This document shows positions 1 to 64,000 of a stretch of DNA of 64,000 nucleotides, piece after piece. Within the stretch, counting starts at the first letter, position 1. Each line of letters starts with the position of its first letter. Below the pieces are notes generated by a model that ran no database searches, was not told the DNA's origin, and was given only the letters and a program-made list of their open reading frames with translations. Where the stretch lies: positions 896,001-960,000 of the forward strand of contig CAVSGM010000001.1 in NCBI GenBank assembly GCA_963727485.1, read 5' to 3'. Both the position numbers and the translations under genes were made by a program. The stretch is from an uncultured delta proteobacterium (GTDB lineage: Bacteria > Myxococcota > Myxococcia > SLRQ01).

Positions 1-64
1 GACGGGCAGCAGCCGGCGCAGCAGAGCAACCCGGCGAGGACCGCGGCGGCGGTGGCCAGGGGCC

Positions 65-68
<4 letters not shown>
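1..68 (-). CDS. 5' end of a putative secreted protein/lipoprotein (runs off window)
   Basis: GTG at 68 overlaps the stop of the upstream gene (GTGA); reads MRPLATAAAVLAGLLCCAGCCP, signal/lipobox-like. Confidence 0.55.
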
Positions 69-2413
<2,345 letters not shown>

Positions 2414-2478
2414 CGGGGCAGTGTACCGGCTCCGGGCGCCCGCCGTCGCCCCCTGGCCGGTGGATTCCCTCTAGGGCC

Positions 2479-3771
2479 TCAAGGGAACTGGGTGAAGAAG
2501 TCCGAGAGGTCCTGGGTGCCCGAGTCGGCGGCGTGACCGAGGAGCGGGTGGACGTCGAAGATCTCCTCGATGGTCTTCAGGGTGGAGCTGTGGTCGTACT
2601 TGATGTTGTTCGAGTAGCCCGGCGCCTTGGCGTAGGGCGAGAGGATGATGAAGCCGATGGGGCAGTTGGCCCCCAGGCAGGAGAAGCTGAACTCGCTCTC
2701 GTCCCAGGTGATGATCAGCAGCCCGCCGTCCTGGTACGCCTGGGAGGCGAGGATCTTCGGCACCTCGTGGGAGAGCCAATCGTCGCCCTGCTTCACCTGG
2801 TAGTCGCCGTTGGGCACCACCGGCTTCGGGTTGCTGGTGCAGTCGTTGTGCATGTCGTCGCAGAGGTTCGGGGTGATGAAGTTGTACTGGGCGACGGTGT
2901 TGTTCTGGAGGTCGGTGGCCAGCTGCGTGTAGGGCACGTTGTGGGCCATGCAGTAGGCGTCGTGCTTGTCGAGGTTCCCGGTGCTGTCGTCGAAGAAGAG
3001 CATCGGGTCGTGCTTCGGGGCGTAGAGCCCGTGGCCGGTGAGGGGGCAGGTGGTGCCGTCGATGTCCTCCTGGTACGAGCGCCAGGTGACCCCGGCGGCG
3101 TCGAGGAGGGTCACCAGGTGGGCGGTGGTGTTCTGCACGTTCGACGAGGGGTCGTTGTCGTTGCTGATGCCGAAGTTGGTCCCCGCCTCGAGCCAGATGT
3201 AGTTGGGCTCGCTGGGGTGGACGCCCGGGGCGCTGTGGTAGTCCTCGGCGTGGACGCCGTCGGCGAGGAGGGTGTCGTTGATGTAGGGGGCGCTGCTCTT
3301 GCCCTTGATGTCGTCCCAGTTCTTGTTCTCCATCACGATCATGAACACGGTCTTGATGTGATGGCCGGCGATCCCGCCGGTGCCGCCGTCGGGAGTGCCG
3401 CCGTCGACGGTGCCGCCGCTGCCGCCGTCGGTGGTCCCGCCGTCGGTGACGCCGCCGGAGCCGCCATCGGTGGTGCCGCCGCTCCCGCCGTCGGTGACGC
3501 CGCCGGAGCCGCCGTCGGTGGTCCCGCCGCCGGAGCCGCCGTCGGTGGTGCCCCCACCGGAGCCGCCGTCGGTGGTGCCCCCGCCGGAGCCGCCGTCGGT
3601 GGTCCCGCCGCCGCTGCCGCCGTCGGAGTTGGTGCCCCCGCCCTTGCCGTTGCCGCCACCGTCGGCGCTGCCACCGCCGCCGCCTCCGCCTCCAGCCACC
3701 GGGGGCGAGCCGCAGCCGGCGACGGCGAGGACGAGACCGAGGATGAGGACGAGGCTGCGGGACCGGGTCAT
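2479..3771 (-). CDS. Phosphoesterase / acid phosphatase-phospholipase C family lipoprotein
   Basis: Start MTRSRS, lipobox AVAGC, Gly/Thr/Asp linker, motifs VFMIVMENK, HPSEPNY, YAPKHDP, FITPNLCDDMH, ITWDE, YDHSS. Confidence 0.85.
   Translation of the reverse strand: MTRSRSLVLILGLVLAVAGCGSPPVAGGGGGGGGSADGGGNGKGGGTNSDGGSGGGTTDGGSGGGTTDGGSGGGTTDGGSGGGTTDGGSGGVTDGGSGGTTDGGSGGVTDGGTTDGGSGGTVDGGTPDGGTGGIAGHHIKTVFMIVMENKNWDDIKGKSSAPYINDTLLADGVHAEDYHSAPGVHPSEPNYIWLEAGTNFGISNDNDPSSNVQNTTAHLVTLLDAAGVTWRSYQEDIDGTTCPLTGHGLYAPKHDPMLFFDDSTGNLDKHDAYCMAHNVPYTQLATDLQNNTVAQYNFITPNLCDDMHNDCTSNPKPVVPNGDYQVKQGDDWLSHEVPKILASQAYQDGGLLIITWDESEFSFSCLGANCPIGFIILSPYAKAPGYSNNIKYDHSSTLKTIEEIFDVHPLLGHAADSGTQDLSDFFTQFP
3375..3670 (-). 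repeat. Coding tandem repeat (TDGGSGGGT-like units, about 24-27 bp)
   Basis: Repeated ccgccgtcggtggt...ccggag units encoding a TDGGSGG(G/V)T linker. Confidence 0.8.
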
Positions 3772-3915
3772 GTGGGGCTCCTTTGGCCGCAGGGGCCAAG
3801 ACTCGCGCACTCTGGCAAAGGAGGCGCTGACCTGGGAAGGCGCCCCCGGGACATGTAAGCCGCTGTCGCACCCGTTCCTGGCGTCCCCGGGCGGCCCGGG
3901 CTACCACTGCCCCCC

Positions 3916-7905
<3,990 letters not shown>

Positions 7906-7979
7906 TGGTGCGCGGAAGGTACCCCCGGGGCCCGGGGTCGGCAAGGGCCGCCTCGACCGGGCCCGTCGCCGGGGCGCCT

Positions 7980-8969
7980 TCAGGACCGGTCGAGCAGCCG
8001 CATGGAGTGGGCCGGGTACCGCTCGCCGGCGACGGCGTCCGGGGGCACCAGCTGGTCGAGCTCGGCCAGGTCGATCTCCGAGAGCGTGAGGTCCTCGGCG
8101 GCGAGCGCCGCGTCGAGCTGCTCGGGGGTCTTGGCGCCGATCAGCGGCACCACGTCCTCCCGGCGCCCGGCCCAGGCGTGGGCCACCGCCACCGGCGTGG
8201 TCCCCCGGGCCCCGGCGAACTTCCGCAGGCCCTCGACCAGCTCGAGGTTGGCCTCGAGGTTCTCCTCGGCGAAGCGGGGGAAGCCGGCGCGGCCGTCGCG
8301 CTGGCGCAGATCGGCCAGCGACTGGATGCGCCCGGAGAGCAGCCCCCGGGAGAGCACCCCGTAGGCGACCACCGTGATCCCCAGCTCCTCGCACGTGGGC
8401 AGGATCTCGTCCTCAATCTCCCGGGTCACCAGGGCGTACTCGATCTGCAGGGTCGACACCGGGTAGATGGCGTGGGCGCGGCGGATCGTCGCCGCCGAGG
8501 CCTCCGAGAGCCCGAGGTGGCGCACGTGGCCCCTCTCGATCCACTTGGCGATCTCGCCGACCACGTCCTCGATGGGGACCTTGGGGTCCACCCGCGAGGG
8601 CACGAAGAAGTCGATGTAGTCGGTCCCCAGCTTGTTCAGGCTCTGGGCCAGGGCGTGGCCCACGTAGGCCGGGGACATGTCGAAGCCCCGCCAGGCGCCC
8701 GAGGGATCGCGCAGGGCCCCGGTCTTCACCGAGAGCACCACGTCCTCGCGCCGCCGCCCCTCGAGGGCCCGGGCGAGGAGCAGCTCGTTGTGGCCCATCC
8801 CGTAGAAGTCCGCCGAGTCGAGGAAGGTGATCCCGCGATCCAGGGCGTGGCGGATGGCCGCCACCGAGGCGTCGTCGTCGACCTGCCCGTAGCTCCCCGA
8901 CAGCGCCATCAGCCCGGCGCCGAAGGCGCTCACCAAAGGCCCGTCCTTGCCCAGTCGCTTCGTCTTCAT
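7980..8969 (-). CDS. Aldo/keto reductase
   Basis: MKTKRLG..., FLDSADFYG, LGTDYID, GLSE, QIEY, YGVLSRGLL, PLIGAK. Confidence 0.9.
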   Translation of the reverse strand: MKTKRLGKDGPLVSAFGAGLMALSGSYGQVDDDASVAAIRHALDRGITFLDSADFYGMGHNELLLARALEGRRREDVVLSVKTGALRDPSGAWRGFDMSPAYVGHALAQSLNKLGTDYIDFFVPSRVDPKVPIEDVVGEIAKWIERGHVRHLGLSEASAATIRRAHAIYPVSTLQIEYALVTREIEDEILPTCEELGITVVAYGVLSRGLLSGRIQSLADLRQRDGRAGFPRFAEENLEANLELVEGLRKFAGARGTTPVAVAHAWAGRREDVVPLIGAKTPEQLDAALAAEDLTLSEIDLAELDQLVPPDAVAGERYPAHSMRLLDRS

Positions 8970-9616
8970 TCGGTCTCCCGCGCCCGGCTCTGCAGCGTCT
9001 CGTAGGGGACGATGCCCCCGTCGGCCAGCACCGCCACCACCTCGGCGACGCAGCTCTCCACGTCCAGCGCCCCGGTGTCGAGGACCAGCTCCGGGGACGC
9101 CGGCGCCTCGTAGGGATCGTCGACGCCGGTGAACCCTCGGAGCTCGCCGGCGCGGGCCTTGGCATAGAGGCCCTTGGGGTCCCGGCCCTCGCAGACCGAG
9201 AGCGGCGTCGCCACGTGGATCTCGAAGAAGGGCACCCCGGCCTCGTGGTGGCGCGCCCGCACCCGGTCCCGGTCGGCGGCGTAGGGGCTGATGAAGCTCG
9301 CGAGCGCCACCTGCCCGCTCTCGGCCAGCAGCAGCGCCACCTCGCCGGCGCGCCGGATGTTCTCGGCCCGATCGGCGGCGGAGAAGGCCAGGTCGCCGCA
9401 GAGCCCGTGGCGCAGGTTGTCGCCGTCGAGTCGGAAGGCGGGCACGGCGAAGCCCACCAGGTGGGCCTCCACCGCCGCGGCCACGGTGCTCTTCCCGGAG
9501 CCCGAGAGGCCGGTGAACCAGACGGTGGCGCCCCGGTGCCCCAGGGCGGCCCAGCGCCCCTCGCGGGTGAGGTGGCCGGCGTCCCAGGTGAGGTGCCTGC
9601 TCTTGGGGTCGGACAT
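8966..9616 (-). CDS. cysC: Adenylyl-sulfate kinase
   Basis: WFTGLSGSGKST P-loop, LDGDNLRHGL, FISPY, RDPKGLY, FTGVDDPYEAP. Confidence 0.95.
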   Translation of the reverse strand: MSDPKSRHLTWDAGHLTREGRWAALGHRGATVWFTGLSGSGKSTVAAAVEAHLVGFAVPAFRLDGDNLRHGLCGDLAFSAADRAENIRRAGEVALLLAESGQVALASFISPYAADRDRVRARHHEAGVPFFEIHVATPLSVCEGRDPKGLYAKARAGELRGFTGVDDPYEAPASPELVLDTGALDVESCVAEVVAVLADGGIVPYETLQSRARETE

Positions 9617-9688
9617 GGCTGCGAAGCCTAGCGGGAAACCACGCCAAGGTCATTGACGGCGCGCCTCCGGTGACGCACCCATGCCGAC

Positions 9689-11356
9689 ATGACCTACGAA
9701 CGCCCCGAGGTGAAGGCCCCCCGGCTCTCCGGCCGCGCCCTCAAGACCGTCGCCGCCCTCGCCGAGCGCCCCCTCGCCGGCGCCCTCATCCGCCGGCAGA
9801 TGCTCGCGGGCCTGGGCTTCGACGGCTTCCGCGCCGCCGAGGTGGACGGGCCGCCGACCTTCCTCCCGAAATTTCCCGCCGGGGACGCGCCAGGCGCCGC
9901 CCCGGACCTGGACGCCCTCCTCGACCACCCGGGCGAGGGCGGGCCGTTTGCCACCACCGCCGACCTCCGCGCCGCCTACGCCGCCGGCGACACCGACCCG
10001 GTGGCCGTCGCCGAGCGTGCCTACCAGGCCATCGAGGCCTCGGATGACGGCGTGAGGCCCCTGCGCGCCTTCGTGGCCCGGGATCGGCAGCGGGCGATGG
10101 CCGAGGCCGAGGCCTCGCGGCAGCGGTGGCAGGACGGCAAGCCCCTCTCGCCCCTGGACGGGATCCCGGTGGCGGTGAAGGACGAGCTCGACGTCGAGGG
10201 CCTGCCGACCACCGTGGGCACCAGCTTCCTCGGCCACCCCCACGCGAGTGCCGACGCCACGGTGGTCGCCCGGCTGCGCGCCGCCGGGGCGGTGGTCCTG
10301 GGCAAGACCAACATGCACGAGATCGGCATCGGGGTGACCGGCGTGAACCCCCATCACGGCGCCTGCCGCAACCCCTACGACCCGGGCCACGTCACCGGTG
10401 GCTCCTCGAGCGGCTCGGCGGCGGCGGTGGCGGCGGGGCTGGTGACCATGGCCGTGGGCGCGGACGGCGGGGGCTCCATCCGCATCCCCTCGGGCCTCTG
10501 CGGCGTCGTTGGCCTCAAGGCGACCTTCAGCCGGGTCAGCGAGCACGGCGCCGCGCCGCTGTGCTGGTCGGTGGCCCACGTGGGCCCCATCGGCGCCACC
10601 GCCCGGGACGTCGCCGCCATGTACGCGGTCATCGCCGGCGCCGACGACGCCGACCCGAACACCGCCGGCCAGCCGCCCCTGACCCTCGACGGCTTCGAGG
10701 ACACGGACCTCGAGGGCGTCACCTTCGGGGTCTACCGCCCCTGGCTCGAGGACGCCGACCCCGAGGTGGTCAAGGTGGTCGACGCCGCCATCGCCGGCTT
10801 CAAGGCCCAGGGCGCGGCCATCAAGGACATCGAGCTGGCCGACCTGGTGCTCCTGCACCAGGCGCAGCTTTGCACCATCGTCTCCGAGATGCTCTCCGCC
10901 CACGCGGGCTACCGGAAGACCCACCTCCACGACTACGGCCTCGACGTGCGCCTGAACTTCGCCGTGGGCGGCGAGCTCACCAGCGAGGACTACGTGAAGG
11001 CCCAGCGCCTGCGCACCCGGGGCCTGAAGACCTTCGGCAAGGTGCTCGCGGGGGTGGACGCCATCGTCACCCCGGCCACCGCCATCCCGGCGCCGGCGAT
11101 CAACGAGGCGAGCCTCCCCGACGGCGAGTCCAACCTCTCGGACCTCGACGCCATCATGCGCTTCGCCACCGTGGGCAACCTCCTGGGCTACCCGGCGATC
11201 AGCTTCCCCGGGGGCTACACCGCGGCGGGGCTGCCGGTGGGCGTCCAGCTCATCGGCCGGCCCTGGGAGGAGCACCGGCTCCTGCGCTTCGCCCACGCCG
11301 CCGAGGCCTTCGTGGAGCGGCGCGAGCCCAAGTGGCACCGGCGCCTCCTGGGCTGA
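9689..11356 (+). CDS. Amidase-signature enzyme (fatty-acid amide hydrolase-like)
   Basis: GIPVAVKD, GKTNMHE, GGSSSGSAA, GADGGGSIRIP (Ser-cisSer-Lys triad). Confidence 0.92.
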   Translation: MTYERPEVKAPRLSGRALKTVAALAERPLAGALIRRQMLAGLGFDGFRAAEVDGPPTFLPKFPAGDAPGAAPDLDALLDHPGEGGPFATTADLRAAYAAGDTDPVAVAERAYQAIEASDDGVRPLRAFVARDRQRAMAEAEASRQRWQDGKPLSPLDGIPVAVKDELDVEGLPTTVGTSFLGHPHASADATVVARLRAAGAVVLGKTNMHEIGIGVTGVNPHHGACRNPYDPGHVTGGSSSGSAAAVAAGLVTMAVGADGGGSIRIPSGLCGVVGLKATFSRVSEHGAAPLCWSVAHVGPIGATARDVAAMYAVIAGADDADPNTAGQPPLTLDGFEDTDLEGVTFGVYRPWLEDADPEVVKVVDAAIAGFKAQGAAIKDIELADLVLLHQAQLCTIVSEMLSAHAGYRKTHLHDYGLDVRLNFAVGGELTSEDYVKAQRLRTRGLKTFGKVLAGVDAIVTPATAIPAPAINEASLPDGESNLSDLDAIMRFATVGNLLGYPAISFPGGYTAAGLPVGVQLIGRPWEEHRLLRFAHAAEAFVERREPKWHRRLLG

Positions 11357-11388
11357 CGCCGGCAGCGGGCCCCAGGCACCGACGGGAC

Positions 11389-12033
11389 CTACACCCCGTC
11401 GGCGGTGAACCCGTTCTTCGCGTGGGTGCCGTCGCAGAACGGCTTGTTCCCGGACCCGCCGCAGCGGCACAGGGCCACCTTCTGCCCGCGCCAGATCGGG
11501 CGGCCGGTGCCGGCGCAGATCTCCAGGTTGCCCAGGATCACCAGCGGCCCGTTGGCCTGGGGCCGGACCTCCAGCGGGCCGCCCCGGCTCTCCAGGGTGG
11601 CCACCTCGCCGGTGGCCGGCTCGCCGGTCGCCTCGAAGTCCACCTCGTGGTGGCTGCCATCGCAGAACGGCTTGTGCTTGGAGGCGCCGCAGCGGCAGAG
11701 GGTGGCGCGGAACGTCTCGTGCTCGCCGACGCGCAGGTCGGCGCGGATCGCCAGGGGCCCGTTCTGGAGGACCTTGAGATAGTTCACCGGCGGCCGGTGC
11801 TCCTCGTTGCCACCGTCGGGCCGGCGCACCTGGATGGCGCCGGAGGGGCAGGCCTCGGCCAGCGCCAACAGCTCGGCATAGGTCGCGGCCTCGGGGTGGA
11901 TCCACTCGCCCTCGACGTTGGGCACGAAGACGTCGGGACGGTTGAGGACGCAGTTGCGGGAGTGGATGCACCGGCTCCCGTGGAAGAGGAGGGTGGCGTG
12001 GGGGCGGGCGATGGTCTCGACGTCGTCGCTCAT
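11389..12033 (-). CDS. CDGSH iron-sulfur protein with N-terminal divergent 4Fe-4S domain
   Basis: CIHSRNC...CPSGAI, then two LCRCG.S..KPFCDG(S/T)H motifs. Confidence 0.9.
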   Translation of the reverse strand: MSDDVETIARPHATLLFHGSRCIHSRNCVLNRPDVFVPNVEGEWIHPEAATYAELLALAEACPSGAIQVRRPDGGNEEHRPPVNYLKVLQNGPLAIRADLRVGEHETFRATLCRCGASKHKPFCDGSHHEVDFEATGEPATGEVATLESRGGPLEVRPQANGPLVILGNLEICAGTGRPIWRGQKVALCRCGGSGNKPFCDGTHAKNGFTADGV

Positions 12034-12121
12034 GGTGTTTCGAGTGTACGTCAACCTCGGGGCGCGTCGGCGCAACGCTCCGTTCTCCGCGTGGCCAACC
12101 GCTGCGTGGCATCCTCCGCAC

Positions 12122-12427
12122 ATGACCCGAATCGATCAGACCGTCGACCTCTCCGATCCCTGCGAGCACGTCACCGCCGAGATGCCCCGCCAGGTGACCC
12201 GTCCGGCGCCCGGCTGCGAGGACTGCCTGAAGACCGGCGGCCGCTGGGTGCACCTGCGCGTGTGCCTCACCTGCGGCCACGTGGGCTGCTGCGACAGCTC
12301 GCCCAACCGCCACGCCACCGCCCACTTCCACGGCACCGGCCACCCCGTCATCAGCTCCGCCGAGCCCGGGGAGACCTGGGCCTGGTGCTACGTCGACGAG
12401 CGGGTGCTCACCAGCGCCCGGCGATGA
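12122..12427 (+). CDS. UBP-type zinc finger protein
   Basis: CEH...GCEDC..WVHLRVCLTCGHVGCCDSSPNRHATAH...WAWCYVD. Confidence 0.9.
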   Translation: MTRIDQTVDLSDPCEHVTAEMPRQVTRPAPGCEDCLKTGGRWVHLRVCLTCGHVGCCDSSPNRHATAHFHGTGHPVISSAEPGETWAWCYVDERVLTSARR

Positions 12428-12872
12428 CCACCCCGGGGGCGAGGCCGCCGTGGGGGGTGGCCAGCGCCGTGGGGGTGACGGTGACCGCCGGCGGGTGCCT
12501 CGTGATGCCGTAGATCGACCAGGCCAGCGATCCCAGGCAGACCGCCGAGATGAGGTACGCCCCCGGATTCTTCAGGGACGCGGACGCCTGGGGGCCGCCG
12601 TAGAACGCGGCCGCGGCCCCCAGGGTGAGCAGCGACCAGGTCGCGGTGCCGGTGATGCTCCAGACCAGCCGGGCGTGGCCGGTGTTCGCGAGCTCGACGC
12701 CGAGGATGAGGTCGGTGGCGCCCCCGAGGAGGACCACGGGGGTGGCCAGGATGACCACCATGCCCTCCCCGGCGAGCTGCAGGCCCGAGCCGCCCTGCTG
12801 GGCGAGGGCCGGCCGGGGGGCGACCGCGAACACGAGGACGAGGGCGAGGGGGAAGACGATGGCGCTGCGCAT
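12408..12872 (-). CDS. Hypothetical membrane protein
   Basis: Signal peptide, hydrophobic segments, C-terminal VTVTPT..GG..GVVIAGRW. Confidence 0.65.
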   Translation of the reverse strand: MRSAIVFPLALVLVFAVAPRPALAQQGGSGLQLAGEGMVVILATPVVLLGGATDLILGVELANTGHARLVWSITGTATWSLLTLGAAAAFYGGPQASASLKNPGAYLISAVCLGSLAWSIYGITRHPPAVTVTPTALATPHGGLAPGVVIAGRW

Positions 12873-13024
12873 GGGTGGGGCCTAAGCAAGGCCCATGCCG
12901 TGACGGCAGAGACGTGGTGCGTCAGCAATAGTGGAAGGTTGCGGGACCCATGACGGACTCAACCCGCGACCTGCATGTCATGGCTGGCCAGTCGCCGGCC
13001 ACCGCGCGGTCCGGCGGCACCGGG

Positions 13025-13545
13025 TCAGGGGCAGCTCGGCGAGTCGAGCCCGAGAAGCTGCAGCCCGCCGCGGGCCGTCGCGGCGAGCACCCAGGTGTGG
13101 TCGCCGGGCGGGAGGGGCGCCGGGCCGTTCAGGGTGACGCCACAGTCCGGGTTGCCCAGGACCTGCTGCGCGGCGCCGTTGACGGAGGCGCGGATGCTGA
13201 AGAAGCAGGCGGTGATGCCGTTCGCGATCTGGAAGGGGCTGGCGCCGTCCGGGGAGAGGGTGCCGAAGTCGAGGTGGTTCCCGTTGGCCTCCCGGAAGGT
13301 GAAGGTCACGTTGCCCAGCGGCACGGTGCCGGCGTTGCAGGCCCGGACCCGGACCTGGGTGCCCGTGCCGCCGTCCGTGGCGTGGTGCCGCCGTCCGTGG
13401 CGGTGCCGCCGTCGGCGTTGCCGCCGCCCCCGGTGCCCCCGTCCATGGTGGTGCCGGCGTCCTGGCCGGACGGGGAGCCGGGGCCGGGCCCACAGGCGGC
13501 GACGGTGACGAGGAGGATGACGGCCAGGCTGGTGTTCCGGGACAT
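13025..13545 (-). CDS. Hypothetical lipoprotein (frameshift near 13380)
   Basis: MSRNTSLAVILLVTVAAC lipobox and DGGT linker, continuing in another frame as TQVRVRACNAG...PSCP. Confidence 0.6.
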
Positions 13546-13640
13546 GCGCGGACCATACAGGCTCCCGGCGCAGGTACAACGCCCGCCTCCTTACGACCGG
13601 GGCGGGCGACCAGCGCATGCTCGAGGGCGGGCGAGGGCGC

Positions 13641-14822
13641 CTACTCGTCGTCGAGGTCGCTGGCCCGGCGGACGGCGTCCCTGCCGAAGCGCGCCCGGAG
13701 CCCGTCGAGGGTCCGGTCGAGGTCCCGGCGCCGGGCGGTCTCCCGGGCCCCGAAGAGCCCGAGCTGCGCCGGCGCCGCCCCCTCGATGAGCTCGAAGGCG
13801 GCGAGGCCCACCAGGCGCATGGGCTGCCGGAGGTCCACCTCGTCGAGGAGCGCCACCGCGGTCTCCAGGAGCGGCCCCGCCGAGTCGGTGGCCTCGGGGA
13901 GCATCCGCTGGCGGGTGAGCAGGCGGAAGGCGGCGGTCTTGAGCTTGAGGCGTACCCCCCGGGCGACGAGGTTCGAGGTCCGGAGCCGGCGCGCCACCTC
14001 GTCCGCCGACCGCCGCAGGTGGGGGGTGATGGCCGCGGCGCCGACCACGTCGCGCTCGAGGGTGTTCTCCGAGCCCACGCTCTTGGCGGCGTGCTCGGGG
14101 ATCACCTCGCGCGGGTCGTCGCCGCGGGCGAGGCGCCAGAGGTGGGGGCCGAGGCTGCCCAGCGCCTTCTGAAGGCGCGCGGGGTCCGCGGCGGCGACGT
14201 CGGCGATGGTGTGGAGGCCGAGGGCCTCGAGGCGCGGCGCGCTCTTCACGCCCACCCCCCACAGCCGGCTCACCGGCAGCGGCCCCAGGAACGCGTCGAC
14301 CGCCGACGGCGCCACCACCGTGAGCCCGTCGGGCTTGTCGTAGTCGCTGGCCACCTTGGCCACGTACTTGGTCCCGCTCACCCCCACCGACACCGTGAGC
14401 CCGGTGGCCTCGCGCACCGCCCGCTTGAGCCGGCGCCCCATCTCGTCGGGCGCGCCGAAGAGGCCCTCGGCGCCGGTCATGTCGAGGAACGCCTCGTCGA
14501 GGGAGAGCGCCTCGACCTTGGGTGAGAAGTCGTGGAACACCGCCATCACCTGGCGCGAGACCTCCTGGTACCGCTCGAAGCGCGGCCGCACCACGAGGGC
14601 GTCCGGGCACCGGCGACGGGCGAGCGCCATGGGCATGGCGCTGCCCACCCCGAAGGGCCGCGCCTCGTAGCTCGCCGTGGCCACCACCCCCCGGGGTCCG
14701 GGGTGGCCGATGAGGAGCGGCTTGCCCCGGAGCTCCGGCCGGTCGAGCTGCTCCACCGCCGCGAAGAAGGCGTCCATGTCCGCGTGGAGGACCACCCGGG
14801 GCCAGGAGGGGGCAGGGGGCAC
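13641..14822 (-). CDS. dinB: DNA polymerase IV (Y family)
   Basis: LHADMDAFFAAVEQ, ATASYEAR.FGV.SAMP, SLDEAFLD, AKVASD..KPDG, LWGVG; start uncertain. Confidence 0.93.
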   Translation of the reverse strand: MPPAPSWPRVVLHADMDAFFAAVEQLDRPELRGKPLLIGHPGPRGVVATASYEARPFGVGSAMPMALARRRCPDALVVRPRFERYQEVSRQVMAVFHDFSPKVEALSLDEAFLDMTGAEGLFGAPDEMGRRLKRAVREATGLTVSVGVSGTKYVAKVASDYDKPDGLTVVAPSAVDAFLGPLPVSRLWGVGVKSAPRLEALGLHTIADVAAADPARLQKALGSLGPHLWRLARGDDPREVIPEHAAKSVGSENTLERDVVGAAAITPHLRRSADEVARRLRTSNLVARGVRLKLKTAAFRLLTRQRMLPEATDSAGPLLETAVALLDEVDLRQPMRLVGLAAFELIEGAAPAQLGLFGARETARRRDLDRTLDGLRARFGRDAVRRASDLDDE

Positions 14823-14945
14823 GGGGGCATGGTGGCACCCGGCCGGGCCCCGGGCAACGGGCCCGGGCCGCATCCGTTGCGCCCGCGCCGCGCCCAGGGT
14901 CATGCCCCGGCTGATCCCGCGCGGCGATGGTGATAGAGCTTGGGC

Positions 14946-15332
14946 ATGTCCCCGGAAGCGGTCACCCGCGGCATTCGCGTCCTCGTCCGATCCCAGTTCG
15001 TCCCCGAGCGGTCGTCGTCCGAGGAAGGCCTCTACTTCTTCGCCTACCAGGTGACCATCCACAACGACGGGGAGGAGCCGGTGCAGCTCCTCTCGCGCCA
15101 CTGGGTGATCACCGACGGCATGGGCCGCACCGAGGAGGTCCGCGGCCCGGGCGTGGTCGGCGAGCAGCCGCGCCTCGAGCCCGGCGAGGCCTTCCAGTAC
15201 ACCAGCGCCTGCCCCCTGCCCACGCAGATCGGCGCCATGGAGGGCACCTACCAGATGCTCACCGACGAGGGCGAGCGCTTCGACTGCGCCATCCCCGTGT
15301 TCACCCTGGCCATCCCCGACGCGCTGAACTGA
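14946..15332 (+). CDS. apaG: ApaG protein
   Basis: YFFAYQVTI.N, QLLSRHWVITD, GPGVVGEQP, YTS. Confidence 0.93.
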   Translation: MSPEAVTRGIRVLVRSQFVPERSSSEEGLYFFAYQVTIHNDGEEPVQLLSRHWVITDGMGRTEEVRGPGVVGEQPRLEPGEAFQYTSACPLPTQIGAMEGTYQMLTDEGERFDCAIPVFTLAIPDALN

Positions 15333-16354
15333 TGCCTCGCCACCCCTTCGCGCCGCCGAGGGGCACCTTCGCCCACGTCGACGTCCCCTCGCGCCACCTC
15401 GAGGGGAACCTCCTCGGCGACCCGGCCACCCGCCGCGTCTACGTCTACCTGCCCCCGGGTCACGAGAACGGCGGGCCCTATCCCCTGCTGGTGGATCTCG
15501 TGGGCTTCACCGGCAGCGGCCCCAAGCACCTGGCCTGGCGGGCCTTCGACGAGTCCGTCCCCCAGAAGGTCGACCGCCTGGTCGCCGAGGGGAAGATGGG
15601 CGAGGTCGTCGTCGCCTTCCCCGACTGCTTCACCCGCCTCGGCGGCAACCAGTACGTGGACTCGCTGGCCATGGGCCACTGGGAGGGCTTCCTCCTCGAC
15701 GACATGCTCCCCGCCCTGGAGCAGGCGTTCCCCATCGCCAAGGGCCGCGACCACCGGGGCGTGTTCGGGAAGTCGAGCGGTGGCTACGGCGCCATGGCCC
15801 ACGCCATGAAGCACGGCGACGCGTGGGGCGCGGCGGCCTGCCACTCCGGGGACATGGCCTTCGAGTGGTGCTACCTCCCGGACTTCCCCGGCGTCCTCGA
15901 CGCCCTGGCGAAGCACGGCGGGATCCCGGGCTTCCTCGACCACGTGGACGAGGCCCGGAAGGTGGGTGGCGGCGACCTCCACGTGCTCATGACCCTGGCC
16001 ATGGCCGCCACCTACGACCCGGACCCCCGGGCGCCCTGCGGGGTGCGCCTCCCGGTGGACCTGACGACCTGCGAGCTCGATCCCGAGCGGTGGGCCGCCT
16101 GGCTCGCCCACGACCCGGTGCGCCTCGCCGACCGGCCCGAGGTCCAGGAGAGCCTGGGGTCGCTCGAGGGCCTCTATGTCGACTGCGGCGACCGGGACCA
16201 GTACCACCTCCACTACGGGGCGCGGCAGCTGGTGGCGAAGCTCGAGCGCGCGGGCATCGCCCACCGCTACGCGCACTTCGACGACACCCACTCCGGGGTC
16301 GACTACCGGATGGACCAGTCGCTGCCGTTCCTCTACGCGGCGCTCGCGGGCTGA
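15332..16354 (+). CDS. Enterochelin-esterase-like alpha/beta hydrolase
   Basis: TGATG overlap with apaG; VYLPPG, GGNQY, GKSSGG nucleophile elbow, DCGDRD, H near C-terminus. Confidence 0.85.
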   Translation: MPRHPFAPPRGTFAHVDVPSRHLEGNLLGDPATRRVYVYLPPGHENGGPYPLLVDLVGFTGSGPKHLAWRAFDESVPQKVDRLVAEGKMGEVVVAFPDCFTRLGGNQYVDSLAMGHWEGFLLDDMLPALEQAFPIAKGRDHRGVFGKSSGGYGAMAHAMKHGDAWGAAACHSGDMAFEWCYLPDFPGVLDALAKHGGIPGFLDHVDEARKVGGGDLHVLMTLAMAATYDPDPRAPCGVRLPVDLTTCELDPERWAAWLAHDPVRLADRPEVQESLGSLEGLYVDCGDRDQYHLHYGARQLVAKLERAGIAHRYAHFDDTHSGVDYRMDQSLPFLYAALAG

Positions 16355-16417
16355 CCCGCCGGGGTCCGGCACCGGGCGTCTGGCCCAGGCCACCGGCGCG
16401 GGCTACCCTCGGGCGCC

Positions 16418-17185
16418 ATGCACCTCGTCACCTGGAACGTGAACTCCATCCGCGCGCGCCTCGAGCGCACCCTCGAGTGGCTCGACGCCAACGCCCCCGA
16501 CGTCGTCTGCCTCCAGGAGCTCAAGGTCACCGACGACGACTTCCCGCTGGCGCCCTTCGCCGAGCGGGGGTGGCACGCGGCGACCCACGGGCAGAAGACC
16601 TACAACGGCGTGGCCATCCTCGCCCGCACCGAGCCGCGGGACGTGGTGCGCGGCCTCGGCGACGACGTGGACGACCCCCAGGCCCGGTTCATCTGCGCCA
16701 CCGTCGACGGGATCCGCGTCGCCAGCGTCTACGTCCCCAACGGCAGCGAGGTGGGCTCGGAGAAGTGGGACTACAAGCGCGCCTTCTACCGGCGGCTGGC
16801 GGCCTGGCTGAAGCGCAACGTGCGCAAGGACGCGCCGTTTGCCCTCTGCGGCGACCTCAACGTCGCCCCTGACGAACGCGACGTGGAGAACCCCGACCAG
16901 TGGGCGTCGACGGTCCTCTTCCACCCCGACGCCCGGGCCGACCTGAAGTCGCTCCTCGACACCGGCCTCGAGGACGCCTTCCGCCTCCACCACGACGAGG
17001 GCGGCCTCTACTCCTGGTGGGACTACCGCCGCCTGGGCTTCCCCAAGAACGACGGCCTGCGCATCGACCACGTGCTGGTGACCGAGGCGCTGGCCGGGCG
17101 GATCACCGGCTCGCGGATCGACCGCGAGGCGCGCAAGGGCCAGAAGCCCTCGGACCACGCGCCGGTCCTCGTCGAGATCGACTGA
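16418..17185 (+). CDS. xth: Exodeoxyribonuclease III
   Basis: TWNVNSIRAR, LQELK, YNGVAI, YVPNG, GDLN, SWWDYR, RIDH, SDHAP. Confidence 0.95.
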   Translation: MHLVTWNVNSIRARLERTLEWLDANAPDVVCLQELKVTDDDFPLAPFAERGWHAATHGQKTYNGVAILARTEPRDVVRGLGDDVDDPQARFICATVDGIRVASVYVPNGSEVGSEKWDYKRAFYRRLAAWLKRNVRKDAPFALCGDLNVAPDERDVENPDQWASTVLFHPDARADLKSLLDTGLEDAFRLHHDEGGLYSWWDYRRLGFPKNDGLRIDHVLVTEALAGRITGSRIDREARKGQKPSDHAPVLVEID

Positions 17186-17231
17186 AGCCCCGGCCGCCGG
17201 GCCCTGGAGGCGCCGGCGGCCCCAGGGCAGG

Positions 17232-17573
17232 TCAGCTTCCGGTGCTTCGGTCCTGGAGGCGGTCGGCGTAGGCCTTGAGCTGGCGCTCGGCGGCGCGGAA
17301 GGCGTCGTTGACCGCCGCGTAGACGTCCTCGTGCTCCGGCGCGGCGCTGCCGTCCCGGCCCACCACCAGCTCCTGGCCGGGGACGGAGAGATCGATGGCC
17401 ACCCGGAACTTGTTCCCGTGGCGGTGGCTCTTGTGCGGCGACTCGACCACCACCCGACACCCGGTGATCCCGGAGAAGATCCCGTCGAGCCTCGCCGCCT
17501 TCTTGTGGATGATGCGGTTCACGGCGTCGGACGGATCCATGTCTCGGTAGGTGATCTGGACGGACGCGGTCAT
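17232..17573 (-). CDS. HPF/RaiA-family ribosome-associated protein
   Basis: VQITYR.M..SDA, CRVVVE.PH, VPGQELVV, DVYAAVNDAF..AERQL. Confidence 0.85.
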   Translation of the reverse strand: MTASVQITYRDMDPSDAVNRIIHKKAARLDGIFSGITGCRVVVESPHKSHRHGNKFRVAIDLSVPGQELVVGRDGSAAPEHEDVYAAVNDAFRAAERQLKAYADRLQDRSTGS

Positions 17574-17781
17574 CGTGACCTCCGGTTGGGGGGAGGCGGC
17601 GTGCCTCCCCAACTCCAGTGTGTTGCAGAGGGGGCCCGTCAGGCAAACCCGTCACGCCAAGGTGGCGAGGTGCGTAGGCGGCTACGCGCCCGGCCGCCGC
17701 GGGCTGGCTCGCAACGCACTGGAATCACGGTGGCCGCCGCCGCGACGCGCTGCGGCATGAGCCTTGCTTCGGCACCGGGGC

Positions 17782-18207
17782 ATGCCCCGCCGTGCCCAGG
17801 CCCGCCACCACGCCCTGCGCTTCAGCCGCAGCCTCGTCGTCGGGGCGGTGGCGACGGCGGTGGATCTCGCCGTCCTCACCACCCTGGTGCAGGTCTTCGG
17901 CGTGTCGGCGCAGTGGGCCAACGTCCCGAGCCTCCTCGCCGGGCTCACCGTCCAGTTCCTGGGGAACCGGACGTTTGTCTTCAAGGCGAACAAAGGCCGT
18001 CTTTCCAGGCAGTTGGGCGCCTTCGTGGCCGCCGAGGCCGGGGCGCTGGCCCTCAACGCCCTGGGCTTCGCGGCGCTGGTCGCCTGGTCGCCGGTGCCCT
18101 ACCCGCTGGCCCGGCTCCTGGGCGAGATGGTGGTCTACGTCGGGTACAGTTACCCCTTGTGGCACAAGGTGTTTCGGGACCCTCCGGTGACCGCCGGGCA
18201 ACCCTGA
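17782..18207 (+). CDS. GtrA-family membrane protein (putative lipid-sugar flippase)
   Basis: RFSRSLVVGAVATAVD, FLGNRTFVF, four TM segments, W.KVF end. Confidence 0.75.
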   Translation: MPRRAQARHHALRFSRSLVVGAVATAVDLAVLTTLVQVFGVSAQWANVPSLLAGLTVQFLGNRTFVFKANKGRLSRQLGAFVAAEAGALALNALGFAALVAWSPVPYPLARLLGEMVVYVGYSYPLWHKVFRDPPVTAGQP

Positions 18208-18264
18208 TCGCGGCCCTGATCGGGACACTTTGCTTGGGCGCTCAAGGGGAGTAGGTTCCCCGCC

Positions 18265-19551
<1,287 letters not shown>

Positions 19552-19631
19552 TCTCGCGCCTCGCGGGTGTCCTTTCGGGCCGGCGTTCTCCACGTTGCGT
19601 GGGGCGCCGGCCCGCCTAGGTTTCGGCAACG

Positions 19632-20072
19632 ATGAAAGAGCTCAACTCGGATCCCGAACTTCGCCGCGTCCTCGAGTCGGTCAACACCATTGCCGTCATC
19701 GGGGCGCACTTCAAGCCGGAGCGGCCGGCCTACTACGTGCCCGAGTACCTGAAGGCCCAGGGCTACCGGGTGCTCCCGGTGAACCCGGTCCACGTGGGCA
19801 AGGAGATCCTCGGCGAGACGGTGGTCGCCCGGGCCGACGAGCTCTCCGAGCCGGTGGACATGGTCGACGTGTTCCGGCGCTCGGAGGCGGTGCCCGGCCA
19901 CCTCGAGGAGATCCTGGCGATGAAGCCCCTGCCCAAGGTGGTCTGGCTCCAGCAGGGCATCCGCAACGACGAGGTGGCCGAGAAGCTCATGGCCGCGGGC
20001 ATCGAGGTGGTCCAGGACCACTGCGCGCTGGCCGAGCACAAGCGGCTGCACGTGCCGCCCAAGGCCGCGTAG
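19632..20072 (+). CDS. CoA-binding protein (YccU-like)
   Basis: IAVIGA, YLKAQGYRVLPVNP, DMVDVFR, VWLQQGI. Confidence 0.9.
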   Translation: MKELNSDPELRRVLESVNTIAVIGAHFKPERPAYYVPEYLKAQGYRVLPVNPVHVGKEILGETVVARADELSEPVDMVDVFRRSEAVPGHLEEILAMKPLPKVVWLQQGIRNDEVAEKLMAAGIEVVQDHCALAEHKRLHVPPKAA

Positions 20073-20081
20073 TATCGCGGC

Positions 20082-21242
20082 ATGAGCAAGCGCCACCCGG
20101 GAAAGCACAGGAAGCACTCCCGGCGCCGGTCCCCGCGGACGCCGGGGCAGGCGCCGGGGACCCTCGTCGCCGAGCCCGAGGCCGAGGCCCCGCGGATCAC
20201 GGTGATGGGCTACGGCCCCGACGCCTACGAGGAGGCCGAGCTCACCGGCGTCGCCGAGCTCGACCGCTTCCAGGGCAAGTGGCCGGTGCTCTGGGTGAAC
20301 GTCGACGGGCTCGCCGACGCCGCGGTCATCGACGCCATCGGCAAGCGCTTCGGGCTCCACCCGCTCGCCCTCGAGGACGTCCTCAACACCCACCAGCGGG
20401 CGAAGGTGGAGCAGTACCCCGACCACCTCTTCGTGGTGGCCCGGGTGGTGAGCCTCGGGGACGGCGGGCCCGAGGGCGAGCAGCTCTCGATCTTCCTCGG
20501 CGAGGGCTTCGTGGTCACCTTCCAGGAGCGCCAGGGCGACCCGTTGGACCCGGTACGCCGGCGCATCCGCGAGGGCCGGCCCCTGATGCGCGCCGCCAAG
20601 GCCGACTACCTCGCCTACGCCATCCTCGACGCGGTGGTGGACCACTACTTCCCCATGCTCGAGGCCTACGGCGAGTACCTCGACGACCTCGAGGACGAGG
20701 TCATCTACCGGGCCGACCGGACGATGATCAGCAAGATCCACAAGACCCGCCGGGATCTCCTCGCCATCCGCCGGTCGGCGTGGCCGCTCCGCGAGGCCCT
20801 CAACTCCCTCATCCGCGACGAGAACGTCCTGGTCGGCGACAACACCCGCATCTACCTGCGCGACTGCTACGACCACGTCCTGCGCATCGTCGACCTGCTG
20901 GAGAACGACCGGGAGATCACCTCGGGGCTCATGGACGTCTACCTCTCGAGCCTCTCCAACAAGATGAACGAGGTGATGAAGCTCCTCACCATCATCGCCA
21001 CCATCTTCATCCCCCTGACCTTCATCGTCGGCGTGTACGGGATGAACTTCGACCGCGCCAGCCCCTACAACATGCCGGAGCTGGGGTGGCGCTACGGGTA
21101 CCTGGCGACCTGGGGGGTGATGGTGGTGATCGCGGTGATCATGACCATCTACTTCTGGCGCAAGGGGTGGATCGGGCCGGCGGTGGAGCGGCCCCAGGAC
21201 GAGGAGATCGAGGAGGCCGGGGGGCCGGATCTGGGGGAGTAG
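20082..21242 (+). CDS. corA: Magnesium/cobalt transporter CorA
   Basis: LHPLALED, MNEVMK.LT, YGMNF signature, MPEL. Confidence 0.95.
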   Translation: MSKRHPGKHRKHSRRRSPRTPGQAPGTLVAEPEAEAPRITVMGYGPDAYEEAELTGVAELDRFQGKWPVLWVNVDGLADAAVIDAIGKRFGLHPLALEDVLNTHQRAKVEQYPDHLFVVARVVSLGDGGPEGEQLSIFLGEGFVVTFQERQGDPLDPVRRRIREGRPLMRAAKADYLAYAILDAVVDHYFPMLEAYGEYLDDLEDEVIYRADRTMISKIHKTRRDLLAIRRSAWPLREALNSLIRDENVLVGDNTRIYLRDCYDHVLRIVDLLENDREITSGLMDVYLSSLSNKMNEVMKLLTIIATIFIPLTFIVGVYGMNFDRASPYNMPELGWRYGYLATWGVMVVIAVIMTIYFWRKGWIGPAVERPQDEEIEEAGGPDLGE

Positions 21243-21254
21243 GGGGGCCTGGCC

Positions 21255-21672
21255 CTAGCTGGACAGCGGCGCCCGGCTGTACTTGAGCCACCCCGAAGCG
21301 ACCACGCCCCACACGGCGTTGAAGAAGAGCACCATGACCGGCGTCAGCGCGCCGTGGGCCAGCCCGAAGTACCGGGCGCCGCCGTGGGGCATCAGGTAGA
21401 GCAGCGTCACCGCCGAGGGGCCCAGCGAGAAGATCGAGCCCCCGGAGGACCCACTTGCCCGGCGCCATGGGGAGGATGAACAGCGCCCCCCAGATGCCGC
21501 CCCAGACCATGCGCTGGTAGAGCCAGTACTTGGCCAGCGGCGGGGCGATGTGGACGCCGAGGGCCCCGGACCACCCGGCGTGGCCGAACCACCAGACCAC
21601 CAGGGAGTTGGCGAGGCCGCCGAGGGCGCCGGCGGCGAAGACGGCGGAGAGGACGAGGGCGAAGCGGCGCAT
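21255..21672 (-). CDS. Hypothetical membrane protein (frameshift near 21440)
   Basis: MRRFALVLSAVFAAGALGG..LYQRMVWGGIWG continuing as SIFSLGPS..FNAVWG in another frame. Confidence 0.7.
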
Positions 21673-21688
21673 GGCGTCTCCCGCCCGC

Positions 21689-23265
21689 TCACGATTCGGC
21701 GGCGGGCTCGAGTCGGGCGATGTCGTCTGAAGCCGCGACCCGCGCCCGGGGCAGGTAGCGACCGCCGTCGAGCTGCTGCAGGTAGCTGACCAGATGCTCG
21801 CGCAGCGCGCAACGCAGATCCCAGGCCTTGGAGGAATCGGCGGCGGAGACAAGGGCGCGCAGCTCGACGGTGTGCTCGGAGACGTTGGTGACCACCAGGC
21901 CCGAGGTCTTGCCGTCCCACTCGGCCCGGGTCTTCACGAAGCGGGTCACCTCGTCGCGGAGCTTCTCCACGGGCACGGTGTAGTCGGCGTAGAGGAAGAC
22001 GGTGCCCAGAAGGTCCGGATCCTTCTTGGTCCAGTTCTGGAAGGGGCTCGAGAGGAACCGATCGATGGGGATCACCAGGCGCCGGAGGTCCCAGACCTTG
22101 AGCACCGCGTAGGTGAGGGTGAGCTCCTCGATGGTCCCCCACTCGCCCTCGACGATGACCACGTCGCCGAGGCGCACCGGCTGGGTGATGGAGAGCTGGA
22201 TGCCCGCCAGCAGCATGGAGATGGACTTCTGGGCGGCGAGCCCGATGACGATCCCGGCGACGCCGGCGGAGGCGAGGAGCGAGGTGCCGAGGTTTCGCAG
22301 CCCCTGGAACTGGAGGAGGAGCAGGGCGCCGCCGAGGACCACCAGGATCACGTCGGCGACCCGGCGCAGGACCACGATCTGGGTCTTGGCGCCCCGGGTG
22401 TGCTGCACGTCGCCGCCGTGGTCGGCGAGGCGGGCCTCGAGGAGGTCGGCGATGAGCCCCACGCCCCGGAGCCCGGCCCAGGTGAGGACGAGCACCAGGC
22501 CGCTCTTGGTGACGTGGTCCACCGCGGACTGGGCGGGGACGGCGAGGTGGAGGAGGCCCGCGCCGGCGGCGAAGGTCCCCAGGCCCAGGAGGGCCTTCAC
22601 CGGGCCCGAGGCGGCGCGGATGAGCGCGTCGTCCCAGCTCACCTTGGTGCGCCGGGCGAGGCGCAGGCCCACGAACCGGAAGGCGGCGCCGAGGAGCAGG
22701 GCCACCACGAAGGCGGCGAGGAGCGAGAGGCCGAGGCCGAGCCACTGCCAGGCGTCCACCTCGAGGAAGCGCACCCGGAAGAACACCGGCGGGAGCACCT
22801 CGCCGACCCAGCCGACGCCGTAGCGGTCCCAGAGCCGGGGGATGGCGTCGACGGTGTCGGCGCTCACGCGCCAGGCGGGGCGGCCCTCGGCTCCGGGGCC
22901 CCGCTCGAGGCGGACGGGGACCTTGGCGTGGTCGACGGGGATCGTCACCGACGGTCACGGTGCCCGGGGGCGTGCCGGCGTCGGGGGTGTCGGGGACCTG
23001 CTTCCAGGTGATCCACAGGGTCTGGTCGAGGATGAGCTTGAGCTTCCAGGCGAGGCGGGGGGCCTGCTTCTGGCGCTCGGCGGCCGAGAGCTCGGAGAGG
23101 TCGAGGGCCTCGGCGGCCCGGGCGTAGTGGCCGGCCCGGGCCTGGTCGATGAAGGTCCGCAGGGCCTTCCGGGGGGTGGTCAGAATCCACCGGGTTGGCG
23201 GCCCGGGCGGCCGGGAGCGCGAGGACGAGGAGACAGGGGAGGGCAAGGCGCGCAAGAGGTCGCAT
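21689..23265 (-). CDS. Mechanosensitive ion channel (MscS family) with periplasmic N-domain; frameshifts near 23185 and 22945
   Basis: LLASAGVAGIVIGLAAQ, QPVRLGDVV.VEGEWGTIEE, WDLRRL, FQNW; N-terminal signal peptide and TPR.ALRTF motif. Confidence 0.88.
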
Positions 23266-23359
23266 CAGGGCAGACCCTAGCCATTCCATGGGGTTCGGCA
23301 ACCATGTAAGGGCCCGGTAAGGCTGCCTCGCAGGATCTGCGTGCTACCTCCTAGACCTC

Positions 23360-23566
23360 GTGAAGCGCATGACCGCCATGGCCGTGGGGCTCGCAGGCCT
23401 CGTCTTCCTACCCGGTTGCCCGCCGAAGGGCGCCGCGGTTCCCCGGACGTGCACCCACCTGGGTCAGCAGTGCGACCTGGGCGGGGGCGTGCTCGGGGTG
23501 TGCAACGCCACCTCCACCGGCACCTGCGACGGAGGCCTCTGCCTCGTCTGCGCCCCCCAGCACTAG
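23360..23566 (+). CDS. Small Cys-rich lipoprotein
   Basis: Lipobox FLPGC then six further Cys in about 45 aa; immediately upstream of the next gene. Confidence 0.6.
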   Translation: MKRMTAMAVGLAGLVFLPGCPPKGAAVPRTCTHLGQQCDLGGGVLGVCNATSTGTCDGGLCLVCAPQH

Positions 23567-23600
23567 AGGCGCTCCCACCCGCGCCTTCTTGGAGAAGACC

Positions 23601-25163
23601 ATGAACGTACGCACCAAGATCCTCGCCGTCGTCAGCGGCAGCCTGGGCCTGATGTGGATGTCGCCGGCGCTGGCCTACAGCTCGTACCTCCGCGACGTCC
23701 CCAACAGCGGCGTCTACGGCTGCGCCACCTGCCACCGGACCAGCGGTGGCAGCGGCGCCAACGACTATTACAACGCGCTGTACCCGGGGAGCCCGAACTG
23801 GTCCTCGGACTACAGCCAGGACGCCGACAACGACGGCCAGACCAACGGCCAGGAGCTCGGCGATCCCTGCGGCAACTGGAGCCCGGGCGCCTCGCCCCAG
23901 TACACCACGGGCCTCTCCAACCCCGGCGTCGCCAGCGACACCAACTCCATCGCCGCCTGCGGCGGCGGGGGCACCACCGACACCACGCCTCCCACGGCGA
24001 GCGTCACCTCGCCCGGCAGCGGGCAGACGGTGAAGGGCACGGTGACCATCTCGATCTCCGCCACCGACGATACGGGCGTGACCCGGGTGGACATCAAGGT
24101 CGACGGCAACACCATCCGGTCGGTGAACAGCGCCCCCTACACGGCGACCTGGGACACCACGAGCCTCTCCAACAACACCACCCACCACATCTCCGCCGAC
24201 GCCTACGACGCGGCGGGGAACATGGGCACCGCCTCGACGGTGACGGTCACGGTCAACAACCAGCCGGCGGGCGACACCACCCCGCCCACGGCGTCGACGA
24301 CCGCCCCGACCGGCGGGACCACGGTCTCCGGGACCTCGGTGACGCTCTCGGCCCTCGCCAAGGACAACGTTGGCGTGGATCACGTGGACTTCCTCATCGA
24401 CGATGGCGTCGTGGGGACCGCCCGGACCATCCCCTGGTCGTACAACTGGGACTCCACGACCGTTGGCGACGGGCACCACACCTACAAGGTCAACGCCTAC
24501 GACGCGGCCGGCAATGTCGGCTCCTCGGTCGGCGTCGACATCGTCGTCCAGAACACCACCAGCGGTGGAGGCGGCGGTGGAGGCGGCGGCGGCGGTGGTG
24601 GCACCGGCGCCACCGACAACACGCCGCCCCAGGTCGCGGTGAGCTCGCCGGCGGCAGGCACCACGGTCTCCGGGACCAGCGTCGCGGTGGCCGCGGACGC
24701 CACCGACAACGTGGCGGTGACCCGGGTCGACTTCAAGGTCGACGGCGCGGTGGTGGGCTCGGTCCTGGCCGCGCCCTACAGCACCACCTTCGACAGCACC
24801 TTCTTCGCCGACGGGTCCCACACCCTGACCGCCGAGGCCTTCGACGCCGCCGGCAACGTGGGCAAGTCCACCGGGATCAACATCTCCATCAGCAACGGCT
24901 CCGGGACCGGCGGCACCGGCGGCGGCACCGGCGGCAACGGTGGTGGCACCGGCGGCAACGGTGGTGGCACCGACGGCGGGACCGGTGGCAACACTGGGGG
25001 CAACGGGGGCAACGGGGGCAACGGCGGCGGCACCGACGGCGGGGTCACCACCCCGCCCCAGGCCGTGGGCGGCTGCTCGGTGAGCCCGGGGCAGAGCTCC
25101 TCGGCGTTCCTGGCCCTCTTCCTCCTCGCCGGGGGCCTGATCTTTGTACGCAAGCGCTGGTGA
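23601..25163 (+). CDS. Surface protein: temptin-like/CxxCH N-domain, three bacterial Ig-like repeats, Gly-rich linker, MYXO-CTERM-like anchor
   Basis: Signal peptide; CATCH; DADNDGQTNGQELGDPC; 3x D(T/N)TPP...A(Y/F)DAAGN; GGCSVS..hydrophobic..RKRW. Confidence 0.85.
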   Translation: MNVRTKILAVVSGSLGLMWMSPALAYSSYLRDVPNSGVYGCATCHRTSGGSGANDYYNALYPGSPNWSSDYSQDADNDGQTNGQELGDPCGNWSPGASPQYTTGLSNPGVASDTNSIAACGGGGTTDTTPPTASVTSPGSGQTVKGTVTISISATDDTGVTRVDIKVDGNTIRSVNSAPYTATWDTTSLSNNTTHHISADAYDAAGNMGTASTVTVTVNNQPAGDTTPPTASTTAPTGGTTVSGTSVTLSALAKDNVGVDHVDFLIDDGVVGTARTIPWSYNWDSTTVGDGHHTYKVNAYDAAGNVGSSVGVDIVVQNTTSGGGGGGGGGGGGGTGATDNTPPQVAVSSPAAGTTVSGTSVAVAADATDNVAVTRVDFKVDGAVVGSVLAAPYSTTFDSTFFADGSHTLTAEAFDAAGNVGKSTGINISISNGSGTGGTGGGTGGNGGGTGGNGGGTDGGTGGNTGGNGGNGGNGGGTDGGVTTPPQAVGGCSVSPGQSSSAFLALFLLAGGLIFVRKRW

Positions 25164-25193
25164 CTAGGTAGATAGGCGACACCGTCAGCGCCC

Positions 25194-25235
25194 ACGCCCC
25201 GTCGTGCCCTCGGGCCCGGCGGGGCGTTTTTCTTT
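25194..25235 (+). terminator. Rho-independent terminator
   Basis: ACGCCCCGTCG...CGGCGGGGCGT stem followed by a T-rich tract just after the surface-protein gene. Confidence 0.8.
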
Positions 25236-25314
25236 GGGGCCGGCCGCCTCTTGGGCCGCTTGAACTCCCCCCGCCGCGGTGCAAGATGGTGGCCTCGAAC
25301 CAGGAGACGACCCG

Positions 25315-25686
25315 ATGAACCTCGCACTGTGGATCGCCCAAGGGCTCCTCGCCGCGGCCTTCGCCATGGCCGGCCTGATGAAGACCTTCCGGCCCAAGGC
25401 GGCGCTCGCCAAGAACATGGGCTGGGTCGAGGACTTCTCACCGGGCTTGGTGAAGGCCATCGGCGTCCTCGAGCTCCTCGGCGCCTTCGGGGTGGTGCTG
25501 CCCTGGGCGCTGGGGATCGCGCCGGTGCTCACGCCCATCGCCGCCCTCGGGCTCATGCTGCTCATGGACGGCGCCGTGGTGGTCCACGTCCGCCGGAGGG
25601 AGCCGCCGCTGATGGTGCCGGCGATGGTGCTCGGGTTGCTCGCCACCTTCGTGGCGGCGGGGCGGTTCTTCGTGCACCTGGGGTAG
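25315..25686 (+). CDS. DoxX-family membrane protein
   Basis: MNLALWIAQGLLAAAFAMAGLMK, IGVLELLGA.G, LTPIAALGL, H.RRRE. Confidence 0.88.
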   Translation: MNLALWIAQGLLAAAFAMAGLMKTFRPKAALAKNMGWVEDFSPGLVKAIGVLELLGAFGVVLPWALGIAPVLTPIAALGLMLLMDGAVVVHVRRREPPLMVPAMVLGLLATFVAAGRFFVHLG

Positions 25687-25733
25687 GGCAGGGCGCCGGG
25701 GCCGCGCGCCGGCCCCGCCCCCGACGCTTCGGC

Positions 25734-26342
25734 ATGCTTCCCTCGACCCCAGACGACCTGTGCCCGGTGTGCGGCTGGGCCCTGCGCGAGGCGGCCTGGA
25801 GCGGCGGCGCGCCGTCCTGGGACACCTGCCCCGCCTGCGGGACGACCTTTGGTCTCGACGACGGCGCCGAGGCGGGCGTGCCGGACACCAACGCGGCGCG
25901 GGCGGAGGCGTGGGAGGCGCGGCGCGAGGCCTGGGTGGCGGCGGGGATGCCGTGGTCCTCGCCGGGTCACCCGTCGCCGGTGGGCTGGCGGCCCGGGCCG
26001 CTGCTGCGCCGTCTCGGCGGCGTCAGCCCCTGGGACCGCAGGGCCCTGGTGGACACCGCCGAGGGGATCCTCGGCGGCGAGGTGCCGGTGCCAGGCGGCG
26101 TCCGGTCCCTGGTCACCAGGCTCTCCGAGGTCGCCCCGGCGCTGCTGGAGTCGGGGCCCGGGCAGGGGCTGCGGGAGGTGGACTCGGCGCTGGGCGGCTA
26201 CCCCCAGGGCGAGGCGCGGTCCCTCTGGGACCCGGCGTACCTGGCGCGCCTCGACGCCGAGCTCGAGGCCTACCTGGAGCGGGTGCGGCCGTCGGTCGAG
26301 GCGCACTGCCGGGGGCTGGTGGCGCGCCTGGCCAAGGGGTAG
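25734..26342 (+). CDS. Hypothetical protein with N-terminal Zn-ribbon (CPVCG...CPACG)
   Basis: MLPSTPDDLCPVCGW...WDTCPACGTTFGLDD, then a helical C-terminal region. Confidence 0.65.
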   Translation: MLPSTPDDLCPVCGWALREAAWSGGAPSWDTCPACGTTFGLDDGAEAGVPDTNAARAEAWEARREAWVAAGMPWSSPGHPSPVGWRPGPLLRRLGGVSPWDRRALVDTAEGILGGEVPVPGGVRSLVTRLSEVAPALLESGPGQGLREVDSALGGYPQGEARSLWDPAYLARLDAELEAYLERVRPSVEAHCRGLVARLAKG

Positions 26343-26415
26343 CGGGCGGGTTCAGGACGCCAGGGTCAAGCCCAGTGGTAGGCGCCGGCTCGTCGGCTTT
26401 GGTCGATTCTTCTGG

Positions 26416-26436
26416 AAGTAACGTTCGGCGTTACTT
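26416..26436. promoter_or_regulatory. Inverted repeat, probable AbiEi operator
   Basis: Perfect AT-rich palindrome AAGTAACG-TTCGG-CGTTACTT directly upstream of abiEi. Confidence 0.6.
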
Positions 26437-26446
26437 TCGCTAGGAA

Positions 26447-27134
26447 TTGACCGGAGGCCAGTACATGGACCTGGTGGCGCGGGGACGCCACCACTTCACC
26501 ACCGACGAGGCCGTGGCCGCGATTGGTGGCAGCCTGCCGGCCGTACGCGCCCAGCTCCGGCGTCTCAAGGCGGCCGGTCGCATCGCCACCCCAATGCGCT
26601 CGTTCCACGTGGTGGTGCCGCCGGAGTACCGCCGCCTGGGCTGCCTCCCAGCGGAGCAGTTCATCGACGCCCTGATGTCCGTCCTGCAGGAGCCCTACTG
26701 CGTAGGGCTCCTCTCGGCCGTCGAGCGCCATGGCGTGGCCCACCAGAGGCCCCAGGCCCTGCAGGTCATGGTCCGGCGGAATCGGCCGGCCATCACCTGC
26801 GGCGAGGTCCGCGTGCACTTCGTCGCGCGGCATGACCTCGAGCGCCAGCCGGTGACCCTCATGAACACCCCACGCGGGGCTGTCCGCTACGCAACGCCGG
26901 AAGTCACGGCCCTGGACCTGGTGGGCCATCCGGACCGCGCCGGGGGCGTGGACAACGTGGCCACCGTGATCGACGAGCTGGCGGAGGTGATGGATCCGGC
27001 ACGGCTCGTGGCGGCGGCGGGCCTGGCGCCGGTGGCGTGGTCAAGCGCCTGGGGTTCCTCCTCGAGCGGACAGGGCGCCGCGGTCTCCGCGCTGGAAGCT
27101 GTTCGTCAACGTCGACGTGGAGGCCGAGGCGTGA
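26447..27134 (+). pseudogene. Type IV TA antitoxin AbiEi family (frameshifted, likely internally deleted)
   Basis: GRHHFTT, IVPPEY-like VVPPEYR..G, YCVGLLSA..HG.AHQRPQ, TPEVTALDL, RLGFLLE, RWKLFVN.DVE. Confidence 0.8.
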
Positions 27135-27877
27135 TCCGCGCGACTTCGTCACCGAGTGGCGGGCGCGCGCCCCCTGGGTACAGGACGCACAGGTCGAGCA
27201 GGACCTCGTCATCAGCCGGGCACTCGTCGAGCACTTCGGTGACGCGGGCATCGCGAGCCGCCTCGCGTTCCGTGGAGGCACCGCGCTCCACAAGCTGCAC
27301 CTGGCACCCGCGGCCCGTTACTCCGAGGACATCGACCTGGTGCAGGTGGCCGGCGGGCCCATCGGAGAGACGCTGGATCGGGTGCGCGGTGTGCTCGATC
27401 CCTGGCCTGGCGCGCCGCTGCGCCCGAAGATCGAAATGTACTCACGGGAGCACTTCACGTTGCTCGGGCACGTCCGCCAGCGATTCCACGTCGACAGCCG
27501 ATGGTTCTCCGGCGACTCGGAGATCACTACCTTCGCCCCGGACGAGCTGCTGGCCACCAAGCTGCGCGCTCTGTAGCAGCGCAAGAAGGGCCGGGATTTC
27601 TTCGACCTCTGGTCGGCGCTGGACCGGGGTCTCATCCAACCCGCGCGCCTCGTCGAGTGCTTCGGTGCGTACATGGACCACGGCGGGACACCGGTGAGCC
27701 GGGCCCAATTCGAGGCCAAACCTGGCGGCGAAGGCCGAATACCGGGACTTCCAGCAGGCCGTGTCGCCGCTCTTGCGGCCGGGGATCGCCTGGGAGTTCG
27801 CTCGTGCGCTGGACGACGTTCGCGAGGTGCTGTTGGTGTGGCTTCCGGGGGATCCCTGGAAAGGGGACGGCGGGTGA
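27131..27877 (+). pseudogene. Type IV TA toxin AbiEii nucleotidyltransferase (nonsense codon, frameshifts, deletion)
   Basis: GTGA overlap; QVEQDLVISRAL, FRGGTALHK, RYSEDIDLV, KLRAL*QRKKGRDFFDL with TAG at 27574-27576. Confidence 0.85.
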
Positions 27878-27991
27878 CGAAGCCGCCGGGCTGCGGCCAG
27901 GACTTTCGGCAGTGACGCCGCGCAAACGGCTTTGACCGGCCGCCCCACTTGGGGTCAGATGGTCCGGTTCCGGGGGAACCGAGAGGACCAC

Positions 27992-28900
27992 ATGACCCAC
28001 CGCCCAGCGCGCTGGCGACCGGCCGCGCTCATCGCCGCGCTCACCGTCGTCGTCGCACCGACCGCCGCGTTCGCCGCCGACGCCGGCTTCCACAGCCGCC
28101 AGCGCGGCGCGGTCGTCCTCGGGAGCGTCGACATCACGCCCGTGGGCGACGCGCTCCTCGGCCACCTCGGCGGCCAGTGGTCGGAGATCGAGACCGTCCA
28201 GTCCCGGAAGTGGCTTCTCCAGTGGGACGGAATGGCGACCCTCACCGGCGGCGTGCTCGGCCAGACGCACCCGTACACGACGATGGTCGGCATCGAGGCC
28301 TCGGGCTTCTTCGAGGGCGGCTGGCGGCTGAAGCCGGCCCACGCCTGGAGCCTCTACCTCGGCGGGCGGCTCTCGCTCAACGGCGTGGTGATGCCGCCCT
28401 GGGGCACCGCGCTGGGGGACCTGAACACGGTGAACAGCGTCGCCGGCGTCGGCGGGGCGTTCCTCGAGGGCGGGCTCCGGGTGGCGGCGGGCACCTCGTT
28501 CATCTCGGGGCGCAGCGGGTTCCTGGCGGCGGTTTTCGTGGGCGAGTCCGCCTGGACGCCCCAGGTGAACCTCCCGGCCGCGGCGTTCACCGACCTCGGG
28601 GTCATGGTCCGCTACGACCTCGCCGGCTCCTGGATGCTCTCGGGCGAGGGGCGCTGGGGCACGACCCCGGCCATCACCCACGCCAAGCTCGACTACCACG
28701 ACCAGACGACCCACCTCGGCTTCTCCCTCGACCTCCGGAAGATCTTCGGCAACGGGATGTGGCTCGCCCTGCGCCTCCACGACGACCTGGTCTCCGACTA
28801 CCAGACCTACGCCGGGAGCGGCGCCACCTACCACACCGCCGGGCCCGCCAAGCTCGGCGCGGTGATCCTCTACGGCATCGGGCTCGGAGGCCAGTCATGA
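27992..28900 (+). CDS. Hypothetical exported protein, beta-strand rich (possible outer-membrane barrel)
   Basis: Signal peptide ending AFA; alternating aromatic/Gly strands; ATGA overlap with the next gene. Confidence 0.6.
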   Translation: MTHRPARWRPAALIAALTVVVAPTAAFAADAGFHSRQRGAVVLGSVDITPVGDALLGHLGGQWSEIETVQSRKWLLQWDGMATLTGGVLGQTHPYTTMVGIEASGFFEGGWRLKPAHAWSLYLGGRLSLNGVVMPPWGTALGDLNTVNSVAGVGGAFLEGGLRVAAGTSFISGRSGFLAAVFVGESAWTPQVNLPAAAFTDLGVMVRYDLAGSWMLSGEGRWGTTPAITHAKLDYHDQTTHLGFSLDLRKIFGNGMWLALRLHDDLVSDYQTYAGSGATYHTAGPAKLGAVILYGIGLGGQS

Positions 28901-30282
28901 GCACCCAGACCCCTCGCACCCGCCGCCGCAGCGGCCTGGCGCCCCTGGTCCTCCTCGCGACCCTGGTGGCGGGCTGCTTCGGCGCCCCCCAGCAGGCCGA
29001 CTGGGGCCTCGGGCGCATCAACGACATGAAGACGCCCCCGGACGACCCGTCGCTCGCCTGCGGCGTCCAGCTCCCGGCGGACACCCTGGCCGCCAAGCGG
29101 AAGGCCTGCAGCTTCGACACCGGGGCGCTCCCGGAGACCACCCTGGGCATCCCCGCGGCCACCGCCGCCAAGATCCCCATCCGGCACCTCATCATCGTGA
29201 TGAAGGAGAACCGGAGCTTCGACCACCTCCTCGGCGCGCTCCACGACGAGGGGCAGCCGGACACCGACGCCATCCCCGCGGACTTCACCAACGACGACCT
29301 CTCCGGCAAGGCGGTGCACTTCACGCACTCGACCAACACCTGCATCGACCAGGATCCCGGCCACCAGAGCCAGGGGATGTCGGCGAGCGTCGACGGCGGG
29401 AAGATGGACGGCTTCGTGAAGAACGCCGCGAGGACCACGCCCACCGACGGCCACTTCGTGATGACCTACTACCAGGACACGGAGCTGCCCTTCGACTACT
29501 GGCTGGCCAAGACCTGGGCGCTCGCCGACCGGCACTTCGCCCCGGTGGTCAGCGGCACCTTCGCCAACCGGACCTACATGATGTTCGGGCAGAACTACGG
29601 CGTGGTGGACACCGGCATCGTCTATCCGCGGCCGAACACGCCGTCGATCTTCCAGCTGCTGATGAACGCCGGCTACACCTGGGGGGCGTACTCGGACGGT
29701 GGGCCCCTGAGCGACACCCTGGGCTGGACCGCGAAGGACCCGGGCGTCCACTCCATGGCCGACCTCTACAAGGCCCTGGACAACGGGACCCTGCCCAACG
29801 TCGCCTTCGTCGACGGCACCGAGTACATCACCGACGACCACCCCGACGCCGACCTCCAGAAGGGCGAGGTGTGGCTGAAGCAGATCTACGACCACGTGGT
29901 CGCGAGCCCCCAGTGGGACCGGCTGGCGATGATCTGGACCTACGACGAGGGCGGCGGCTTCGCCGACCACGTGAAGCCGCCGAACGCCTGCCGCGCCACC
30001 CCCGACTCGCCCTACACCATGATGGGGCCCCGGGTGCCGCTGGTGGTCATCTCGCCCTGGGCCAAGCGCCACTTCGTCTCCCACGTGGCCAGCGACCACA
30101 CGGCGATCACCCGGCTGGTGGAGCTGCTCTTCCATCTGCCGGCCATGACCGCCCGCGACGCCAACTCCACCGCGCTGCTCAATCTGTTCGACTTCTCGTG
30201 CGGGCGGAACCAGAGCGTGCCCCCGGCGCCCGACCCGGGCACCGGCGACTGCACCACGCCGACGCCGCCGGGGACGCATTAG
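28897..30282 (+). CDS. Phospholipase C / phosphoesterase family lipoprotein
   Basis: Lipobox LVAGC; IRHLIIVMKENRSFDH, DPGH, GKMDGF, TFANR, DDHP, TYDEGGGF.DHV.PP, GPRVP..VISPW, DHT. Confidence 0.9.
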   Translation: MSTQTPRTRRRSGLAPLVLLATLVAGCFGAPQQADWGLGRINDMKTPPDDPSLACGVQLPADTLAAKRKACSFDTGALPETTLGIPAATAAKIPIRHLIIVMKENRSFDHLLGALHDEGQPDTDAIPADFTNDDLSGKAVHFTHSTNTCIDQDPGHQSQGMSASVDGGKMDGFVKNAARTTPTDGHFVMTYYQDTELPFDYWLAKTWALADRHFAPVVSGTFANRTYMMFGQNYGVVDTGIVYPRPNTPSIFQLLMNAGYTWGAYSDGGPLSDTLGWTAKDPGVHSMADLYKALDNGTLPNVAFVDGTEYITDDHPDADLQKGEVWLKQIYDHVVASPQWDRLAMIWTYDEGGGFADHVKPPNACRATPDSPYTMMGPRVPLVVISPWAKRHFVSHVASDHTAITRLVELLFHLPAMTARDANSTALLNLFDFSCGRNQSVPPAPDPGTGDCTTPTPPGTH

Positions 30283-30319
30283 GCGGGAGGCTCACAGGCA
30301 CCCGGCCAGGAGCACCGCG

Positions 30320-30636
30320 GTGGCCGCGCTCCTGGTGATGGCCGCCGGCTGTGCGCCCTTCAAGAGCTATCGGCTCCCGGTCGACGCCAGCGACGCGCAT
30401 TGGACGTTCGCGCCCCTGGCGTCGGTGGCGAGCAACCTGGGGCTGCGCTACGTCGTCATCGACGAGGCCGAGGTGCCCGCGGCCCGGCGGGAGGCGAAGT
30501 TCGCCTGGGCCAAGAAGAAGGCGGATGCCGTCTGGAAGAAGGCGATGGCGGTGATGCGCAGCACCGGGGCGATGGCGCCGGCCGGGCGCCGCCGCCGAGC
30601 CCGAGCGTCAACATCAACGTCAACGTGAACGACTAG
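30320..30636 (+). pseudogene. Degenerate small lipoprotein gene remnant
   Basis: LVMAAGC lipobox; ends ..PPPPSPSVNINVNVND in another frame. Confidence 0.35.
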
Positions 30637-30802
30637 GCGGTGTCGCTCGCACGGGGCGCTCGGCCCGCGACACCTCCCGCCTGGTGCAGGTGCGAACGCG
30701 TTGGCGTGCCGGATGGCGAGCGGTCTCTTCAGTAGAATCCCCGTGCCTGCTACAGCCTTTGTAGCCGGAGACCGATGGCGGCCACGGATGGAGGGGGGGG
30801 CA

Positions 30803-32020
30803 ATGCGAGGCAAGCTTCATCGCAGGTTTCCGTTTGCGGCAATCGTGTCTCTGCTGGTGCTCGCATTGGCCTCTGCGTCCGCGCCGGCCGCAGCCGACGC
30901 GGGCCCCAAGCTGCCGGGCTGGTTCCCGCGCAGGGCACGTCAACATCGGCGGCAGCCTGGTCTACGAGGCGTACGGGGAGGCAGCTTCTCCGACGGCTAA
31001 GGGCAAGACCGTTCACTACCGGGGGGCGTACTGGAAGGCCGGGGTCTGGCTGCCCAAGCGGCATCCCGGAGACTGGAAGGAGGCGTCCGCGGCGGTGATC
31101 GCCGGCTTGAAGCGGCAGGGCTACGTCGTGGACTACCACCACCAGGGCTCCTCGGTGGCGGAGGCCAGCTTCCACAAGGGCCGCGGCGACGGCTCCTGGC
31201 ATGTGGCGTTCTCCACCGAGAAGTACAACCGGGCGCTGCGTCGGCCAGGGCACGTCTCGCCCGTGAAGCCCGAGGTCGAGCCGCTGGCCGAGACGAAAGC
31301 GCCTGGCACGAGCGCAGACATTCCGGGCGCTTGGCCGCGAGCTCCCACGGAGGGCGAGCCCATGTACTTCGGCGACGAGGTGGACATGCCCTCGACCGCA
31401 CCTCTCGCAGGATTGGATGTTACGAGGCCAGCAGCGGCTGGTGGTCACGCTGGGCGAGAAGAAGAAGGGCTTCCTACGCCGCGCCCTCGTCGCTGGCCGC
31501 CGGAAGTTGAAGCTCCTGGCCGCAGACCAGAAGGCGAGCTGGTTCTTCTGACCTGACACCGCTGCCCGGCTGGAGGCTCTCGCACACCAAGCACAGCAGC
31601 CAGCGCTGCTCGTGTACGGTGCCAATGGCGCCAAGGGAGAGCTGGAGGGAAGCGGCTCCATCAGCAAGGTTTACCTGGAAGACAAGCCTTCACCAACGAC
31701 CAGTTCAAGCTCGCCTACGAGCAGGCGCTGGCCAAGGCCGGCTGGACCATTGGCGACAAGAAGAAGGAGCAGGGCTTTCTCGATGCCCACTACGGACAAG
31801 AATGGTCGGGACATTTGGATCGCCTGTACCGGAGCGGGCACCCCACCTTCACGGTCTCCGACGTTGGACTAGCCTCAAGGCGGCCCTGGCCAAGGGCTGC
31901 AAGGTGCCCGTGTACGGCGTGAACTTCGACTTCAACAAGGCGACGCTACGCCCCGATGCCAAGCCGGTGCTGGAGCAGGTCCTGGCGCTGTTCAAGGACG
32001 ACCGGGCCCTGAAGGTCGGA
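30803..32020 (+). pseudogene. OmpA-family protein pseudogene (multiple frameshifts/stops, truncated OmpA_C domain)
   Basis: Signal peptide MRGKLH..AAADA; fragments in three frames; YGVNFDFNKATLRPDAKPVLEQV..L; atypical codon use. Confidence 0.7.
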
Positions 32021-32038
32021 TCGGTGGGCACACTTCTA

Positions 32039-33001
32039 CTATCGTGGGATAGCGTCCCGATGATTCTTGAGCGCACGGACTTGAGGTCGGGCTGACGACG
32101 CTGGGTACCGTTGGGCACGAGATACAGGGTCGCGAGGGTTGGCCGCCCCCGGAGCCGCTGTCGCGGGCGGCCCCCGAGAGGCCGAGCGCATCTCGACGTC
32201 GCCGATGGTCACCGGCTCGAGCGCCGCGTAGTCCGTGCGCCGCCACTTGAGGTGCGACAGCTTGCGGAGCTCCGGCGCCTCGGCCTCCACCAGCAGCTTC
32301 AGCGCCTCGAGCACCACCCGGCGCTGCTGGTCGGCGCGGCCCTTCTCACCGGTCGCATGCCCGAAGGGAAAGCGCACGAAGGCCACCCGGGGCGGGTTCG
32401 CCTTCAGCGAGTAGGCCTCGGAGATCGAGAGGGTCACCGTGGGAATCCCCACGGCCTCGATGGATTGGGCGACCAGACCGGCCGTCAGGTTGCACGTGCC
32501 TCAGGCAGGCACCAGGAGCACCGCGTCCACCGCGGCGCCCTGCATCAGGCCGGCGACCTCGGGGCCGGTCTGGTACTCCATGCGCCGCAGCTCCTTGTCC
32601 TCCACGTGGCCCATGAGGCCCGCGGCCACGGGGGCCAGGGAGCCGACCACGCCCTCGTCGACCAGCTCGCGGACGCGGCTGACCGGGAGCACCAGGTCCA
32701 GGTCCTCCCGGGCGTCGGTGGGGTCGTACCAGTCGTGGGTGATCTCGTACTCGGCGGGGAGCCGCGAGACGTCGAGCTCGCGCCAGCTCCCGTCGCCCTG
32801 GGGCGAGTCCGCCTGGCGCTTGAAGGGCGGCTGGTCCGGGTGGTGCACGCCCCCGGTGGTCACCAGCCCCAGGCGGACCTCGGACAGGGGCTTCGTCAGA
32901 TGGGCGAAGGGTGGGGCGTCGCGTTCTTCGTGCGACCGGGCCCACATGCGCTCGGTGACCGGCACGTTCACGAAGGCCCAACGGATGAGACGCTCGAACA
33001 T
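32039..33001 (-). CDS. Selenoprotein of the D-proline/glycine reductase B (PrdB/GrdB-like) family; UGA at 32503-32501 read as Sec
   Basis: PF..L.KPLSE.RLGLVTTGGVH..DQPPF, D.S.R, H..YD, D...V.P..R..EL, VDAVLLVPA-U-GTC..GL....IE..GIPTV, PPR.....FPFG; both halves in frame; 3' end uncertain. Confidence 0.88.
32462..32500 (-). promoter_or_regulatory. Putative bacterial SECIS element
   Basis: UGA GGC ACG UGC AAC CUG ACG GCC GGU CUG GUC GCC: GGCC/GGUC stem with a GGUCU apex 21 nt after the UGA. Confidence 0.6.
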
Positions 33002-33145
33002 CGTGCCCGCTGTTATAGGGCGGAGCGAGCGCGGATCCACCCCGGATTCCGCACGATCCGGCCCGGGTTCCCCTCGCGCCCGCGACGCTCGCCAGTGGGC
33101 GACGGCCGTGGCAGACTCCTCGGCGATGCGACGGGGGGTGCCACG

Positions 33146-33488
33146 ATGAAGGTCGTCGCGGGCGTGATGGCCGTGCTCCTGGCGGGCCTGGGGATCGTCT
33201 TCCTCGCCGGGAACCAGGGCCTCGTGGGGCGCATCGTCCTCGGGGCCGTGCTCCTGGTGGCCGCGGTGGTGCTCCTGGTGGTCATGCGCCTGCGGCCCCA
33301 GGTCACCGAGCGCAACATCGTCCAGAAGATTCGACGTCTCCGGCCGGATCGAGGCCAAGGCCCTGACCTGCCAGAAGTGCGGCGCCACCCTCGACGAGTC
33401 GTCGGTGAGCGTGAAGGCCGGCGCCATCTTCGTCGACTGTCCCTACTGCAAGCAGAGCTACCAGCTCGAGGAGGCGCCCAAGTGGTAG
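33146..33488 (+). CDS. Small 2-TM membrane protein with C-terminal Zn-ribbon (frameshift near 33330)
   Basis: Two hydrophobic helices, then QKIDVSGRIEAKALTCQKCGA...CPYCKQSYQLEEAPKW after removing one base. Confidence 0.8.
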
Positions 33489-35005
33489 CCGACGTCCTCT
33501 CCCGCGCGGCCCGGGCCGTGCGCTCCGATCTCTCCGGCTTCGCCGCGGCGCTGGGCGGCGGCAAGGGCACCGGCCCCGCTCCCGGTCTCCACACCTACGA
33601 CTTCGAGGGGAACGGCGGGCGCACCCGGCTCCACCTGCGCGCCCAGCCCGACGGCACCGGGCTCCTCTTCGTCGACGTCACCGACGTCCTCCACCTCTCG
33701 GGCGCCGCGACCATGCTCGCCTGGCTCGCCCTGGAGGACGTGCCCGAGGCGCGCGCCCTGGCCACCCTGGCGCGGCGGTACCGGGGCCGCACCCGCGGCG
33801 AGCTGGCCGCGGACTACCGGCGGATGCGCGAGGTGGTGGCGAGCCTGGCCAGCCCGGGCGAGGGCTGCCGCACCTGCCAGCTCGACCTCCCCAAGACCCC
33901 CCTCTTCGCCACCCGGGCCCAGGCGCCCCACAAGGTCGACCTGGCGCTCACCTACGCCTGCAACAACGACTGCCCCCACTGCTACAACGAGCCCTCGCGC
34001 TTCGATCTCGACTCCCTCGACGCCGCCGGCTGGCGGCGCGTCCTCGACCAGCTTGCGAGCGTCGGCGTCCCCCAGGTCGATCTTCACCGGCGGCGAGGCG
34101 ACCCTGCACCCGGCGCTCCCCGAGCTCATCGCCCACGCCAGCGACCTGGGGATGATTGTCGGCCTCAACACCAACGGCCGGCGGATCTCGCACCTGAGTA
34201 CATGCAGGCGCTCGCCGCCGCCGGCCTCGACCACGTGCAGGTGACCCTGGAGAGCCACCGGCCCGAGGTCCACGACGCCATGGTCCACGCCCGGGCCTTC
34301 CACCAGACCGTCCGCGGCATCGAGGCGGCGCTCGCCGCCGGCGTCCACGCCATCACCAACACCACCATCACCCGCCTCAACGCCGGCGAGATCGAGGAGA
34401 CCGTGGACTTCCTCCACGAGCTCGGCCTCGACACCTTCGCCATGAACGGGATGATCTACTCCGGCGGCGGCGAGGACACCCCCGACGCCATCCCCGCCGA
34501 CCGCATGGCGCCCATCCTGGTGCAGGTGCGCGACCGCGCCGCCGAGCACGGCATGCGCTTCCTCTGGTACACGGTCACCGAGTACTGCGAGATGTCCCCG
34601 GTGGAGCTGGAGGTCGGCGCCAAGCGCTGCAACGCCGGCGAGTACTCCATGTGCGTCGAGCCCACCGGCGACGTGCTCCCCTGCCAGAGCTACTACACCA
34701 GCGCCGGCAACCTCCTGCGCGACCCCTGGGAGCAGATCTGGAAGGGCGCGCTCTTCCGCTCCTTCCGCGACCGGGAGACCGACCCCGTCCTCGCCGGCCT
34801 CCCCGACAAGTGCCAGAGCTGCCCCGACCTCCCGGTGTGCGGCGGCGGCTGCCGCATCGAGCGCGAGGTCCGCGAGGGCACCGCCCCGGGCGGGTGCCAG
34901 AGCTGCGCCACCGGGGGCGTCCACTCGAGCGGCGTGCGCTCCAGCGGCTGCAGCGCCGCCACGCCCGAGACCCCCCTGGTCCAGATCGGAGGTGCCGGAT
35001 GCTGA
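33482..35005 (+). CDS. Radical SAM/SPASM enzyme with N-terminal RRE/PqqD-like extension (frameshifts near 34079 and 34197)
   Basis: LTYACNNDCPHCY, IFTGGE, NTNG, SPASM CNAG..C.EP.G..LPC and CQSCPDLPVCGGGC. Confidence 0.92.
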   Translation: MVADVLSRAARAVRSDLSGFAAALGGGKGTGPAPGLHTYDFEGNGGRTRLHLRAQPDGTGLLFVDVTDVLHLSGAATMLAWLALEDVPEARALATLARRYRGRTRGELAADYRRMREVVASLASPGEGCRTCQLDLPKTPLFATRAQAPHKVDLALTYACNNDCPHCYNEPSRFDLDSLDAAGWRRVLDQLASVGVPQVDLHRRRGDPAPGAPRAHRPRQRPGDDCRPQHQRPADLAPEYMQALAAAGLDHVQVTLESHRPEVHDAMVHARAFHQTVRGIEAALAAGVHAITNTTITRLNAGEIEETVDFLHELGLDTFAMNGMIYSGGGEDTPDAIPADRMAPILVQVRDRAAEHGMRFLWYTVTEYCEMSPVELEVGAKRCNAGEYSMCVEPTGDVLPCQSYYTSAGNLLRDPWEQIWKGALFRSFRDRETDPVLAGLPDKCQSCPDLPVCGGGCRIEREVREGTAPGGCQSCATGGVHSSGVRSSGCSAATPETPLVQIGGAGC

Positions 35006-36285
35006 AGAAGACCTTCAAGCGGTCCCTCATGGTCGAGCGGGCCGGCGGCGAGGCCCCCGAGCCGGGGCTCCATTCGTTCACCGGCGAGGCCGACGGCCGG
35101 GCGGTGCGCTACCACCTGCGGGTGGAGCCCGACGGCGCCGGGCTGCTCCTCGCCGACGCCGCCCGGGCCCTGCGCCTCTCGCCGGTGGGCGTCGCCGCCG
35201 CCGCGGGGATCCTCGGGGGCGAGACCCACGCCGCCGTCGCCGGTCACCTCCGCCGCCTGTTCAAGGGGGTCACCAAGGCGCGCCTCGTGGCGGACGTCGC
35301 CGCCGTCGAGGCCGCCATCGAGGGCCTCTCGCGCCCGGGGCACGACGGCCCGGTGGACAGCCTCGACGACCCCACCGCCACCGCGCGCACCCGGGCCCTC
35401 TCGGCGCCCCTGTGCGCCGACGTCCGCCTCGGCGAGGTCGCCACCGGCGAGACCGTGCTCCGGCGCCTCTGGGACGCCGGCGTCCCCCAGGTCGTCGTGG
35501 TGGTGCCCGAGTCACCGGACCCCGCCGCCCTCACGCGCCTGGTGGAGCTCGCCGGCGACCTGGGGATGATCACCGGCGTCCGCGGCCGGGCCACCGAGCT
35601 CCTGGGCGACGGGCTCCTGGAGTCCCTGGTCCAGGCGGGCCTCGACCACGTGGACCTCGCCTTCGCCGGCGACGCCGCGGTCCACGACCGCCTCTTCGGC
35701 GCAGGCGACCACAAGGCTGCCGCCACCGTCTTCGAGGCGGCGCGGGCGAGCGAGGTCTTCAGCGTGGCCGTGGTCCCCCTGGTCGAGGACACCGCTCACG
35801 ACCTCGACGCCGTCCTCGAGGCGGCCCAGGCCCTCGGCGCCGGGGCCGCCGTGGCCCACGCCGTGGTCCAACCGGGGGGCGCCACCCGGGCCCTGGCCCC
35901 GGAGGCCCTGCGCCAGGCGGCGGCGAGCTGCGAGGACTTCGCCGACACCCGCGGCCTCAAGGTCGTCTTCGCCACCCCCACCGCCATCGCCAGCGACGTC
36001 GACCTCGAGGCCGCCGTCCGTGCTGGCCCCCGGGCCTCGGGCGAGGGAACCCTCGCCGTCGACGCCGCCGGCCGGGTGCTCCCACCCCGGGGCGACGCCG
36101 CGCCGGTGGGCGACCTCGCCACCACCGAGGTCGCCGCCGTCTGGGCGGCCCCGTGCTTCGCCCCCTGGCGCGAGCCCACCGCGCCCCCCGAGCGCTGCGA
36201 CGCCTGCCCGGGGCTCACCACCTGCGACGCCGGCTGCCCCAGCGCCGAGACCTCGTGGGCCCGCCACCCGGGAGGTGCCTCGTGA
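34999..36285 (+). CDS. Degenerate radical SAM/SPASM paralogue lacking CxxxCxxC
   Basis: Colinear with the upstream enzyme (PGLH, HLR..PDG.GLL, GVPQV, DLGMI.G, AGLDHV, VHD); only CDACPGLTTCDAGC is retained. Confidence 0.82.
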   Translation: MLKKTFKRSLMVERAGGEAPEPGLHSFTGEADGRAVRYHLRVEPDGAGLLLADAARALRLSPVGVAAAAGILGGETHAAVAGHLRRLFKGVTKARLVADVAAVEAAIEGLSRPGHDGPVDSLDDPTATARTRALSAPLCADVRLGEVATGETVLRRLWDAGVPQVVVVVPESPDPAALTRLVELAGDLGMITGVRGRATELLGDGLLESLVQAGLDHVDLAFAGDAAVHDRLFGAGDHKAAATVFEAARASEVFSVAVVPLVEDTAHDLDAVLEAAQALGAGAAVAHAVVQPGGATRALAPEALRQAAASCEDFADTRGLKVVFATPTAIASDVDLEAAVRAGPRASGEGTLAVDAAGRVLPPRGDAAPVGDLATTEVAAVWAAPCFAPWREPTAPPERCDACPGLTTCDAGCPSAETSWARHPGGAS

Positions 36286-38123
36286 AGGCCGCCACGTTCC
36301 GCGCGCTGCTCCTCGGCGCCGTCGCTGCCATGCTCTTCGCCTGGGCGCCCCCCGCCCGCGCCCAGGGCTACATCTTCCGGGTCCCGACCTTCGAGCTCCA
36401 GGCGACCGTCAACCCGGACGCCTCGGTGTCCCTCGACTACACCATCGTCTTCCACAACCTGCCCGGCGCCCACGCCATCGACATGGTCGACGTGGGCCTG
36501 CCCACCAAGGACTACGACACCACCAACATGGTGGCCTCGGTGGACGGCCAGCACGTCTACGGCTCCATCGGGCCCTCGCCGCGGGTCAAGGACGGGGTGG
36601 TGGTCCACCTGGGGCGGCACGCCATCCCCGCCGGCGCCACCGGCACCTTCCGCTTCCACACGGTGGTCCCGGACCTGGTGTTCAACGACACCACCGACCG
36701 CAAGCTCGCGTCCTTCCGGATCACGCCGACCTGGTTCGCCTCCAGCGTCGTCGCCGGCACCAGCGACCTCAAGATCGCCGTCCTCGTCCCCAAGGGCGTG
36801 AAGCCGGACCAGCTGCTGCACCAGGGGACGCCGTTCACCGAGAAGGCCGTCTTCCACGATCGCGCCGCCGCCATCTGGGAGTACCGGAACGCCCGGGTCA
36901 CCGGCCCGCACCTGGTGGGCCTCTCGTTCCCCATCTCCTCGATGAAGCGGGTGGTGCACATCTCCAAGCTCGAGCTGCTGGCGAGGTGGTGGGTGGCGAG
37001 CCCGGGGGTGCGGCTCATCGCCGCCCTGCTGATGCTCGGGCTCTTCGCCTTCGAGTTCTTCCGCTTCTCCGGGCGGACCGGGTGCACCGTGTGGGGCGCC
37101 CTCACCGCCGGGGCCGTGGTCCTGTTCATCTTCGCGCCGCGGATGCAGCTGTGGCTCGTCGTCCCCTGGGTCGTGGCCCTGGTGCTCATGGAGTGGGCGC
37201 TGCGCCGCAAGCGCCGGGACTACCTCCCGCCCATCGTCAACGTCGAGGGCGGGGGCATCAAGCGCGGGCTCACGGCGCCCGAGGCCGCGGCGCTCCTCGA
37301 GGTGCCGCTGGGCAAGCTGGTGACCCTGGTGGTCTTCGGCCTCCTGAAGAAGGGCGTGCTGGTCTCCAAGCAGACCGAGCCCCTGGTGCTCGAGGTCGCC
37401 GAGGCGTTCCGGGGCCAGAGCCCCACGGCGAGGCGCAAGGCCGCGTCCCAGGCCGGCGTGGTCCTCCAGAAGTACGAGAACGCCTTCATCGACGAGGTGG
37501 AGAAGCACGCGGGGAAGCCGGTCACCGAGATGGACTTCTCGGACGCGGTGAAGGGGCTCCTCGATGCCGCCACCTCGCGGGTCAGCGGCTTCGACGTCAG
37601 CGACACCAAGGCCTACTACAAGAAGATCGTGGAGCGGGCGTGGAAGATGGCCGAGGACCTCGGGCCCATCGACCAGCGCACGAAGGCCGTGGACAAGAAC
37701 CTCGAGTGGCTGCTCATCGACCACGGCTACCAGCGCCGCTTCGACCACTGGGGCACCAGCGGGTTCCTCTATGCGCCCCTGTGGATCCGCTCCCCGGGCA
37801 GCGCCATCGGCCCGGTGGGCACCGCGCCCTCCGGGGGCTCGGGGTCGTCCGCGCCGAGCTTCGGCGACGTCTCCGGCTCCTTTGCCGGCTGGACCCAGAA
37901 CGTCACCGCGGGCATCGCCGGGGCCATCCTCCCCGGCGCCGTGACCGCGCCGAGCGCCAGCGGCGGGGTCATCAACCTCTCGGGCTTCGACCACGCCACC
38001 GCCGACGTCTTCCAGGCCATGGCCGCCTCGGGCTCGAGCTCCGGGGGCGGCTCCGGGGGCGGGTGCGCCTGCGCCTGCGCCGGGTGCGCCTGTGCCTGCG
38101 CCTGTGCCGGGGGCGGGGTGTGA
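36282..38123 (+). CDS. DUF2207-like membrane protein with C-terminal (Cys-Ala)n tail
   Basis: Signal peptide, beta-rich exported domain (VNPDASV...Y), about 3 TM, LTAPEAA.LL, cytoplasmic domain, ends SGGGSGGGCACACAGCACACACAGGGV. Confidence 0.82.
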   Translation: MKAATFRALLLGAVAAMLFAWAPPARAQGYIFRVPTFELQATVNPDASVSLDYTIVFHNLPGAHAIDMVDVGLPTKDYDTTNMVASVDGQHVYGSIGPSPRVKDGVVVHLGRHAIPAGATGTFRFHTVVPDLVFNDTTDRKLASFRITPTWFASSVVAGTSDLKIAVLVPKGVKPDQLLHQGTPFTEKAVFHDRAAAIWEYRNARVTGPHLVGLSFPISSMKRVVHISKLELLARWWVASPGVRLIAALLMLGLFAFEFFRFSGRTGCTVWGALTAGAVVLFIFAPRMQLWLVVPWVVALVLMEWALRRKRRDYLPPIVNVEGGGIKRGLTAPEAAALLEVPLGKLVTLVVFGLLKKGVLVSKQTEPLVLEVAEAFRGQSPTARRKAASQAGVVLQKYENAFIDEVEKHAGKPVTEMDFSDAVKGLLDAATSRVSGFDVSDTKAYYKKIVERAWKMAEDLGPIDQRTKAVDKNLEWLLIDHGYQRRFDHWGTSGFLYAPLWIRSPGSAIGPVGTAPSGGSGSSAPSFGDVSGSFAGWTQNVTAGIAGAILPGAVTAPSASGGVINLSGFDHATADVFQAMAASGSSSGGGSGGGCACACAGCACACACAGGGV

Positions 38124-38830
38124 CCGCGGCGGACCTCCCGTCGCCAGAGGCCCTCGAGGCCCAGGCGGCGCGGCTGGCGGGGATGCGCAGCCGGCTCCTC
38201 CGCCAGGCCGGCGTCGCCCACCTCGGGCCGGTCCTCGATCTCGGCGCCGGCTACGGCGCGGTCACCGGCGAGCTGCGCCGGCGCGCCAAGGGGCCGGTGG
38301 TGGCCCTCGACCGGCGCCGCGAGGCCCTGGCGCACGCCGGTCCCCCGGCGGTGGCGGCGGACGCCCACGCGCTGCCGTTCAGCCGGGGCGCCTTCGCCGC
38401 GGTGTTCTGCCAACTGGTCTTCCTCTGGCTCGCCGACCTGCCCCGGGCCCTCGCCGAGATCGACCGGGTGCTGGCACCCGGCGGGACCCTCCTGGCCATC
38501 GAGCCCGACTACGGGGGCCTCGTGGAGCACCCGGCGGACCTCGCCCTCGGCGAGGTGTGGCGCGCCGCCATCGCCCGGGCCGGCGGCGATCCCCTCGCCG
38601 GACGGCACCTGGTCGCCCGCCTCGGCGAGGCCGGCTACCACGCCGAGACCCGGCTCCTCCCGAGCCTCGCCGCCCCCGACGGGACGCGCTTCGACGTCCT
38701 GGCGGGCCTGCCCCTCGAGCCCGCCGAGCGCGCCCGGGTCGACGCCGCCCGCCGCGCCGAGCAGGCCCTGCCGCCTGGCGCCGCCGTCATCCACCTCCCG
38801 TTCTTCTTCGTCCTCGCCCGCCGGCGCTGA
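38120..38830 (+). CDS. Class I SAM-dependent methyltransferase
   Basis: VLDLGAGYG, ADAHALPF, RVLAPGG.L..IEPDY; GTGA overlap with the previous gene. Confidence 0.88.
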   Translation: MTAADLPSPEALEAQAARLAGMRSRLLRQAGVAHLGPVLDLGAGYGAVTGELRRRAKGPVVALDRRREALAHAGPPAVAADAHALPFSRGAFAAVFCQLVFLWLADLPRALAEIDRVLAPGGTLLAIEPDYGGLVEHPADLALGEVWRAAIARAGGDPLAGRHLVARLGEAGYHAETRLLPSLAAPDGTRFDVLAGLPLEPAERARVDAARRAEQALPPGAAVIHLPFFFVLARRR

Positions 38831-38864
38831 TCGGCCGCGGCCCAGGTGATATAGAGCGGCGCAC

Positions 38865-40227
38865 ATGGGATCCCGGGAAGACATCCTCTCCGGCTGGGGC
38901 GGCTACCCGAAGGCGCGCACCGAGGTGGTGCGCCCGGAGGCGGTGACCCAGCTCCCCGGCGCCTTCACCGGCGTGGGCCACGTCATCCCCCGGGGCCTCG
39001 GGCGCAGCTACGGCGACGCCGCCTTCGCCGGCGACGGGCGCACGGTGCTCACCGGCCGCCTCGACCGCATCCTCGAGCTCGACGAGGACGCCGCCGAGAT
39101 CGAGGTGGAGGCGGGGTTGCGCCTCGACGCCCTCATCCGCTTCCTGGTGCCGCGGGGCCTGTTCCCCGCGGTGGTCCCGGGGACCTCCCAGGTGACCCTC
39201 GGCGGGCTGGTCGCCTGCGACGTCCACGGGAAGAACCACCACGTCGCCGGCGCCACCTCCCGCCACGTCCTCGAGCTGGGCCTGGTGCTCCCGAGCGGCG
39301 AGCGGGTCACCGTCAGCCGCACCGAGGACCCCGAGCTCTTCTGGGCGACGCTGGGGGGCATGGGCCTCACCGGCATCGTGGAGCGGGTGCGCCTGAAGCT
39401 CGAGCGCATCGAGAGCGCCTACTTCTCCGTGGACATCGACCGGACCGCCGACTTCGAGGAGGCCCTCGACCGGTTCCACGACTCCGACGACCAGTACACC
39501 CACTCGGTCGCCTGGATCGACGCCCTGGCCCGGGGCCGGCACCTGGGGCGCGGGGTGCTGCTGCGGGGCAACTGGCTCCCCGCCGCGGGCCTCACCGGCC
39601 GCCGCGCCCGGGACCCGCTCAAGGTCGTCCGCCGGCCCACCGCCGCGGTGCCCCTGACGCCCCCCTCGGGCCTCCTCAACACCGCGTCGATCACCGCGTT
39701 CAACACGGCCTTCTACCTCAAGAACCCGAAGCGCGCCCGGGGCCACGTCGAGGACTACGACAAGTACTTCTTCCCCCTCGACATCGTCCACGACTGGAAC
39801 CGGCTCTACGGCCCGAAGGGCTTCCTCCAGTACCAGCTGGTGATCCCCGAGGACGGCGGCCGCGAGGGGCTCCGGGAGATCCTGGAGACCAGCGCCGAGG
39901 CCCACGTGCCGAGCTTCCTCTCGGTGCTCAAGCGCTTCGGCCCCGAGGAGGCCGACCAGCTCCTCTCGTTCCCCATGGCCGGCTACACCTACACCCTCGA
40001 CATCCCCATGGCCGGCGAGGAGACCCTGGACCTCCTCGAGCGCTTCGACCGCATGGTCCTCGACCGCGGGGGCCGGCTCTACCTCGCCAAGGACGCGCGC
40101 ATGAGCGCCCAGCACCTTCCGCGCCATGTACCCGGGCTGGGAGCGGTTCCTGGCGGTGAAGCGCCGGGTCGACCCCGAGGGGCGCCTGGCCTCCGACCTC
40201 GCCCGCCGCCTGGAGCTCGTCCGATGA
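38865..40227 (+). CDS. FAD-binding oxidoreductase, decaprenylphosphoryl-ribose oxidase DprE1-like (frameshift near 40110)
   Basis: SGWG, RGLGRSYGDAA, VPGT..VT.GG..A.DVHGKNHH, GGMGLTG, FFPLD....WNRLYG..GFLQYQ, GGRLYLAKD, SDLARRL. Confidence 0.88.
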
Positions 40228-40962
40228 ACGACACGGTCCTCGTCCTCGGCGCCACCTCGCCCATCGCCCGGGGCACCGCCGCCGCCCTGGCGCGCCGGGG
40301 CCACGACCTCCACCTCTTCGGCCGCGACGCCGAGGCGCTCGCGCGCACCGCCGCCGACCTGCGGACGCGGTACGGCGTCGAGGTGCGCACCAGCACCTTC
40401 GACGCCGAGGATCTGCGCGAGCCACGCGCAGCTGCTCACCGAGGCCTTCTCCGAGGACGAGGTCACCGGCGTGGTCGTCGCCGTGGGCCGCCTCGGGGAC
40501 CAGGCCCGCGCCGAGACCGACCCGGCCCACGCCGCGGAGATCCTCCAGGTGAACCTCGGCAGCGCGGTGAGCCTGCTGACCCACGCGGCCAACCACCTCG
40601 AGGCCGGCGGCAAGGGCTTCATCGTGGGCATCTCGTCGGTGGCCGGCGACCGGGGCCGCCAGTCGAACTACGTCTACGGTGCCGCCAAGGGCGGGCTCAC
40701 GGTGTTCCTCCAGGGGCTCCGGAACCGCCTGGCGCCCAAGGGCGTCCACGTGCTCACGGTGAAGCCGGGCTTCGTGGACACCCGGATGACCTTCGGCAAG
40801 CCCGGGATGTTCGCGGTCGCCGAGCCGGAGAAGGTGGGCGAGGGCATCGCCCGGGCCCTCGATCACCGGCGCAACGTGGTCTACCTCCCGGGGTTCTGGC
40901 GTGCCATCATGGGCGTCATCGACGCCATCCCCGAGACCGTGTTCAAGCGCCTCAAGCTGTGA
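40224..40962 (+). CDS. SDR oxidoreductase, DprE2-like (frameshift near 40415)
   Basis: LVLGATS.IA, ISSVAGDRGRQSNYVYGAAK, VKPGFVDT.MT, IPE.VFKRL. Confidence 0.88.
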
Positions 40963-41883
40963 CGCCCGAAGCCCCGTCGCCCGTGTCCGAAGCCCTCGCC
41001 ACCGCGCCGCTCCACCTCACCTGCGAGTCCTGCGGGGCGGCCCTCACCGTGGCGCCGGAGATGGCGCACCACCGTGTGCCCCTACTGCGCGGCGGCGGCG
41101 GTCATCGAGCGGCCGGCGGGGGACGGCGCCGAGGACCCGGTGTTCACCGTGCCCTTCGTGGTACCCGAGGCGCGCGCCCGGGCGCTCGCCGCCGCCTGGG
41201 TCCACCGGCGGCGCCTGTTCACCCCCTCGGCCTTCTCCAAGGCCAAGGTCGGCGACGTGCGCGGGGTCTACCTCCCGGCGTGGCTCTACGGCGCCACCGC
41301 CCACACCGAGTACGACGTGGAGATCGGCGAGGACTACGAGAAGCGCGGCGCCGACGGGAAGGAGCACGTGACGACCGAGTGGTGGTAGTTCTCGGGGAGC
41401 CACGCCACCTACGTCCACGACGTGCTGGTCACCGCCTCCAAGGGCGTCCCCGACGACGAGCTGGCGAAGGTCGAGCCCTTCGACCTCGGGGCCCTGCGCC
41501 GCTACCGGCCCGAGCTCATCGCCGGGTGGATCGCCGAGGATCCCTCGGTGGGCAGGGGCGCCTCCCTGGGCCGCGCCCAGGAGGAGGCCAAGGCCCAGGT
41601 GGTGGGCCAGCTCGGCAGCTACCTCCCCGGCGACAGCCAGCGCGACCTCCGCATCGGCGTCCGCTTCGACGACGAGGACCTGTCCCTGGTGCTGGTGCCG
41701 GTGTGGGTCCTGGCGGTGCGCTGGCGCGAGGACAAGCCAACCGTCCGCCTCCTCGTCAACGGCCAGAGCGGCGAGGCCGCCGGCAAGGTCCCCTTGAGCC
41801 CGGTGAAGATCCTGGTGGCCAGCGTCCTGGGCCTCGGGGTCCTGGCCGCCGCCGCCGCGTACCTCTGGCCGCTGTTCCAATGA
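40959..41883 (+). CDS. Zn-ribbon membrane-anchored protein (frameshift near 41065, in-frame TAG at 41386-41388)
   Basis: CESCGA..CPYC, VPF, GVYLPAW.Y, EPFDL, LVPVW, VNGQSG..G..P.S..KI, C-terminal TM. Confidence 0.7.
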
Positions 41884-42862
41884 CCGTCCCCGTCGCCAGA
41901 GGCGCCGCCTGCGCCCGCTGCCAGTGCGAGCTGGCCCCCGAGGACCTGCGCTGCGCGGTGTGCGGCCTGCCGTCCCCGGAGCGCCAGGGCGAGGTCCCCG
42001 AGCGGGCCCTGGCCCAGATCCTCCGGTGCGAGGCCTGCGGGGCGGCCATCAGCTACGACGCCGCCCTCGGCGCGCCGAAGTGCGCCTTCTGCGGCGCGGT
42101 GATGCACCTGGAGGCGCCGGTGGATCCGGTGGAGCACGCCGACGCCTGGCTGCCCTTCACCATCCAGGCCGAGCACGCGAAGCGCGCCCTCGACGCGTTC
42201 CTCTCGAAGCGCCGGTTCCTCCGCCCCAGCGGGCTCGCCGCCGAGGCGAAGGTCACCGGCCTCAAGCCCCTGTGGTGGGTCGCCTGGATCTTCGACGCCG
42301 ACGGCGAGGTCACCTGGACCGCCGACTCGGACGAGGGGAGCAAGAAGTCCGCCTGGGCGCCCCACTCCGGGAGCGGCACCCTCCACCTGGAGCGGGAGCT
42401 GATCTCGGCGTCCCGGGGGCTCACCGAGGACGAGACCGCGGCGCTGGCCTCGAGCTTCCGCCTCGAGGAGGCCCGGCAGGGCACGCCGTCCGGGGTCGAG
42501 GGCGCGGTGGTCGAGCGCTTCGACGTCCAGCGCTCGGCGGCGCGCCAGCGCATCACCCTGGCCATCGAGGCCGAGGCCCAGGCGCAGGCGGAGGCGCGTT
42601 GGATCCCCGGGAGCCGGAAGCGCAACGTCCACACCGCGGTGCGCATCACCGGCCTGCGAGACCGAGCGCTACGCCCTGCCGAGCTGGGTGCTCGCCTGGC
42701 GCTACCGGGGCAAGGTCCACCGGGCGGTCATCAGCGGCCAGGACGCCACCCGGGTGGTGGGCAAGGTGCCCTTCTCGCCGTGGAAGGTGGTCGGGCTTCG
42801 TCACCGGGCTCACGGTGGCCGTCGGCGCGCTCGTCGCCGCGGCGGTCTACTTCCTCGGGTAG
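41880..42862 (+). CDS. Double Zn-ribbon membrane-anchored protein, paralogous to the previous gene (frameshifts near 42655 and 42795)
   Basis: CARC..CAVC, CEACGA..CAFCG, LPF, ISGQD...GKVP.S.WK, C-terminal TM. Confidence 0.7.
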
Positions 42863-42900
42863 GCGCCGGCGCGCGCTCGGCCGGCGGCCCGGGGCGTGCG

Positions 42901-43469
42901 CTACTTGCGCTCGTAGGTCCCGACGAGCTCGGCGGTCGCCAGGGCGTGCTGCTTCGCCTCGGCCTCGAGGGCCCGGTAGTCCTTGGGCGCCGGCTCCAGC
43001 TTGTCCACCGAGAGCGCGTAGAGCGTGAAGTGGTAGTGGTGCGGGCCGTGGCCCGGGGGCGGGCAGGGGCCGCCGAAGCCGTGCTTGCCGAAGTCGTTCT
43101 TCACGCTCTGGCCCGGCAGCTTCTCGCCGGGCGCGAGGCCCTTCACCGACGCGGGCACGTCGTAGAGCCCCAGGTGCACCCAGCCCTGGGGCCGCGGGGC
43201 GTCGGGGTCGAAGACGGTGAGCGCGAAGCTCTTCGTCCCCGCCGGGGCGCCGGACCAGGACAGGGGCGGCAGGGTGTCCTTCCCCTCGCAGCTGTGGACC
43301 TTGGGGATGGGCTGCGCCGGCGGCGAAGTCGGCGCTCTCGAGCTTCAGGGTGGACTCGGCCATGGTCGGCTCCTTGTAGGCGAGGAGGGCCACCCCGGCG
43401 AGGCGCGGCGACGGCGAGGCCCAGGACGAGGCGCCGGCGGGCGCGGGGCGGGGCTTGGCGGGTCGGCAT
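42901..43469 (-). CDS. YbhB/YbcL (PEBP/Raf kinase inhibitor-like) protein (frameshift near 43315)
   Basis: LKLES.DF, P.L.W...PAGTKSFAL..FDPDAP..GWVH, FGGPCPPPGHGPHHYHFTLYAL. Confidence 0.88.
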
Positions 43470-43727
43470 GGGGTGGCCTCCGGAACGGGTTCGGTGGGGG
43501 CCATGCTAGTCATCGGTCCCGAGGGCGTCACGCGGGCATGGGCAACCAGGTCGTGTCCGCCCAGGTGGCCACCAGCGGGGCGTTGGTCCAGCGGACCGAT
43601 GCGTCTTGCCTGCTGGATGCAGATGCTCCACCAGGGGTCGACGGAGACCTTTCACATGGTGCGCCGGCCGTTTCTCATGAAGCCCCTTGGGAGGGCTTTA
43701 CACCACTCGGGCGGACCCTAACGGGCA

Positions 43728-44268
43728 TCAGACCGAAAGCTGGTTCACCAAAGCTGAGAGATCCGCATCAGGGGGCGCGGTCATCAGCCTCAAGACTGCC
43801 TGTGTGAGCCGAAAGAATCGATGCGGTGATGATCCCCTTGCGCCGTGGGCGGCCCAAACGAATCTGATCTCCCGCATAGCGGGCGCCGGGCTCGCCGCGA
43901 GTTCCTCCCTCGCTGCTTCGGCAACTGCACGCGAGAGATCGTCGGGCAGCCCCCACCGGACCACGTCGATACGACGAGGCAATGCATCCTCGAACAGTGG
44001 CCCATCGCTCACGGTAGCTGGCACTACGACTCTTTAGCTTGTCTCCGGCGGGTAGGCGACCGCTTGCCTGAGCACCCAGCAGGCCGTAGTCGAAGCGGCC
44101 TCCTGCCGGCACCAGCATCTCGACGACCACCGTAGCTCTGTGGACCTTCGTTGCAGATCCAGCCTCGACCTCGAACGACTTCTCCGTGACCGCCGGCGGC
44201 ATGCCTTTGCCAGGAGGCTCGAACCAGACGCGGCCTTTTCGTGAGAAGGGGAGAGCGAGATCGATCAT
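43728..44268 (-). CDS. Putative immunity protein of the Rhs toxin (frameshift near 44030-44060)
   Basis: ATGA overlap with the toxin stop; lower GC; ORFs 43768..44268 and 43728..44024 join; YGLLGA..., GLP....AV, AAHG..GSS..F. Confidence 0.6.
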
Positions 44269-45330
44269 TTGATGCCCCAGAATGCCTTGGTTCCGGCGTC
44301 AAACCACTCGCTGAACTCGGCAACAACCTCGGGTGCGTACAGTTGAGCGTAGTTCATACCTTCGTCAAGTGCGTATGTTGCCAAAGCTGCTGCATGAGCT
44401 TCTTGGTACTCCATGCCGCCCTGGCGGAGGCCAAGCTCTAGCGATCTCGTGCAGATAGAATTGCGCATCTGCACCGGTGAGGGGCGCCCCGGCGTCGATG
44501 GCGGCCTCGAGACGGGAGACCATCGCCGCGTTGTAGGGCTCCGAATCCGCGCCCAGTTCGGTGAGGTTCTGCACCACGAGCCCGAGCCCCTCATCTGTGG
44601 CCTGCACCCCATACCTGACCGCGGATACCGCGCCGCAGGCGCCTGCGTAGGCCGCTTCGCCACCCTCAACGGCATCTCCGATACCGAAAGTGGCGATGCC
44701 GATTGCCGCGTTTGAGAAGAGCCACGCGCCCGCGTTCGCCCACGGGCCGTCCGGCGGATCCGGAGTCCAATCGAGCCCATGGTAGTGCGCGAAGATCGTC
44801 CCATGACCCCCGACGAAGTACCAGTCGGATCCATCGGGAGAAGCCAGCTTCAGCGGGTAGCCACCGTTTGGATCTGCCCATCCGGCAGGGTTGTCGAAGG
44901 CGTACTGGTAGGGGTTGCCCGACGACGTTGCCGGCGCCAGCTGGGCAGCGGCCAGGCGTCCACGACCTCCATCGGCTCCAGCGCCGTGAACTGCCCCATG
45001 TCGGGGGCGTAGTAGCGGGCGCCGTTGTAGTCCCAGTCGGTCTCGGGGTCGTGGTACTCGCCCGGGGCGCGCAGGGGGATCCAGACCGGTGAGGCGCCGG
45101 TCTCGTACATCTGGCAACGGTGACCCAGTCGGTGACCACGCGACCCTGGTGTGCGCCGCCGACGTGTCCGGCCGCGAGAAGGTCGGCGCCGGTGCCGTGG
45201 TCGGTCAGGGTGGCGTAGTCGGAGGAGAGGCTGGCGGTGTCGACGTCGTGGAACCGCGCCCGGGCGCGCATGGACATGCCGGCGGGGATGGGCGGCGCGA
45301 AGGTCGCCAGCACGGCGTTGGTGCTCGCCG
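44265..45330 (-). pseudogene. Orphan/truncated Rhs core fragment with C-terminal toxin domain (frameshifted)
   Basis: PLRAPGEYHDPETDWDYNGARYYAPDMGQF..EP; NPYQYAFDNP..WADPNG cleavage motif; distinct lower-GC C-terminal domain ending FWGIK. Confidence 0.82.
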
Positions 45331-45538
45331 CGTAGGGGTGGGCCCCGGTGTCGACCCTGCGCTACTACCCTCGGCGACTGTCCGGATCCAGGACGCCAAC
45401 CCGGGGGACGTCCCCCGCAAACCGCCCGGGAATTGGGCACAACCCCCCGGAATCCTTTGCCGCGGGAGGTAAAGTGACCCCTCGGCGCAACTGTGGTTCC
45501 ATGCCGCCCCCCCAGCCCAGTCCCGCTCTGGAGGCAGC

Positions 45539-48500
45539 ATGCTCCGCGCCAAGCACCTCGGTATCCTCGCCCTCGCCCTCGTCGTCTCCGCCTGCAACCC
45601 CGCAGGCGGCGCCGGCCCCGCCCCCGTGTTCATCCGCGGGGCCCAGGGCCGCTTCGACCCCACCGTCTCCGGCGGCCCCCAGAATCGCGGGCCTGCGCAC
45701 CGAGCTGGTGGGCGCCCGGGCGCCGTTCATCGTCCAGTTCCAGGGGCACGTCACCGTCGCCGAGCGCCAGAGCCTGAAGCGGGCCGGCGCCACCATCGTC
45801 GCCTACCAGCCGGACAACGCGCTGTTGGTCCGCGTCGCCCCGGGGGCGGCCAAGACGCTGCGCCAGCTCTCCGGCGTCCGCGCCGTGGTCCCCCAGAGCC
45901 CGGCGATGCGCCTCCAGTCCTCGCTCCTGGCCCGCGCCGACGGGCACCTCGTCCCCGCCACCAGCCTCAAGCCGGTGGAGCTGCTCATCCAGGTCCCCGA
46001 TGAGGACGCCCAGGTGGCCGTGTCCCAGACCGTCGGCGCCATGGGGGGCAAGCTCGACCAGCTCTCCAGCTCCGGCCACTACATCTCCGCCACCCTCCCG
46101 ACGGCGGCGGCGGCCGAGCTCGCCGCGCGCAGCGACGTCCTCTGGGTCCAGAAGGCCGACCACTTCCATGTCCTCAACGACCAGGCGCGGTGGGTGATCC
46201 AGTCGGGCTCGGGTCAGGCCAACGTGGGCCAGACCCCGGTGTGGGACGCGGGCATCACCGGCCAGGGCCAGATCATCGGCATCGCCGACAGCGGCATCAA
46301 CACCAGCAACTGCTTCTTCGCCGACGTCTCCAACAAGATCCTCAAGTACGACCTCCTGGGCGGCGCCACCCAGGGTGACGAGATCGGCCACGGCACCCAC
46401 ACCTCGGGCAGCCTCGCCGGCAACACCAACAACTCGAGCTACAGCAAGTACGACGGCCAGGCGAAGGACGCCCAGCTCTACTTCCAGGACGCGTCGAACC
46501 AGAGCGACGCCGCCCAGGGCAGCCTCTCGGGCATCCCCAACGACCTCTCCACCGGGCTCTTCCCCGCGCCCTACGCCGCCGGCGCCCGGGTCCACTCCGA
46601 CTCCTGGGGCGGCCAGACCTCGAGCTACGACGCCAACGCCCAGCAGGTCGACGAGTTCGTCGCCGCCCACCCGGACATGCTGGTGGTCTTCGCCAACGGC
46701 AACGCCGGGCCGGCCGCCGGCAGCGTGGGCAGCCCCGCCACCGCCAAGGACCTCATCTCCGTGGGCGCCACCGAGAACCCCACCGCGAGCACCCCCGACG
46801 CCGCCGAGCAGATGGCCTCGGTCCAGGGCCAGGACTTCTCCAGCCGCGGGCCGACGGCCGACGGTCGCATCAAGCCGACCCTCACCGCCCCGGGCGCCAT
46901 GATCAACTCCGCCGACTACCAGCAGAGCTGCGGGGTCAAGGCCGACGCGGGCACCTCCATGGCCACCCCGACGCTGGCCGGCGGCGCCACCCTGGCGCGC
47001 GAGTACTTCACCGACGGCTTCTACCCCTCCGGCTCGAAGAACAGCGCCGACGCCCTCAAGCCCAGCGCCGCCCTCCTCAAGGCGGTGCTCATGGCCGGCG
47101 CCGACGCCATGACCGGCTCCACCGCCGGCAAGCTCCTGTCCATGTCCCAGGGCTTCGGCCGGGTGAACATCGGCCACGCCCTCTACTTCGCCGGGGACTA
47201 CGCCAAGGACCGGCTGTGGATCCACGACGACAAGACCGGGGTGAACACCTCTGACGCCCCGACCTTCAACCTCACCACCGACCGCGCCGGGCCCCTCAAG
47301 GTCGCCCTGACCTGGACCGACCCGGCGGCGAGCGCCGGAGCCAACCCCGCCCTGGTCAACGACCTCGACCTCACCGTCACCGCCCCCGACGGCACCGTCT
47401 ACGCCGGCAACGCCATGCAGAGCGGCCAGTCGGTCCCCGGCGGCAGCGCCGACCACAAGAACGTCGAGGAGCTCGTCTACGTCCCCTCCGCCGCCCAGGG
47501 CACCTGGGTGGTGACCGTCAAGGGCAACAACGTGCCCAGCGGGCCCCAGACCTTCGCGCTGGCCGCCGTGGGCGAGGTGCAGGTCTCCGGCCAGGGCACG
47601 CCCACCAAGGACCCCCCGGGGCCCCCGCCGCCGCCGCCGCCCCCGAGCAAGTGCACCGACGCCGTCGTCTCGCCGCTCCAGGCCGACGTGGGCTGGGTGG
47701 ACAGCCTGGTCACCACCCAGGCCAACTTCTTCGGCGACGACGACATCTACGTGTCCAACGGCCCCGACTCGCAGAACCAGAACGGTGACCGCTACGGCGT
47801 CATCCAGGTGCCCATCAACGTGGCGCGGGGCGAGACCCTCGACCACCTGAGCCTCGCCCTGACCACCCAGACCTCGGCGTGGCTCCAGCCCGGGACCACC
47901 TTCACCTTCGACGCCGTCGACCTGCCGGCGCTCACCACCAGCACCAGCTACAGCGACGTCAAGAACGCCTCGGTGCTGGCGACCTCCCCGGACCCGGTGG
48001 ACGACAGCATGATCTCCGACAGCGCGGAGAACATCGTCACCTTCCCGGCGAACGCGGTGAGCAGCGCCAACCTCCTGACCGTGCGCATCCACGCCACCGC
48101 CTCCACCTGGTCGATGACCAGCTGGGACTCGGGCTACCCGACCACCGCGTCGAGCGGCGACAGCACCCCGGGCCTGGGCATCAAGCCGGTGGTCGGCCTC
48201 TGCTGGCAGAGCACCACCCCGCCCCCGCCCACGACCCTGAAGATGAACACCGTCGGAGACCAGACCGGCGCCGAGTCCCAGGCCCTGGACATCAAGCCCA
48301 CCCTGGCCTCGGACCCGAAGCTGGCCGCCGAGGTGTGGAGCGCCACCGGCCTGCCCCAGGGCGCCAACCTCGATTCCAGCACCGGTGAGATCACCTGGAC
48401 CCCGAGCTACCAGCAGGCCGGGACCTACCCGGTCACCCTCACCGTCACCGAGGGCTCGGCGACCGACAGCCAGTCGTTCACCGTCACCATCAACAACACC

Positions 48501-49004
48501 CCCCGGGACCCGGTGTTCACCCCCGTCGCCGACCAGACCGTGCAGGCCGGCAACACCGTGAGCTTCCAGGTGCAGGCCCCCGACCCCGACGGCGACGCGG
48601 TGAAGATCACCGTGACCGCCGGGCCCTCGGCGGCGACCTTCACCAACGACACCTTCTCCTGGACGCCGAGCAACGCCGACGTGGGCCAGCACACGGTGAC
48701 CTTCACCGCCACCACCATCGACCACGACTCGGTGACCATGGACGTGCACATCACCGTGACCCAGGGGACGACCAGCGGGAACGACGGCGGCAGCACCGGG
48801 GGCACCGACGGCGGGACCACCGCCGGCAACGACGGTGGGAGCACCGGGGGCACCGACGGCGGCACCGGCCAGGTCGGCGGCGGCGGCGCCGGGAACGCCA
48901 CCGGGTGCGCCTGCTCCTCGACCCAGGGCAGCCCCGGCGGGCTCCTGCCCATCGTCTTCGGGCTCCTGGGCCTCGCGGCCCTGCGGCGGCGGCGCCAGGC
49001 CTAG
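45539..49004 (+). CDS. S8 subtilase (KP-43-like) lipoprotein with Ig-like repeats and MYXO-CTERM-like anchor, copy 1 (frameshift near 45684)
   Basis: VSAC lipobox; IGIADSG, GHGTHTSG, VHSDSWG, GTSMATP, PSAALLKA, QGFGR; GCACSS..LLGL..RRRR. Confidence 0.92.
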
Positions 49005-49081
49005 GCGCGACGCAAAACATGCCGGCAGCCGGGTCCTTCCCGGGCCCGGAGGATCGGGTACAGTCGACGGTGGGAGGCACC

Positions 49082-52000
49082 ATGCACCGTCACGTACCCG
49101 TCCTCGCCGGGGCGCTCGCCCTCGCGCTCTCCGCCTGCACCGCCACCGGCTCCGATCCCGGCACGCCCCGGATCCACACCGCCCTCGGGAGCTTCGATCC
49201 CACCGCCACCACCGGGCCGGCCCTCGCCGGCCTGCGCACCGTGCGGGTGGGACCGACGGCGCCGTACATCGTCCAGTTCGGCGGCCACGTGACCCTCGCC
49301 CAGCGCGAGGCCCTGAAGGGCGCCGGGGCGACCCTCGTCGCCTACCAGCCCGACGACGCCTTCGTGGTCCGGGCCTCGCCCACCGTGGCCGCCGGGCTCT
49401 CCGCCGTCGCCGGGGTGCGGGCGGTGGTGCCCCAGGGCCCGGCCCTGCGCCTCCAGCCGGCGCTCCTCTCGCGCGTCGCCGGCCAGCTGGCGCCGTCGCT
49501 CGAGCTGACCCCCACCCGGATGCTGGTCGAGGTCCCGGACGAGGACGCCCAGGTCGCCGTGGCCCAGGCCGCAAGGTCCCTGGGCGGCACCGTCGACGCG
49601 CTGGCCGCCGGTGGGCGCTACCTGAAGGTGACCCTGCCGCTCGCCGCCGCCCCGGAGCTCGCCGCCCGCAGCGACGTCACCTGGGTCCAGAAGGCCGACC
49701 GCTTCCACGTGCTCAACGACGAGGCCCGGTGGGTGATCCAGGCCGGCAGCGGCCCCGCCAACGTGGGCCTCACCCCCGTGTGGGACCACGGCCTCACCGG
49801 TCAGGGACAGGTGGTGGGCATCGCCGACAGCGGCATCGCCGGCTCGGGCTCGGGGACCAGCTTCAGCTCCACCAGCTGCTTCTTCTCCGACGTTGCGAAC
49901 AAGATCGCCTACTACGAGGTGCTCTCGGGGGCGGCGTCCGGCGACGAGATCGGCCACGGGACCCACACCTCCGGGTCCATCGCCGGGAACACCACCAACA
50001 CCAGCATGAGCCAGTACGACGGCCAGGCCAAGGACGCGCAGCTCTACTTCCAGGACATCGGGGCCTCGAACCAGACCCTCCAGGGCCTGCCCGCCGATCT
50101 GTCCACCGGGCTCTTCCCCAACGCCTACAACTTCGGGGCCCGGGTCCACAGCGACTCCTGGGGCGCCACCACCTCCAGCTACGACGCCTACGCCCGGCAG
50201 GTCGACGTCTTCGTCGCCGCCCACCCCGACTTCCTGGTGCTCTTCGCCAACGGCAACGCCGGCCCCACCGTGGGCAGCGTGGGCAGCCCGGCGACCGCCA
50301 AGGACCTCATCTCCGTGGGCGCCACCGACAACGCCACCCCGGCCGACGCGACCCGCGCCGACTACATGGCGAACGCGTCGAACAACCTGTACTCCAACAC
50401 CTCGTTCTCCAGCCGCGGGCCCACCGCCGACGGGCGCATCAAGCCGACCCTCACGGCGCCCGGCGCCTTCGTGACCTCCGCCGACTGGAAGAGCGCCTGC
50501 GGCGTGGTCCCCGATCCCGGCACGTCCATGGCGACCCCGACGCTGGCCGGCGGTGCCACCCTGGCCCGCCAGTACTTCCGCGAGGGCTTCTACCCCACCG
50601 GCGCCAAGACCGCGGCCGACGCCATGCAGCCGAGCGCCGCCCTCCTCAAGGCGGTGCTCATGGCCGGCGCCGACGCCATGGACGGCCCCAACGCCGCGCC
50701 CATCCCCTCCATGGACCAGGGCTTCGGCCGGGCGAACGTGGGCCACGCCCTCTACTTCACCGGCGACCCCGCCGAGGACCGCCTCTGGATCCACGACGAC
50801 GCCACCGGCCTCAACACCAATGACGCGCCCAGCTACAGCCTCCACACCGACCGGGCGGGCCCCCTGAAGGTGGCGCTGACCTGGACCGACCCGGCGGCGG
50901 CCTCCGGCGCCAACCCGGCCCTCGTCGACAACCTCGACCTGCGGGTGATGGCCCCCGACGGCACCATCTACAAGGGCAACGTGATGAGCGGCGGCGTGTC
51001 CGTGACCGGGGGCGCCGCCGACAGCAAGAACGTCGAGGAGCTCTTCTACCTCCCGAACGCGCCGGCGGGCACCTGGGGGGTGCAGGTGGTCGGGACCAAC
51101 GTCCCCTCCGGGCCCCAGACCTTCGCCGTCGCCGCCGTGGGCGAGGTGGTGGTGGGCCGCCAGGGCGCGCCCTCGGCCGATCCCGCGCCGCCGCCGCCGC
51201 CGCCTTCGCCCCCGGCCAAGTGCACCGACGCCACCATCTCCCCGGTGCAGAGCGCCGTGGGCTGGGTGGACAGCGCCGGCGGCTACGCCACCAAGAATGC
51301 CAAGAACGCCTTCGGCGACGACGACATCTACGCCTCGGCGGGCGTCGACCCGACCAACCAGTACGGCGACCGCTTCGGCGTCCTCCAGGTGCCCATCACC
51401 GTGCCCCCGGGCAAGACCCTCGACCACCTGACCCTCACCGTCACCAGCCAGACGCCCTGGTTCGTCCTCGCCGGGACCAACTGGACCTTCGACGCGGTGA
51501 ACCTGCCCGCCCTGTCCACCAGCACCACCTACGCCAACGTCCAGGCCGCGTCGGTCCTCGACACCGCACCCCAGTCGGTCACCGACCTCCAGGTGGCGAA
51601 GTACGCCGAGGACACGGTCACCTTCGCCCCGGCGGCGGTCGACGCCAACGGCCGGCTCACCGTCCGCATCCACGGCAATGGCGTCGCCGGCTCCATGGAG
51701 AGCTGGGACTCGGGCTTCCCCAACGGGAGCACCACCGATCCCAACCCGGGCCTGGGCATCCCGCCGGTCGTCGGCCTCTGCTTCGTCCCGCCGCTGGCGA
51801 TGAACGCCATCCCGGGTCAGACCGTGGACGAGAACGCCGCGCTCACCGTGACTCCGTCGCTGGCCACCGACCCCAAGGTCGCGACCCCGACGTGGAGCGC
51901 CACCGGCCTGCCCACCGGGGCCAGCCTCGACCCGGGCACCGGCGTGCTCACCTGGACCCCGACCTACAGCCAGGCGGGGACCTACACCGTGACCCTCACC

Positions 52001-53734
52001 GTGACCGAGGGGACCCAGTCGGACAGCAAGACCTTCACCATCACCGTGAACAACGTGAACCGGCCGCCGGTGCTGGCGGCGATCTCCGCCCAGCAGGTGA
52101 TCGTGGGCCAGACCCTGTCCTTCACCGTCTCCGCCACCGATCCCGACGGGGACACGGTCACCCTCACCGACCCCGGGGCGCCGTCGGCGTCGACGTTCAG
52201 CGGCGGCACCTTCACCTGGACCCCGGCGGCGGCCGACGTGGGGGCCCACACGGTGACCTTCACCGCCAGTGACGGGACCCTCACCGACACCGGGACCGCG
52301 AGCATCACCGTGATCGCCGCGTTGAAGCTGGCGACCCTCGGCGCCCAGACCGTGGCCGAGAACAGCGCGCTCACCGTGACCCCGACCCTGGCCTCGGATC
52401 CGGGGACCGGCACGCCTGCCTACAGCGCCACCGGGCTGCCCGCCGGCGCCAGCCTCGACCCGGCCACCGGCGTGCTCACCTGGACCCCGAGCTACAGCCA
52501 GGCCGGGAGCTACCCGGTGACCCTCACGGTGACCGAGAGCGGCCAGACCGACAGCCAGACCTTCGCCATCACCGTGACCAACACCGACCGCCCGCCGGTC
52601 CTCGGGGCCATCGCGGCCCAGTCGGTGACCGTGGGCCAGACCCTGACCTTCACCGTCTCCGCCACCGATCCCGACGGGGACGCGGTGACCCTCACCGACC
52701 CCGGGGCGCCGGCGGCCTCGAGCTTCGACGGGACCACCTTCACCTGGGCGCCGGCCGCCGCCGACGCCGGGGTCCACACGGTGACCTTCGACGCCACCGA
52801 CGGGACCCTCTCCGACACCGGGACCGCGACCATCACCGTGATCGTGCCCCTCAAGCTCGCGGCCATCGCCGACCAGACCGTCGACGAGAACGCCCTCCTC
52901 GACCTCACCGCCCGCCTGGCCTCGGATCCCGCGAACGGGACCCCGGCCTGGACCCTCACCGGGAAGCCCACCGGCGCGACCTTCGACGGCGCCACCGGGC
53001 ACCTCACCTGGACCCCCGACTACACCCAGGCGGGGACCTACCCAGTGACCGTCACCGTCATCGAGGCCGGGGCCACCGACCGCGTTTCGTTCACCATCAC
53101 CGTGAACAACGTCGACCGGCCGCCGGTGCTGGCGCCCATCGGGGCGAAGACGGTGACCGCCGGCACCGCCCTGTCCTTCGCCGTCGCCGCCACCGATCCC
53201 GACGGGGACGCGGTGACGATCACCGCCGCCGGGCTGCCCACCGGGGCCACCTTCGACGGCAGCACCTTTGCCTGGACCCCGGGGGCGGCGGACGTGGGGA
53301 CCTACACGGTGACCTTCACCGCCGACGACGGGACGCTCCAGGACACGCAGACCGTGGACATCACGGTCACCGACGGCGGGACGGCGACCGACGGCGGGAC
53401 GGCGACCGACGGCGGGACGGCGACCGACGGCGGGACGGCGACCGACGGCGGGACGGCGACCGACGGCGGGACGGCGACCGACGGCGGGACCGCGACCGAC
53501 GGCGGGACGGCGACCGACGGCGGGACCGCGACCGACGGCGGGACCGCGACCGACGGCGGCGGCCAGCAGGGCGGCCAGGACGCTGGTGCCGGGGCCACCG
53601 GGGGCGGCAGCGCCGCGGCGGGGGGCTGCAACTGCAGCGCCACCACCGGGAGCCCCGCGGGCCTGATCCCGATCGTCCTGGGCCTCCTGGGTCTCGTCGG
53701 CCTCCGCCGGCGGCGGAGGGCGCCGGGCGCCTGA
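49082..53734 (+). CDS. S8 subtilase (KP-43-like) lipoprotein, six Ig-like repeats, MYXO-CTERM-like anchor, copy 2
   Basis: LSAC lipobox; D/H/S triad motifs; repeated GLP.GASLDP.TG.LTWTP and ATDPDGD units; GGCNCS..RRRRR. Confidence 0.93.
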   Translation: MHRHVPVLAGALALALSACTATGSDPGTPRIHTALGSFDPTATTGPALAGLRTVRVGPTAPYIVQFGGHVTLAQREALKGAGATLVAYQPDDAFVVRASPTVAAGLSAVAGVRAVVPQGPALRLQPALLSRVAGQLAPSLELTPTRMLVEVPDEDAQVAVAQAARSLGGTVDALAAGGRYLKVTLPLAAAPELAARSDVTWVQKADRFHVLNDEARWVIQAGSGPANVGLTPVWDHGLTGQGQVVGIADSGIAGSGSGTSFSSTSCFFSDVANKIAYYEVLSGAASGDEIGHGTHTSGSIAGNTTNTSMSQYDGQAKDAQLYFQDIGASNQTLQGLPADLSTGLFPNAYNFGARVHSDSWGATTSSYDAYARQVDVFVAAHPDFLVLFANGNAGPTVGSVGSPATAKDLISVGATDNATPADATRADYMANASNNLYSNTSFSSRGPTADGRIKPTLTAPGAFVTSADWKSACGVVPDPGTSMATPTLAGGATLARQYFREGFYPTGAKTAADAMQPSAALLKAVLMAGADAMDGPNAAPIPSMDQGFGRANVGHALYFTGDPAEDRLWIHDDATGLNTNDAPSYSLHTDRAGPLKVALTWTDPAAASGANPALVDNLDLRVMAPDGTIYKGNVMSGGVSVTGGAADSKNVEELFYLPNAPAGTWGVQVVGTNVPSGPQTFAVAAVGEVVVGRQGAPSADPAPPPPPPSPPAKCTDATISPVQSAVGWVDSAGGYATKNAKNAFGDDDIYASAGVDPTNQYGDRFGVLQVPITVPPGKTLDHLTLTVTSQTPWFVLAGTNWTFDAVNLPALSTSTTYANVQAASVLDTAPQSVTDLQVAKYAEDTVTFAPAAVDANGRLTVRIHGNGVAGSMESWDSGFPNGSTTDPNPGLGIPPVVGLCFVPPLAMNAIPGQTVDENAALTVTPSLATDPKVATPTWSATGLPTGASLDPGTGVLTWTPTYSQAGTYTVTLTVTEGTQSDSKTFTITVNNVNRPPVLAAISAQQVIVGQTLSFTVSATDPDGDTVTLTDPGAPSASTFSGGTFTWTPAAADVGAHTVTFTASDGTLTDTGTASITVIAALKLATLGAQTVAENSALTVTPTLASDPGTGTPAYSATGLPAGASLDPATGVLTWTPSYSQAGSYPVTLTVTESGQTDSQTFAITVTNTDRPPVLGAIAAQSVTVGQTLTFTVSATDPDGDAVTLTDPGAPAASSFDGTTFTWAPAAADAGVHTVTFDATDGTLSDTGTATITVIVPLKLAAIADQTVDENALLDLTARLASDPANGTPAWTLTGKPTGATFDGATGHLTWTPDYTQAGTYPVTVTVIEAGATDRVSFTITVNNVDRPPVLAPIGAKTVTAGTALSFAVAATDPDGDAVTITAAGLPTGATFDGSTFAWTPGAADVGTYTVTFTADDGTLQDTQTVDITVTDGGTATDGGTATDGGTATDGGTATDGGTATDGGTATDGGTATDGGTATDGGTATDGGTATDGGGQQGGQDAGAGATGGGSAAAGGCNCSATTGSPAGLIPIVLGLLGLVGLRRRRRAPGA
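53369..53560 (+). repeat. 18-bp coding tandem repeat (ACCGACGGCGGGAC(G/C)GCG), 10 full copies plus a partial, encoding TDGGTA
   Basis: Read directly from the sequence. Confidence 0.95.
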
Positions 53735-53796
53735 CACCCGGAACCTGACCTGGGAGGTGGTCCTGAGGGCCTGGGCGGACCTATGCTCCACCGACC

Positions 53797-56700
53797 ATGC
53801 TGCGACGCACCGGCCGCCTCGGCCTCCTGTTCCTGATCGTCCCCCTCTCAGCCTGCGGGCTGGCAGGGACCGGCGCCGCCCCGGCGGCCACCCTCGTCCA
53901 CACCCGCCAGGGCGCCTTCGACCCGCGCCACGACGCCGGCCCCGCCCTCGCCGGGGTGGATCCCATCGCGGTGGGGAGCGACCTCCCCTGGATCGTCCAG
54001 CTCGACGGCCCGGTGACCGCCGCGGCCCGGGACGCCCTCCGCCGCGCCGGGGCCACGGTCACCGGCTACTACCCGTCCCGGGCCCTCCTGGTGCGGGCGC
54101 GGCCTGAGGTGGCGACCGCCCTCACCGGTCTCTCCGGGGTGCGGGCGGTGGTGCCCCAGTCCCCGGCCCTGCGCCTGGCCCCGTCGCTCACCGATCGTCG
54201 CCACGGGCTCCTCGCCCCCTCGGCGCGCCTGCGCCCCGAGCCCCTCCTGGTGTCCGTCGCCGACCCCGACGCGGTGCAGGCGGTGGCCCAGGCGGCGCGC
54301 TCCCTCGGGGGCACGGTGATCCGCACCGCCCGGAAGGCCGGCCTGGTGCGGGTGTCCCTGGCCCCGGCCCTGGCCGCCGAGCTGGCGGCGCGCAGCGACG
54401 TGACCTTCGTGGAGCCGGCGCCGAAGCTCCACTACCTCAACGCCGAGGCCCGCTGGGTGATCCAGGCCGGGGCTGGCGCCGCCCACGTGGACAAGACCCC
54501 GGTGTGGGACCAGGGCCTCACCGGCAAGGGCGAGATCGTCGGCATCGCCGACAGCGGCATCAACACCTCGAGCTGCTTCTTCGCCGACGTGCCCAACAAG
54601 ATCTTCAAGTACGCGGTCCTCGCCGGCGCCACCAAGGGCGACGAGATCGGGCATGGGACCCACACCTCCGGATCCATCGCCGGCAACGAGACCACCAACC
54701 CCAAGCTCGAGGGCTTCGACGGCCAGGCCAAGGACGCCCAGCTCTACTTCCAGGACGTCGGCGCCGACGCCAGCGGCAGCCTCTCGGCGGTCCCCGACGA
54801 CCTCGACCTCCTCTTCCAGCCCCCCTACGACGCCGGGGTCCGGATCCACAGCGACTCCTGGGGCGGCGACTCCTCGAGCTACGACGCCTTCGCCCGGACC
54901 ATCGACGTCTTCGTCCACGCCCACCCCGACTTCCTGGTGCTCTTCGCCAACGGGAACGCCGGCCCCGAGCGCGGCTCGGTGGGCAGCCCGGCCACCGCCA
55001 AGGACCTCATCTCCGTGGGCGCCTCCGAGAACGCCACCGCGGCCGACCCCGACCGCCCCAACGGCCTCGCCTACTTCTCCAGCGAGGGCCCCACCGCCGA
55101 CGGCCGCATCAAGCCGACCCTCACCGCCCCCGGGGACCAGATCACCTCCGCCGACTGGCAGTCCGCCTGCGGAGTGGTCGCCGAGCAGGGCACCTCCATG
55201 GCGACCCCGACCCTGGCCGGCGGCGCCGCCCTGGCGCGGCAGTACTTCACCGACGGCTTCTACCCCTCGGGGACCCGGACCGCCGCCGACAGCCTCGACC
55301 CCAGCGCCGCCCTCCTCCGGGCGGTGCTCATCGCCGGGGCGTCGCACATGACCGGCCCCTACACCGGGCGGGTCCCCTCGCCGTCCCAGGGCTTCGGCCG
55401 GGTCGACCTCGGGCGCAGCCTCTACTTCGCCGGTGACGAGGCGAGGACCCGCCTCTACGCCGACGACGTGACCCCGGGCCTCGGCACCGGGGACGCGCCC
55501 ACCGTCACCCTGACGACCGACCGGGCGGGCCCCCTGCGGGTGGCCCTCGCCTGGAGCGACCCCCCGGGCACCCTCGGCGCCGGCGCCGCCCTGGTGAACG
55601 ACCTCGACCTCGAGGTCACAGCCCCCGACGGCACCGTCTACCGGGGCAACGCCATGCAGGGGGGCGAGTCGGTCCCCGGCGGTTCCGCCGACCCCCTCGA
55701 CGTCGAGGAGCTGGTGAGCCTGGGCAACGCCCCCGCCGGGACCTGGACGGTCACCGTCCACGGCACCGACGTCCCCCAGGGCCCCCAGGCCTTCGCCCTG
55801 GCGGCGGTGGGCGAGGTGGTGGTCACCGGCCAGGCCCCGCCCACCGACGACACCGTCACCCTGGCACCCCCGGACCCCAACCCCTACCCGGTGGCCTGCG
55901 CCGACGCCACCGTGACCCCGGACAAGACCGCGGTGGCCTGGACCTCCAAGGGCGATCCCCAGGCGATGCACGTGAGCGACGACGACCTCTACGCCGGGAG
56001 CCTGCCCCTGGTGAAGAACGGCCAGGCCATGCCCCGGGAGTCGGTGTTCCAGGTGCCCGTCGCCGTCCCCGCCGGCGACACCCTGGACCACCTCTCGGTG
56101 ACCCTCACCGGCCAGGACGACGCCAGCCTCCAGCCCTTCAGCACCTTCACCGTCGAGGCCATCGACCTGCCGCCCGTCGCCCGGACCATGAACTTCGCCG
56201 CCATCGACGGTGCCCCGGTCCTGGCGGTGGGGGAGCAGGTGCTCGACGACACCCAGGTGGGTCGCTACGTGGAGAATGTGGTGACCTTCCCGGCGAGCGC
56301 GGTGAAGGACGGGGTCCTCACCCTGCGCATCCGCGGCGAGGGGCCCCCGGGGTCCACCATGAGCTGGGACAGCGGGGTGGCGAAGTTCCTCGGCACCGGC
56401 ACCACCTCCACCGACCTCACCCCGGGCCTCCACGACCCGCCGGTGGTGGGGCTGTGCCTGGGCCAGGGGCCGGCGGCGGCGCGGACGCCTCTGACCCTGG
56501 CGGCCCTGCCCTCCACCAAGGTCCAGGTGGGCCAGACCCTGCACTTCACGGTGAAGGTCGACTCGGATCCCGGGGTCGCCAGCCCGGTCCTCCTCGCCGC
56601 CGGGATCCCCGACGGGGCCACCTTCGACGCCGCCACCGGGGCCTTCTCCTGGAAGCCCGTCGCGGCCGACGAGGGGAGCCACCCGGTGAGGTTCTCGGCC

Positions 56701-56895
56701 TTCGAGGGACAGCAGAGCGCCAAGCTCGCCGCCACCCTCCTGGTGGTGCCCCAGGCGGCGCCGAAGACCCCGCCCAAGACCGCCCCCGGCTGCGGGTGCA
56801 GCGCCACCACCGGCGATCCCGAGGCCCTGTGGCTCCCGGGGGTGCTGGCCCTGGTGTTCCTGGGGGTGGTGCGCCGGCGACGCCGGCGGAGCTGA
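53797..56895 (+). CDS. S8 subtilase (KP-43-like) lipoprotein, one Ig-like repeat, MYXO-CTERM-like anchor, copy 3
   Basis: LSAC lipobox; VGIADSG, GHGTH, GTSMATP; GCGCSA..RRRRRR. Confidence 0.93.
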   Translation: MLRRTGRLGLLFLIVPLSACGLAGTGAAPAATLVHTRQGAFDPRHDAGPALAGVDPIAVGSDLPWIVQLDGPVTAAARDALRRAGATVTGYYPSRALLVRARPEVATALTGLSGVRAVVPQSPALRLAPSLTDRRHGLLAPSARLRPEPLLVSVADPDAVQAVAQAARSLGGTVIRTARKAGLVRVSLAPALAAELAARSDVTFVEPAPKLHYLNAEARWVIQAGAGAAHVDKTPVWDQGLTGKGEIVGIADSGINTSSCFFADVPNKIFKYAVLAGATKGDEIGHGTHTSGSIAGNETTNPKLEGFDGQAKDAQLYFQDVGADASGSLSAVPDDLDLLFQPPYDAGVRIHSDSWGGDSSSYDAFARTIDVFVHAHPDFLVLFANGNAGPERGSVGSPATAKDLISVGASENATAADPDRPNGLAYFSSEGPTADGRIKPTLTAPGDQITSADWQSACGVVAEQGTSMATPTLAGGAALARQYFTDGFYPSGTRTAADSLDPSAALLRAVLIAGASHMTGPYTGRVPSPSQGFGRVDLGRSLYFAGDEARTRLYADDVTPGLGTGDAPTVTLTTDRAGPLRVALAWSDPPGTLGAGAALVNDLDLEVTAPDGTVYRGNAMQGGESVPGGSADPLDVEELVSLGNAPAGTWTVTVHGTDVPQGPQAFALAAVGEVVVTGQAPPTDDTVTLAPPDPNPYPVACADATVTPDKTAVAWTSKGDPQAMHVSDDDLYAGSLPLVKNGQAMPRESVFQVPVAVPAGDTLDHLSVTLTGQDDASLQPFSTFTVEAIDLPPVARTMNFAAIDGAPVLAVGEQVLDDTQVGRYVENVVTFPASAVKDGVLTLRIRGEGPPGSTMSWDSGVAKFLGTGTTSTDLTPGLHDPPVVGLCLGQGPAAARTPLTLAALPSTKVQVGQTLHFTVKVDSDPGVASPVLLAAGIPDGATFDAATGAFSWKPVAADEGSHPVRFSAFEGQQSAKLAATLLVVPQAAPKTPPKTAPGCGCSATTGDPEALWLPGVLALVFLGVVRRRRRRS

Positions 56896-59415
56896 TCAGC
56901 CCGGCGTCTCGGGCCAGCGGTGCTTGGGGTACCGCCGGGAGAGCTCCCGGCGGATCTCCGGGTAGTGGCGGGTCCAGAACCCGGCGAGGTCCTGGGTGAT
57001 CTGCACCGGGCGGCGGTTGGGGGCCAGGAGCCGGACCTGGAGCGGCACCTGGCCGCCCCCGACGCGCGGGGTCTCGGCCAGCCCGAAGAAGTCCTGAATC
57101 CGCGAGGCCACGTAGGGCGGGGCGTCCTCGGGGTAGTGGACCGGCACGCGCTTGCGGCCGGGGAGGGCGATGGCCGTGGGCGCCAGGCGGTCGAGGTCCC
57201 GGCGTGCCTCCCAGGAGAGGCCCCCGAGGAGCGCCTCGACCAGATCCCCGTGGGCGAGGTCGGCGAGCTTGGCGTGGCCGAGGCAGAGGCGCTCGACCGC
57301 GGCGCGGATCGCCGCGTCGTCGAGCTCGAAGAACCCGGCGTCCGGGGCCACAGAGGCGGCGAGGCGCAGGCGTCCGGCGAGGTCGGCGAGGCGCTCGGGG
57401 TCCGCGTAGGCCTGGACGCCCGCCTTGAGCGCCTGCTCGGCGAGGATCCGTGCCGCCTCGGGGTGGTCTTCGGCGCGCACCCGGCTCTCGGCGAGGACCA
57501 CGGCGCCGTAGCGCATCCGGGAGAAGGCGTCGACCCGGCCCGCGGCGCCGTTCCACTCGGCCTCGACGCCGTCGGTGATGCGCTCGGGGAAGAGGTCGAG
57601 GAGCCAGTCGGCCTCGATGGCGCTGGCGAGGTCGACCACGGTGGTGGCGCCCCGGGGACCCTTCCGCTCCCGGGCGTCCACGGCGACCATCAGCTCCGCG
57701 TCGCGGACCACGCTGGTCTCGGAGAGGACGACCTCGGTGCCGCCGGCGAGGAGGAGCTCGGGGGCCCCGGGGCGGCGGCGGCGGGCGACCCGGTCGGGCC
57801 AGGCGGCGAGGACCGCGTGGCGCAGGGCGTCCTCGGCCTCGGGGCCTTCGGCGAGGGGAGGGCGGGCGCCCTCGGGGCGGCGGCGGAGGAGCTGGCGCCG
57901 CGCCCGGTCCACCGCCCGGGCCGCCCCCGGGTCCAGGCCCTGGCGGCGCAGGGCCGAGGGATCGAAGCCGGCCCGCTCGGCCTCGGCGAAGCGGTCGAGG
58001 CGGTCGAGGAGGTCCGAGGGGCCGGCGCGGGTGGCGCCCCGGGGGCCGCCGCGTCCCGGGCCCCGGGCGACCAGGTCCCGCTCCCCGAGGAGGGCGGCGA
58101 CGGTGCAGGCGTCCGCGAAGACCCCCCGGGCGGCGGCCTCGAGGAGGAGGGTGCCGAGGCGCGGGTGGACCGGCCAGCCGAGGAGCGTCCGGCCGGTGGC
58201 GGTGGGGACCCCGGCGTCGTCCACGGCGCCGAGGTCCCGGAGCAGGGCCCGGGCGGCGTCGAGGGCGGCGGTCGGGGGCGCCTCGAGCCAGGCGAGCGCC
58301 GCGGGATTGGGGATCCCGAGGCCCGCCAGGGAGAGCACGGTCTCGGCGAGGTCGAGGCGGCGGATCTCGGGGGCGTCGTGGTCGGGGCGGCCGCCGAGGT
58401 CGTGGGCGGTGTAGAGGCGCAGGCAGCGGCCCGGCCCGGTGCGCCCGGCGCGGCCGGCGCGCTGGGTCGCCGAGGCCCGGGAGATCTTCGCCACCTCCAG
58501 GGTGGGCAGGCCCGAGAAGGCCCCGTGGCCGGCGACCCGGTGGAGGCCGCTGTCGACCACGGCGACCACCCCGTCGATGGTGATCGACGACTCGGCGACG
58601 TTGGTGGAGAGGATGACCTTCCGGCGCTGGCTCGGGGCGAGCGCCCGGTCCTGGTCCCGGGCGGGCAGCTGGCCGTGGAGCATCACCACCTCGAGGTCGG
58701 CGTGGGCGGCGTACCCGGCGAGCGCCTCGCGGCTCCGGCGGATCTCGGCGGCGCCGGGGAGGAAGACCAGGACGTCGCCGTCGAGCCCCTCGTTGACCAG
58801 CCGGCGGACGGCGCTGACCACCTGCTGGTCGAGGTGGCGGTCGTCGGGGCGCTCGAGGTGGTCGATCTCCACTTCGAAGCGCCGGCCCTCGCTGCGGAGG
58901 ATCGGGGCGCCCTGGAGATAGGCGGCCACCGGGTCGGCCTCGAGGGTGGCGGACATGGCCACCACCGCGAGGTCGGGGCGAGGGCCCTCGCGCAGGCGCC
59001 GGAGGAGGGCCAGGGCCACGTCGGTGTGGAGGTGGCGCTCGTGGAGCTCGTCGAGGAGCACGGCGCCGACGCCGTTGAGCGACGGGTCGTCCTGGAGCCG
59101 GCGGACGAAGAGGCCCTCGGTGAGGAAGAGGATCCGGGTCTTCTTGCCGGCGACCCGCTCGAAGCGCACCTGGTAGCCCACCTCGTCGCCGAGGCGGCCC
59201 CGGCGCTCGCTGGCGACCCGGGTGGCGGCGAGGCGGGCGGCCAGGCGCCTGGGCTCCAGGACCAGCACCTGGCCCGCGATCCCCGCGTCGAGGAGCGCCG
59301 GGGGCACCCGGGTGGTCTTCCCGGCCCCCGGCGGCGCCTCGAGGACCAGGCGGCCGGTCTCGCGCACGGCGCGCGTGAGCTCGGGGAGGAGCGGGTCGAT
59401 GGGAAGGCGGTCCAC
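56896..59415 (-). CDS. hrpB: ATP-dependent helicase HrpB
   Basis: [62 protein letters not shown]...Y, YPKH.WP. Confidence 0.95.
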
Positions 59416-59555
59416 GCGGCTGGCCTCCAGGGGCGGCTGCCCTAGCTTGGCCCGAAGGTGCCACGGATGCCCGCCGGGGTCGAACCTGCCCGTGGCAGGG
59501 GTCGCCAGGGCGGGGTGCATCCGGTACATAGAAGGCCGACGCCAGAGGAGGCCAC

Positions 59556-59803
59556 ATGCCCACGCCCGCGCAGGAAGCACAGCCCGAAGTCGTCCCCTTC
59601 AATCACCTCCGCGCCCGGGGCTTCAAGTCTCCGTTCGGGGCCTTCGACGGCACCGTCTTCTGTCCCCACTGTGGCAGCCACTACCCGCGCGAGGACCTCG
59701 GGGTCCTCGCCGAGGCCGAGGCCGGCGGCGTCCGCTACCTCGCGGTGAGCTGCCCCAAGTGCCACGCCCACGGCATCCTCCGCGGGCGCGGCGAGGAGGC
59801 CTG

Positions 59804-59804
<1 letters not shown>
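59556..59804 (+). CDS. Small Zn-finger protein
   Basis: GAGG RBS; CPHC...CPKC; TGATG overlap with acs. Confidence 0.65.
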
Positions 59805-61742
<1,938 letters not shown>

Positions 61743-61773
61743 CGCCGGGGCACGGAGCGGAAGCGGCGGAGCC

Positions 61774-62523
61774 GTGAACCTCATCCTCCTCGACCCGGTT
61801 GAGCTCGGCGACGACGGGGTGGTGCGCCTGGTCGGACGCCGGGCCGACCACCTGCGCCAGGTGGTGCGTCCGGCGATGGGCGCGACGCTCCGGGTGGGCG
61901 TGATCCACGGCCGGCGCGGCACCGGGGTGGTGCGCGCCGTGGACGACGAGGGGGTCGAGCTCGAGGTCGCCCTCGAGGGCGAGCCCACCCCCGACCCGGG
62001 CCTCCACCTGGTCCTGGCGGTGCCGAGGCCCAAGGCCCTGCGGCGCATCCTCCAGTCCGCCGCCGCCCTCGGGGTCTCGCGCATCGACCTCACCAACGCC
62101 TGGCGGGTGGAGAAGAGCTACCTCGACTCCCCGCGCCTCACCGCCCCGGCGCTCCACGAGGCGCTGGTCCTCGGGTGCGAGCAGGGGATGACCACCTGGC
62201 TCCCGGCGGTCACGGTGCACCGGCGCCTGACGCCGCTGTTGGAGACCCTGCCCCCGCCGGAGACCGAGGTGGCGATCCTCGCCGACCCGGTGGCCGACGG
62301 CTGGCTCGAGGACGTCCCGGGCCTCCGCGCCGGCGACGGCGGCACCCGGCGGCTCGTGGTCGCCGTGGGGCCCGAGGGCGGATGGATTGACCGGGAGCGG
62401 GCGAGCTTCGCCGAGCGGGGCTTCGTGGCGGCGCGCCTCGCCGACGGGGTGATGCGCACCGAGACCGCGGTCACCGCGCTGCTGGCCGAGCTGGCGCTGC
62501 TCCGGCGGCTCAGCGGCAGCTGA
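61774..62523 (+). CDS. rsmE: 16S rRNA m3U1498 methyltransferase RsmE-like
   Basis: HL..V.R, LAVPRPK, EQG, VGPEGGW, MRTETA SPOUT motifs. Confidence 0.85.
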
Positions 62524-63403
62524 AGCGGAAGCTGTCGTCGAGGGCCACCGGGAGCACCAGGGTGCTCAAGCCCAGCTGGTTGGCCTTCTGGCACAGGGCC
62601 GCCCGGGCCGCGGCGTCGGTCCGATAGGTCTTCTTGTACTCGGCGTTGAGCACGGCCTTCCCGGCGTCGACGAAGGCCTTGAGCTTGCCGCACTCCTGGT
62701 ACTGGAAGCACTGCTCGTTGAGGGCGAAGTCGAAGTCGCCCTCCAGCTGGGCCACCTGGTCGAGGTCGTTCTTCAGGGCGACGGCGAGGCCCCGGGCGTG
62801 GGCCTCGGTGGCGAGGAAGCGGTCGTAGTCGAGCTGGTCGGCGGCGGTGAGCCCCAGGCCGTTGGGGTTGGCGTAGCCGTCGACGTTGTCGGGCTCCACC
62901 CCGTCGCAGCCCTTCTGCACCGCGAGGTCGAGGCGCGCCCTCATGATCCGCCGGACGTTCGCCGAGCGGACGTCCACCCAGCGCTCCCCGGCCCAGCCCG
63001 AGAGGGGCTTGCCCAGGTCGGCGGCCTTGAACTCACCGGCGTCGGGGCGCCAGTTCTCGTCCGACCCCGCGGAGAAGTAGCAGACCACCTTGCGCCCCTT
63101 TGCCTGGAGCGAGGCGATGAGGGATGCCGGCGAGTCGAAGAGGTCGATGTCGTAGAGGGCGGCGTCGTAGCTGGTGTTCACGGTGCCGGTGAGCTGCCAC
63201 TGCCAGGTGGTGCCCGGCGCCGGGTGGAACCAGGTCGCGGCGGCGGTGCCGCCGTCGGTGGTGCCGGCGTCGGTTGCACCTGCGTCGGTTGCACCCGCGC
63301 CGGGGGCGCCGACCCGAGGGACGCCGCAGCCACACAGCCACAGGGCCCCGGCCGCAAGCAGCAGGAGCCGGGCTCGCCGTCCCGTGAGGTCGCCTCGCCG
63401 CAT
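62510..63403 (-). CDS. Endo-alpha-1,4-polygalactosaminidase (GH114-like) lipoprotein
   Basis: TWQWQL, YDIDLFD, VCYFSAGS.E.WRPD, GCDGVEPDNVDGY, LKNDL.Q, NEQC..Y.EC, GKAV..AEY. Confidence 0.9.
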   Translation of the reverse strand: MRRGDLTGRRARLLLLAAGALWLCGCGVPRVGAPGAGATDAGATDAGTTDGGTAAATWFHPAPGTTWQWQLTGTVNTSYDAALYDIDLFDSPASLIASLQAKGRKVVCYFSAGSDENWRPDAGEFKAADLGKPLSGWAGERWVDVRSANVRRIMRARLDLAVQKGCDGVEPDNVDGYANPNGLGLTAADQLDYDRFLATEAHARGLAVALKNDLDQVAQLEGDFDFALNEQCFQYQECGKLKAFVDAGKAVLNAEYKKTYRTDAAARAALCQKANQLGLSTLVLPVALDDSFRFSCR

Positions 63404-63444
63404 TCCCCCAGAGTCTCGCACAACGGTCCGGGTCCCGCCGCCCC

Positions 63445-64000
63445 CTACTCGTCGGCCATCACCCCGACCTGGGTCCCGTCGCCCATGGGGATGAGCGTCA
63501 GCGTCGCCCGGAGCTTGCCCCGGCGGATGCGGAGGACCTGGGGCGAGAGCGACTTCTCCAGGTGCCAGCCGTGGGCCGGCAGCGCCCGGCGGAGGAACGC
63601 CCGGGTCTTCGCCGCCGACGCCGGGACCCGGTAGCTGGTGATGCCGCCGAGGGTCATGCCCTTCTTGGCGCCCTTGGGCATGGGGAGCTGATCGAGGGTG
63701 GCGGCGTTGTGCCGGGCGGAGCGGCAGGCGTCGGGGAGGACGAGCTTCACCGCGTTCCCGTGGCCGTGGAGGTGGGACGAGGTGAAGGTCCAGGTCAGGG
63801 GCGGTACCTTGGCCTTGGCTCCGCCCGCCAGCGCCACGCGTCCGTGGCTCGCCAGCGGCGCGCCCTGGGCGTCGAGGGAGACCTCGCCCTGCACCCGGGC
63901 GCGGCGGCTCACCAGGGGCTCGGTGGTGTCGAAGGTGTAGGTCGTCACCGGGACCCCGGAGACCTCGGCGGTTCCGGTGCGCTTCAGGGCGCGCCGGGGG
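63445..64000 (-). CDS. Hypothetical protein (5' end outside the window)
   Basis: Open frame with GC3-rich codons continuing toward the window edge; ends ..VGVMADE. Confidence 0.55.
   Translation of the reverse strand, partial: PRRALKRTGTAEVSGVPVTTYTFDTTEPLVSRRARVQGEVSLDAQGAPLASHGRVALAGGAKAKVPPLTWTFTSSHLHGHGNAVKLVLPDACRSARHNAATLDQLPMPKGAKKGMTLGGITSYRVPASAAKTRAFLRRALPAHGWHLEKSLSPQVLRIRRGKLRATLTLIPMGDGTQVGVMADE

Follow-up and report, generated by a model that had tools for sequence, protein, structure and literature searches.

A conserved cysteine-alanine tail on a membrane protein as the probable substrate of a cassette-encoded radical-SAM enzyme

A 613-aa membrane protein ends in a nearly invariant alternating run of Cys and Ala, and both gene context and co-occurrence across genomes argue that this tail is probably the substrate of rS1, a radical-SAM enzyme of the same gene cassette, whatever the modification involved. 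A radical-SAM substrate was among the roles suggested for the tail in a first-pass annotation, and it is the one that is well supported here. Coordinates below are those of the window, i.e. the whole 64,000-nucleotide stretch of DNA that was analysed.

Results

The tail and the protein that bears it

Translation of the ORF at 36282-38123 (+ strand, GTG start) gives 613 aa with the C-terminus GGGSGGG-CACACAGCACACACA-GGGV-stop, the last residues being ...ASGSSSGGGSGGG-CACACAGCACACACA-GGGV-stop. This confirms the alternating seven-Cys tail ending in GGGV that the first-pass annotation had described, but not its statement that the Cys run stands in place of a Gly-rich end; the run comes after a Gly/Ser stretch. 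The seven Cys at 38064-38105 are encoded by five TGC and two TGT codons, all seven tail Ala by GCC, and one Gly interrupts the alternation. The protein is laid out as follows.

36282..38123 (+): tail-bearing membrane protein, 613 aa, a remote DUF2207/TIGR04222 relative
36282..36362 (+): signal peptide as predicted from hydropathy and a helix at 2-21 (residues 1-27, with ARA at the end; the cleavage site is inferred)
36363..36956 (+): extracytoplasmic beta domain with a ribophorin I/Ost1 (M1-aminopeptidase N-domain-like) fold, from structure comparison and Foldseek
37002..37220 (+): three predicted membrane helices, residues 241-263, 268-284 and 286-313, the last continuing into RRKRR
37266..37910 (+): cytoplasmic domain, GOLPH3/Vps74-like in fold, from comparison of the structure model
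38064..38123 (+): Cys-Ala tail CACACAGCACACACA-GGGV and stop, residues 595-613, the candidate substrate, from translation, conservation and pLDDT

The beta domain matches 6c26_1 with a Z of 15.1 (rmsd 2.8, 178 aligned), and the cytoplasmic domain matches 3kn1_A with a middling Z of 8.2 (rmsd 3.6, 160 aligned). The tail is predicted to be disordered (pLDDT below 50) and to lie in the cytoplasm; the side of the membrane proposed earlier is consistent with the model, in which a signal peptide and three membrane helices are followed by RRKRR. A Y-x-P...EGGGIKRGLTAPEAA segment precedes the cytoplasmic domain, residues 314-333 having a conservation of 0.94. This conserved Y-x-P...EGGG segment was considered as an internal leader and dropped; no such role is claimed, because the segment is missing from the short form of the protein described below.

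Since 119 of the 120 homologues among the matches listed have the tail, it is not an artefact. The remaining one, P0009, is a 96% copy carrying a frameshift, and its out-of-frame letters encode the same tail. An independent short-read contig spanning 37711-38087 agrees with the assembly (two differences, no gap). Single-base assembly errors nearby and the repetition of a six-base unit might have suggested a slippage repeat or a faulty assembly; this reading has a negligible probability, being refuted by those 119 homologues and by the encoding of one peptide in 124 DNA sequences. Specifically, the 125 tails taken from genomes comprise 124 distinct DNA sequences, and 124 encode one peptide. The earlier argument for protein-level selection from mixed TGC and TGT codons is weak within one genome but stands across genomes. 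The five AGGGR positions, which the search pattern left unconstrained, are identical in 124/125 tails, with all six Arg codons occurring. An AGGGR terminus is likewise found in 116 of the 120 homologues among the matches listed, so the usual last residue is Arg; a terminal Val occurs only in the protein studied here and in P0011, among the homologues listed. Within the window the 12-codon core pattern of the tail has a single occurrence, and none of 100 shuffles contains it even when three mismatches are allowed; a six-frame genome scan gave one other Cys-Ala run, within an Arg-rich frame that is apparently non-coding. Column conservation is 1.00 at residues 597-613 versus 0.51-0.65 in the folded domains; the tail is the most conserved part of the protein. 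One representative, P0271, has only two tail Cys.

Two further forms of the system were found. A sister clade of the enzyme pairs with a homologous protein that ends in Ala-Cys-His-Ser repeats, and the type of tail follows the enzyme clade. The short form, of 326 aa, has one membrane helix and has lost the cytoplasmic domain while keeping the tail (120/120); its gene adjoins one radical-SAM gene. Ala, Gly or Ser precedes the tail Cys in 788/789, 821/832 and 103/106 cases across the three forms, the residue following Cys varies between them, and His is common beside or within the short- and sister-form tails. The unit common to the tail forms is a small residue followed by Cys.

The cassette

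The tail gene lies in a cassette of five overlapping genes, encoding a zinc-ribbon membrane protein, an RRE-radical SAM/SPASM enzyme, its dead paralogue, the tail protein and a methyltransferase. The four genes that accompany it are:

33146..33488 (+): small membrane protein of two helices, followed at the C-terminus by a CXXC...CXXC zinc ribbon; its last residues are EEAPKW
33482..35005 (+): rS1, RRE-radical SAM/SPASM enzyme with CX3CX2C
34999..36285 (+): rS2, full-length rS1 paralogue lacking CX3CX2C
38120..38830 (+): class I SAM-dependent methyltransferase (PF08241, E 1.6e-17)

The genes overlap stop to start, the methyltransferase start overlapping the tail gene stop as GTGA, which leaves no gap for another precursor within the cassette. 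Two single-base frameshifts interrupt rS1 in the assembly, near 34078 and 34192, and both indels are absent from contigs of near-identical strains (3/4 runs each); the zinc-ribbon gene has one frameshift near 33330, its extra base absent in 4/4 runs. All three are likely assembly errors. The cassette and the tail protein are without a family model in Pfam/NCBIfam scans. Neighbour clustering, with a crude filter and ORFs of at least 120 aa, found no protease, exporter, acyltransferase or metal gene that recurs. Tail and methyltransferase genes are adjacent in 46 of 67 loci, and the matches of the methyltransferase to solved structures are generic.

The enzyme and its paralogue

The CX3CX2C motif is present in 46 of 51 rS1 ORFs, the remaining five being contig-end or frameshift pieces, and in 0 of 48 rS2 ORFs. 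The SPASM region of rS1 matches PF13186 (E 1.2e-11) and has seven Cys in 42/42 sequences and an eighth in 41/42. In the structure model, the N-terminal domain consists of strands and then three helices at 37-125, and by fold the enzyme matches best, over 390-470 columns, three peptide maturases that carry an RRE, SkfB, SuiB and CteB; the Pfam PqqD match is weak (E 0.14), and the sister enzyme passes the PqqD cut-off. We therefore predict that rS1 carries an RRE-like domain. Among solved structures, SkfB is the best fold match and the second-best sequence match, CteB is close by fold, and an anaerobic sulfatase-maturing enzyme is also among the fold matches. In profile scores, rS1 reaches no maturase family cut-off and is no nearer to SbtM (TIGR04082: 66 bits, cut-off 350) than to PqqE (125 bits, cut-off 381) or SkfB (TIGR04403: 77.8 bits, cut-off 300). 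Mapping of the SPASM cysteines does not separate the candidate chemistries, because the extra hairpin Cys, C392, is not universal (found in 41/42 rS1, missing from the short-form and sister enzymes) and the short-form enzyme (three sequences) lacks the CX2CX5CX3C set altogether.

rS2 aligns with rS1 over 407 columns (hhalign, 100%) and retains both the RRE-like domain and a single CX2CX5CX3C set, with four Cys in 43-44 of 45 sequences. Against the pseudo-SAM/SPASM family TIGR04347 it scores 22.1 and 17.1 bits, below the cut-off of 525.

Linkage of enzyme and tail

Loci were collected by the DNA pattern of the tail, a single-protein search having given 0 confirmed loci among 208 pattern matches. 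Matches other than tails (L057 and the sole viral match, L125) and same-contig duplicates (L018, L033, L040, L067 and L071) were excluded. About 260 occurrences of this one tail subtype are estimated in the genome collection, and the system is found in at least ten named bacterial phyla. A radical-SAM gene, active or dead, lies within 4.2 kb upstream of the tail gene in 58 of the 61 loci with enough flank; three are without an adjacent radical-SAM enzyme. Where rS1 does not adjoin the tail gene, an orthologue occurs elsewhere in the genome in 10/10 cases, nine at E < 1e-200 and one, partial, at 7e-81.

In a sample of 201 genomes from one class, rS1 (at E 1e-130 or better) and the tail protein each occur in 29, and the two sets coincide; these 29 are kin rather than independent events, and most of the genomes are incomplete MAGs. 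The two genes are often unlinked there. The methyltransferase is present in these 29 plus one, and the zinc-ribbon protein in 27, all within the 29. In 2 of 5 genomes checked the methyltransferase is missing. The minimal form consists of two genes, enzyme and tail protein, as in the cultured gut anaerobe Hungatella hathewayi WAL-18680 (L045).

Kinship to DUF2207 and TIGR04222

The protein had earlier been called DUF2207-type. Remote homology and architecture bear this out, but Pfam DUF2207 (PF09972/PF20990) matches none of 19 tail proteins (the present one, 16 long and two short) and, with E values as high as 10 admitted, nothing in the genome, with controls detected. One of two second-subtype proteins gave E 0.05, below the cut-off, and one of two sister proteins is over that of PF09972 (31 bits versus 24.4). 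The tail family and the Ala-Cys-His-Ser sister family align over 390 columns outside the tail (hhalign, 99.15%, E 3.9e-19), and ESM feature scores against DUF2207 clusters are 0.92-0.96. TIGR04222 (cut-off 43) gives no match to the tail protein and 22.8 and 38.3 bits for sister proteins, one at E 1e-9. The tail protein is a remote relative of DUF2207/TIGR04222, below both cut-offs. No match to TIGR04117, the CXXX-repeat radical SAM target, was found for the tail proteins scanned against NCBIfam, and none to DUF692 (MNIO) among the cassette genes.

Discussion

Because the invariant tail travels with its own radical-SAM enzyme, rS1 likely makes a sulfur ring from each Cys. By analogy with SbtM, we tentatively favour oxidation of each tail Cys to a 5-thiooxazole on the intact membrane protein over adjacent thioether rings, which are possible though doubtful. 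In the latter, the Cys sulfur would be linked to the Ala or Gly before it, at the alpha carbon, giving a six-membered, enteropeptin-like thiomorpholinone, or to a nearby Ala, and the tail would become rigid and polycyclic. The closeness of rS1 to SkfB and CteB and the near-constant Ala, Gly or Ser before Cys point this way. Against it, the usual acceptors in ranthipeptides, Asp, Glu, Asn and Thr, do not occur in the final 24 residues of the tail in the long form, and the Cys run extends through the whole tail, whereas classical sactipeptides form a nested hairpin. Enteropeptin, from a radical-SAM-made class, has a six-membered ring between Cys and its preceding residue (PMC12395415), but thioethers do not account for the pairing of related Cys-tailed proteins with MNIOs described in PMC12452194.

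An unmodified tail that serves to bind metal ions, Fe-S clusters or persulfide is unlikely, whether the enzyme uses it as an anchor or as a cluster or sulfur donor, or acts on another target. Seven closely spaced thiols on a flexible segment, the frequent His of short- and sister-form tails, and a cassette that includes a zinc-ribbon protein and a paralogue keeping four Cys would suit such binding; nevertheless, bare metal binding should tolerate spacer changes, while across ten phyla neither Ala nor GGGR varies, and rS1 has a predicted peptide-binding RRE-like domain, with no room for another precursor inside the cassette. Some other reaction of rS1 on the tail is more unlikely still. Another outcome at the Cys C-beta, e.g. 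formylglycine, thioamide or desulfurisation, is improbable in spite of the sulfatase-maturing enzyme among the fold matches, and alternate epimerisation even more so; the alternating residues suit the latter, as in polytheonamide, but Cys would not be needed for it, and its possible H donor, C392, is missing from the short-form and sister enzymes. The multi-acylation option of the first-pass annotation, S-acylated Cys tying the tail to the membrane, finds no support: a flexible, Cys-rich cytoplasmic end of a membrane protein would suit it, yet no acyltransferase recurs among the neighbours and the link to the enzyme is left unexplained, and so it is highly improbable.

For the thiooxazole, rS1 would act on the tail while this still belongs to the membrane protein. 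A deoxyadenosyl radical would take H from the Cys C-beta, the auxiliary cluster would oxidise Cys to a thioaldehyde, and the preceding Ala or Gly carbonyl would close the ring to a 5-thiooxazole, minus 4 Da per Cys and with the thiol kept, as with SbtM. The methyltransferase would cap ring thiols or the C-terminus, and substrate presentation or electron transfer would fall to rS2 and the zinc-ribbon protein; all three would be accessory, their genes being absent from the two-gene form. Facing the cytoplasm, the modified tail would be a ligand for soft metals, copper for example. The best fold match of rS1, SkfB, is a thioether enzyme, which speaks against a thiooxazole, and the small residue-Cys rule suits an adjacent thioether ring equally well. 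That no metal-homeostasis gene recurs next to the cassette speaks against a metal role.

No description of a Cys-Ala tail/radical-SAM system was found in the literature searched, most subscription papers lying beyond the search. If true, the proposal would open a first way into the function of the DUF2207/TIGR04222 superfamily, and rS2 would be an example of a conserved radical-SAM pseudo-enzyme. A wider picture, rather unlikely as a whole, is that DUF2207/TIGR04222-type membrane proteins carry modified Cys tails on which two unrelated enzyme classes converge, MNIO in aerobes and radical-SAM without oxygen; six or seven 5-thiooxazoles would stand on an intact membrane protein, with methyltransferase caps as a switch and a twice-arisen pseudo-enzyme assisting, in a membrane-tethered metal sensor or buffer.

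Comparison with known systems

DUF2207 proteins usually have a beta ectodomain, membrane helices, a cytoplasmic helical domain and a Gly-rich end, and the tail protein has the same architecture; it differs in that its subfamily has no HMM match, an extra Cys-Ala tail and a dedicated enzyme cassette. rS2 resembles TIGR04347, a named pseudo-radical-SAM family whose members adjoin an active enzyme in haloarchaea, but is far under its cut-off and is a paralogue of rS1. With SkfB, SuiB, CteB and PqqE, which include its best fold and sequence matches, rS1 shares the RRE-radical SAM/SPASM or Twitch domain order. RRE radical-SAM/SPASM maturases are known to act on short precursor peptides, whereas the only candidate substrate here is the invariant end of a full-size, 613-aa membrane protein without a recurring protease or exporter.

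SbtM (TIGR04082) also belongs to the radical SAM/SPASM enzymes, and the unit that it modifies is likewise a small residue followed by Cys: it forms a thiooxazole from Gly-Cys, but its substrate is a selenopeptide precursor (PMC9204691) and rS1 is far below its cut-off. Captophorins and bufferins share repeated X-Cys units and the product proposed here: bufferin-type MNIOs make copper-binding 5-thiooxazoles, seven of them in fontiphorin, the modifying enzyme being a non-haem iron MNIO on peptide precursors on which point they differ from the present case, where it would be a radical-SAM enzyme on a membrane protein (PMC12668002). A parallel in layout is the TIGR04222/MNIO (DUF692) system, as described in PMC12452194, in which a membrane protein of full size ends in a Cys tail of low complexity and is the proposed substrate of a neighbouring peptide-modifying enzyme. 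TIGR04222 relatives there have Cys tails adjoining MNIO enzymes close to the bufferin type, the modification being only proposed (PMC12452194). The tail protein shares the C-terminal low-complexity Gly/Ser tail with Cys; its partner, however, is an RRE-radical SAM/SPASM enzyme instead of an MNIO, and its tail is an invariant (Cys-Ala)n predicted to be cytoplasmic, versus predicted periplasmic tails in that system (PMC12452194).

Tail conservation and architecture

The cysteine-alanine tail terminates a 613-residue membrane protein, whose gene belongs to a cassette of five that overlap stop-to-start (window positions):

33146-33488, two-helix zinc-ribbon protein, first gene
33482-35005, rS1, the RRE-radical SAM/SPASM enzyme, second gene
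34999-36285, rS2, its dead paralogue, third gene, directly before the tail protein gene
36282-38123 (+), tail protein ORF, C-terminus SGSSSGGGSGGG-CACACAGCACACACA-GGGV-stop
38120-38830, methyltransferase, fifth gene, after the tail protein gene

The tail pattern occurs once in the window and in none of 100 shuffles. Its seven Cys are encoded by five TGC and two TGT codons, and its Ala codons are GCC in 7/7. A homologue search gave 484 homologous proteins from 7998 scored candidates. The tail noticed in the first-pass annotation holds up in these homologues: 119 of the 120 matches listed have seven (73), six (45) or eight (one) tail Cys, and the remaining one is a frameshifted near-copy. At 50% clustering, the pattern is present in 101 of 108 full-length representatives; the other seven comprise one with a longer Gly run and a tail, two apparent frameshifts, three ending before the tail and one with two Cys. 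Averaged over residues 597-613, column conservation is 1.00; the corresponding means are 0.65 for the ectodomain, 0.51 for the membrane part and 0.62 for the cytoplasmic domain. At the DNA level, a pattern of ten tail codons retrieved 125 stretches from 29 of the genome collection's 64 parts; the estimate for all parts together is about 260. With duplicates and one false match taken out before comparison, the 125 tails represent 124 distinct DNA sequences, and 124 encode CAGCACACACAGGGR. Selection on the tail acts at the protein level, as the first-pass annotation had read from the codons.

The AlphaFold model (mean pLDDT 85) and hydropathy together predict, from the N-terminus on, a signal helix, then a beta ectodomain (residues 28-225), then a membrane part of three helices (241-313) that runs into RRKRR; beyond it come a folded domain on the cytoplasmic side, a pair of loose helices and the disordered tail. 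Since the helix count after a cleaved signal would be odd, the tail is predicted to face the cytoplasm, which fits the side suggested at first pass. By fold, the ectodomain resembles ribophorin I/Ost1 (Z 15.1) and the cytoplasmic domain GOLPH3/Vps74, the latter at a middling Z of 8.2. The initial assignment to the DUF2207 type stands only indirectly: the tail protein itself has no meaningful match in Pfam or NCBIfam, and its sequence kinship to DUF2207/TIGR04222 is transitive, via a sister family. The two families align with a probability of 99.15%, the 390 aligned columns lying outside the tail. Of two sister proteins, one scores above the DUF2207 cut-off; their matches to TIGR04222 fall short of that family's cut-off in both cases. 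ESM features of the tail protein also point to this kinship.

The cassette and its surroundings

The window assembly has three frameshifts in the zinc-ribbon gene and rS1. These are likely assembly errors; short-read contigs of near-identical strains are without them in 4/4 runs at 33330, 3/4 at 34078 and 3/4 at 34192-3. CX3CX2C is found in 46 of 51 rS1-orthologue ORFs (the other five are fragments) and in none of 48 rS2 ORFs. rS1 and rS2 can be aligned across 407 columns. Eight SPASM-region Cys are conserved in rS1, and rS2 retains only CX2CX5CX3C. rS1 reaches the cut-off of no named family. The model of its orthologue from an intact cassette, L034 (pLDDT 88), has an RRE-like N-domain, with SkfB, SuiB and CteB as best structural matches.

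A GrdB-like gene (32150-33025, -; PF07355, E 2e-12) runs divergently to the cassette and does not accompany it in other loci. An in-frame TGA is read through and followed by GTC (U-x-x-C motif), a hairpin lies downstream, and selA is over cut-off in the same genome; the product is likely a selenoprotein. From 38865 to about 40960 (+), an FAD-binding oxidoreductase (PF01565) precedes a short-chain dehydrogenase-like ORF, the two resembling a DprE1/DprE2-type pair; both are apparently frameshifted in this assembly. The genome also holds about 10 radical-SAM matches inside 47 kb (G000:C2, about 1,516,000-1,563,000).

Linkage and co-occurrence

Of 61 loci with sufficient flanking sequence, 58 have a radical-SAM gene at most 4.2 kb upstream of the tail gene. 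The methyltransferase comes after the tail gene in 46/67 loci and the zinc-ribbon gene lies upstream in 36/49. In all 10 checked cases of a tail gene with no rS1 beside it, rS1 is encoded elsewhere in the genome. Five more genomes have no methyltransferase next to the tail gene; three of them carry it elsewhere and two lack it. The 116 contigs belong to Chloroflexota (47), Planctomycetota (24), Armatimonadota (20), Myxococcota (5), Hydrogenedentota (5), Bacillota (4), Pseudomonadota (2), Sumerlaeota (2), Elusimicrobiota (1) and Nitrospirota (1), with five lacking a phylum name.

In 201 genomes of the class to which one Anaerolineae locus belongs, rS1 (E 1e-130 or better) occurs in 29, and the identical 29 hold the tail protein; as these genomes are related, they are not 29 independent events. 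The methyltransferase is present in all 29 and in one more genome; the zinc-ribbon protein is confined to 27 of the 29. Around the window's genome, the tail protein is present in 4/4 family members and 0/36 other class members.

Variants of the system

A second subtype ends in CACACACAGCACACAGGGR and differs in gene order. Some Anaerolineae loci (L005, L017, L032, L039, L062, L065, L070) have two tandem tail genes; these loci share two genes unseen in other loci, one of 254 aa (7 loci) and one of 196 aa (5 loci).

A short form (300-390 aa) has a single membrane helix and lacks the cytoplasmic domain; its tail continues into AGCSxKDFY. Its ectodomain is homologous to that of the long, 613-residue type (hhalign 97.2%, tails removed), and the Cys-Ala run is kept in 120/120 matches listed. 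It adjoins one radical-SAM gene, and orthologues of the zinc-ribbon protein and methyltransferase are absent from five short-form genomes; hence the core of the system is enzyme plus tail protein. The two-gene version occurs in a cultured anaerobe, Hungatella hathewayi WAL-18680 (L045, 8920-9900, -), and in L043 and L022. Here a His/Gly-rich stretch precedes the tail and the enzyme is without the second auxiliary-cluster motif.

An enzyme clade further removed from rS1 (E 1e-82 to 1e-101) gives the best match in another 31 of the 201 genomes. In 9 of 10 loci examined it adjoins homologous membrane proteins with Ala-Cys-His-Ser/Ala-Cys-Val-His-Asp terminal repeats; the tenth stretch stops at a contig end. 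This sister system (L131, L141, L142, L155-L158, L160, L161) has a distinct RRE-radical SAM clade and, close by, a membrane zinc-ribbon protein that differs from the cassette's.

A tree of 38 rows, thinned from the loci, groups the enzymes by tail type. The dead paralogues fall into two distinct lineages, and a single grouping of them is rejected at p-AU 0.031, a value to be read with the long branches and with groups named after the first tree was seen. The second dead paralogue (L147:7202-8344, L148:2828-3976, L149:6248-7405) retains the RRE-like domain and the GGE motif but none of the cluster Cys, and its origin appears to be independent of rS2.

Proposed chemistry and comparison with known systems

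The tail is quite probably the substrate of rS1, a radical-SAM enzyme that bears an RRE: the two co-occur strictly, no space is left for a separate precursor, and every tail residue is fixed. The residue before the tail Cys is Ala, Gly or Ser in 788/789 cases for the long, 821/832 for the short and 103/106 for the sister form; the Cys is followed by Ala in two of these forms and by His/Val in the remaining one. Because this small residue-Cys unit is common to all forms, a local ring would be formed at each Cys. Two described reactions fit the unit. According to PMC9204691, SbtM takes H from the Cys C-beta in Gly-Cys, giving a 5-thiooxazole (minus 4 Da) with an alkylatable thiol; the enteropeptin ring, in the account of PMC12395415, is a thioether joining Cys and the preceding residue.

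By analogy, we tentatively prefer 5-thiooxazoles on the tail, although this is itself no better than a possible outcome. The retained thiol would offer the methyltransferase a target. As PMC12452194 presents them, Cys tails of related TIGR04222 proteins adjoin MNIO enzymes near the bufferin type, and such enzymes, as described in PMC12668002, install copper-binding 5-thiooxazoles on X-Cys repeats. Against this preference, rS1 shows no special closeness to SbtM and has SkfB as its best fold match; the TIGR04222 tail modification is, in PMC12452194, a proposal and predicted to be periplasmic; and no metal genes recur among the cassette's neighbours. An enteropeptin-like thioether made by rS1 from the tail Cys and the preceding residue is only slightly less probable. 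We infer a metal-binding role for the tail, as well as roles for the three accessory genes (zinc-ribbon protein, rS2 and methyltransferase).

A literature search, with most subscription journals outside its reach, found no description of a Cys-Ala tail with a radical-SAM system, and the combination of parts is in no family model among those queried. The parts themselves belong to known kinds. The TIGR04222 proteins of PMC12452194 are related to the tail protein and likewise carry Cys tails, but their partner, as reported there, is an MNIO enzyme.
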